From the NCBI GenBank assembly GCA_951406725.2, contig OX597820.1, forward strand, positions 35,402,001 to 35,466,000: DNA of 64,000 nt, written 5' to 3'. The translations under genes and the position numbers were made by a program. How positions within the stretch are numbered: the first letter of the stretch is position 1; each line of letters starts with the position of its first letter. Of this stretch, positions 1 to 64,000 are shown piece after piece. The notes beneath the pieces were generated by a model, which was given only the letters and a program-made list of their open reading frames with translations, was not told where the DNA came from and did no database searches. Origin of the DNA: Octopus vulgaris (lineage: Eukaryota).

Positions 1-775
1 TCCAAAAACATTTAAGGAACAAAATGAAGGAAAAGTAAACAATTGGAAAATGAAACCACTGCATGGGTAATACCTCAGAGAAATCGAAGGAAAAGACAAG
101 ATCAACACTTGGAGATGACTAAGGAAAAGTTATCTGAAAGGATGCACTGAGACATTGATATGCAGCGCTCAAGAACAAGCCCTGAGAACTAATTACACCA
201 AGTTTTAAATAGATAAGAGTAGTGAATCGCCCCTTTGTAGGATTTATGACAGCAGAAGCGAAACAATCTCACATATTGTGAGTGAGGTGCAAAAGCACTA
301 CAAAAGGAGGCACGATAACGTGGCTAAGTTCGTCCACTGGAGGCTATGTGAAAAGTTCGGCCTGAACAGAGCACGGAAATGGTACGAACATCAACCAGGA
401 GTCACCGAGAACAAGGAATATAAGATATAGTGGGATTTTACAATCCAATGTGACTCCCTAATCGCGGCTCGGAGATCAGATATTGTTGTGGTCGATAAAG
501 AAAGCAAGAAAACCAGGATTATAGATATTGCAATACTCGGGGATGCACGCATGACAAAAAACTAGAAGAGGTTAAAAAATACTAAAAGATGAAATTGCAA
601 GAATGTGGACTATGAGGAGAGTGTCGGTAATTCCAGTAGTTATAGGGGCAGTCAGAGCATTAACAACTAAGTTCGAGAAATATGTCAGAATCGGAATTGA
701 CATGAGAGCAGAGGAAACCTAAAAAAACTGCTCTGTTGGGGACAGCTAGGATTTTGAGATTGGTACTTATATGTT
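1..775 (+). mobile_element. Decayed Dong/R4-clade non-LTR retrotransposon, C-terminal part (CCHC region + restriction-like endonuclease)
   Basis: Manual translation across stops/frameshifts gives ETLICSAQEQALRTNY, SPLCRIY..SETISHIVS, YKRRHDNVAKFVHWRLCEKFG, WDFTIQCD..IAARRSDIVVVDK..IIDIA, VIPVVIGA and GTARILR, matching R4/Dong RLE-type elements; runs off the window start. Confidence 0.85.
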
Positions 776-1009
776 GAATGTCTCCCACAATAATTAACAA
801 CCAAGTATCAAAGCTTATAATGTGCAAAAAGAGACCCTGACAACGAGCAGCAGTTTTGGGGGAGAGGATGAGTCGATTACATTGACCCCAGTATTTAACT
901 GGTACTTATTTTATCGTCCTCGGCGGAATTTGAACTCAGAAGGTAAAGACGATCAAAATGCCGCTAAGCATTTTGTCAGAAATGTTAACGATCCAGCCTG
1001 CTCATCACC

Positions 1010-1031
1010 TTAATAATAATGAGAAAATGAA

Positions 1032-1066
<35 letters not shown>

Positions 1067-1150
1067 AGAAGAAGAAGAAGAAGAAGAAGAAGAAGAAGAA
1101 GAAGAAGAAGAAGAAGAACAACAACAACAACAACAACAACAATAATAATG
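1010..1150 (+). repeat. Compound trinucleotide microsatellite (TAA)/(GAA)n/(CAA)n/(TAA)
   Basis: Directly visible. Confidence 0.95.
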
Positions 1151-1154
1151 ATTT

Positions 1155-1360
1155 CAAATTTTGCCACAAGGGTAGCAATTTTGGGGGAGGGAATGAGTCG
1201 TTTACATCGACCCCAGCGTTCAACTGGTACTTATTTTATTGCCCCCAAAATGATGAAAGGTAAAATCGCCCTCGGCAGAATTTTAACTCAGAACGTGGCT
1301 ACGGGCGAAATACCCCTAAGCATTTCGCCTAGCGCGCTGATTCTTCCAGTTCACCGCCTT
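1155..1360 (-). mobile_element. SINE family A copy (tRNA-like head + CCTTTCATCCTTTCGGGGTCGATAAA-type core)
   Basis: Reverse complement matches the family seen at 47480 and 32326; followed by (TAA)n. Confidence 0.8.
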
Positions 1361-1381
1361 AATAATAATAATAACAACAAC

Positions 1382-1441
<60 letters not shown>

Positions 1442-2049
1442 CAACCCCTAATGAAAAAATTTTGTCTCCCATTTCAATTAGCATCTCGAAAGATGATGAC
1501 AATATCTTGCAACGCGTCATTTCCGGTCAGATTATTTATATGCCGCTATTTCCGGATCTCACTTGTTTCTTGCGTTTTTGCTTTATTTCTTTCGTGTTAT
1601 TTTTTTATTTCTTCTTTTGCATTCTTAGTTGCAGAATAAATTTTTGAATATTTTTCGTTCATGTCCACTCTCATCTCTTTTCTTTTTATCTGTTTTTCAA
1701 TTTTCTGGTTTGGGATTTTCTTTTCATGTGCGCGTTTCTTCTTTTTCTTTCCTTTCTATTTTTTTAGTTTCTTTATTCTTTCGGTTTTTTCCTAGTTTAC
1801 TTTCTTTTTTGGTCATTTTTTTTCATTTTCTCCTCATTTTTTCGTGTCCTCTCGATTAATTTCTCACACACTCTCTGTCTTTCTTCAATTCACTTTTTTC
1901 GTTTCTTCTCATATCTTACGGTATGCAGTCGTATCTCTCACTTTCTGTGATTTCATTCACAGGACTCTGACCTCGTAGGAAAGAAGGAGGTGGAAGCATG
2001 TGCAAAAAGGTTTTTTCTTTAATTTTTTTCACTGTTTTAAGTATGCGTC

Positions 2050-2330
2050 TTTCATTTTCTTCTTCTTCGTTTTCCTCGTCTTCTTCATTTTCTTCATCTT
2101 CTTCTTCTTCGTCGTCGTCGTCGTCTTCTCCGTCTTCTTCTTCTTCTTCTTCTTCTTCTTCTTCTTCTTCTTCTTCTTCTTCTTCTCCTCCTCCTCCTTC
2201 TTCTTCTTCTTCTTCTTCTTCTCCTTCTTCTTCTTCTTCTTCTTCTTCTTCTTCTTCTTCTTCTGCTTCTTCTTCTTCAGCATCATCATCATTACCGTTC
2301 TAATCAATCATCATCATTATCATCGTTAAC
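2050..2330 (+). repeat. (TTC)n-dominated compound microsatellite
   Basis: Directly visible. Confidence 0.95.
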
Positions 2331-2525
2331 ATCACCATTTAGCCTTTGTATAAATAAATATAACATAAATAAATATAGTTAAATATATATATATATATCA
2401 TATACACACATACATATGTATACATATGTATACCATATACATATATGTATATATGTATATATATATATATGCATATATATATACATATATATTTATTTAT
2501 ATACATACATATATACATACACACG

Positions 2526-2594
<69 letters not shown>

Positions 2595-3019
2595 TGGCCT
2601 ACTCACCTAGCCAGAGGGATGGCATCATTCGAAAGCTAAAGCAATGCGTATTGCATTGTGGCCAGCGATGTATAACAACATTCGATAGTCTGATCGATAC
2701 GCTGATAATGTGATAGCCGTATATACATACCCACCTAATATATATATATATGTGTTTGTATGTATGTATGTATGTATGTATAAATATAGGCATGTATGCA
2801 TATACATACATATACATATATTGACACACACATACATATATACATACAGCCACACACACACACGTACACACATCTATGCATATATATGCAATTTTCCTCT
2901 GATGTCTCCATCAAACAACTATTACTATTACATTTTCACTTTCTTTTTGGTCCTGCTTGCTCCTTCCCATGTCTTTCTTTTCCTTCCCTTTCACTCTGAT
3001 TCTTTTTCCTTCAATCCTG

Positions 3020-3050
<31 letters not shown>

Positions 3051-3453
3051 CTCTCTCGCTCTCTCTCTCTCTCTCCTCTAACCGCTCTGTCTCCTTCCAT
3101 CTTGCAACCAGAAGCTTTTCCTTCTAGTGTCCGTATTGACGTCAAAGAAGCTTAAATTTTTCATTGATTAATTAAAAATACAAGAGAATATGGAGTTTTG
3201 TGCTTGTGCATAGGTGTACGTATACAGATATGTCAACATATGTGAGTGTGAATGTGGAATATGTATGTAATTATGTATGTATTTGCCTGTGATTGCCTGT
3301 AGTTATGTATATGCCAGTATATCCAGTATATGTGTATATCTGTATATACGTATATGTGTGTATATAAACATATATATGCATGTATATATGCATATATATA
3401 TATGTGTGTGTGTCAGTGTGTGTGTGCATGTGTGTTTGTTTGTTTTTGTGTGT

Positions 3454-3750
3454 GGAGGCGCAATGACCCAGTGGTTAGGGCAGCTGACTCGCGGTCGGAG
3501 GATCGCGGTTTCGATTTCCAGACCGGGCGTTGTGTGTTTATTGAACGAAAACACCTAAAGCTCCACGAGGTTCCGTCAGGGGGTGGTGGCAACCCCTGTT
3601 GACTCTTTCGCCCTAACTTTCTCTCACTACTTCTTCCTGTTTCTTCAGTAACGCTGAGATGGACTGGCGTCCCGTCCAGCTGGGGGGAATACATACACCA
3701 CAGAAACCGGGAAACCGGGCCCATGGGGATGGCTAGGCTTGAAAAGGGCA
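3454..3750 (+). mobile_element. SINE family D (tRNA-derived head, 3' part with GATGGACTGGCGTCCCGTCCAG)
   Basis: GGAGGCGCAATGACCCAGTGGTTAGGGCAGC..GGTTTCGATT pol III A/B-box-like head; same head at 62308 (-). Confidence 0.8.
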
Positions 3751-3758
3751 CAAAAATA

Positions 3759-3822
<64 letters not shown>

Positions 3823-3836
3823 CAAATGTCTATCTA

Positions 3837-3889
<53 letters not shown>

Positions 3890-4605
3890 AATATGTATAT
3901 ATTATGTATGCATGTTTGTTTAGCAATCTATCTATCAAGCAATTTATCTACGTATATGTTTATATATACATCCATTCATATGTGTGCCTATGTGTGAGCG
4001 TCTGTTTGTGTGTGTGTATGTTTGTGTATGTGTGTGTAAGTTGCCATTGATACATATGATTAAGTATGTGTGTGAGAGAGAGAGAGATTGTATGTGTGTA
4101 CGAACGTTTGTGAATGGATGAGGTTATTTCATCCTTAATGTGGGCGAGGAACAATGCCCTTCAGTGTTTCCACTCCTCTCCGTCTCTTTATCTGTCTGTC
4201 TGTCTGTCTGTCTGTGAATACATGTTGGGGTATGTCTGAATAGGTCTACATTGTGCATGTGCATGTTTTTGTGAACAGTGTGCTTCTGAATGAGGGCTTT
4301 TTCTTTGCCCGTGTATAGCTGGGCTTGGGTACATATATACATGTATCTTGTGTAAACAACCATGTGCAAAAATACATATATACGGGTGTACCTATATATA
4401 CATGTGTGTGCGTATATATATATATATATATACATATCTTTTATATTTTTGAGTCATTAGATTGCGGCCATGCTATGGCACCATCTTGAACTTTTAGTCC
4501 AATGAATCGACCCCAGTATTTATTTTTTCAAAGCCTAGTACTTATTCTATCAGTAACATTTGCCGAGTTACAGAGACGTAAACACAACAACGCACACACA
4601 CACAC

Positions 4606-4636
<31 letters not shown>

Positions 4637-4946
4637 TATGTATATATATATATATATATAATCAAAATATTTTTTGTATAGCTGAAGATTCCTCAACATT
4701 TTAAATTGATGTAATGTTTGCATTGTTCGATTAAATGGAGTCGCATGAAACGCTCGACTGCATTACTTCTGGAAACCCCTGTTGCTTATTTTGATTATAA
4801 TCACCTTATTTTAAAGTGTATGGATAATATCATACTAAATTTTGGTGCCTTAACTTAAGTACCATATTCATCTGAATCTCTCTCTCTCTCGCTCTCTGTC
4901 TCTCTCTCTCTCGCTCTTTCTCTCTCGCTCTTTCTCTCTCGCTCTT

Positions 4947-5050
<104 letters not shown>

Positions 5051-5221
5051 TATACGACGAGCTTCTTTCAGTTTCCGTCTACCAAATGCACTCACAAGGG
5101 TTTCGTCAGCCCGAGGCTATAGTAGAAGACACTTTACCAAGGTGCCACGCAGTGAGACTGAATCCAGAACCATGTGGTTGGGAAGCATGCTTCTTTCCAC
5201 ACAGTCTCTCCTGCGCCTATA

Positions 5222-5260
<39 letters not shown>

Positions 5261-5268
5261 CGGTAGTG

Positions 5269-5319
<51 letters not shown>

Positions 5320-5710
5320 AGAGTAGTAGTAAGAGTAGAAGGAAGAGGAACAGGAGTAGGTGGAGCAGGAGTGGGAGGATCGGGAGGAAGTGGGTCGATA
5401 AAATAAAGTGCCAGTCGTGTATTGAGGTTGATACAACCGACTTCTCCCCTCCCCGTTAAAATGGTGACCATGTGCCAAAATCTGAAAGAATTATTGTTGT
5501 CATTACTTAAATAAATACATTACTATTTGATATACACACACATATATACATACATGCGCACACATTCGCAGATACATACTCTAGATACATAGATACACAA
5601 CACACGGACACATATATGATATATAAACATATCATATATTGAACTTCTTGAATACTTCGTAAGTTCTCCATATTATTTTTCGTCTCTCCATCTGTTTTCT
5701 CTCCGCATTC

Positions 5711-5746
5711 CTTTCTGTTGAAGAGCGTAGGCGCGAAACGTCAAAG
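5711..5746 (+). ncRNA. Variant minimal hammerhead-like motif in PLE-type repeat
   Basis: CTTT CTGTTGA A GAGC GTAG GCGC GAAA CG TC AAAG; relatives at 29536-29574 and 41697-41735; core has U in place of the conserved A. Confidence 0.45.
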
Positions 5747-6083
5747 ACTCGTCCATTTTCCTGAGCGTCAAATTCATTGTTTGTAGTCTTTTGTTCCCTC
5801 GCGTGTCTATGTGTTTTCGTTTTGTATAATTTTGAACTATGTGTATACATACTTACATACATAGATATATACATACGTACATATACATATATATGCAAGC
5901 ATGTGTATATATATATATATATATAGTGACGTATTTTTGCCATTTCAATATGGCTAACCCCTAAGGGTGGATGCTACTGTAGTTTTTAGCCCCAGGAGGA
6001 CACGCTCCTCCAGCTGGCCATAGACACACTATCTGTGTCCTGTCAGTATTTGCAAAGGGAAGTCATCCTTCCCGTCTTCAACT

Positions 6084-6144
6084 TATGATACACACGGACT
6101 CGAGTTTCGAGGTATTGACCTCTCGTCAGCGTGTGACAATCATA
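6084..6144 (-). ncRNA. Type I hammerhead ribozyme (unit 1)
   Basis: Minus strand: CACACG CUGACGA GAGG-UCAAUA-CCUC GAAA CUCGAG UC CGUGUG; full core, 3 stems, predicted GUC cleavage between 6097/6096. Confidence 0.88.
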
Positions 6145-6436
6145 GTTGTCGCCGAGAATTAGATTTCCTTCACAAATACTTATACTTTTTCCAACGTCCA
6201 CTGTCGCTGATATTGAAAAAGTGAAATCAAACGATGATAAATATCAAAGTGAGTTATATACAGTAGCGGTAACACATCGTGACGTATTTTTGCCATTTCA
6301 ATATGGCTAACCCCTAAGGGTGGATGCTACTGTAGTTTTTAGCCCCAGGAGGACACACTCCTCCAGCTGGCCATAGACACACTATATGTGTCCTGTCAGT
6401 ATTTGCAAAGGGAAGTCATCCTTCCCGTCTTCAACT

Positions 6437-6497
6437 TATGATACACACGGACTCGAGTTTCGAGGTATTGACCTCTCGTCAGCGTGTGATAATCATA
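6437..6497 (-). ncRNA. Type I hammerhead ribozyme (unit 2)
   Basis: Same motif 353 bp downstream; predicted cleavage between 6450/6449. Confidence 0.88.
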
Positions 6498-6897
6498 GTT
6501 GTCGCCGAGAATTAGATTTCCTTCACAAATACTTATACTTTTTCCAGCGTCCACTGTCGCTGATATTGAAAAAGTGAAATCAAACGATGATAAATATCAA
6601 AGTGAGTTATATACAGTAGCGGTAACACATCGTGACGTATTTTTGCCATTTCAATATGGCTAACCCCTAAGGGTGGATGCTACTGTAGTTTTTAGCCCCA
6701 GGAGGACACACTCCTCCAGCTGGCCATAGGGGTTATCCATATTGAAATGGCAAAAATACGTCACGATGTGTTACCGCTACTGTATATAACTCACTTTGAT
6801 ATTTATCATCGTTTGATTTCACTTTTTCAATATCAGCGACAGTGGACGCTGGAAAAAGTATAAGTATTTGTGAAGGAAATCTAATTTCGGCGACAAC

Positions 6898-6958
6898 TAT
6901 GATTGTCACACGCTGACGAGAGGTCAATACCTCGAAACTCGAGTCCGTGTGTATCATA
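6898..6958 (+). ncRNA. Type I hammerhead ribozyme (inverted unit)
   Basis: TATGAT tgt CACACG CTGACGA GAGG TCAATA CCTC GAAA CTCGAG TC CGTGTG t ATCATA; predicted cleavage after 6945. Confidence 0.88.
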
Positions 6959-7878
6959 AGTTGAAGACGGGAAGGATGACTTCCCTTTGCAAATACTGAC
7001 AGGACACAGATAGTGTGTCTATGGCCAGCTGGAGGAGTGTGTCCTCCTGGGGCTAAAAACTACAGTAGCATCCACCCTTAGGGGTTAGCCATATTGAAAT
7101 GGCAAAAATACGTCACGATGTGTTACCGCTACTGTATATAACTCAATTTGATATTTATCATCGTTATATATATATATATATATATACATATATAATACTT
7201 AAATGCTTACAAATATACTGATGTTTAAGAGAGTACTCTTCTTAAAATATCATCGCAAAAACATTTCATACGTTTCTTTATACTGATTTCAAAATTGTGC
7301 ACCAGGCCTGCAGTACTGGGGAGAGGCTAAGTCGATCTCATCGACTCTAGTGATAAACTGATACTTCTTTTATCAACCCAGAAACGATGAAAGATAAAAT
7401 TGACTTCCGTAGAATTTGAACTCAGAACGGAAAGACTGGACAAAATGCTTAGCAGCATTTCGTCTGTTTTTACGATTCTAAGTTCAAATTCCGCAGAGGG
7501 TGACTTTGCCAGCTCGTCGCCTCTTTGTTTCTTTATATTAACAATTAACAGAGTATGTTGTTATATTCGTATGTAAATTCCTATGAAATTCTCTTATCTT
7601 TTCTCGACTTCCCACGCTGTACAGCAAATATGCTGTGTTAGATTTTATTCAAAGAAGGCTCCCATGGTAATTGCAATAATTCCTAATCTAATACGACATT
7701 CTTATTAACTATTATTGCGTAAAGATCTAGAATGTCATTGTCACGGTTACATAATGAACAAAATTGCAATCTATTTTCTTTAAGAACATATCAGCTATGC
7801 TTCATTGTCTATCTGCCTATCTATTTAGTTAGTAATCAATCACTCTATCTATCTATTATTTAGCTAGTAATCAATCAC

Positions 7879-7949
<71 letters not shown>

Positions 7950-8418
7950 GACTGTCTGACTGTCTGTCTATCTATTTATCTATCTATCTAAAATAATAAG
8001 GGTGAAAAATTGAATATTAATTTGATTAATATCAATTTAAAACCAGTGGTCTAGCATATTGAAAAATCTGAAGTTTCAGAAAAAATTATATTACATATAT
8101 ATGATCTGTTAGTGGACATACATTATGCTAGAAGACCTTCTATGGTCTTACCACTAAGAAAGGAATGTTCTCAAGAAAATTTAGCAAACGGCAGAACGTA
8201 CGCGAGCAAGACAAATGAAAAGATATAAAATATAGATAAATCATAAACCCGATTTCGTGGTTATCACTTACGTAATCATTTACGTAATTGTCCACAACTC
8301 ACCAGTGTGATCGTCTTTGCAAATATAATTTGCAGAAGTATACACGAGGCGTCCGCATGAGATTGAACACCTATACATATATATGCATATATATACACAC
8401 ACACACACACATATATAT

Positions 8419-8477
<59 letters not shown>

Positions 8478-8697
8478 TTGGATGTAAATATCTACATGCA
8501 TATCTCTGTATATATACGTATGTATATATCTATAGACATGCATGCATCTATACATGCATATATGTGTGTTTGTGTGTGTGTGTGTGTGCATGTGTCTGTG
8601 CGTGTGTGTTAGTGTGTTTGTACATACATACACACACACTCACACACGCACACGCACATACATGTATATTTATATATATATATATAAATATATATAC

Positions 8698-8753
<56 letters not shown>

Positions 8754-8755
<2 letters not shown>

Positions 8756-8955
8756 GCCCGGGTTGATTCGGGGTTAACCACAGTAAGTAAGGTACTCAAT
8801 ACATAGCAGAGTAAAATTAATTTATTATATAGAAGGAGCTTCACAGGACTAGTACTGTTTCATTCAAGAGAAATCTTCAGGAAGCTTCAGGAGCTTCCTG
8901 AAGATTTCTCTTGAATGAAACAGTACTAGTCCTGTAGAAGCTCCTTCTATATAAT

Positions 8956-8958
<3 letters not shown>
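8754..8958. mobile_element. PLE-type terminal remnant with inverted duplication inside (TA)n
   Basis: Inverted arms ~8823-8887 / 8892-8957; homologous copy at 25272-25424. Confidence 0.7.
8890..8944 (+). ncRNA. Type I hammerhead ribozyme
   Basis: GGAGCTTC CTGAAGA TTTC-TCTT-GAAT GAAA CAG-TACTAGTC-CTG TA GAAGCTCC: 8-bp stem I, intact core, weak stem II, GUA site. Confidence 0.8.
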
Positions 8959-9020
<62 letters not shown>

Positions 9021-9531
9021 CGTAGGTATGTATGTATGTATGCATGTAAATAGAATATATTCTTTTATTTGTTTCAGTTATTTGACTGCGGCCATGCTTC
9101 AGCAGCACCCTGAAGGAGTTTTAGTCGAACAAATTGACCCGAGGACTTATTTTTTTATGTTTAGTACTTATTCTATCGGCTTCCTTGGCCGAATAGCTAA
9201 GTTACAGAGGCTTAAGCATACCAACACCGATTGTCAAGCGCTGATCTGGGGACAAACGCAATCTTAAGGGTATCAGTCTAGAACGCAATTTTAAGGCTGG
9301 AAAAAACCTCTCCCACATATATGTGCTTTCAAACATACACAACACCTTCTTAACAAAATATATAATGTTTGTGTATTTCACAGGGTTAACATAGGTGTAG
9401 GACTGAGGGACTCCAACATCTGAAAGCTTCTATTTTAATGCTGAATCACATGTGACGTTAATAAGTCCAATTTGAATAGAGGAAGGAACATCATTAACAT
9501 CAACAGCAAAGGGGTTCGAAAACACATCAAG

Positions 9532-9741
9532 TTATTTACATTATTTACAACTGATGGATATTCGTCCTCATCTTGTTTGTAGTTAACACAAGGTTTCGGC
9601 TGAATTACCCTCCAGCGCATAAGATGGAGGTTATCGCGAATATTACCTGATGAAAGCCGGAGGGTATATCAGCCGAAACGTTGTGTTAACAACAAACAAA
9701 ATGAGGACGAATATCTGTTAATTGTAAATAATGTAAATAAT
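9532..9741. mobile_element. Inverted-repeat PLE-type remnant with hammerhead-like motif (9643-9685, +)
   Basis: Arms 9532-9613 / 9659-9741; CTGATGA..GCC GAAA CG TT; stems weak. Confidence 0.6.
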
Positions 9742-9753
9742 GTACATAATTCC

Positions 9754-11185
9754 TCATATCTTAAATATAGAACTGTACACATCAAGTTGTAGCTTCATTT
9801 CCTTCAATTCTTTGAATCGTCCGTCAAATTCCCTCTGCAGTTTGTTGATAAATTCCACACATTCCTGTAGTGCATCACAGTCCACTGAATTCAAAGTTTT
9901 CAGCGATGGGAAAAGGTCAAAGTTCTTTAGTAGTAATTGTTTCTCCCACAGACTTAGTCTCATTTTGAAAGCAGTGACACCGTCACTCATTTGCATAATC
10001 ATGTTTGACTCACCTTGAAGTTTCAAATTGAGTGTATTCAGATGCTTGGTGATGTCAACAAGGAAAGCCAAACATGTACAAAAATCATCATCTCCCAATT
10101 CGTAACCATGAATACACCTATTTCTTCTCTAAGCGCAAAGAATCTCTCCAAAACATTATCCCGACTTAGCCAGCGTGCCTCAGAGTGATAAAGCAGCTCT
10201 CCATATTCACTATCCATTTGCTCCGGGAAGGTTTTGAATTGACGATGATTCAAACTGCGTACTCTGATGGTATTTATGATTTTGTCCACGATATCCATGA
10301 CATTTCGTAGCTTCACTGCTTTTCCACAGAGGGCCTCTGGATGAATCAGGCAATGAACAGGTACAATAGGTTGACAGCTAAGTTCAAGTTGATAAGCCAC
10401 AGTTTTCAGAACACATTGCATGTGCTCCATCAGTTGTTATGGACACAAGCATCGCCCACTTCAAACCACCACCTTCAGCCGAACTTTCCAACGCCCTAAA
10501 ACATCTCTTCCTGTTGTCGTGTCTTTCAGTGAGACTAAGTCAAAAAGTTCCTCGGTCACTTTGGGGTCTTTGTCAATGCCACGAATGAAAATTACACAAA
10601 ATGCAGTGTCACACGTAACAGTACTCTCATCAAGTGCCAGTGAACACCCATCAAAATTTTGAGATAATGAAATTAACTGCTTCTCCGCACTAGTTGACAT
10701 TTCTGTAATTCGTCGAGCAACCACGTTAGCAAAAAAGACTAATTTCACTTTTCACTTTTTCTGGACAGAGAATTTGGGCAACATTCACCATACAGTCTCT
10801 CACGAATTAACCTTTAGTAGATGGGTGTGAGGCTTCTGCAATCATTTGACTGACTACATAGCTGACTTTTACATCTGAAGATTTGTGCTCTTTATCGAAA
10901 ACATGACTCTGTTGTGATAGAGATGACTTCAGTCGACAAAGTCTGTCATGCCGTAATTTTCCTTCCAACTTACCAAAGTCTTTATGTTGTGAATTGTAGT
11001 ACCGCTTCATATTGTATTCTTTGAGAACGCCAATTGTGTACAGGCAAATAAGACACTGAATATGACATTTCCTACTTGCACCTGCTTGACTCCGGATCAC
11101 AAAGTAGCTATCTTCCCAACGTTCTTGAAATGTTCTGTTTTCATCCGATATTTTCTGTATTTTTTTTTTCAGAAGCCAACTTGAT
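9754..11185 (-). pseudogene. hAT (SPIN/Charlie, GTF2IRD2-like) transposase pseudogene, 3'-truncated
   Basis: Consecutive frameshifted ORFs: ENRTFQERWE, CLICLYTIGVLKEYNMKRYY..H, SLALDEST..IFIRG..VTEELFDLVSLKDTTTGRD, HCLIHPEALC, LNHRQFK..YGELLYHSEARWLSR..LERFFALREEI, LAFLVDITKHLNTLNLKLQG. Confidence 0.92.
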
Positions 11186-11312
11186 GGAGAGTGATTTTAT
11201 TCAACGTCTTTTTGTTTTATTATCACGCATAAGTCGGATTACCCCCAATTTTAACTGAAAAGAAATGATAATGGTGTCCGGATTAGAAATTTGTTAAACA
11301 ACAATTAGTATA

Positions 11313-11363
<51 letters not shown>

Positions 11364-11426
11364 TGCTATTAAGTTAGACATGGCCTGGACCAATCTTTGG
11401 TCGAAACATATCTAAGTTTATCTAAG

Positions 11427-11537
<111 letters not shown>

Positions 11538-11782
11538 TGTTACTCACTTTGGGGTGAGTAGCACACTCTTCATATTTTCATTTTCAGATATGCATGTTAT
11601 CATAACCTTAATTTCTTTAAGCATACTCATATATATATACAACTATATATATGTAAACCATAAAAGGCCAGGAGTTATGACAGGTCGATATATTTATTTC
11701 ACCACTTGATATCTCGACCGTTTTGCAGCCTTTTTCATGTAGTAATAATTTCGGTGTGAAATAATTTATGTTTACATGTTTG

Positions 11783-12085
11783 CTTGGCTCAGTAGTTAGA
11801 GCGTAGGGCTCACAATCATGAGGTAGTGAGTTCGAATCGTGGACCAAGGTGTGTGTTGTGTTCTTGAGCAAGACACTTTATTTCACGTTGCTCCAGTTCA
11901 CTCAGCTGTAGAAATGAGTTGCGATGTCACTGGTGCCAAGCTGTATCGGCCTTTGCCTTTCCCTTGGATAACATCGGTGGTGTGAAAAGGGGAGGCTGAT
12001 ATGCATGAGTGGCTACAACGTTGCTCGAACTTGTGCCTGGGAGGGGAACTTTCCAGGTGCAATCCCATGGTCATGGAGGGGCTCT
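11783..12085 (+). mobile_element. SINE family C copy (diverged)
   Basis: Matches 18405-18745 along its length. Confidence 0.8.
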
Positions 12086-12157
12086 TTGCATGTTTTCCTT
12101 AACAGAGTTGAATTGGTTTAACCAGGATGTTCTGGTGATCTGATGAGCTAGCTTCTT

Positions 12158-12500
12158 TTATTACCTCCGCCTTAACGAAGGCGGAGGTATTGTTTTTAGT
12201 TGTGTTTGTTTGTTTGTTTGTTTGTCTGCGGACAAGATATCTGAAGAACCGCTGGATGGATTCGGACAAAACTTTCAGGAATGTTTGGCCTTGTAACTGC
12301 CACGACCTGTATCGGACAAGGATTCTGGTTTATTTTTCCTGTTCTTTTACTTAATTTCTGAGAGCGGTTGGGTTCATATTTAGTATTCTCGTTTATGAAA
12401 GCAGTCGAGTTTATTTCAGATATACTCATGGCTAATCGTTGAGAGGACGTTGGTGTTGCCTTGATGGAGGTTAGCTCTCTCTGAGTGCTCTTATTTGTAT
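12158..12500 (+). mobile_element. Non-autonomous Helentron/HINE(DINE-1)-like element
   Basis: TTATTACCTCCGCC..GGCGGAGG 5' hairpin, (GTTT)n tract, conserved body, subterminal GGAGG and CTCTGAGTGCTC end; second copy 38731-39075 (-). Class is inferred from architecture. Confidence 0.6.
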
Positions 12501-12859
12501 TGATTTGTGAATATACAATTGGATTTCGTAAAGAGTAGCATTCATATTAATGCAAACATGTAAGCATTAATTTATTCTACGCAAACATTATTCTATACAC
12601 ACATACAAACACACACATACACACACACACACACATACACACATGTATATGTATGTATATATACCCTGTATACCCTCTTAATCAATTCGTCTGTCTGACT
12701 ATCTGCATGTTTATATCTGTGAATGTGAGGGTGTGTGTTCGTGTGCGTGTGTGTCTGATTAATAAATTTGGGTCTACTAATTTGCCTAGCATTGTTTTTT
12801 ATAACTTAGATACAATAACAATGCTAAACATTATATGTTTAGTATTATAAACAAATACA

Positions 12860-12916
<57 letters not shown>

Positions 12917-12956
12917 ATGCATATATATATATATTTCTACTTCTCCCAGCCACGTG

Positions 12957-13028
<72 letters not shown>

Positions 13029-13521
13029 CACATGCCATACATATATCGGTCACGTGTCATATATACATATGTATGTATGTATGTATGCATATATAAATGT
13101 CTGTGCGTACGGAATGAGGTGTCATCTTCATGAATATCACCTTGCCATTATGTACTTGTTTACAGAATTCTACGAATTTCATACCAACGTGGCTCCTTGT
13201 TGATAGACGAGTACAGAATGCCATCAACAATCACAAATACGCGTGGAAACCTGTGGATATACACAGAGTGAAAGATTGATAAAAACACAAAACTCTCTCC
13301 CTCTTTCTTTCATTCTTTCTCTACCCCCTCCTCTCTCTTCCTCACACACACACACACACACGCACACATACACACATACATATACACATATACAGAAGAC
13401 AAAGTGATGCATATACATAAACGCATGCATGTTTGTACGGGATTTGCTGAGTCTAGGAAACGGATGGCGCCGAATATGCATATACATATGTATGTAGTTA
13501 TGTATGTGTATGTATGTTTGC

Positions 13522-13635
<114 letters not shown>

Positions 13636-13656
13636 ATATATGTATATATGTATATA

Positions 13657-13747
<91 letters not shown>

Positions 13748-14050
13748 CTGATATTATTGCATATCTGGCATGCATATGTTTGTTTATGAAAATATTCCCA
13801 CCTGTTGAGTTGCCGCTGAAAATAAAGACAAATAGTGGAATGGAAAAGGAAGAGGCGAACAAACTAGATTATGGCTTGTTTATGTGTTTGTGTGTGCATC
13901 TATATATAGACACACACACACACACACACACACACACATTGTTCATATCGATATAAACATGCATAAATAATAGTTCCGTGATCGGGTGTGTGTGTGAGTG
14001 CATATATATATATATATATATATACATATATAAATATATATATATGTATG

Positions 14051-14109
<59 letters not shown>

Positions 14110-14291
14110 TTATATATGCATGTAGAATTAGAATGGAACGCTTCTTGTAAACAATGAACAGTGCAACGAATATGGAGGTCATCCTACAGCTACATACCAA
14201 TGTTTGTGTGTGCTTGTATAGATACATACAAACACTCACACGCACACACATATTTATAAATATGCATGCATACATATAGATATAAATATGC

Positions 14292-14394
<103 letters not shown>

Positions 14395-15059
14395 ATTGTT
14401 ATCGTTGCTGTTGTTTTAGCTACTGTACTTGTTGTTTCTGATCCTGTTTCTCTTGTTCACGCTGCTATCATCATGCCAGTGTTTACTAACATTCTTCTCA
14501 TTATTATGTGGCCTTGTCTTGTCTATCTTTCTGCACGATTGCTCTTTTTGTTTTGTCTCTCTCCACCTCTCCCTTTCTCTCGCTCTCTCTCTCTCTCTCA
14601 CTCTCTCTTCCTCTCAGTCTGTCTCTCTGTTTCTCATTGCACTTATATGCGTGCATATATACACACACACATGCATGCATACATTCATATATATATATAT
14701 ATATGAAAGGAACAGGAAACAAAAACATATATGATGGCCAAGGTCTTGCTCTATTCCTCATTAGTTATTGGACCAAATATCTTCACGATTTCAACACCTT
14801 CCGACGATACTGTTCAATTTGGCGAAGTCAACAACATAAGCTTTTGGGGGTATAAATGGGCACACTTGATAGACAAACGGGAAAACGAAAGAGTGAGAGG
14901 AGTAAAATAACATGCAAATGTGAACGGTAAATAAAGAAACAAGGTGAACGTAAGAAGAAAAAAATATAGGTATAACAAATAAACAAAAGCACTAAGAGAA
15001 GAAAGAGAAAATGGACATAGAGAGATACTCGTATGCATAAAATGTCTTCCGACTAAGCG

Positions 15060-15367
15060 ACAAAAATACACAGGCTTATAAGGCGCACCCCTGCAGCTAA
15101 TCTCGAACCCCCAATCTGAATAGGCTTTCATGAACAGGAACTCTGAAAAATTTAGTCTGACGTCCTTTGGCAAGGTAAGCCAAGTTACAATAGTTACCTT
15201 AATACTACCAAATATCACCACTGACCTCCATTATCACTAATATAATCCATCTTTAATAATACTAACCAAATCTACCCAAAGCCTGACCTTCAATATGTAA
15301 GGCACAGAAGTACTTTGGAAAGAACTTTTGGGGGAAAAAATGCGCTTTATATGCTAGAAAATACGGC
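15060..15367. mobile_element. Degenerate pogo/Tc2-like MITE
   Basis: Right end TGCGCTTTATATGCTAGAAAATACGG is TIR-like; left has matching TTATAAGGCGCA, otherwise decayed. Confidence 0.4.
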
Positions 15368-16115
15368 ATGTAGTGCTGTTCGACCTAACGGTAGTAGGAA
15401 AGATGCTGGACTTTCTAGGTTTTGCAAAATATCTAAAAAGAAATTTTAAGAAGCTCATTTAAAATTAGACAAGCCAGGAACCGGAACTAAATTTATAGTC
15501 TAAGACAAATCAAGAGCCGAAAAATGGCATCTAACCATAAAATGCTCCCCCCACAAAAAAAAAAAGAAAGAGAGAGAGAAACAAGATGGGTAGCTTGAAA
15601 ATGGAAAATTGGAAAGGGTGAAATGAAAAGAGTACAGGTGGGTGAGAGAAAGACAAAGAATGAGAATTAGGAGGAGTGATACAGAGAAAAAGAAGAGCTT
15701 AGATGGACAAAACGGAAAACGAAAGAGATGGAAATTTTGTGATGAACAGATATTAAAAAGGAAGGAAGGTCCAAAAATGCATCGAGAGAATAAAATACGA
15801 AGAAGACAAAGCAGAAAGCGACAACGATAGAAAGACAAATGGTTGAAAGCGTTGAAAGAAGATACGTGAATAGAGAAAAAGATGAGAGAAATGAAGTGAA
15901 CTATGCATACAGAAACAGCAAAAGGAGCGTATAAAAAAGAATTGAAGAAAGAACAGATAGGAAGATAGATACGTAGACAGAGATAGAATGATAGATAGGG
16001 AGAAAGTTAGGAGGGATAGGTACACAAATAGAGAATGAAAGATAGAGAGATTGTTTGATGATAATGGTAAGCAGAAGAGGCAATACAAAGGTTAAAAGTA
16101 AAGATAGATAGCTAC

Positions 16116-16262
<147 letters not shown>

Positions 16263-16265
16263 TAT

Positions 16266-16312
<47 letters not shown>

Positions 16313-16594
16313 TAGAGAGAGAGAGAGAGAGAGATAGATAGATAGATAGAGAGATAGATAGATTTTTTGTTACAGTTATGACAAAAAATATGGCAGCGAG
16401 CTGTTAGAATCTTTAGGGCTTTAGGCAAAATGCCTTGCTGTGTCTCTTCTAGCTATTTAAAGCTCTAATTTCAAATCTCACCGAGGCTAACTCTGTCTTT
16501 CGTCCATGCACGATCAATAAAATGTAATAACAATCGATTAATCCCACTCTCCTTAAAATTGCTGTCCTTGTACCATATTCAGAAATGATATATT

Positions 16595-17622
16595 CTTTTC
16601 TACTCTAGGCACAAGGCTCGAAATTTTGGGGGAGGGACCAGTCGATTAGATCAACCCCAGTACGCAACTGGAACTTAATTTATCGACCCCGAAAAAGTGA
16701 AAGGCAAAGTGGACCTCGGGGAATTTGAACTCAGAACGTAAAGACAGACAAAATACCTATTTCTTTACTACCCACAAGGAGCTAAACACAGAGAGAACAA
16801 ACAAGGACAGACACACGGATTAAGTCGATTATATCGATCCCAGTACGTAACTTGTACTTATTTAATCGACCCCGAAAAGATGAAAGGCAAAGTCGATCTC
16901 GGCGAAATTTGAACTCAGAACATAAAGACAGACGAAATATCACTAAGCATTTCGCCCGGAGTGCTTACGTTTCTGCCAGGTCGCCGCCTTTCAGAAATAA
17001 CTTTTCTTTCTTTTCTACTCTAGGCAGAGGCCCGAAATTTTGGGGGAGGGACCAGACGATTAGATCGACCTTTGTAAGCAACTGGTACTTACTTTATCGA
17101 CCTCGAAAGGAATTAAAGGCAAACTCGACTTCAGCGGAATTTGAACTCAGAACATAAAGACAGACGAAATATCACTAAGCATTTCGCCCGGCGTGCCAAC
17201 TATTCTGCCAGTTCGCCGCCTTTCAGACATAATATTCTTTTTTAATCGCCTACGAGGGGTAAAACATAAAGGGGACAAACAAGGGGTTAAGTCGACATCG
17301 ACGCCAGTACGTAACTGGTACTTTACGACCCCCCCGAAAGGCAAAGTCGACCTTACATTTGAACTCAGAACGCAGCGGCGGACGAAATACCTATTTCTTT
17401 ATTACCCACAAGGGGCTAAACATAGAGGGGACAAACAAGGACAGACATAGGTATTAAGTCGATTACATCGACCCCAGTGCGTAACTGGTACTTAATTTAT
17501 CGACCCCGAAAGGATGAAAGGCAAAGTCGACCTCGGCGGAATTTGAACTCAGAACGTAACGACAGACGAAATACCGGTAAGCATGTCGCCCGGCGTGCTA
17601 ACGTTTCTGCCAGCTCGCCGCC
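16595..17622 (-). mobile_element. Head-to-tail cluster of about 5 SINE family A units
   Basis: Repeated GAATTTGAACTCAGAAC / CGACCCCGAAAGGATGAAAGGCAAAGTCGACC blocks. Confidence 0.9.
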
Positions 17623-17826
17623 TTTGAGAAATAATATGTTATGACACCAATAGTTAAAGCATTGTGAAGGCATGTGTCCGCCTTGTTAGAATGTTGGACC
17701 GACGTCCGTATGGTTTGGAGTTCGATTCTTGAACCGGGTGGTGTTGTATTCTTGAGTAAAGATTTTTATATCATGTTGCTTTAGTTTACTCAACGGAAAA
17801 TTAGAACCAGCTGAATACAGGTGCAT

Positions 17827-17886
<60 letters not shown>

Positions 17887-18404
17887 ATTCCACTGGGTCA
17901 TTCATGAGTTGAAGAGCCAAAAGGGTATTCATGTCTATTGCTGACTACACAAGCACTTTAAACAATCGGGAAAAACATGTTACATGCTATCAACACTTAT
18001 TGGCTGGCGAGTAACAGCTGCAATTAAGGGTGTTAATACTGACAACAATCACCAACAACAGCAGCGAAGAGCTCAGCATATTATACCCTATTATACTATT
18101 GATGAAAATAATTGAATGAGGGACAGGACCGACTAGATATATTAGTATGCATAAGAATAAAGATTTTATACCATTAACTGCAGCGAGAAAGACTACCACA
18201 TGTTACAGTTTGACATACGTTTCAACATCAAGCGCAAGCTGTACAGGAGTTCAAGCTATGAGGATAACAAACATCACACGGTAAAAATTAGTTACATGAA
18301 AAAACACCATTAGCAATGGCCGTGAAAAATATGGGAGATTTTTCTGCGTTATCTTGTACAAGCATCAAAAACATTATGACAATCAACAGAACTATAGATA
18401 CAAG

Positions 18405-18745
18405 TGAAGACGCATGGCTCAGTGGTTAGAGCGTCGAGCTTACGATCGTGAGGTTGTAAGCTCGAATCCCGGACCGGGCTGCGTGTTGTGTTCTTGAGCA
18501 AGGCACTTTATTTCACGCTGCTCCAGTTCACTCAGCTGTAGAAATGAGTTGCGACGTCACTGGTGCCAAGCTGTATCGACCTTTGTCTTTCCCTTGGATA
18601 ACACTAGTGGCGTGGAGAGGGGAGGCTGGTATGCATGGGCGACTGCTGGTCTTCCGTAAACAACATTGCCCGGACTTGTGTCTAGGAGGGTAACTTTCTA
18701 GGTGCAATCCCATGGTCATTCATGACCGAAGGGGGTCTTTACCCT
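18405..18745 (+). mobile_element. SINE family C, full length with target-site duplication
   Basis: tRNA-like head TGGCTCAGTGGTTAGAGCG..CTCGAATCCC; 12-bp TSD TATAGATACAAG at 18393-18404 and 18746-18757. Confidence 0.92.
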
Positions 18746-19714
18746 TATAGATACAAGCAAAGTGGCAATCTAGTAGAATAGTTAGGACGTCCGACAAACT
18801 GCATTTATTCCGACTCTTTATCTTTGAGTTCAAATTCCACCGACGTCAGTAATCATTTTCATCCTTTTGGGGTCAATAAAATAAGAACCTGTTGAGCATT
18901 AGAGACCGATGTAATCGATTGGCTTTCTCCCACTAATATTGCTGATCTTGCGTCAAAATTAGAGAAAAATATATACGAAAAGAGACGCGTGGTGTAATGG
19001 CTAGACTGCTAGGCTTTCGACCATAACATCGTGGGTTCGATTCCCGATCCGAGAAATTCGTTTTGTCCTTAAGCAAAGCACGTGTCTGAGGCTTGTATAT
19101 GTGGTAAGTGCCGAGCAATGATGAAAGGTGCCTGTGTAATGTGATGCTCGAAGCTGTGAAGACTCGAAGTTGTGAAGATCAGACGTCATGATGAAGGGTG
19201 AGTATGCGATGTGACGCTAGGAGCATTGATAATGCTGCATAAACGTGCAAGGTGTCTGTGTGACGTGACGCGAGCATCTTTAATGGTGTTGTGTAATAGT
19301 GCAGAGTAATGGTGTAACTTACGTTAGTAGCGGTGATGGCGTTGTTTAATGATGACGGTGTATGATTTTAAAAATAATGTAGAACATACAAGCAGTAATA
19401 CTGCGCTGTCAATTATATTGTTAAAAACGACATTGATCATTTTTCGTTCCGCTGGTTCTATGGACACTTTGCCATGGAAACGGTGTGACGTCAAACTTAA
19501 GCTGATGCTTTCACCATAGATATGAAGAGTAAAATTGAACGACAAGGAGAGAAAGAAGAACGACAAGGAGAGTGTGGCGATTACACAGTTGGTCGGAGAA
19601 AGCAGAGTCTTAGAAAGGGGAGTAACGGGTGTGGCGAACAGTTGGTGTAGTGCGTGAGAGGGAGAAGGGCAAACTAGGTGAGAGATATAGACTAAGAGAG
19701 AGAGAGAGATAGAC

Positions 19715-19746
<32 letters not shown>

Positions 19747-19996
19747 GAGAGAGCAAGCGATTTCAGAGTTATTGGATGGTGAAGCGGGGAAATTTTAAAA
19801 GGTAAGTGGATAGAGTGCTGGAGGAGAAAATGGGAGAGTGTGGAAAACAGAGAGAGAGAAGGGGTGGGAAGAGAGAGGGGGAAGAGACAAGGAGAGAGAG
19901 AAAGTTAAAATATTGAGTGAGGGAGGGAGTTTGGGAATTTGGATATAAAATCAGTGTTAAAAGTAAAGGACAAAGTATTTGAAAGGAGGAAAAAAA

Positions 19997-20100
<104 letters not shown>

Positions 20101-20192
20101 TGTATGTATGCATGTATGTATGTATGTACGTAAATATGCAAATACATACAAGACTATGTGCGTGTGTGTGTGCGCGTACGCATATGCATATA

Positions 20193-20273
<81 letters not shown>

Positions 20274-20419
20274 TTTACTTGTTTCAGTCATTGAAATGCG
20301 GCTATGCTGGAGTACCGTCTTGAAGAGTTTAGTCGAACAAATCGCTCCAGTACTTAAGACAATACAGGTTATTCAGCGGTGTACATACACACACACACAT
20401 ACACACATACACTTATATG

Positions 20420-20460
<41 letters not shown>

Positions 20461-20528
20461 CTATATATACTTGTAAGTAAATTTGTTTGACGGAAACCGT
20501 ACGGAAGCCCATCGTATGCGTGTGAGCA

Positions 20529-20579
<51 letters not shown>

Positions 20580-20604
20580 ATACGATGGGCATTCATATAT
20601 GTGA

Positions 20605-20653
<49 letters not shown>

Positions 20654-21305
20654 TACGATGGGCTTCCGTACAGTTTCCGTCAAGCAAATTTACTCGCTAG
20701 GCATTAGTCGGCAGGTGATACTTGTCCAAGGTGCTGCCTACTGGAACTGACCTTGAAACCACCTGATAACAAAGCGACCTTTTTAACCACACAGCTATAC
20801 CAAATGCATGCGCGCGCACACACTCACACATGCACACAGTCACTCAAACACAAGTGTGCGCACACACACAGAGAAGCATAAACACACACACACTCACACA
20901 CACACATTGAAAACATAAAAGTAATGGAAAGAAATGACAAGACACTTGAGTAGGGGAAGGTTAAAATTTTAAATGAAAAGTGAAGAGAAGGAATCCGTAT
21001 GCAGGAGAACAGAGAGAAAGGTTGTTGGAGAGAGAGAGAGGGAAAAAGAGAGAGAGAAAGAGATATAAAAAGATCAGAGAAAGACAGGAGAAGCCGAGGT
21101 GTGAGGGAAAGTTTAAATGAGAAATGTAAAAGAGGATTATGTGCGTGTGTGAGAGAGGGGAGTAGAGCTGAGGAGAGCTGAGAGGAGTGATGAAAGGAGA
21201 GAAGAAACAGATAAAAGAAAACAGACAGACAGACAGACTGGAGAAAATGGAACAAATATGAGAGTAATTTCTCAGGAAACGGGAGAAAATATAGATGATA
21301 TGTAG

Positions 21306-21402
<97 letters not shown>

Positions 21403-21486
21403 TCATGTATATAAATATATGTATATACATATATACATACATATATGCATAAATATCCATACGTGCACATGTATATAGACACACAC

Positions 21487-21532
<46 letters not shown>

Positions 21533-22050
21533 GCGGCTAAGTAGCTGGTAGAGGGGAGATGTGATAATTACGATCAACAGTGGAGAATATGGAGAGAAAG
21601 AGAGAGAGAGAGAGAGGGGCGGGGGGGGGCTAGACAGAGATAGTGAGATGGCAATAAAAGAAAGAAGCAACATGGCGGCCGATATAATGGGCGAAAAGTG
21701 TAAAGATGGAGATTGTATGTACATAGAGATGGGAAGGGGAAGGTGAAATGATAATGAATTGTATTGAGTGATAAGTAATAGGATAAAAATGGAAAAGATG
21801 AAAGACTCAAGGCTATAGCATGGGTGGGGTAAAGAATATGAAGACAATAAGGAAGGTAAGTAGAGAGCGTTGATGGTGGAGGTGGTGGTGGTGGTGGTGG
21901 TGGTGGTCTTTTTGAAATATTGATTTATTACATTTATGCGCATACATATGCATACACATACACAGGCATACACATACGTAAGATTAGTATCTGCTTTGGG
22001 GATCACATACATGCCAACACAGATGTGTGTTTGTATAAACACATACATTC

Positions 22051-22099
<49 letters not shown>

Positions 22100-22129
22100 C
22101 ACATATATGTATTTATGTATCTATCTATC

Positions 22130-22193
<64 letters not shown>

Positions 22194-22467
22194 TATGCAT
22201 ATATCTGTATCATTATATATGTATATATACATACACGTGCATATATTTATGTGTATGTATAAAGAATATTCCCTTACATGCATTCAGACACACATACACG
22301 CACATGTTATCTATGTGAGTTTGTGTGTTTGTCCACAGAACCCACTCACATTCATAAACGATAAGCAGTTGAACAATTTTACGGACCAAAGATACTCCTA
22401 TATTGAATGGTGAGAACCTCCAATACTCTCAAACAGAGTGAGTATTGGAAACAAAATTGTGGAGATT

Positions 22468-23112
22468 CTTTTCTACTCTAGGCACAAGGCCCGAAATTTT
22501 GGGGGAGGGGCCAGTCGATTAGATCGACTCCACTATGCAACTGGTACTTAATTCATCGGCGAGCTGGCAGAAACGTTAGCACGCCGGGCGAATGCTTAGC
22601 GCTATTTCGTCTGCAGCTACTTTTCTGAGTTCAAATTCCGCCGAGGTCGACTTTGCCTTTCATCCTTTCGGGGTCGATTAAATAAGTACCAGTTACGCAC
22701 TGGGGTCGATATAATCAACTTAATCCGTTTGTCTGTTCTTGTTTGCCCCCTCTATGTGTAGCCCTTTGTGGGTAGTAAAGAAATAGGTACTTAATTCATC
22801 GATCCCGAAAGGATGAACGGCAAAGTCGACCTCGGCGAAATCTGAACTCAGAACGTAAAGACAGACGAAATACCTATTTCTATTTCTTTACTACCCACAA
22901 GGGGCTAAACGCAGAGGAGACAAACAAGGACAGACAAACGGATTAAGTCGATTATATCGACCTCAGTACGTAACTGGTACCTATTTAATCGACCCCGAAA
23001 TGATGAAAGGTAAAGTCGACCTCGGTGGAATTTGAACTCAGAACGTAGCGACAGATGAAATACTGCTAAGCATTTCGCCCGGCGTGCTAACGTTTCTGCC
23101 AGCTCGCCGCCT
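22468..23112. mobile_element. Composite SINE family A cluster with an internal inverted copy
   Basis: Minus-strand unit interrupted at ~22558 by a plus-strand unit (to ~22786), then minus units resume. Confidence 0.85.
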
Positions 23113-23717
23113 AACAAAATTGTGAAGATTGTTATCAAAATGATGACTTCGGAGAGTAGTCGAGTTGGCAATGTCGGATAGAAGGCCTTACAGTATTTGT
23201 TCTAGCTCTCCATGTTCTGCATTCGAATTTTGTCGAGGTCAACTTAGCATTTCATTCTTCCAGAATCAATACATTTTATACCAGAATGCAGAATCGTTAG
23301 CGCGCCGACTAATATTCTTAGCAGCATTTGTTCAGGCGTTTTGCACACTGAGTCAAAATGTTGCCAACGTCAACTTTGCCTTACACCTCTTCGGAGGTCG
23401 ATAAAATAAAGTACTAGTCATTTACTGAGACCGATGTTGTTGACCTCTCCGCCCCTTGCCCTCAAAATAACTGGTCTTGTGCCAGAACTAAATCGAGTTG
23501 GCAGAATTGTTAACGCGCCGGGCAAAATTCTTAGCGGCATCTCGTCTGTTTTTACGTTCTGAGTTCAATGCCACCGATGTCAACTTTGTCTTTCATCCTT
23601 TCGAGGTCGATAAAATAAGTACCATTTAAGCACTGGGGTCGATGTAATCAACTTATTCCCTCCTCCGAAGTTGCTGGCCTTGTGTCAAAATTTGAAATCA
23701 TCATTATTATTAGAATC

Positions 23718-24325
23718 AAAAGTTTTGAATGGTACAGCAATGCACTAAAGGGTAAAGACCTCCTTCGGTCATGAATGACCATGGGATTGCACCTAGAAAG
23801 TTACCCTCCTAGACACAAGTCCGGGCAAGGTTGTTTATGGAAGACCAGCAGTCGCCCATGCATACCAGCCTCCCCTCTCCACGCCACCAGTGTTATCCAA
23901 GGGAAAGACAAAGGTCGAAACAGCTTGGCACCAGTGACGTCGCAACTCATTTCTACAGCTGAGTGAACTGGAGCAGCGTGAAATAAAGTGCCTTGCTCAA
24001 GAACACAACACGCAGCCCGGTCCGGGATTCGAGCTCACAACCTCACGATCGTAAGCTCGACGCTCTAACCACTGAGCGCCATGCACTATAATACAGACAA
24101 TGGAGTATATACCAGTTGTAATTTAGTCAACCATAGTCTGATATGTTATTTCGGAATAAAAGAAAAGCCGTTAGAAAACCGATTGTAGCAACAACTCCAT
24201 CTAAGAATATCTGAAGTAAGAATATTATTCCGAAATATCATATCAGACTATGCATGACTAAATTACAACAGGTATGTAGTCCATTGTCTGTAATTTAGTA
24301 TATTGTTGTACCATTCAAAATTTTT
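23718..24325. mobile_element. Foldback/MITE-like inverted repeat interrupted by the SINE C insertion
   Basis: Arms 24092-24158 / 24225-24291, extendable by 23718-23748 / 24293-24322 once the SINE is removed. Confidence 0.7.
23750..24080 (-). mobile_element. SINE family C with 8-bp TSD
   Basis: Near-identical to 18405 copy; ATGCACTA at 23740-23747 and 24081-24088. Confidence 0.9.
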
Positions 24326-24390
24326 TATTCTTTACAAACAATACACAATGCTTCAAGCGAACTACAATACTCTACTGTCATTATTATTAA

Positions 24391-24473
<83 letters not shown>

Positions 24474-24503
24474 TTATTATCATTATTATCATCATCATCA
24501 TCA

Positions 24504-24558
<55 letters not shown>

Positions 24559-24789
24559 ATGTACATAAAGGCAGCGAGCTAGCAGAATATAGCACGCCGG
24601 ACAAAATGCTTCGCGGCATTTCGTCCGTCTTTACGTTCTGAGTTCAAATTCCACCGAGTTCGACCTTGCCTTTCAGGGTCGATTAAATAGGCACCAGTTA
24701 CGCACTAGGGTAGATGTAATCGACTTAATTCCTTCCCCCAAATTTGAGGCCTTGTGGTTCCAGTAGAAAGTGTTATAATTATTATTTTA

Positions 24790-25028
24790 ATATCTCAGAT
24801 GCTCAACTTCTACCGTGAACCTATAGTTGAACCGATTACTGTACCAGCTCTTCACTACTCGTGAACTAAGGTGATATCTTATTTTCCAGTCCCTAAAACT
24901 TTGCAGAGACTCCATGCACTGCTTAGTAATACTGTTTTATAGATATGCTTTATGTTCACTTTCATGCTGATCTTGTCCAACTTTTTGCAGTTTCTTTGCT
25001 CATGTTCTAGGGTACCAACAATTACTGG

Positions 25029-25030
<2 letters not shown>
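24790..25030 (-). mobile_element. Dong/R4 3'-end fragment
   Basis: Minus-strand translation (with a frameshift) PVIVGTL..KKLDKI..KHIYKTVLLSSAWSLCKVL resembles the C-terminus of the element at 1-775; lies upstream of TAA-rich tracts. Confidence 0.65.
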
Positions 25031-25095
<65 letters not shown>

Positions 25096-25222
25096 TTCGA
25101 GACAAAACCACTATTTTGCAAATCAAACAAGGAAAGACTTAATCAATACATAAAAACTTTTTAATATAAAGTAAATAAATAAATAAAGTAAATAAATAAA
25201 TATACATATATGTATATACATA

Positions 25223-25271
<49 letters not shown>

Positions 25272-25272
<1 letters not shown>

Positions 25273-25424
25273 GGTACCGGGTTGAGTCGGGGTTAACCAC
25301 AGTAAATAAGGTATTCAATACATAGCAGAGTAAAGTAATTTATTTTATAGAAGGAGCTTCTACAGGACTAGAACTGTTTCATTCAAAAGAAATCATCAGA
25401 GCTTCCTGATGATTTCTTTTGAAT
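25272..25424 (-). mobile_element. Second copy of the 8754 PLE-type remnant with hammerhead core (CUGAUGA...GAAACAG..CUGUA)
   Basis: Homology to 8754-8958; short inverted duplication truncates stem I. Confidence 0.7.
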
Positions 25425-28391
25425 ATATATATATATATCTTTTCTATTGCTGTTCGATTTCGCCCTTCAAAGTTTTAAAATCCTCCAGTTTTTCTCTTTT
25501 ATTTTCGACCATTCCGCCGCCCTATGTGCACGCGATATCTCTGTTCCGGCACAACATTTTATACATTGTCAACAGCACAATAATGGGTTTCCGATGTTCG
25601 ATTCCATTAACATGTAAAGCCAAAGTATTTTTGTTCTATCATTTTCTCGCCCACATCTTTGCCATTTATTTTTTCGTTTCATAGATCCCAGTAAAACATT
25701 TTGGTGACATTGTCATACCTTTTCTCTGGTCCAATTGGCTGCATTCGCTCATAAAATACCACAATGTGTAGCGAAACCACACATACTGCATTTGTTAGAT
25801 TCTAAGGAATGGCCAATTTTGTGCTTAACCCATTTTAACCCAGGTAACCCTGTCGAAATTTTGAAGATAGCTATATAAATAGGGATAACAAACATACGGA
25901 AGCGTCCAGTTAACCTTTATTGCAGTAAATAAACCAAATACAATGGTTAAATAAATACAACAAGCACTATTTTGCGTCCAGTTAACCTTTATTGCAGTAA
26001 ACAAACCAAATACAACTGTCCTCAAACGCAGACAGAGGGTTATTATAATTTGTTCTTGTGCTGCGCATATCAAGTCCTCGGTTTCTGGTCTTTTGTTTTG
26101 TAATCACACCTATTTTTTATCTGGATTGTCCTATCATCATCATAATCATCATCATCAAGGCGACAAGCTGGCAGAATCGGTACCGCACCAGGAAAACATT
26201 CTTAGCGGCATTTCTTCCGACTTTACATTCTGAGTTCAAATGCCGCCGGGATCCAGTTTGCCTTTCATCTTTCCCGGGTCGATAAAATAAGTACCAGTTG
26301 AACACTACCGTCAATATAATCAACTTAACCTCTACTCCAAAATTGCTGGCCTTGCGCCAAAATTTGAAATCAACTATTTTCTACTGTGGGAAAGGTCGTC
26401 GTGGGGACAAAACTCACACTGATCCTTTTGGGGGAAGGGTTGAGCGAGGGGTTAGCAGGATCTTCAGTGAAGAACAGAAAAAAATTAATTAAATAGATAG
26501 AGAAATCACCCTTCCTAAAAAATTACCAAGTATTCAATGGTCATACTGCTAGAAATAGTTGCCGAATCTCCCTCAAAGAACTCCATAACGACTCATTAAA
26601 AAAAAAAGACATATAACATGTCGTCCGAGAAACGTCTAAAAGACTTGATGGTCACAGTTGGAATGACTGATAACTGTTCGGTTATATCAGAGTTCCCTAG
26701 TGATTAAACAACGAGAACTAGGCCAACGTTCGGGACTGAACGGTAGGCGTGACCATCACGTATGAAGGATTTTTTTTAATATTTTAGAATACCTTAGCCA
26801 CTTAACCACACGCTTTCACTGAGGCTAAATGACAACAGCAACAACAACAACAACAGCAGCAGCAGCAGGAATAGTAAGAACAGCAGAAACATCTACAACA
26901 ACAGCCGTAATCTTTGATTGTATCTTCTGCTCGGAATTGGTCTGTGGCTAAAAGACAGCAAAGTAGCAGTAGTTACTGCAGCAGCAGCAGCAGCAGCAAC
27001 AACAACAAAAACAGCAGCAGCAACAATAACAACTACGACAACTGAAATCTTTGATTGTAACTTTTGCTTAGAATTGATCTAGAAATTTTTTTTTATTTTC
27101 TTATTTTTTTTAATTTTTTTTTCTTTATTGCCCACAAGGGGTCAAACATAGAGGAGACAAAAACAAGGACAGACAAAGGGATTAAGTCGATTACATCGAT
27201 CCCCAGTGCGTAACTGGTACTTTTATTTATCGACCCCGAAAGGAGAAGAAAGGCAAGGTTGACCTCGGCGGAATTTGAACTCAGAACGTAGTGGCAGACG
27301 AAATACTGCTAAGCATTTCACCCGGCACGCTAACGTTTCTGCCAGCTCGATTGACAACACCAACAGCAATGTTTGATCACAGGACCTTTCAGAGCTGATT
27401 TGGGAGCTAAATGACAACAACAACAACAACAACAGTAACAACAACAAGAAGAATTGCAACTACAACAGCTACAAGGACGATGACACAAGCTGTAGCACCA
27501 GCAACGGCAACAACTGAAAATCTTTGATCATAAAGTCTGCTCAGTAAAATCTGACCAGGGGCTAAAACAACAACGACCACAGCAACCGCAGCAACAGCAG
27601 CAGGAATAACAGCAACAGCAACAACAAAAACCCACAGCAACATTAATAGCAATAACAGCAGCAACAACAACAAAAACGACAAAGCTAAAACCACAGCGGC
27701 AATCTTTGATCAGAAGTCCGTTTGCTCATAAGTGTCATGTATCAAATTCGACTGCAAAACAAAATGTCAGAAGTATAAAAAAAAAAAAGGAAAACCAGAA
27801 AAACGCCACAAACTTACGTCAATGGAATCATAACTGTTCCATAGTTGAGTGGTTATTGGGATTAAACGAATATTATAAGAACAAGAACAAGGGAATATGT
27901 AAATTAACTGAACTCGGAAACGGAGAATTTTATAGGAAAAAAAAGATCACATTCTCTCCGTCAATATCCAGCCCCAACCCCGCAATAATGCTTACCGAGT
28001 TATTGGAATATTGGAATAGAATATATGGCTATCATTATCAGAAGCAGCAATAACGGCAACAACAACAACAGCAGCAATGGTAGCAGTACTACCGATGAAA
28101 AACTGCATGGTAGATATTTTTCTTTCTGCTCTTCAGCGGCAGGTTCGCTGAATCTATTATCGAATCTTTTGCGTGATCTCTTCCTTTGAATGCAGCTATG
28201 CTGGAGCACAGCCTTCAGGATTGTTTAAGCCGAATAAGTTACCCCCCATGAATTGGTATTTTAAGTCTGGTACTTATTCTGTCGGTCCCTTTTGCTGACC
28301 CGCTAGGTTATAGGGGCGTAATCATTCCAACACTGGTCTTTTCAAGCGGTGGTGGGGGACAAACATAGAGACAAAGATACATATATAAATA

Positions 28392-28496
<105 letters not shown>

Positions 28497-28902
28497 GTGT
28501 GTGTGTTTGTATTTATATATGTGTGTGTGTGTGTGTGACTATGTGGTAAGTTGCTTACCAACCACATGGTTCCGGGTTCAGTCCCACTGCGTGGCACCTT
28601 GGACAAGTGTCTTCTACTATAGCTTCGGGTCACCCAAAGCCATGTGAGTGGATTTGGTAGACGGAAACTGAAAGAAGGCCGTCGTATATATGTATGTGTG
28701 TATGTATGTTTGACAAATATCCGTCAAATGTAAACAATGTAAATAGTGTAAATAATGTCTATTAATTTTGCCTTTAGGTTCTAATTGCTAATAAGCCAGC
28801 CTTTTTAATTTGTTTCTACACTTTTTGGAAATCAGCACACGTTTTCAACGGTTTTTCTTATTAGACTGACAGTGGTACTTGAGTTCAACCCTAGGACTTA
28901 AG

Positions 28903-28958
28903 AGCCACTGATGAGTATTAACACTGTCTACATCAAAATCCGAAATCGCAATCTGGCT
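28903..28958 (+). ncRNA. Type I hammerhead ribozyme, slightly decayed
   Basis: AGCCA CTGATGA GTATT..AATCC GAAA TCGCAA TC TGGCT; one mismatch in stem II, near-palindromic stem III. Confidence 0.65.
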
Positions 28959-29100
28959 ATATCCTCTGTCACTTTTGTGACGAGTATCAACTTAGTCTGC
29001 TGGCTGTGGACACATGTCACTTTCCATCATGCTCAGCAAAATAAGCTGCGAATTTTCATCAAATGATGATGATGATGATGATAATGATAATAATAATAAT

Positions 29101-29137
<37 letters not shown>

Positions 29138-29304
29138 GTTAAATCGACCCCAGTACGTAACTGGCACTTATTTTATTGGCGCCGAAAGGATAAAAAGCAA
29201 AGTCAGCTTTGGCAGAATTTGAACTCCGAACGTAAGGATGGGCAAATGCTTAGTGGCACTTCGTCCGTCTTTACGTTCTGAGCACCTTATACTACTACTA
29301 CTAC

Positions 29305-29335
<31 letters not shown>

Positions 29336-29914
29336 TATTTCTCATTTTGGCACAAAGCCAGTAATTTTGAGGAGAGGGAGAAGGTCTTTTACTATAGCCT
29401 CAAGCCGACCAGAGCCCTGTGAGTGGACTTGGCATACAGAAACTGAAAAAAGCCCGTCCTCTGTCCGGCCTTCGCCATGATAGATCGCTAGCCACTATAC
29501 CTTTTTCTATTTTCTCTCCCTGTTTATTTCTGTGTTCTTTTCTGTCAAAGAGCGTAGGCTCAAAACGTAAAAGACTTTCTCTCTTCCCGAGCGTTAAACT
29601 AATATATCTGTCTGTTGTTTTCACACCCGTCTTCGTCTTTCGTGTTTTTTTCTGTAAATTCTTACTATGTGTGTGTGTGTGTGTGTGTGCGGATTTATCT
29701 CCTATCTCCACTACCACTAGACAGCCGGTGCTGGCGTGTTTACTTTTCTCCACATGAGAGCTGTTCGGTAAAGAAACCGATAGAATAGGCGCGAAGCCCC
29801 AAGGAAGAAGCAAGTACGGGAATCAATACGTTCCACTAAAAGTTCTTCAAGGCGGTGTCCCAGCATGGTGCAGTCTCATGAGGGAAACATGTAGTAAAAG
29901 ATAATTATGACAAG

Positions 29915-29933
29915 AGGAGAAAGAAGAAGAAGA

Positions 29934-29983
<50 letters not shown>

Positions 29984-30200
29984 AAGAAGAAGAAGAAGAA
30001 GAAGAAGATGATGATGATGATGATGATGATGAAGAAGAAGAAGAAGAAGAAGAAGAAGAAGATGATGATGATGATGATGATGATGAAGAAGAAGAAGAAG
30101 AAGAAGAAGAAGAAGAAGAAGAAGAAGAAGAAGAAGAAGAAGAAGAAGAAGAAGAAGAAGAAGAAGAAACAAGAAGAAGAAGAAGAAACAACAACAACTT
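29915..30200 (+). repeat. Compound microsatellite (GAA)/(GTA)/(GAT)/(GAA)/(CAA)
   Basis: Directly visible. Confidence 0.95.
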
Positions 30201-30600
30201 AGCAAACTGAAAGAAACCCTTTGACTACGAAGACATCAAAGCAAAACTGAAAAAAAATACCTACAACCTTTTTAGGAAGCCAGTACATTCTCTCACGACA
30301 CATATTCTGCGATGTTTCTTCAAGTTACCAAAGAACGACGCTAAGATTGGCACGTAGGCATAATCCGGGATGGTTCTGTTTACCATTGGTAAATGCTGCA
30401 ATGACTAGTGGTAAAGTAGATATCATTTATGGTAGTATACAACGGGTGGGAGACACGTTGGATGTCTGCGACTCAATTCCAGCTTAATTCTTTAATTCAG
30501 TGTGTGTGACAGTCATATCAATAAGTGGAGAGATAGAGTGTAGGTCTATATATATATATTAGCACATATACGTATAACATATATATATATATATATATAT

Positions 30601-30671
<71 letters not shown>

Positions 30672-31114
30672 TAGATATATACATAGAGAGAGGGGGGAGT
30701 TAAAGAGAGAGAATGAAAGGGGAGAGATATTCATTTAGATGTGTGTATGTATATAAACGTAAAGAAAGACAGCTACCACAGAAGTGGAAGACAAGCTATC
30801 ACACAAACACACATTAATACGTGTCTGTGTGTGTGCACGTGCGTGAGTGTGTGTGTGTGTGTGTGTGCGTGTGTGTGTGTCTGTTTATTCATAGAGAGAT
30901 AGAGAGAGCGAGATATATAGATAGATAGATATGTTTCTTTATTAGCCACACACGGCTGCACACAGACAGGACAAATTACAAGGTAGAGCTTTTCTTTTGG
31001 GGGTAAAAAAAGGGGGTTTGGTTTTCGATCAAAAGGGATCGTAAAGGGAAAGAAAGAGGACAAAAAAGGGGAGAATAAAAATTTTTAAAAGGGGGGGGAA
31101 AGGGAAAGGGAAAA

Positions 31115-31166
<52 letters not shown>

Positions 31167-31520
31167 TTTTCTAATTATATATCTATGATAGATAATTAGA
31201 AAGGTAGACAGCTGATAATTGATTTCCTCGTTATCCAAACTTCCTCCCTAAATGCTATCCTTCAAGTATCAAAAAGATGAAGGGATGGTCTTGATATTGG
31301 CAAATGAATAACATTGGTTTGCTTAAACGTCATGGAGCACAAAGGTTCAGGTTGGGGAATACAACATGTATTTGCGGCAGTTATTGTAATTACGAGATAT
31401 CTCTTGAGACTAATCGTAGGATTCTTAATTGGGATTTCATAGGTAGCATAAATAGAAGTATTTCCCAGATATCCTCTGACGGGTTTATTTTCAAACATTC
31501 CTCCTCTACTGCAACAATAG

Positions 31521-31765
31521 TGGAGATGCGTGGCTTAGTGGTTAGGGTATTGGACTCATGATCGGGAGATTGTGGTTTCGATTCCTGGACCGGGAGACTT
31601 GTTTTATTCTTGAGCAAAGCATTTCATTCCACGTTGCTCCAGTGACTCCCCTGGCAAAAATGAATAATCCTGCAATGGACCAGGGTCCCGTCTAGGTGGG
31701 GGAATGTATACGCCATGGAAACCGGAAAACCGGCCCTTATGAGTTAGCATGACTCGAAAAAGTAC
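31521..31765 (+). mobile_element. tRNA-headed SINE (family C-like head, family D-like tail)
   Basis: Head TGGCTTAGTGGTTAGGG..GGTTTCGATTCC, TTCTTGAGCAA core, tail ATGGACCAGGGTCCCGTC..GAAACCGGAAAACCGG like 3660-3722. Confidence 0.7.
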
Positions 31766-32325
31766 CCTTTACGTTTTTTTTGTTTTTGTTTTGTATTTTT
31801 ACCTATAACGATACGTTAACATGAAGTGTCGTTTGTGAGATTTTCTACGTTTTCATGAAAATAGGGCCACTTTCATGAAAGTAAAACCGTAACAGCTTTT
31901 CGAAATTTTTTACAATGAACACAAAGTCACTATATGTCTGTAAATATATTTTGAAATGATTCATTTTCGTACTTGATATCGATATCAGGATAATTTTTTG
32001 CAGATTTCAAGGATGTCTTGAAATTATTACATCCACTTTTAAAAGATATATCACACTAGGTGAATGAAAATTCTGACCACACACTTTGTTGTCCATCAAA
32101 CTCGTTAGTAAATTTCAAAATCAATGTTGATAAACACAGTAAGTCTTTTTATATTGCTATGTGAGAATTAGCAGAGAAAGTAGCAGTTAATATTTTCAGA
32201 GGAATAAAGTTATTTTGTACGATATCATACACGTCACATATTTTGGGTCATCTTGAAAACAGAGATAAAATCATTTATGCTTAATTCTTGTAGACTTTCA
32301 CGTGAAAATAAATCAATACAATTCT

Positions 32326-32558
32326 TATTTCTTTATTGCCCACAAGGGGCTAAACATAGAGGAGACAAACAAGGACAGACATAGGTATTAAGTCGATTAC
32401 ATCGACCCAGTGCGCAACTGGTATTTATTTAATCGACCCCCGAAAGGATGAAAGGCAAAGTCGACCTCGGCGGAATTTGAACTCAGAACGAAAAGTCAGA
32501 CGAAATAACGCTAAGCATTTCGACCGGCGTGCTAACGTTTCTGCCAGCTCTCCGCCTT
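32326..32558 (-). mobile_element. SINE family A, full length with 11-bp TSD
   Basis: AATACAATTCT at 32315-32325 and 32559-32569. Confidence 0.92.
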
Positions 32559-32659
32559 AATACAATTCTATTAGTAAAGGTTCAAGATTTACAGCTTAGA
32601 TATTTCATATATTTTGCCTCTGACTGTCATGTTCATCACGTGAGAATATGCCTGTAGTA

Positions 32660-32835
32660 GAACCTAGAAGACACAATTTGGTTCAACGCAGTCAACTATT
32701 TGGAGGAATTCATTAATATGGGTAGGAATTTTCTATCTCTGCATAATTTTCACAAGCTTTTTAAGAGTGACAGTGGCAAGGTTGGTTATAGTCGCCTGGA
32801 TGGCATCACTTCTCACATCACACATAACAATCTAG
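32660..32835 (+). mobile_element. Penelope-like element RT/linker fragment
   Basis: TIWFNAVNYLEEFINMGRNFLSL..FHKLFKSDSGKVGYS..ITSHITHNN resembles the PLE motif IWFNPP..NIG..FL..LHKIFNRNTVKVSYS..II..HN. Confidence 0.65.
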
Positions 32836-33558
32836 AACACCACCCAGAAAAATTCCCTCTAATACCCACTTACAAACGCAGAATTTTATAATAAAATATT
32901 TCAATGCAGTTGCAATATAGAAGCATACCTTTAATGAGTTGATGTAATTTTCTTCGAAAAGGATTTCGAGTAAATCACGCTCAAAACAAACAAGTGTGTG
33001 TGTGTGATTGACTGCTGGCGTTATGTGAATGACTCGTTAAATCATTCACACATAACGAAAAACACAAATTCACTTTTAATTATACTTGTAAGAGCAGAGT
33101 TGTCAATCTACATATTGAAATTAAAGAATTACACTAATATTCTCAATCACGATACATTTAAGTTTAAAACAACAAATATAGATACGTGCCATCTTTAACT
33201 TCAACAGAATATTCCATTCAGATTAAAACTCCATACATATATACATGCATACATACATATAACATATATATATATATATATATATACATATATATTCATA
33301 TATAATATATATGCGTGTGTGTGTGTGCGTATACTTATATATATCTAAACATATGTATATGTATATATATATATAAGAAATATTGAATTTCTAAATCTCT
33401 CGTAGAGACATGTACGGTGGTGGGGCGATAGAATGGTTGTATACTGTCAATCTAACAAGAACGTGACAGTAGGGGGTACACCACCGTTGTATAGCCCTAG
33501 GAGGCATCGAACGCCTCCTGACAGCTTCGACACATTTTTTCCCTGTGTCCTTATATAC

Positions 33559-33664
<106 letters not shown>

Positions 33665-34609
33665 ATGTCTGCATATATATATTTATATATAAATATGTGT
33701 ACATATAATGTATATACATACATACAAAAATACATACAAACATAACAGAACCTGAGATTATTTATAAGATATTTTGTAATAATCATATGTAGGTTTCCCT
33801 TTCTTTTCTATATATAGTCTGCGTATCACTCAAACCCGGATTTCATAATGGATGATAGATTTCCTACACTCAGACTGCAATGTACGTGGAATTCTAAATA
33901 ACTGATATTTGTCACGCAATTTGAAGCTTAAATAAAACTAGAAAAGCATTATACACACACACACACACGCATATATATATATATATATGTAATTTTATTT
34001 TTTTACTTATTAGATTCTCACCGACGATTTCGATGTAGGAGTGTCCAACGGCAATTTAGTTGTTTTTTTTGTGTGTTTCTTGTTTGTCGTCTTGTATTTT
34101 AACCCTGATGCTTATGTCTCTTATGAAACTTTAACCCGGCCAACACTTTACAGACAAGCCTACAGCTGGTCATTTGTATGCATTTATGTAGATGATGTAT
34201 GTATGTATGTATGTATGTATGTATGCATATATATTTATATAAACACACTTACATAAACACACCCTCCTTCTTTCCTTCTTTCCTGAGCGTCCAATAATAC
34301 TATATTTGTTCCACGTCTTCTCGTTGTTGTGTTTTTTTGTGCTTTCATGTTTGGATTAACTACATATATATATATATAATTTAGAGACATTACCTCTATT
34401 TAGCAATTCAATCAATACTGAACGATATTATCTATACAAAACCATATATAGAAAGTAGTTATTCCCTGTTGACTTTTATATTCCCTAACTATTAATAATA
34501 ATATTAATATATATATATAAAATATATATATATATATATATATATAAACACATCTATATGTACATGCATACATATATGTAGACACATATGTGTGTGTGTG
34601 GTGTCAGTG

Positions 34610-34654
<45 letters not shown>

Positions 34655-34667
34655 GCACTCATATATA

Positions 34668-35080
34668 TATATGGAAAATCCTGGAAGGACTTGTATAAAC
34701 TTTGGCGTCGGAAGTTACACCCACGGCAGAGAGGGGCACTACTGCGTACTGCCAAAGATCCTCAAATTGGCATCGGGATACAGGTTCAGATACTGCAGCA
34801 GCTTGTATTTCAAAGGACCTTAGATTTTTAGCATCCTCCCCCAAATCCGGAAACTCCTACATGGAGTGTATGCGGGTGTCTTTAAAACAAAACAGGATCT
34901 GTTCCTGTCACGAGTTCCGGTTGAACCTACAGCAGGAAATGTAGATGAGTGGAACAACATCAACTTCCATCGTTGATCAAATGCCACATGTCAAAGGATG
35001 TTTCAAGTCGTGAAAGTGTAGCAAAGGTAACGGCTTCTGCCCAAACATGGCCGTATCTCTCGAGCAGAAACTAGTAATAA
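34668..35080 (+). mobile_element. CR1-group LINE 3'-end fragment
   Basis: Translation across frameshifts: [68 protein letters not shown]. Confidence 0.75.
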
Positions 35081-35265
35081 TACATACATACATACATAAA
35101 TATATATATATATTATATATATAGGTGCAGGAGTGGTTGTGTGGTAAGTAGTTTGCTTACTAACCTCATGGTTCCGGGTTCAGTACCACTGCGTGACACC
35201 TTGGGTAAGTGTCTTCTGCTATAGCCTCGGGCCGACCAAAGCCTGAAAGAAGCCCGTCGTATATA

Positions 35266-35298
<33 letters not shown>

Positions 35299-35342
35299 GT
35301 AAATAAATGGAGTTGGACGAAGATGTTATTAAAATTCTTTTA

Positions 35343-35425
35343 CTTTCGACATATGTTTCGAACACAACATTGGTTTTATTCCAAAGGAATAAACGGTGTA
35401 AAATGCAATCTTCTCATCAAGAAAG
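35343..35425 (-). ncRNA. Hammerhead-like motif with long stem II (core C>U variant) in PLE pLTR remnant
   Basis: CTTTC TTGATGA GAA...TTC GAAA CATATG TC GAAAG; related to 45751-45835. Confidence 0.55.
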
Positions 35426-35646
35426 AAAGAGAGCCTATCTCAACAACAAGACATTATATCAATTACAATGACTGCCTAAATGATAAACAGAACGTTACTA
35501 ACTATTAAAAAAAAACCGTTAGTAGATTTGACGTAATGGGTTACAGAATTTTCAAAGTTACAGAATGGGTTACTGAATTTTCAAAGCCTGATATTCTATC
35601 AGCTTCTTCTCTCATGTTCTCTAGTAGTGATTTCGAGAGAGAGAGA

Positions 35647-35716
<70 letters not shown>

Positions 35717-36129
35717 GAGAGAGTGAGAAAGGGGACGGACCTCGTTGGAAATATGAAGTTTAGGAAATTCTGCAATAGGTTCAGCAATTTCCTCATCTCA
35801 TTCAAATTGATTACGTCAAATCTACTAACGGTTTTTTTTAAATATTACGTATTTTTATTTATTAATGATAGAATGACTGTAGAAACAGCTATAGAATTTA
35901 ATTTAAGAAATTTTGATGTATTAGCGAAATATTTGCGTTTTCTATTACTAAACATTTTTATTTGAACAGTCGTTTTAGCAAATATGTCTCCATGTTGACT
36001 ACTTCCTATAAATGATATAGCATTAAAGTAATAATATTTTGGCAGTTAACGTTATGTAAAGCAAGTGAGCTTTTAAAATCAGTGGATATACTTTTATAGA
36101 CTTTAAGCGCTATATATATATATATATAA

Positions 36130-36189
<60 letters not shown>

Positions 36190-36370
36190 ATACGTGTGTA
36201 TATGCGTGTGTATGTTTGTGTATTTATAATTGTGTAACTGCTACATAACTTATCACTCAAAATGTTCGTTTCATTAGATGTATTCAAAATGCAAATAGAC
36301 TCTCTCTTTCTCCTCTCCCTCTTTCACTCTGTCTATCTCTATCTCTCTCTCACTATCTCTGTCTGTCTCC

Positions 36371-36449
<79 letters not shown>

Positions 36450-38029
36450 TATAGACAGACAGAAAGAGAGGTGTAAATACTTGAATAATTAAATGTTAAC
36501 TGCATCAAGTTTAAATTGTTGCATATTGATTGTACAGGTTATTCTTAATATTGCACTGATACAGGTTACGCACACAAGCATGCACACACACATACACGGA
36601 AATATACAAACGCGCGCGTGCAAGCGCACACACATGCAGATATGCACACACACACACCTGCATCTCAATTGTAGTTGTTTTATCGAACGAACTCTCGAAA
36701 AACCACGGGAAAATATCGACATGTGAAATTTTATAGAAATTTAGGAATCTTGGAATTTCGAACAATAGAACAAAGAAGTAAATAAACTGAAAAAAAAAAT
36801 CAATCATTCAGAAGTATGTATTGATTTTCAACAAAAGCTTCGAATTAGCGGTATATGAATCAAGTGCAATAGATCAGTTCTCTAATGCTTGGTTGCTAGA
36901 TTTTTCGTTTTTTTTTTTTATTGATGGATAAAAGGTTAAATACACCTTGGTAAGATTCGAACTCATTAAAACACCACAAAACTTTTCGTCCAGTACTTTA
37001 ACGATTTAGGAACATATTAATTTGTTAAGAATCAATGATAATTATTTTTAATGCGCTTTTGTTTTATAGTGTTAATCTCTTATGATATAATGTAGCTATT
37101 ATTATTGTTGTTGTTGTTGTTAGGGCGGCGAGCTAGCAGAATCGTTAGCACGCAGAATGAAATGCTTCGTGGTATTTCGCCCGCTTCTATGTTCTGAGTT
37201 CAAGTTGCACCGAGGTCGACTTTGGCTTTCATCCCTTTCGGGGTCGATTAAATAAGTACCAGTTACGCATTGAGGTCGATGTAATTGACTTAAACTCTTC
37301 CCCAAAATTTGAAGCTTTGCGCTCCGGTAGAAAAGATTATTATTGTAGCTGTTAAGGCGACGAACTGGCAGAATCGTTAGCACGCCGGGCAAAATGTCCC
37401 TACGTTCTGAGTTCAAATTGCGCCAAGGTCGATTTTGCTTTTCATCCTTTCGGGGTCGCATTAGGGTCGATGTAATCGACTATCCCCCTTCCTCTAACAT
37501 TTCGGGCCTCGTGCATAAGTGGAAAGGTTTATTATTATTATTGTTGTTGTTGTTCGTCTATCGATTTGTGTTGCGCATCGCTCCCGTAAGTGCGTTGTTA
37601 TTCATATTGTTACACATTGTTATACATGGTACCTTTGTTATCGTTGCTTAAACAAACCAGGGGCTTGGGGGGAACAGGTTAACTTTTCTCCATTTGTAGC
37701 TCTTACGGGTTATTTTGGTGTTTGTTTGGGATAAGACGCCCCTCATTTTTTGCAAAGAAAGAAAAAGATGGCGAACGAGAATTGTCCGCCCTCCGAAAGG
37801 AACATCCGGAAGGATGAAAACTCGCCCCCTTAATAACAATAATAATAATAATAATTTTTTCAGACTTTATCAGAGGGGCCAACAGTTTGTGCGGTGGGGA
37901 GGCTGAGATTTACTGATAATTTATTTTATCGATCCTGAATGGATGAAAAGGCAAATTTGACCTCGGTGTGATTTCAACTAGGAACGGAAAAACTTGGGCA
38001 TTAACCAAAATAATTTCAAACACATTGTA

Positions 38030-38350
38030 AGTCTTTGAGATGTGGCCATATAGAAATATTTTGGATAATGTCATAGACAGAATACATAATCAATGGTAAT
38101 GCAAAATGTGTGGTGAAAGACCATGAAAGAGATGAAAGCAGACTATTCTGGACAATTAATTAGAAAGTAAAAAGGTCTACAAAGATTGTTAATAGGAAGG
38201 AAATGAAAGGAAGAGACAAACCAAGAATAATCTGACTGGTAATATCAAGAATTGGACAGTGAAATGGAATGACTATATTGAGTGAATGTATAGAGTACAT
38301 TAAAAGCGAGATGGCGATCAATCGTATTCAACCCACTGAGAATGGACAAT
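38030..38350 (+). mobile_element. RTE-clade LINE 3' fragment (highly decayed)
   Basis: VFEMWPYRNIL (cf. FEMWCYRRIL), KGRDKPR..GNIKNWT, RWRSIVFNP. Confidence 0.65.
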
Positions 38351-38490
38351 ATCTGCTTGTGATGATGCCTGCATGTATAAATGCGCATACATACGCGTAC
38401 ATATCTATATACATGACATATATATGTAGAGAAATATGCATATATATAGATGTGTGTGTGTGAGTGTGTGTATGTGTGTGTGTGTGAGTG

Positions 38491-38525
<35 letters not shown>

Positions 38526-38730
38526 ACATGTATATGTATATGAATATATGTGGTAAATGAAAGATGGAAGATGGAAGATACGAGAATTCTTAGTAATCAC
38601 GACAATTGTTTCGACACATTTAACATTGATCCCTCACGGATGAAATATCAACATCAGATTCAGGAGCATCTGACGGTGCAGATGTGTCTCTTCGGGTGAT
38701 AAATAGATATAACACGTTAAAACAACATAA

Positions 38731-39075
38731 AACAAGAGCACACAGGGAACGCAAACCTCCGCCTAAACAACACCAACGATTAGCCGATGATTTTTAAAAT
38801 GAGAATATCTGAAATAAACTCGACTGCTCTCATAAACGAGAATACTAAAAATGAACCTGACCGCTCTCAAACATTAAGTAAAAAACCCGAAAATATAATC
38901 CAGAATCCTTGTCTGGTACTGGATCTAACCCAAAATCTAATCAGTTCGTGCCAGTTACTAGACCAAACATCCCTGAAAGTTTTATCCGAATCCATCCAGC
39001 GGTTCTTGAGATGTTTTGTCCATGGACAGTAAAAAAAAAAATAACAAACGCGACTGAAACAATAACAGTTCCGCA
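38731..39075 (-). mobile_element. Second HINE-like element copy
   Basis: Reverse-complement homology to 12158-12500. Confidence 0.65.
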
Positions 39076-39395
39076 ATGTATCTTCTCATTTTGTGTAAAG
39101 GAAAGCAGCAGATTAAAGGATATATCTTCATTTATATAGAAGATCAGCATATTCTCTTATTCTTTTCCTCCTTTCAGTCAGTTGACTGCGGCAATACTGG
39201 AGCACCACAAAAAAAGATTTTTTTAGTCAAAGAAACAGACCCCATGACTTATTCTTTTGAATCCTAGTATTTATTCTATCGGTCTCTTTTTCCGAACTGC
39301 TAGATTACGGGGACGTAAACGCACCAAAATTGGTAGTCAAGCGATGATAAGGGGACAAATAGAAACAGAGACACACACACATAAATATATATACA

Positions 39396-39464
<69 letters not shown>

Positions 39465-40204
39465 GACTGGCTTCTTTCAGTTTCCGTCTACCAAATTCAC
39501 TAACAAGGCTTTGGTGGGCCAGAGGCTATAGCAGGAGACACGCAATGAGACTGAACCAAGAACTATGTGGTTGGGAATAAAGCTTCTTACCACACAGTCA
39601 TCTAACCTATAAGTAAATATATAAAGAGGACAAATTTAGTTATCGCACCCCAGACTGAAAAAAGTTCTGAACAGCCTTACTCAGTTTTCGAAACTTATTG
39701 AGTTCTCATCAGAGTTTTTTACATCAATTTGACAAATAGCAGTGAAACAAGAATCCTACGTATATACTCAAGAAATCCAGTGACTACAGAGAACCAGAGC
39801 AACCAAATCCAGCCACAAGGCTTTGTTCGGCGCAAGGATATAGTAGACAACACTTGTACAAAGTGCCACGCAGTAGGACTGAACACGGAACCATGTAGTT
39901 GGTAATCAAGCTACTTACCACACTGCCACTCCTGCGCCAATTTCCCTACCTTCGAACGTGGAATAGATAAAACAGGAGACAACTGATGAAGGGAATGTTC
40001 GTTATGTTGCCTGTCTCGTTTCTCTATTTGTTTCTTTTGCATTCGAAAAAAATGTTCGTTTCTATGTTTTTGTTTTTTTATGTACCCGTTTCCTATTTTG
40101 TTCACTTTTTTAATGTCCTGTACCCATATATGCATGTATATAAACATATATACTTAGGTATGTACATATATGTATGTATATATGCAAATATTTGTATATT
40201 ATTC

Positions 40205-40235
<31 letters not shown>

Positions 40236-40260
40236 TACATACATATATATATATATATAC

Positions 40261-40353
<93 letters not shown>

Positions 40354-40354
<1 letters not shown>

Positions 40355-40846
40355 CAGAAGTAAATAGACACCCCATAAAACATCGTTTTAGTTCTAACTT
40401 GTAATGGGTTATATTTTTTGTTAATTGACATTTTTATGTTTCAGATTCTATATGTGATTGTTTTACCATGCTATGTGCAAAAGAAGCCGTGGAAATTTCT
40501 GAATTTCAAAGAGTCCCAAAATGTTAGTGGCCTCTCCACCACATTACTGGCCCAATTGAACACCTCTGGGACATAATGGACAGGACACTTCATAAAAACA
40601 AGAAAGCTTTTTCAAAACCAGATCTTTTGAGATTACTACATGAAACTTGGCAAGAAATTCCGCAAGAGAATATTTGTCATCTGATCATGCTTAATAGGGT
40701 CCTTGCAGCGAAAAATGAAAAGGCCATATCTACTAAATATTAAATATTCGCTTAATAACAATTAATAAATAATTTGAATGCATGATTTTAGATTTAAATA
40801 AATTTTAATGATTATAAAGGTGTCTATTTACTTCTGCCATGTCTGT
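40354..40846 (+). mobile_element. Internally deleted Tc1 element
   Basis: TIR GCAGAAGTAAATAGACACC / GGTGTCTATTTACTTCTGC(CATGTCTG)TA; internal PIEHLWDIMD and ETWQEIPQENICHL match the Tc1 transposase C-terminus; in (TA)n. Confidence 0.85.
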
Positions 40847-40893
40847 ATATATATATGTGTGTGTGCGTGTGGGTGTGTGGGTGTGTATGTATA

Positions 40894-40937
<44 letters not shown>

Positions 40938-40940
<3 letters not shown>

Positions 40941-41178
40941 AAGAAAATAAGATGGCTAGCAGCAGGCTGTTTCGCCTCATACCGAAGGAATTAGAAATGG
41001 CAGTCAAAGACCGTTTTTTCCATTTTCTATAAGTGGAGATTCCAAAAACGAAGGCCCTTACGGCTCACATACACAAAACCGGAGTGGCAAAAATGGAAAA
41101 AACGGTCTTTGACTGCCATTTCTAATTCCTTCGGTATGAGGCGAAACAGCCTGCTGCTAGCCATCTTATTTTCTTTAC
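40938..41178. repeat. ~89-bp perfect inverted repeat with ~63-bp spacer next to (TA)n; probable PLE pLTR remnant
   Basis: Arms 40938-41026 / 41090-41178. Confidence 0.85.
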
Positions 41179-41298
41179 TATATACTGAACCTTACAAAGG
41201 TCCTGACAATTAATTTGCCGTATTTACATACCGAAATTTACCGGTAAATAATTGTTGGTTACATGAAAAACCACAGGAAAATTATTTACCATTTTTAT

Positions 41299-41368
<70 letters not shown>

Positions 41369-41902
41369 CGAGTGAGTAGACAAACGAAAGAAGGGTACTC
41401 AGCACCTTTATTGAGTTACACGTATGCATCAAAATAGTCTGATTCAAATCCCTTGGTACTCCAAGCTTATATATGTATATATAAATATGAATAATCTTAT
41501 ACTTTCGCACACGCGCACGCCCGTACGCACATATACACTCACACACATCGTCCTCGCATACACACAGGCACTTGTGTACACACGTTATCCAGGTTACTGT
41601 GCTTCCCACTTCAATTCAACCACAGCCTCCCATTAAATTCGACATGTGAAACCATTAATCCAGACACGTTTTTTCCTCACCGTTTTCGTTCCTTATTCTT
41701 GTTTGTAGAAGAGCGTAGGCTTGAAACATCAAAGACTTTTTCATTTTTCTTGAGCGTCAAACTAATGCACCTTTTTTGTTGTTCCTCTACCTGACTCTGT
41801 CTTATGTTTTTTTCTTTTGCATTTTGCACAATTTCGAATCACATACCACATCCCCGCGTTGTTGTTTTTTTGTGTTTGCTTTTGGGGATTTACTATATAT
41901 AT

Positions 41903-41962
<60 letters not shown>

Positions 41963-42331
41963 TTACTTGTTTCAGTCATTTGACTGCGGCCATGCTGGAA
42001 CACTGTCTTTAGTCAAACAAATCCAGCCCAGGACTTATACTTTGCAAGCCTATTACTTATTCTATCGGTCTCTTTTTGCCGAACCGCTAATTTACGGAGA
42101 CGTAAACACACCAATATCGGTTATCAAGCGATGGCGATAGGGTGGGGGGGGGGCGGAAAACACAAACACACAAATACTTACATATATATACGACAGGCTT
42201 CTTTCAGTTTCCGTCTACCAAATCCACTCACAAGGCTGTGGTCGGCCCGAGGCTATAGTAGAAGACACTTGCCCAAGGTGTCACGCGGTAGGACTGAACC
42301 CGGAATCATGTGATTGGGAAGCAAACTTATG

Positions 42332-42362
<31 letters not shown>

Positions 42363-43007
42363 TTATATTCAATATATCTAGTGTCCTATCTTTATCCTAT
42401 CGTCTGCATGTTATCATCACTTACTGGGAGTGTAACCAGGGAATGGATGCAGTTGTGTTTGATTTGGTCTTGTCACACTCACTAGCAGAAGAAGAGAGAT
42501 GCGAGGGACCATGGCGCTGGCGCTCGCTTCCATCATCCACCATCAGTAAATAATCAACAAAAGAAATACATTTAAGACATTGATGGGCGTGTTCCAGCGT
42601 GACGTCAGTAGATTGGCGTAAGCCGTTGTATGTAGTTCTGGGTGAAACTGCTTAACGTCAATGAGGTCAAATTCTTTGCTTACTATATAAAATAATTAAG
42701 GAGTTGTGCAGTATAATGTTAAGTTGCTGATTGTCAAGGGCTTCATAATTTTTAAGTAGAGACAAGAGGAAAATGTTTGTTGGTTTACACATCTACTGTA
42801 TCCTCTGTAGTACATTTAAATAGGCAAGTTCAAAGTATTACATGTCTGTGTGTGTATGTATGTATGTATGCATATAGGTATGGTTGCAGCTATGTACATG
42901 AAATACCTTAGTATACATGTATATACATAACTGTATAGCACACATACGATATATAAACACATAAATTCAAACCCACATACATATGTTCACACATGTGTGT
43001 ATATATG

Positions 43008-43065
<58 letters not shown>

Positions 43066-43336
43066 TATAACATATGCATACGTACATGAAACTCATACAG
43101 ACATAAATATATGGTAAATGAAAGAAAGAAAGAAAGAAAGACAGACAGAAAGAGGGTGAGAGTAATTAAGGAGCTCTTTGCACAACTATCTTTCAGAAAG
43201 AAAGGATTTCAACATTTTGTTAACGTACAAAACTAAGAGGGAACCGTTGTTTACTGTGAAGTATCAAGCCCGCCACCATCACCAACCCCAACTCCCTCTA
43301 TGAATACACATAGCAATATGAATAAATATATGTATA

Positions 43337-43768
43337 CGCGAGATCTGATCAATAAGTATCCGGACTGTTGCCATAGTAACGAAACTAAACGACGCAGGGT
43401 GAAGCTGCTTGGTACTGATTGCCCTTGAACTCTGCTATGCATGCGCGCTAAGTTTTACGTTCCAGCTCAGTTCTGCTATCGACAGCAGTACTTCGAAAGA
43501 AGGTGTGTAGTGTGTGATCTTCGCATTGACCATGACAGAGAAAGTTGAGCAGAGAATCTGCATCAAATTTTGCCAAAAGCTTGGCAATACCTGATCAGAG
43601 GACAACACAGAATTTTCAAAAAGTTTTCAACGTTCTCGACACAAGCAGATCTTGTGCAACTGAAATCCGAGTGTTTTGGCACAAACTTGGCAGGCAACGC
43701 GTCTCATACCCAAATCTGCAGTGATAATGGACTGAACTGAACCGCACCTATTTCTGCACATCCTCTGC
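43337..43768 (+). mobile_element. Mariner remnant (5' end + inverted internal segment)
   Basis: TIR-like CGAGATCTGATCAATAAGTATCCGGACT; ATG 43532 MTEKVEQRICIKFCQKLGNT; minus strand 43648-43767 GSVQSIITADLGMRRVA..KFVPK. Confidence 0.8.
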
Positions 43769-43916
43769 TTATTTCATTTTCCGTCTACCAAATCCACTCA
43801 CAAGGCTTTGGTTGGTCCGGGGCTATAGTAAAAAACACTTTTCCGAGGAGCCACGCACAGTAACTGAACCCGGAACTATGCGGTGGGAAGCAAGCTTCTT
43901 ATCACACAGTTAGGCC

Positions 43917-43987
<71 letters not shown>

Positions 43988-44604
43988 GCATGAATACATA
44001 CATACATAAATATATATATCTCCCCTTGTTGCGTTTGTCCCTCCTCTCTCTCTCTCTTCTCTCTCTCTCTTCCTTCCTTTGCTTCTCTTTCTTTTCTTTT
44101 CTCTCTTCTCTGTCACGTGACCGCTGGCCGAAATCTGCCTTTCAGCTTCCCACCAGCGACGTGTTAACATCGTTGTTTTTCGTCCGCCGCCAAGGCATCG
44201 CCGATAAGGCTCCTTTCCAATGCGCCAGAGAAAATTTGTTTGCTTGTTATCAGTCGTAAGACACTTGTTGTTTTCACCGTTAATGCTTCTGTATTTCATG
44301 TTTCTGTATTCCATTATTGTTTTTTGCTTTTTATATTCGTCCCTTTTGCTGTCCCGGTGTTCGTATGCATTCGATCCTTCTTCCAGGAAATCTACGCTCC
44401 CAGCTTAGTTTTTCTAATGCTCGTTGCTTAGTTTTTCTTGGAGGGCTGGCCGTGATCTAGTAATCTCAAGATTAATCAGCCGAAATTACTACGATGATCC
44501 GGTTCTTGACTGAAGACTGAGGGTTTCGAATGTCCTGTCCGTGTTTATTGTATCGTCTTCTAAGAGTTATACGTTCTTGTCCATGTTGTATTTTTCTACA
44601 TACC

Positions 44605-44641
<37 letters not shown>

Positions 44642-44843
44642 GAATGGAGTTGAACGACTATTTAACAGATATCCTTTATTCTCGACATATGTTTTGAAGG
44701 CTGCATATTCCTAATTCCGAAGGAATAAGGAGTACATTATGCAGATTTCTCATCAGGAAAATCAAGGAACTTATGTCGACATCAAAATGCACAAAAAACT
44801 TTTAGCTGACCGCTCTCAAGGAGCCCATGGCGATAATGAGTGT

Positions 44844-45191
44844 AAAATCTCTTCTGGAACCGATGTCTACTTCTATATTGGCGCAACCTCTTCTAAATTA
44901 GCTCAAAGGATCTCCAACCATTATTCCACTTTCGGAGATAAGAGAAAGCAACACAGTACGGGGCTAAGCAAATTAGTCTGGCGTCTGAAGAACAATAACA
45001 CTACGTTCAAGCTCGAATGGTCCATTTTGTCGGTGTCCTTCCCGTTTGATAAAGGCAGAAAATTTTGTGGCATCTGTAATTCCGAACTTTTTCATATTTT
45101 GTTCGCCAAAGGCCCTTTAATAAATACACTCGTCGAAAGATCCTACAGGTGTTTACACTGGAAAAGACACACCTTTCACTCATATAAATAG
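44844..45191 (+). pseudogene. PLE GIY-YIG endonuclease C-terminal fragment
   Basis: YFYIGATSSKLAQRISNH..STGLSKLVWRLK..EWSIL..CGICNSELFHI..LINT..CLH, typical PLE endonuclease end; the ORF 5' portion derives from the inverted repeat. Confidence 0.88.
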
Positions 45192-45750
45192 TGACTAATA
45201 TAGATAACCCCTCGATTTCCAAAAGAAATTTTTGCTATATTTCACCCCAATAGTCAAAAAGATTTTCTTATATTCCCAATTACTACTATCTATTCTTGCG
45301 TTGCCTCTCACCTCGCCCGATTCTTTCTCCCTTTCGCTATCTACTTTCCTTTCTCTACAGTAAACATAATCGAACACACAGACACAGACCTTTCACCTCA
45401 CAGCTGTCAGTTTTCTGACATCTACCCATCCACAAACACAATCACGCATTCAGACACACACATACACACATTAAGACAGTTATATACAGTCACACACACA
45501 GGCACTCATTCACAAAAGAAATCATTTAAAACCCACCATTCTTTTGACCTGCACTCTCTCACCTTACTATTCTTTGCCTCCCTCCTCCTACTTCGTTTGA
45601 ACTCTTGAACCTTTAGAAACTTCTAGATTCTTCTACATTCAGCACCCTGACGTCACTCATTATAAAGAGACACTCATTATCGCCATGGGCTCCTTGAGAG
45701 CGGTCAGCTAAAGTTTTTTTGTGCATTTTGATGTCGACATAAGTTCCTTG

Positions 45751-45835
45751 ATTTTCCTGATGAGAAATCTGCATAATGTACTCCTTATTCCTTCGGAATT
45801 AGGAATATGCAGCCTTCGAAACATATGTCGAGAAT
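45751..45835 (+). ncRNA. Type I hammerhead ribozyme with extended stem II in PLE pLTR
   Basis: ATTTTC CTGATGA GAA..CTGCATA....TATGCAG..TTC GAAA CATATG TC GAGAAT; the inverted copy at ~44678-44762 has a stem II substitution. Confidence 0.75.
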
Positions 45836-46038
45836 AAAGGATATTTGTTAACTAGTCGTTCAACTCCATTCTTTCATATACTTATAATTTTAAAATAAAC
45901 ATACAAATTTCCGCACGAAGACACGTAGTCTATGCCCTAGGGACGTAGCTTCAACCGTGTTCTTTCTGATGTGAATTTGCTACCCAGGTATCGGTTATCT
46001 TTCGAATTATCCTTAATAAGATAATTCATTCAATTACT

Positions 46039-46090
<52 letters not shown>

Positions 46091-46471
46091 AATTGAGATA
46101 GGGGTTGTAAATGCAACCCTCCCTGGGATAACATATATCCAATATACTGCTAGTGAAGTACCCAACAAAGTTAATACATAAATGTTAAGAATTGCGATGC
46201 AATTAATTCATTTACTGTATTATATGGACAAAGGTAAAATGTTTTACCACAAATTCATAATACAAAATAAGAAAATGGAGAAATACAACCAAATCAAATA
46301 TCACCCAATCACATCCTTTATTAAACCACCACATAAGAGACTTTAATGTCAAACATAATAATGTAGAACAAAACAGTGTACATAAAGGAGTGTACATAAA
46401 GGAGTAATGTGATACAATAAGTACAATATGTATAAGAGAATATAAATATAAGTAAATATAAATATAAATAT

Positions 46472-46507
<36 letters not shown>

Positions 46508-47479
46508 TAATAAATATACATGCAGTGCTTACAGACATCATTTTCATTATGATGGGAAAATTTTCACGAAGCCCTCATATCCACAGATATTTCTTTTCAC
46601 GTTTCTTTTGCAAAGCTTAGGATCCCGGGGTCAGCCTTTACCATATCATCCCTTGTCTTCATCCATGGATCGGCATCCACCAGTAGAAACCAACACAAAA
46701 GGTGAAACTCATGAATCTGAGCCCCGAAATATGTACCGACTGCAAATGTATCAGTCCCTTTCGGGGTCGATAAATTAAGTACCAGTTATGCACTGGGGTC
46801 GATGTAATCGACTTAATCCGTTTGTCTGACCTTGTTTGTCCTCTCTGTGTTTAGCCCCTTGTGGGTAGTAAAGAAAGATGTATTTCGTCTGTCTTCACGT
46901 TCTGAGTTCAAATTCCGCCGAGGTCGACTTGCCTTTCGTCCTTTCGGGGTTGATAAATTAAGTACCAGTTGCGTACTGGGATCGGTGTAATCGACTGACC
47001 CCCTCTCCAAAAATTTCGGGCCTTGTGCCTAGAGCAGAAAAGAATCGTTAGCACTTTGGACGAAATGATTAGCGGTATTTCGCCCGTCGCTACGTTCTGA
47101 GTTCAAATTCTGCTGAGTTTGACTTTGCTTTTCACCATTTCAGGGTCGATAAATTTAGTATTTGTTAAACACTGGGATCGACTCGTCCCTTTCCCCAAAA
47201 TGGCTGCCCTTGTGGTAAGATTTGAAACCATTAAGATGTACAAAAGGTTACTTGAAAGAAGTTTTCTTAAACATGTGCCCACCACCAGCAAATAGAAAAG
47301 TGTTGCAGCAAAATGAACACGGTTTCTCACGCTTCAATTTTACAATCGACTGATTCTCCTGTAATTGCCTTGCCTTGGGCTCTCAAGTCCTTGATGGAAT
47401 CATCATTACTAACGTACTGTGTTGTCTTTAGCAGGGCATTTTTAGAGCAGTCGAACACCACCCTCTCCAAGTTAAGGGA

Positions 47480-47675
47480 AGGCGGCGAGCTAGTAGAAAC
47501 GTTAGCACGCCGGGTGAAATGCCTTGCGGTATTTCGTCTGTCTTTATGTTCTGAGTTCAAATTCCGCCGTGGTCGACTTTGCCTTTCATCCTTTCGGGGT
47601 CGATAAATTAAGTACCAGTTACGCACTGGTGTCGATGTAATCGACTTAATCCGTTTGTCTGTCCTTGTTTGTCCT
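47480..47675 (+). mobile_element. SINE family A copy
   Basis: GGCGGCGAGCTAGTAGAAACGTTAGCACGCCGG..GAGTTCAAATTCCGCC..GCCTTTCATCCTTTCGGGGTCGATAAATTAAGTACCAG; many more copies, e.g. 24569, 26158, 27115, 37123, 46757, 49800, 58370. Confidence 0.9.
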
Positions 47676-48295
47676 AGAGAGAGAGAGAGAAAGAGAGGCT
47701 AAGTCCAGTACAAGACTAGTACTTTACTTACCGACCTCGAATAGGTAAAGGTAAAATTGACCGCTCAGGATTTGAACTTAGAACATATAGGGTCGGAGCA
47801 AATTACTACAGTGTAATTTGTCCAATTCTCTAACGACACAGCCAAATTTGTTTAGTAGCCTTTGAATAACTGATACGCAATAATAATAATAAACAAACAT
47901 CACTCATAGGCATGTATAAACAATTTGTTTAGTATTGATTTATATCAACAATGTATGCTGCAATTTAGTTATCTTGTTTGGCCCCAGGTCCAACCCTGAA
48001 GGAGCAGACCTTTATAACTTTTTATTCCTTCTGAAATATTATTCATTATTGCTTGTTAGAACGATGTTTGTTCACTTCTCGTTATAATTAAATAAACACA
48101 CAAATCCTTTTCAGAAAAGTATAAGTGGGTTGTTGTTATTTCTAGCAAGGCCGAGCAAAGCTCCTCCTTGTTTTTTGGGTGTGAGTGTGAGTGAGGAAGG
48201 GCACTTCTTAAAACAGTTACTAAAGTTCTACTTCTACCCCGTTCGCTTTTTCTCTCTTTCTCTCTCCTTTTTTCTCTCTCTCCTTCTTTCTTTCT

Positions 48296-48333
<38 letters not shown>

Positions 48334-48558
48334 CCCTCTTTCTTCATCTTTCTTCCTCTCTCATTCTTTTTTCTTCATTTTGCTTTTGCTTTCTTGAGAA
48401 CCAGCGAACATGTATCGTAGTTATGGAACTGACGTCGCTGCATAACACAATATAAAACCGAGACAAGAAGAAACAGAGAAAGAAGAGAGAGAGAAGGGGG
48501 ACGAGAAACAGCGCTAATTTATGCAACATATGTTGTTGCTAATGCTGTTCTGATTCTA

Positions 48559-48623
<65 letters not shown>

Positions 48624-49221
48624 AACTACTACAACTACTACTGCGGCTGCTGCTGCTGCTCTTTTATTACTGTTATTACTATTATTTTTATTCTTGCTGT
48701 TTTCTTTCCTCTTGTAGTATATATCTTGTTCTTTTCCTTCTTATGCTTTTGTTTTTATTATTCCACTTGTTTCTGCTATTGTTCGGTGTCACTGCAACCT
48801 GTCAGTCATCTTCTAGTCTATCTATGCATCGGGCATTTTATTATTTTAATGGAAATCTTACCCAGTTCCGGACCCATCAAATAATCTATTTCCAAATCCC
48901 TTGCGCCAAAAGTGAGTCCTCTTTACAAAAGAATAATCCACGTTTCAACCAGTTAATGTTAATTTTCACCGTGGCTGGTGCAAAAATTATTTCCATAAAA
49001 TACTTTAGTGAAAATTTGGTAGACAGCGGTCGGATAAAGAACTGGACAGGGGAGGGGTCCTGTTGCGATTAAAACCCTATGAAACGTTATACGCTATAAC
49101 AACACTTTAGGGTCTCGTCAAGAGTTGAGAACCCAATACAAGGACGACATGTAAAACCAGGAACGATCTGTGAGGATGTTTACAAGTGTGTGTGTTTCTT
49201 ATTCTTATTTTAGATTAAGTA

Positions 49222-49392
49222 GGCGTAGGAGTGGCTGTGTGGTAAGTAGCTTGCTTACGAATCACGTGGTTCCGAGTTCAGTCCTACTGCGTGGTACCTT
49301 GGGCAAGTGTCTTCTACTATAGCCTCGGGCCGACCAAAGCCTTGTGAGTGGATTTGGTGGACGGAAACTGAAAAAAGCCCGTCGCATATATG

Positions 49393-49423
<31 letters not shown>

Positions 49424-49644
49424 ATGTTTGTGCGTCTGTGTGTTTGTGTTTGTCCCATCCCCACCAACATCGCTTGACAACCGATGCTCGTGTGTTTACA
49501 TCCCCGTAACTTAGCGGTTCGGCAAAAGAAACCTATAGAATAAGTACTAGGTTTGCAAATCGATTAGGGGTCGATTTGCTCGACTAAAAGCGGTGCTCCA
49601 GCATGGCCACAGTCAAATAACTGAAACAAGTAACAGAGAGTAAA
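49222..49644 (+). mobile_element. SINE family B, full length (tRNA-like head, internal TA/TG microsatellite, GAGTAAAA tail)
   Basis: GGAGTGGCTGTGTGGTAAG..GAGTTCAGTCC..CCTTGGGCAAGTGTC..GCGGTGCTCCAGCATGGCC..; other copies at about 5055, 28540, 35123, 39160, 41960, 63663. Confidence 0.9.
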
Positions 49645-51484
49645 GAGTAAAAGAGTAAAAGAGTAATGGTACACAAACTGGCAATTATCCACACAACAGA
49701 CTTCTTCCAGTACCTGTCTACTAAATCCATTCACAAGGTAAGAAAAGGGTTGACGGTGACTTCAAAGATTCGGCTAAAAGCGAGTAGCGTAAATATAATT
49801 TGAACTCAGAATGAAAGGACGGGCGACATGCCGCGTAGCATTTTGCCCGCCGTGCCAACGACTCTGGTAGCTTACTACCTTATTATCATCCAACAAGTAT
49901 ATTGGTTTCAAATTTTGGCACAAGGCCAGCATGTTTGTGAGAGTGGGGTAAATTGATTACAACGACTCCATTTTTCGACTGGTACTTATTTTATTGAAAG
50001 ACAAAGTCATGAAAGGCAAAGTCAACCTTGGCGGAATTTGGACTCAGAACGTAAGTACGAACGAAATATCTATTTCTTTACTACCCACAAGGGGCTAAAC
50101 ACAGAGAGGACAAACAAGGACAGACAAACGGATTAAGTCGATTATATCGACCCCAGTGCGTAACTGGTCCTTATTTAATCGACCCCAAAAGGATGAAAGG
50201 CAAAGTCGACCTCGGCGGAATTTGAACTCAGAACGTAGCGGCAGACGAAATACCGCCAAGCATTTTGCCCGTTGTCTGCCACGAGTCTGCCAGCTCACCG
50301 CCTTATTATCCAACAAATACATTCCTAAAAATTATTGCTACACCTGGCATCTGTATTGATGAAGAAACAAAAGTGAGTTTGCATCCATTAATTCATTCTT
50401 TATCATGGTGTTAGACAAGTTAAAAATGTGTCTAATGATCTTGATTTCGGGGTCGATAACATAAGTACTCGTTGAGCACTTGTTGGCCTTGAGCCAAAAT
50501 TTGAAACTAATATTTTTAATACATGAAAGGCGGCGAGCTGACAGAATTGTTAGCACGCCAGGTGAACTGCTTATTACGTTCTGAGGTCAAATTTCGACAA
50601 GGTTGACTTTGCCTTTATCCTTTCGGAGTTGATAAAATAAGAACCCTTTCTGCACTTGCTGGCCTTGTGCAAAAATTTGAAACTAATATTTTTAATGCAA
50701 GAAGCAATTTTAAAAGCTAACTAGTAAATGTGTGGTTTTGTTTTGTTTTTTTCTGATACATTCGAGGGATAACGCCAGGCATGATTCAATGTTATTCTGA
50801 CCTCAACAGTAGTGAAAAAATTCCATCATTCCTGCAGAGGTAGTGAAGAATTAATTAGCAAGTAAATGAGTGAAGTTGTACAACTCTTTACGTAAAAATA
50901 TTGAATTACTTTGAGAAATAATTCATGGTCGCCATCTTGATAGGAAACAACAGGTAACCTTGTGGTAACATATTGAATACGGGGAACATTATAAAACTAA
51001 CAAGACACAAATTTTATGCTAATGAATAAATGATGATGATGATGATGATATTCACGATGATGACCACCACCACGTCAACAATCACGACGACGATGATGAT
51101 TATGATGGCGATGACATTGATGATGAAGACGATGGCGACGACGACGGAGCCAACGACGACGACGACCATGGTGGTAGTAGCAGCAACACTGACGGTGGCA
51201 GCAGCAGCGACGGTCGTAGCAGCAGTGGCAGCTGTAGTCAAGAACTTGGGAACTCTTCAACCCAGCGATTCAGACCACTTCCCTACTGCCACCAGCCCAC
51301 CACAGATGTGTGTCCTTGAGCCAATTTCCTTATTAATTCATTATTTAATTATTTTCGCTCGGCTTACACACTTCAGCGGCCACTCACGCACATCATTAAA
51401 CAACTCACTTACCTCTTTCGTACCCTTGTCATGAATTCATTTGCCAGAGAAACCAATTATCATTATTAACACGCTTAGCAAAAG

Positions 51485-51548
<64 letters not shown>

Positions 51549-51651
51549 GGTGGCAAGGCGAAATCAAAAGCAACAAAAATGAAAGTAACAACTGCAGTGA
51601 GATGCTTTGTCTCGTATACACTTACATATGTTTGCTTGTGTAAGTGTGTGT

Positions 51652-52072
51652 ATACTCTTTTACTCTTTTACTTGTTTCAGTCATCTGACTGCGGCCATGC
51701 TGGAGCACCGCCTTTAATCGAGCAACTCGACCCCGGGACTTATTCTTTTGTAAGCCCAGTACTTATTCTATCGGTCTCTTTTGCCGAACCGCTAAGTGAC
51801 GGGGACATAAAGACACCAGCATCGGTTGTCAAGCAATGCTCGGGGGACAAACACAGACACACAAACACACACACGCATATATGTATATATACATATATAT
51901 ACATATATACGACGGGCTTCTTTCAGTTTCCGCCTACCAAATCCACTCACAAGGCTTTGGTCGGCCCGGGGCTATAGTAGAAGACACTTGCTCAAGGTGC
52001 CACGCAGTGGGACTGAACCCGGGACCATGTGGTTGGTAAACAAGCTACTTACCACACAGCCACTCCCACGCC
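51652..52072 (-). mobile_element. SINE family B, full length
   Basis: Reverse-complement match to 49222 copy. Confidence 0.9.
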
Positions 52073-52083
52073 TGTATAAATAA

Positions 52084-52115
<32 letters not shown>

Positions 52116-52244
52116 CTGTGTTTGTTTGTGCGTGTCTGTGTTTGTGTGTGTGTAAAACGCGCGAAATTGCAAGGATCTTTTGAACGTTGAGTGCTGAGAA
52201 ATTAGCTATGAATTTTTCGCTAGCTGTGTTCTTATTAAATCTAT

Positions 52245-52336
<92 letters not shown>

Positions 52337-52337
52337 C

Positions 52338-52706
52338 TGTTTTACTTGTTTCAGTCATTTGACTGCGGCCATGCTGGAGCACCGCCTTTAGTCGAGCAAA
52401 TCGACCCCGGGACTTATTCTTTGTAAGCCCAGTACTTATTCTATCGGTCTCTTTTGCCGAACTGCTAGGTGACGGAGACGTAAACATACCACCATCGGTT
52501 GTCAAGCAATGCTAGGGGGAAAAACACAGACACACAAACACACACACATACATATATATATACATATATACGACAGGCTTCTTTCATTTTCCGTCTACCA
52601 AATCCACTCACAAGGCACTGGTCGGCCCGGCGCTATAGCAGAAGACACTTGCCCAAGATGCCACGCAGTGGGACTGAACCTGGAACCATGTGGTTGGTTA
52701 GCAAGC
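52338..52706 (-). mobile_element. SINE family B, 5'-truncated
   Basis: Highly similar to the adjacent 51652 copy. Confidence 0.88.
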
Positions 52707-52969
52707 TTGGCGGACTGGCCAGCTTGTCAGCTTGCCCGATGGAAAGTGGGCCCCATGCTCTATTAGAATCTATAAACGGGGACCCATGTTAGTATCTAAT
52801 AGGCACACCATCTCAAGCTTGAGAATTTTTTATTCACTTCTGGAAGAATGCATTAATTATTTCAGCCTGGCTGTGTTTGTAGACAGTTGAAAAGAAAACT
52901 TTAAATTAAATAATAGCATTGTAGTTAGTTTCCTGGCAACCAATATTTTTAGACCCAGTCCGCCACTGT

Positions 52970-53035
<66 letters not shown>

Positions 53036-53143
53036 GCATACACACATACATATGTGCATGTGTGCTTCATAGGAAATTGGAAACAAGTAACATCGTTTGT
53101 ATAAGAGTGACGGACTTAGACAAAGTTCACACATAAATCAAAA

Positions 53144-53475
53144 GAGTAAAGACCTCCTTCGGTCGTGAATGATCATGGGATTCCACAGTTAAAGTTACCT
53201 TCCGAAGCATAAATCCAGACAATGTTGTTTATGGAAGACCAGCAGTCGCCCATGCATACCAGCCTCCCCTCTCCATGCCACCGATGTTATCCAAGGGAAA
53301 GGCAAAGGGCCGATACAGTTTGGCACTAGTGACATAGCAAATCATTCCTACAGCTGGGTGAAGCAACGCGAAATAAAGTGTCCTGCTGAAGAACACAACA
53401 CAGCCCGTCTGGGAATCGAGCTCACTACCTCATGATTGGGAGCCCAACGCTCTAACAACTGAGCCATGCGCCTTC
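53144..53475 (-). mobile_element. SINE family C copy
   Basis: Homology to 18405-18745. Confidence 0.85.
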
Positions 53476-53743
53476 ACACAAAAATATATATATACACACA
53501 CATACATACACTCGCACACACACACATACACACAAACACACACACACAAACACACACACATGCATATATATATATACATACACACACACGCACATGAAGA
53601 ACTTCTTTCAGCATCTGTCTACCAAACAGAGCGCAGGATTACATAATGGTATATTACCTAACACTCCGTTGAGCCCCTAGTGCGAAACCGATTGGTAAGA
53701 TTGACCGTAATGGATATATAATGCTGTACACTTCGATTAATGT

Positions 53744-53801
<58 letters not shown>

Positions 53802-53828
53802 ATATACATAGATTGATCGATCGATAGC

Positions 53829-53914
<86 letters not shown>

Positions 53915-54405
53915 CTGATTGATTGATTGATTGATATGTATGTATACCTTACAGGGTTCCGCATACATTTCGTCTCAGGAATAATCTACATTCGCGTGAC
54001 CCTGGTCGGTTCGGATCTACATTAAAAACAGCAGTTTTTCCCAAGGCCCCGTTTGGTGGCACCGACCCCGAAACCATGTGGTTGCAAGGCAAACGCAACA
54101 AAAACATCACAGTCATGCTTACGCCTATATCACCTGACAGAAAAATACACATTCAAAAATATACAGTATTATCACGGTTGGAACGCCATTGGTCATAGAT
54201 TAACACGATCGCGCCTGACCTTAGGGTCAACGACACAGATACCGTTGTTTACTGTATTATATACCTGTTGCATTATTTATTATCTTATTTGCACAAACTA
54301 TTTATTACTTTTGCCACTGTTTTTCTCAATTGTAATCAATAACAGTTGTTTTCTGTTGTGTTGCGCAATAAATCCTGTTATACATATATACATACATACA
54401 TACAT

Positions 54406-54453
<48 letters not shown>

Positions 54454-54472
54454 AAACTGACTTATTGGAAGT

Positions 54473-54515
54473 CCACCTGAAGATTGTCGATCAAGACAAG
54501 AAACAATTGTAGTGG
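54473..54515 (+). ncRNA. Type I hammerhead ribozyme
   Basis: CCAC CTGAAGA TTGTC-GATCAA-GACAA GAAA CAATTG TA GTGG: perfect stems, palindromic stem III, GUA site; inside a ~240-bp insert in (TA)n. Confidence 0.88.
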
Positions 54516-54689
54516 CGGTTTTTTTTTACTTTTTATTAAAATTTGATGTATTGATTAAGTCTTTCCTTGTTTGTTTTGCAAAATAGTGGTTTTGTCTCTA
54601 ATAATATTATATAATATTTTACTATAAAATTGGATTTAATCCTAAATCTGATTTTTTTCCCTGTAAATTTGGATTTATTCCCTAATATT

Positions 54690-54726
<37 letters not shown>

Positions 54727-54727
<1 letters not shown>

Positions 54728-54933
54728 GAAGGGGTGCTGAGAAGTTCTTGGCTTTGCGTAAAAGAAAATACAGGAGGATCCGTTAATTATGATTTTATTC
54801 AACATATTCTCCTCCGAGACTCACTCAGTTATTGCAGCGGTCTTCTGAGCCCCGTAAAAGAAATCGGAAGGTTAGACTCCAGCCAGGCCTTTTGCGATAC
54901 CCTTAAAACCAGGAACCTTTCAGCACTCCCTCG
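54727..54933. mobile_element. Mariner-derived MITE
   Basis: Imperfect TIRs CGAAGGGGTGCTGAGAAGTTCTTGGCTTT / AAAACCAGGAACCTTTCAGCACTCCCTCG. Confidence 0.75.
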
Positions 54934-55030
54934 TGTGTGTGTATGTATATATATAAATATATATATATATATATAGTATACATAAATCGTAGCATCTGTG
55001 TATATAATGACTAACGCATATATATATATA

Positions 55031-55998
55031 TTGGGTTGTCCGGGAAGTTCGTTCTGATTTTTAAAAGAAAGAAAAGGGTCAATAAATACTTGCCATTACA
55101 TTTTTAATCAACTAAATATGAACCATTTTGTTGCACAATGCGTCTCCATCTTTCCTTTAACTTGAAAATACCCTCTTCCCAGAATTGAGGTGGTTTCATG
55201 GCAAAGAATTCATCAAGGTATCTTTTTACGTCATACAAGTGATTTTTTTACCATTAAGACTATTCTGCAGAGACTTGAATAAGTGGAAATCCGAAGGATC
55301 AATATCTGGTGAATATGGAGGGTGGGATAACACATCCCAGCCGAGCTGTAGCAATTTTTGTCTGGTTCCCAAAGAAACGTGCAGAAACGTACACCCTTCC
55401 TTTTGGCCAATTCTGGACGTTTCTCTTGGATTGCTGCTTTTAACTCGTCCAGTTGTGTGCAGTATTTCTCAGAATTAATTGTCTGGTTATTTGGGAGAAA
55501 CTCATATAACAGAATTCCTTTCCAATCACACCAGACACAAAGCAGGACTTTTTTAAGGTGAAGACCCACTTTTGGTATGGCTAAGGGTGGCTTATGTCGC
55601 TTACTCCAAGATCGCTTTCTCTGAACATTTCGATAGATAATCCATTTCTCATCACCTGTCGCAATTTGCTTTAAAAAAGGCACGTTAACATTCTGTTTAT
55701 AAAGCGAATCACAGATGGAAATGCGATCCACTTCCGTACAGTTCTTTCGGATAAAGAAACATCGCCGTAAACTGCGCATATTTCTTTGGTTGCTTGTGAG
55801 ACATTTTTCCCTTTATGGAAAAAGAAAAGCATCAAGTGCCGAAAATGAACTTTCTTAAAGGGTTACAGAATTAACACAGGTTAAACTGTGCTCTAAATGG
55901 AAGTGTAGTCAAATCCTATTTTGTGGACTCAACCATGTTCTAAAATAAGTCGAAAGGTAAGCCACTATAAATCGGCACGAACTTTCCGGACAACCCAA
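55031..55998 (-). mobile_element. Mariner element, internally deleted transposase pseudogene
   Basis: 30-bp TIRs TTGGGTTGTCCGG(G/A)AAGTTCGT.C.GATTT flanked by TA; ORF has FLKQIATGDEKWIIYRN..KKVLLCVWCDWKGILLYEFLP..TINSEKYCTQL; HPPYSPDIDPSDFHLF in another frame. Confidence 0.95.
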
Positions 55999-56020
55999 TA
56001 TATATATATATATATATACA

Positions 56021-56498
56021 CACAATTCTGTAAATAATAGTAATAGTATTTTATAAGTTTAACGTTTATAAGCGATCACCACATATAAGCCCTCGACAGA
56101 AAAAAAGTAGGTTTTTCCCGGTACGCGTGGGACTCGAACCCACACCTCTTTGTTAATGCGATCAGTGGGCTACCATTACACCAACGGATCAACCTGCTTC
56201 GTTCTGTCAGGTTTAAGAACTACAATTAGTTCGTAGTTGTTTTTGTAAACAAATTTTCATGTGCTTTCACTGCGATGGTTTTGTTAAGCAGCGTCGATCT
56301 TTACAATTCTGTAATTAATAATAATAGTATTTTATAAGCGATCGCCGCACAATGTCTAAAGAAAATAATGTAATAATGGGGCATATAAGCCCCTCGACAG
56401 AAAAAAAGTAGGTTTTCCCCGTACGAATGCGACTCGAACTCACACCTCTTTGTTAACGCGACCTGCTTATTTCTGTCGTGGGCTTATATGCCCCATTA
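56021..56498. repeat. Partial tandem + inverted repeat containing a tRNA-like segment (56120-56189, -)
   Basis: CAATTCTGTAA..ATAAGCC..TCGACAGAAAAAAAGTAGGTTTT..GACTCGAAC recurs ~290 bp apart; terminal inversion CTGTCGTGGGCTTATATGCCCCATTA. Confidence 0.7.
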
Positions 56499-57182
56499 CT
56501 AGACTATATATTTATTTATTTATTTATTTATCTATTTATTTATTTGCACACATGCGCACACCATCACACACATGCACGTGTATGTGTGTGTCCCTTAATG
56601 TGTGTATGCGTATACATTTGTGCAGAGGCCTAAGCCTACGCCATTTTTTCACATTGTTACGTCACTAAACTATCCATTCGACTATATTGTCATTCCGTCC
56701 GCGTGTCTTTGACATTTCATTTGAAACCCTCTGTGGTACCATATATCTCTCTACATATCTCTACATTTCTTTGATTCTTTCCTTTTTTATTTTTTGCCCT
56801 TTTTATATAATTTTTCCTCCATTAAACATATTTTCTTTTTCTTTTGTTCACCCCCTTCCTCTCTCTGTTCATCTCTCTATCTGTTTCTCTCTCCCACTTT
56901 CTATCTCAATTTCCCTAAGACAGGTCTCTCAGTAAACATACTCAGTTAATCAATAATGGTTAATGATTAATTACTAATTGCAATGGAGCAAAAGTAATGA
57001 TTACAGTGAGATGACACTCACACTCCGGTTCAGTTTCTATTCCCGGTTCAAGCCAATGAAATTAAAGCATGAGGGCGATGGCGTTGGTGTTGGTGGTGGT
57101 GATAATGGGAATGGTGGTTGCGGTTATATAGATGATGACGTTGACAATGAAGACGATGACGACGACGACGACGATGATGATG

Positions 57183-57227
<45 letters not shown>

Positions 57228-57425
57228 TGGACGGTGATGATGATGATGATGAGGAGGAGGAGGAGGAGAGGAGGAGGGGAGGAGTGGGAGGAGGAGGAGG
57301 ATGTGCAGCAGCATACATAGAAATAGCAAGGGTGAAAATAGAGGGAGTGAAATGAGACAAAACCTAAAAATAGTGTACAAAATATATGAAAGTATGTATA
57401 ATGTATTTCTTCTGATGCAGGACAG

Positions 57426-57533
57426 CCTTCAACTAGTGCCAATCAAAGAAACCCAGAGACCCAGAAATCCTTCAACTAGTGCCAATCAAAGAAACCCAGA
57501 AACCCAGAAATCCTTCAACTAGTGGTAATCAAA
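57426..57533 (+). repeat. 43-bp minisatellite, 2.5 copies
   Basis: CCTTCAACTAGTGCCAATCAAAGAAACCCAGA.ACCCAGAAAT at 57426, 57469, 57512 (partial). Confidence 0.9.
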
Positions 57534-57689
57534 AAATCAAGAAGCTTCTCTAGTACACATCAACCAGTTCGTTGTCATCGATGCCTAGATTTTTCCCGAG
57601 AATATCATCAATCTTACCCACCGTTAGTTAGTCCTCTATATGTTGCTCACTTGGAAGAGCAATATATAGAACATGAACATCTGGCGAGA

Positions 57690-58325
57690 TTCCATGCGCC
57701 ATGGGCCCAGCCTTGGTCTTTGCTTTGTCCAGGACTACGGAAAGACGAGCTATACAGAAAAGCTTGTTTTACACCAACTGACTATCCAGGAAATTGTTCA
57801 TGAGTCGCAGCCTCAGTGCGTGCCAGCGCCTCAGTAACCACAGCATGCCGAGCCAGCTTTCTCGAAAGGAGCTGACAAAAGATGAAGCGCCTGATCACTG
57901 CGACACGTCCTTTGTACAGGAAGTAGAACATCAAATGCTACAATATCATCAGATAAGATAAGGGGCTGGATACGACGATCAGACAATTAATTTCGATGGA
58001 TTTCGTCATCTCGGGTTAGCCTTTCAAGGATTGCTTTCTCCCTGTCAATATCTGTTTGAAATTGGTCACTCTGCTCGTGACTTCGTTTCAGTTGCTGCTC
58101 TACTAGTGACTAACCAGACCTCGAGCAATTTAACCGATTCGTTGTCATAGTGACTAACGATAGCTATTCGACTCACCACTCCAAACGCCAAACTATAAAC
58201 CAACTGTCTTCTCCAGATTTATCTTTCTTTTACAATCGCCGCATATTCCTTTAAAATGGTTCTAGCCACCTCCACAGTGACGACAGACATAGTTCACATA
58301 GACCGACAGAGACCTCTCCTATCCT
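57690..58325 (-). mobile_element. L1/Tx1-clade LINE reverse-transcriptase relic
   Basis: Minus-strand translation: SVYVNYV (decayed YADD), KINLEKTVGL.FGVW, VKLLEVW, EVTSRV..GRKQSLKG, FYFLYKGRVAVIRR, LGMLWLLRRWHALRL. Confidence 0.75.
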
Positions 58326-58870
58326 AGTTCGAAAGGTGCGCTCCTCAAGAATTTCATGTACCTGAGTAGTACTTTATTTTATTGACTTGGAAAAGACGAA
58401 GGGTAATGTTGATCTCGGCGAAATTTCAACTCCGAACATAAAGACCCGGAACGAACGTTGCAATGTAATTTTGCCAATACTCTAGCAATCTTGCCAAGAC
58501 TACTATTAATACTCTCTTCTGATTGAGAGGTAATCGATCACATGAACCCCAGTACTTGATGGATATTCTTTTATCGACTTCAAAAGGATGAAAAACAAAG
58601 TCGACCTCAGCGGAACGTGAACTCAGAATGTAATACCCGAAGAAATGCCTCTAAGCATTTTGTCCAGTGAGGACGACTTAGCCTCCCATTCTGAGTTCAA
58701 ATTCCGATGAGGTCGACTTTCTCTTTCGTTCTTTCATGGTCGATGAAATAAATATTAGTTAAGCACACTGGTCGATGTAGCCGACTGAACCCCAATAACA
58801 GGAATGATTACTATTATTACGACCATGACTATTATTACGACCAGATGTAGGTGATAATGATGGTAATAAC

Positions 58871-58968
<98 letters not shown>

Positions 58969-59678
58969 GGATAAAGCTGATGATGATGATGACGACGACG
59001 ACGACAACGACGAAGATCAAGATGATGAATACGGTTATGATGATGATGATGATGATATTAAGAAATTTTACGAATGAAGCCAAGAAAAAAGAGTTAACCA
59101 TTAAGGAATCAAAACAACATTTGTTTTAGCATCAGGTGATGTAAATGGTGATGAATGAATGAGAAGGAGTGGTTGGTAGTAGGCGGAGGCAGCTAATAAA
59201 AAACGATTTCTTTATTTGAGAGACACAGAACAGTCACAGGCTTGTAGATACCACGTGATATTACGTGATTCTCTTGGTTGATTTACTTCACTTAGCAGAC
59301 ATTATAGTTTATTACCTCACTCACTACTTCTTCTGACTATGTCTCTCACCAACCCTCTCTCTCCCTCTTTTTCTCTCTCCTTCTCTCTCTCTCTCTCTTT
59401 CTCTCATACACACACACACACATAGACACGCACAATCCCCTTTCCAACGATGTCGAAACAAATTCCCCCAAGAAATACCAGGCACACCGCTGATACCCGG
59501 ATATGTTTAAGCCAATAGCAATCCCCTGCTAGAGTGGGCTATGAATATGATGTGCAAAAATATGAGAATATGACCTTAAATGCTTCACCAGTTTGTGTTA
59601 TTATGTTAGACATAGCCTTGGGACAAACTGGTCAAAACCTATCAAGGTGTGCACATGGGTCTAATATAACATATACAT

Positions 59679-59743
<65 letters not shown>

Positions 59744-59764
59744 GTGTGTGTGTGCGTGTGTATA

Positions 59765-60745
59765 CAGGAGTTTGACTAAATAATGGAAACACCTAGCATC
59801 ATAGTATCATAATCTTGAAATATCTATAAAACCGCCAAAAGCTTGTTTACTTGTATGTTTTTTATTTATTATTAATGTTGCTTAATATGTTTTGCTAAAA
59901 TTGCTGTTTCTTTTCAGATATCAACAGAAAAAAATAATTAAAATTCATTAAAATGACAGATCTATCAGACTTTCAAAGAGGTCAAATTGTTGATGCTCGT
60001 TTGGCAGGCGTTAGCGTAACGAGAACAACCGAAATGTTTGGTGTATCAAGAAGTACTGTCGCGAAAGTAATGACAGCCTTTGAGAAAGAGGTAAAAACCT
60101 CCTCGTCGAAACAAAACTCCGGAAGAAAACCAAAACTTTCAGATAGGGGCCGTCGGACTCTTACGTGAATTGTTAGAAAGGATCATCAAAGTGCAGCTCC
60201 CAAAATTACTGCAGAGCTTAATAACCACCTCGAGAACCCAGTTTCCCTAAAAACTGTACGCCGGGAGCTACACAAAACCGGATTTCACGAGAGGGTTACA
60301 ATCAGAAAACCACTACTTTCAAAAACAACCGTTGCAAACCATTTAGAGTGGAGTAAAAACCTACAAAATTGGTTCCTAGAGCAGTGGAAGAATGTTATTT
60401 TCTCGCACGAGTCATCCTTTACCGTATATCCGACTACCGGCCGAGTATATGTGTGGAAACAGCTAAAAGAAGCATTTGACCCAGACTGTTAAACATAGAG
60501 GAGGATCTGTGATGATTGGAGGGGGGGGGCTATATCTTGGAAATCTGCCTCCACCATCATCACCACAAGAAATGGAGACTGTTTTAGCTGAAGAATGGAC
60601 AAAACCCCTTTGAAAACAATCCAAACTTTGTACGAGTTCATACTTCGTAGAATTCAAACTGTAATTACTGCCAAAAGCGGTCCTACCCCATATTAAATTA
60701 AATTTGTTTGAAATTTTAAGGTGTTTCCATTATTTTGTCCAACCC

Positions 60746-60748
<3 letters not shown>
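59765..60748 (+). mobile_element. Tc1 element, internally deleted transposase pseudogene
   Basis: TIRs CAGGAGTTTGACTAAATAATGGAAACACCT / AGGTGTTTCCATTATTTTGTCCAACCCCTG flanked by TA; MTDLSDFQRGQIVDARLAG..GRKPKLSDR, WKNVIFSHESSF, RIQTVITAKSGPTPY. Confidence 0.95.
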
Positions 60749-60804
<56 letters not shown>

Positions 60805-61024
60805 TGTATGTATGTATACATGTCTCACCACAGTCAAAATGACCAATCCCACAAATTTTCAGAACTTTTAGGATTTTATCCATTTTCCCGCTTTCACCTT
60901 TATGTTCCAGAGAAAATTCGTGGGTTGGTAATTTTGACTGCTACATTTAGCATGCCGATACTGCTTGTTAATACCCTTAACTATATATCCAGACAGAGAG
61001 ACGGATGGATGGTTAGATAATAGG

Positions 61025-61124
<100 letters not shown>

Positions 61125-61657
61125 TAGTGTTGTTACCTTTTCCCTAGTTCTCGTCATCATGTCGTTACATATACGCATGCATAAACACACACACATACAC
61201 ACTAATATTTATGAATGTATGTATGCATATATATATATATATTTGTGTGTGTGTGTGTATGCATCTGTGTGGCGTGTATGCATCTTTGTTTATACATATA
61301 TATACACATGTGTGTGTGTGCTTGTATGCATATATATATAAACACTCCTGTCACAACCTAGGACCTTGAAGACTGCTTTAATGCAAGAATCTATACTAGT
61401 CCCTTAATATTTTATATTCGATATGTCATCTATTCAATAAGACAATCAATACTTCATTTCATTTTACTATATATATATATATATATATTATTTTTACTAT
61501 ATATTTTATATTCTACCCCAGTACTAGTTTTTTGAGCCTGGTACTTATTTTATTGACCTCTTAGGTCGAATCGTTAAGTTACGAGGACGTTAACAAACCG
61601 ACACTGGTTATCAGGCGTTACTAGGGACCTAACAGAAACACAAGGACTTCTACAGAA

Positions 61658-61719
<62 letters not shown>

Positions 61720-61987
61720 GGAGAGAGAGGGGGAGAGAGGTACACAACGTGTTTCTACAAAGTTTTGTGATTGGATTTAGTTGACGGAAACTGAGAGCAG
61801 CCCGTAGTATATATATATATAGTCGAGATACAATTGAATTAAGTACTTAAGTTGAAGCGCTAAGTCAGTGTGGTATTATCTGTACAACTCCAAGTAAAAT
61901 CAAAATAAGCAACAGGATATCAAGAGTCGTACAGCATCACTGCTTGATATCCCGTTGGTTATTTTGATATATATATGTATATATATA

Positions 61988-62031
<44 letters not shown>

Positions 62032-62035
<4 letters not shown>

Positions 62036-62308
62036 CGTGATCACCGTGACCGACCAGGCTATCAGATGTTGCTACACATCGCTGGTCACAATGCGCTTCG
62101 CATTGTTTTAGCCTTCAAATGACGCCACCCCGTGAGAGAAAGTTGTGGCGAAAGAGTACAGCAGGGATCGCCACCACCCCCTGTCGGAGACTCGTGGAGC
62201 TTTAGGTGTTTTCGCTCAATAAACACTCACAACGCGCGGTCTGGGAGTCGAAACTGCGATCCTACGACCGCGAGTCCGCTGCCTTAACCACTGGGCCATT
62301 GCGCCTCC
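62032..62308 (-). mobile_element. SINE family D head with an alternative tail
   Basis: Head matches 3454; tail matches the orphan segment at ~2608-2705 (+). Confidence 0.8.
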
Positions 62309-62887
62309 ATATATATATATATATATGTATGTATGTATGTACCCCCACACACACAAATATATATATTTATATGCAAATATATCTATGTAATCTATGTATA
62401 TATATCTATGAGTAAATATGTCTATGTTTGTTCCCCACTACCACTTTACAACCGGTGTCGGTGGGTTTACGTCCCGGTACCTTAGTGGTTCGGCTAAATA
62501 GCCTGATAGAATAAGTACTAAGCTTTAAGAAAAATCGATTCGTTCGACCAGAAATTCAAGGCGGTGCCCCAAAATAGCCGCAATCAGATGTCTGAAATAA
62601 GTAATAAAGGCTACATATGTGTATATATGCAAATATTCTATAATTATAAACATAATTATAATTAGGGGTCAACTAATTGCTTCACCACATACCGAATTTA
62701 GAAATAGGAGTTAAAAATTCCTTTTCTACTACTGTAAGAATCTCCATGACGGTAACACCCTTTTTTACGTAGGCAAAGAGAAAAAAATGAATCAACACGA
62801 CTCCGATTACCCACAGACGCGTTACGAGATTAAAGTGTATATGTATATATATATATGTATGTGTGTGTGTTTTTGTGTTTGTGTGTG

Positions 62888-62927
<40 letters not shown>

Positions 62928-62932
62928 TACAT

Positions 62933-62988
<56 letters not shown>

Positions 62989-63158
62989 ATAATAAATATT
63001 AGGGAATAAATCCAAATTTACAGGGAAGTTAATATTTAACATTATAGTCGATTTCGATATAATCGTATTTAATAATAGAGTTTATTATAAGTAAATTTTT
63101 ATTTAGATTATATAGATTATTTATATCTTAAAAATATTGATTATATTTTAGGTTTTGA

Positions 63159-63219
63159 AACCACCTGAAGAATGTCTCAAAGATGTGCTGAAATAAGACA
63201 TGAAACGATCGTAGTGGTT
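63159..63219 (+). ncRNA. Type I hammerhead ribozyme
   Basis: AACCAC CTGAAGA ATGTCT..AGACAT GAAA CGATCG TA GTGGTT; same repeat family as 54473. Confidence 0.88.
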
Positions 63220-63324
63220 ATTTATAATTGTTAAATTTCTAAATTTATATAAATTATTTTATGTATTGGCTTAAGTCTTTCTTTGTTTGATTTGCATAAT
63301 AGGGGTTTTGTCTCTAATTTAATA

Positions 63325-63403
<79 letters not shown>

Positions 63404-63446
63404 AATAAATGGTGGGGTTGTGTTGACCGCACGTGGAGAAATGATA

Positions 63447-63628
63447 AGTAAGGAAAAATTTTTTTAAAAATGCAGAATGCTCAAATGAAAGAAAATTTTA
63501 ATAAAATCAGAAATTGATAAAATATATAAATATATATTTTTATTATATATTTATATATTTTATCAATTTCTCATTTTATTAAAATTTTCTTTCATTTGAG
63601 CATTCTGCATTTAAAAAAAAATTTTCCT

Positions 63629-63632
<4 letters not shown>
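63447..63632. repeat. Near-perfect ~186-bp palindrome between microsatellites
   Basis: AGTAAGGAAAA..ATGCAGAATGCTCAAATG.. mirrored around ~63540. Confidence 0.9.
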
Positions 63633-63665
<33 letters not shown>

Positions 63666-64000
63666 AGTGACTATCTGGTAAGTAGCTTGCTTACGAACCA
63701 CATGGTTCCGGGTTCAGTCACACTGCGTGGCACCTTGAGCAAGTGTTTTCTACTATAGCCTCGGGCCGACCAAAGCCTTGTGAGTGGAAGTGGAGGAATC
63801 AAAATAGAACTGAGACAAGTAAGGATATTGTATTTGCAGTTCCATTATTTATGCAGAGTAGTGTATATGTAAGTTTCCTGTACCTTGTGTGTGAGTTCAA
63901 GTGCTGTTTATAACAGGTCATTCCAAGCATAGAATCTTGTAAACGGTGTTATTCGATCGAGGGTTTATGTATGTATGTATGTATGTATGTATGTATGTAT

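Follow-up and report, generated by a model that had tools for sequence, protein, structure and literature searches.

A young 353-bp hammerhead repeat family of Octopus vulgaris fits the animal non-LTR retrozymes and bears a Penelope-like insertion footprint

In this work, we have analysed a stretch of 64,000 nucleotides of Octopus vulgaris DNA (the window) and the genome to which it belongs. Our results show that a 353-bp tandem repeat found in the window is a member of a young, dispersed, multicopy family. Judging from its sequence, we consider it likely that this family is a non-coding hammerhead tandem element inserted in trans by the reverse transcriptase (RT) and GIY-YIG endonuclease of a Penelope-like element (PLE), probably of the Neptune type. 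A preliminary description of the locus had proposed a retrozyme mobilised by a PLE-type RT, and this is still the best reading, given the dispersed young copies, the lack of an in-line ORF at the loci sampled, and a footprint that combines a tail with head-to-head arms. The family bears on which enzyme mobilises animal retrozymes and on whether their circles serve as template, and it is young enough for a clear footprint that can be tied to the PLE mechanism with two start sites.

The array has two arms and is bordered on both sides by (TA)n. Its features are as follows, with unit position 1 being the first base 3' of the predicted cut:

5906-5925, no strand: (TA)n target, left flank, read from the sequence
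5926-6729, minus strand: 804-nt left arm of 2.3 units, with the short 3' end, called S, at 5926 (unit position 171)
6091-6135, minus strand: type I hammerhead 1, predicted cut 6097/6096 (RF00163, 32.2 bits, E 9.8e-6)
6097-6449, minus strand: predicted 353-nt monomer between two cut sites (unit 1-353), GC 42%
6444-6488, minus strand: type I hammerhead 2, predicted cut 6450/6449 (RF00163, 32.2 bits, E 9.8e-6)
6724-6729, no strand: head-to-head junction of the arms, a 6-nt overlap with one mismatch
6724-7165, plus strand: 442-nt right arm, inverted, with the long 3' end, called L, at 7165 (unit position 220)
6907-6951, plus strand: type I hammerhead 3, predicted cut 6945/6946 (RF00163, 32.2 bits, E 9.8e-6)
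7117-7165, plus strand: 49-nt tail (unit 172-220) at the end of the right arm, missing from that of the left arm
7166-7194, no strand: (TA)n target, right flank

The tandem arm (5926-6729) was resolved by TRF into 2.3 copies with a period of 353 and 99% matches. The inverted arm (6724-7165) amounts to about 1.25 units of 353 bp and is identical to the left arm at 437 of 443 positions, with a 1-nt deletion. Units 1 and 2 differ at 4 positions, the incomplete third one is identical to unit 2, and no long open frame came out of a six-frame translation of the tandem arm. In all these respects the locus is as the preliminary description had it: 2.3 head-to-tail units of 353 bp plus an inverted 1.2 or so, few differences between units, no meaningful ORF, and insertion in (TA)n. 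The predicted ribozyme strand is directed outwards in the left and the right arm, and thus the arms are joined head to head. Elsewhere the window holds, on the minus strand, a Mariner-type transposase remnant (55231-55812; PF01359, E 1.4e-24) and broken DNA-transposon-like frames with a Spin-doc zinc finger (9754-11196; PF18658, E 2.2e-6).

The 33-nt core of the putative ribozyme, CUGACGA-GAGGUCAAUACCUC-GAAACUCGAGUC, is present at 6097-6129 (-), 6450-6482 (-) and 6913-6945 (+). The cuts predicted at 6097/6096, 6450/6449 and 6945/6946 would yield a monomer of 353 nt, and the exact 353-nt product foreseen earlier between 6450/6449 and 6097/6096 agrees with the positions of the cores. The Rfam model Hammerhead_1 (RF00163) matches the three sites with 32.2 bits and E 9.8e-6 each, which is below the gathering score of 34, and at that threshold no match was obtained in the array; the Infernal search proposed beforehand thus finds all three hammerheads by E value and none by the gathering cut-off. 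Taken together with the core and the helices, these matches uphold the earlier claim of a full type I hammerhead in each whole unit. Matches to miRNA families at lower scores were discarded as hairpin or microsatellite noise, and Rfam missed the variant hammerheads of older subfamilies and of Neptune and Hydra-like loci.

The monomer (6097-6449, minus strand) is predicted to fold with -118.8 kcal/mol (z -6.0; none of 100 shuffles was as good) into a long rod that prolongs stem I. This minimum-energy fold is not the active hammerhead fold, and the rod constrained to contain the hammerhead is about 6 kcal/mol less stable than the free fold. One detail given previously did not hold: GGGAAG/CTTCCC, reported as a separate hairpin, is absent from the minimum-energy fold, where these bases pair within the rod extending stem I. 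The ribozyme motif is retained in three subfamilies whose helices have changed and are still paired. Between family A and subfamily C the covariation is modest: the 45 pairs comprise 29 that are the same, 3 compensatory, 5 one-sided and 8 broken.

A DNA search of the octopus's own genome (2.8 Gb) returned 2456 candidates, of which the 40 scored were mostly 99% identical, and the 33-nt core has 439 exact, dispersed genomic occurrences compared with 0 for the control, which supplies the copy number for which the preliminary description had suggested a genome-wide search. Contigs C1-C3 contain 98 of the 439 cores in 60 insertions, from which we extrapolate to about 270 core-bearing loci. We mapped 89 insertions, with flanks of 1.5-4.5 kb, by joining the C1-C3 loci, an unbiased sample of about 22% of the cores, to the best matches of the genome search; removal of 3 duplicates left 86. 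Divergence from the column majority is 0.96% (648 of 67578 letters); the ribozyme core diverges less than the rest, to which we give no weight because the loci were chosen by their core. Two older sister subfamilies, B and C, have copies that are about 85% alike within each. Subfamily C is about 74-80% identical to the 353-bp family and subfamily B 62-74% over the alignable parts, and judged by eye, both have their ends at the two sites used by the 353-bp family; a classifier of S and L ends (see below) left 15 of 27 family C loci unscored. Subfamily B often has a U3:A8 core (exact in 4 of 7 matched copies), a variant reported from hammerheads of PLEs (PMC4209133) and also found in Neptune-type elements of the same genome. 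Repeats flanking loci L084, L087, L092 and L107 carry further hammerhead-like motifs of different sequence, which suggests additional retrozyme or PLE families in this genome.

The insertions carry a precise footprint. Among the 86 independent insertions, 3' ends fall at two fixed sites, S at unit position 171-174 and L at 216-220, and the spacing between them, the tail, is 45-49 nt. Inverted insertions number 46 of 86, every one head to head; 42 of these combine S with L, none S with S or L with L, and 4 have one odd end. The 40 direct insertions end at S in 32 cases, at L in 5 and elsewhere in 3. In the unbiased C1-C3 set, duplicates included, 26 of 30 inverted insertions are likewise S plus L. 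A TA-rich flank lies on at least one side in 82 of the 89 loci and on both sides in 61. Target duplications, unreadable within (TA)n, are 12 and 13 bp long at two non-microsatellite sites; 5 of the 7 rows of the scan for them were dropped as internal repeats or TA-like sequence. The 5' ends are variable and joined with microhomology or filler: arm junctions overlap by at least 3 nt in 14 of 46 cases, against a random expectation of 5.6%, and filler occurs in 15 of 46. The S and L ends are the Penelope 'tail' signature, for which work in vitro provides an explanation: a purified PLE begins cDNA synthesis at two internal sites, the distance between them being the tail, and extends both strands (PMC11167929). 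A partial tandem with an inverted copy, a one-ended tail and (TA)n targets make up the pattern described for PLEs in PMC8557442 and PMC3846280.

We propose that tandem copies of the element would be transcribed and that the hammerheads, probably acting as dimers, would cut part of the transcripts into 353-nt monomers that may close into circles. The PLE enzyme would nick both strands of a (TA)n target and start cDNA synthesis at S on one and at L on the other, with the RT going round the circle or following a multimer that was left uncut; head-to-head joining of the two cDNAs would follow, or else only one arm would be fixed. We put forward only tentatively the more specific idea that a dimeric Neptune-type RT, placed on S on one strand and on L on the other, rolls round a 353-nt ribozyme circle that lacks homology to the termini of the PLE itself. 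If that were true, this family would prove, from genomic data, that a PLE reverse-transcribes an animal retrozyme by a rolling-circle mechanism, and a fixed division of S and L between the strands, if true, would account for the tail being on exactly one arm of inverted PLE insertions.

What was the template? The predicted cut site is crossed by 118 of 132 arms, in 41 of them twice and at most six times, and the crossing is exact in 166 of 169 cases, in a sample enriched for such arms because most loci were chosen by their intact core. Near the cut site we counted four 5' ends compared with 3.7 expected, that is, no excess of the kind that would be a sign of cleavage in vivo. Variants were followed at the 65 loci in which 50 or more positions are covered twice. 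Of the 68 cases that involve subfamily variants, 62 have the variant in every unit; rare variants occupy all covering units in 23 cases at 18 loci (14 span both arms, 10 involve at least three units and 13 only two), some units in 5 cases and a single unit in 151. Given that rare and subfamily variants occur in all units, the shared letters tell that both arms of an insertion derive from one template. Rare variants in all units also imply repeated copying of one unit at some stage, which fits a circle and is best seen where private variants fill 5 of 5 or 6 of 6 units. In at least three loci, a variant common to both arms yet present in only some units points to multi-unit templates and against a circle-only model. 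From the exact crossing of the cut site together with the rare variants in all units, the template was probably either circular or a multimer left uncut; multi-unit arms may also stem from exact jumps of the RT on a cut monomer.

This leads to the strongest of the other explanations, which we judge unlikely, namely that the family moves only from uncut linear multimers and that hammerhead and circle are bystanders. It would account for the unit-specific variants common to both arms at three loci and for 5' ends without excess at the cut site, and unprocessed RNA was the main substrate of the purified PLE (PMC11167929). Three further points are counted against our reading: in the Xenopus set of Li, Clavereau and Pollet (2026, bioRxiv 10.64898/2026.07.22.740005), 1 of 9 retrozyme dimers was cleaved in vitro; PLE insertion in vitro did not need cleavage (PMC11167929); and the active fold is not the minimum-energy one. 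However, the private variants that fill all five or six units need repeated copying of one unit, the 151 single-unit variants argue against strong later homogenisation, and the ribozyme has been kept in three subfamilies with helices changed yet paired.

Sequencing runs give a weak hint of a 353-nt circle. The repeat sequence or part of it is present in 20 runs from 11 studies under eight organism labels; no RNA run was among those listed, which counts neither for nor against expression. Of 4 runs examined, X1 and X2, presumed to be RNA, gave one gap-free unbranched contig of 383 nt each, at depths of 23.6 and 139; where these contigs depart from the window, at three positions, they have the family majority letters. 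X5 and X16 were fragmented. A loop closed in a graph of 31-mers should have this length, 383 being 353+30; since a tandem array gives the same 383-nt loop and the runs are only presumed RNA, the contigs are a hint and not proof of a circle. By the listed differences, X1 and X2 have the same 353-nt sequence under two organism labels of one study, which may equally reflect closely related species, transfer or mislabelling.

Which PLE could provide the enzyme? None of the 89 loci has an RT or PLE ORF in line that shares the 353-bp unit, and the copies sampled are therefore not termini of coding PLEs; the opposite finding would, by the preliminary description, have spoken against its proposal. Autonomous PLEs were sampled from Hydra-like and Neptune/GIY-YIG (PF01541) families, and none carries the unit, so the partner is only a candidate. 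The names Neptune and Hydra-like are those that we take to apply from motifs compared with PMC8557442 and from general knowledge, not from a tree.

Several possible parents were rejected. The Hydra-like PLE family of the window has another terminal repeat; Neptune 3' regions match the unit only with E 0.6; PLE remnants beside copies L182, L186 and L202 are out of line; copy L196 is found at the 3' end of a Neptune that has decayed; at L234, L282 and L289 (TA)n lies between copy and PLE; and a pair of copies spaced 3250 bp apart on C2 is a local duplication with no ORF. The window's Hydra-like Penelope element (44639-46042) is itself 5'-truncated and lies in (TA)n with an inverted terminal arm; it has a GIY-YIG remnant at 44715-45191 (+), its own hammerhead from 45757 with a long stem II, and 3' ends about 165 nt apart by eye, against a published tail of 30-40 nt. 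Its family has 20030 candidates in the genome, with open frames up to 833 aa and an asparagine-rich insert.

The candidate partners, on sequence grounds, are two young Neptune-type families. The first has 781-aa ORFs that are 96.5-99.7% identical among 10 copies and copies of the second are 97-99% identical; a protein search with the Neptune ORF returned RT/GIY-YIG homologues. Both families have (TA)n targets and S and L ends about 30-40 nt apart, a shorter tail than the 45-49 nt of the retrozyme, and their scored inverted copies are S plus L in 4 of 4 cases. The Neptune family at L119-L128 (for example G000:C6:133342500-133350500) has 781-aa RT and GIY-YIG frames that are uninterrupted and have a further frame upstream. 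Its hammerhead core is of the U3:A8 kind, and its 3' region contains CCAAT/TGACGTC-like repeats; those of Neptune-type copies L104 and L110 contain a hammerhead-like motif with GCAA instead of GAAA. At L216/L220 a Neptune arm ending at L is joined head to head to a retrozyme arm ending at 274, which is neither S nor L (L216:3500-6100; G000:C17 near 47.713 Mb). This single hybrid has a 7-nt filler, no TA at the junction and a frameshifted Neptune arm, and may be a nested insertion followed by deletion.

It is still less probable, in our opinion, that the copies are 5'-truncated solo pLTRs of an autonomous PLE that escaped our search and that the 353-nt unit lacks an independent life cycle. The footprint is of the PLE type; our unbiased sample covers about 22% of the core loci (98/439), with flanks of 1.5-4.5 kb, and the search for PLEs was aimed at Hydra-like and Neptune-type families, not specifically at the Penelope/Poseidon clade; and 24 of 57 Xenopus retrozyme families match known transposable elements, nearly all of them PLE termini (bioRxiv 10.64898/2026.07.22.740005). 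In contrast, up to six perfect head-to-tail units lie in one arm with nothing in between, truncated coding copies should reach an ORF 5' of the repeat and 0 of 89 loci do, and the 3' regions of the sampled Hydra-like and Neptune elements do not match the unit.

Twin priming also produces head-to-head arms and 12-13-bp target duplications. These would thus be expected as well if the element were a SINE carried by a LINE and primed in this ordinary way at the RNA 3' end, an explanation that we find very improbable, since there is no poly(A) and no unit-specific 3' repeat, the second arm begins at a fixed and not a random site, the arms have several units, and a search of both strands with strict patterns detected neither a Pol III A box nor a B box. 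A chance hammerhead in a local satellite or in an assembly fold-back, for which one could invoke the long inverted repeats that can arise from reads and the Rfam score below the gathering cut-off, is ruled out for practical purposes, because dozens of loci on many contigs have differing junctions, the arms end at different fixed sites, which no fold-back can produce, and the sequence occurs in runs from 11 studies; the assembly artefact that the preliminary description had to allow for is hence dismissed.

How does the PLE-mobilised retrozyme that we favour compare with known systems? Non-LTR retrozymes of metazoans have been described in coral, mussel and axolotl (Cervera and de la Pena 2020, PMC7229834). 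Like them, the octopus family has tandem non-coding units within 150-450 bp (353 bp here, 350-390 bp in mussel) with GC below 50% (42%) and a predicted rod-like fold; a canonical type I hammerhead with a 6-bp helix I and a short palindromic helix III, present in each unit at 32.2 bits against the gathering score of 34; and dispersed copies (439 cores) with large target duplications, longer than 4 bp, where present (12 and 13 bp). Circles and cleavage have been demonstrated for the metazoan retrozymes (PMC7229834), whereas here they are predicted from sequence alone. PLEs were proposed there only as a strong candidate mobiliser, and the words 'inverted' and 'cephalopod' do not occur in the main text of PMC7229834. 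More recently, animal retrozymes have been filed as non-autonomous PLE derivatives (bioRxiv 10.64898/2026.07.22.740005); that work treats the same class with the same proposed dependence on PLEs, in a sample of 31 vertebrates, 3 insects and a coral, and argues by co-occurrence and pLTR homology, whereas we rely on the insertion footprint and found no pLTR homology. The preliminary description knew of no account of the family. Our literature searches found neither a cephalopod retrozyme nor a strict rule of one S and one L, but the class has already been described in the two works cited. In a 2026 octopus repeat annotation (PMC13282606), 'ribozyme' is absent from the main text and 'hammerhead' and 'retrozyme' from the single supplement; the 353-bp sequence may already be catalogued as an unclassified repeat, for example in the library of PMC13282606, Dfam or Repbase.

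With regard to insertion, the family shares with the endonuclease PLEs Neptune, Hydra and Naiad the partial tandems with a head-to-head inverted 5' copy, the one-ended tail, the (TA)n targets and a hammerhead in the repeat (Craig et al. 2021; Arkhipova et al. 2013; PMC8557442; PMC3846280), as seen in the 46 of 86 insertions with tandem and inverted arm, the 42 of 46 with S plus L and the 82 of 89 loci with a TA-rich flank. It differs from them by lacking an ORF, an RT and GIY-YIG frame between repeats being found in 0 of 89 loci, and by a tail of 45-49 nt instead of 30-40. The tail of those elements is called optional (PMC8557442; PMC3846280); in the octopus family, by contrast, one and only one arm is tailed in 42 of the 46 inverted insertions. 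Similarly, in the Anolis Poseidon element PAc (Frangieh et al. 2024, PMC11167929), the tail is set by two internal sites at which the RT starts, both strands of an AT-rich target are cut and extended, and a dimer is predicted. With PAc in vitro, no difference in start site was seen between the strands, while the genomic arms described here imply different sites, and the PAc template is coding, in contrast to the 353-nt unit. What our analysis adds is an insertion footprint that links a retrozyme to two-site priming by PLEs. The rule of one S and one L is a precise prediction on how PLE inversions are formed, and because the same genome houses young Neptunes, one of them with 781-aa ORFs, the RNA and its candidate enzyme are testable together in the published assay.
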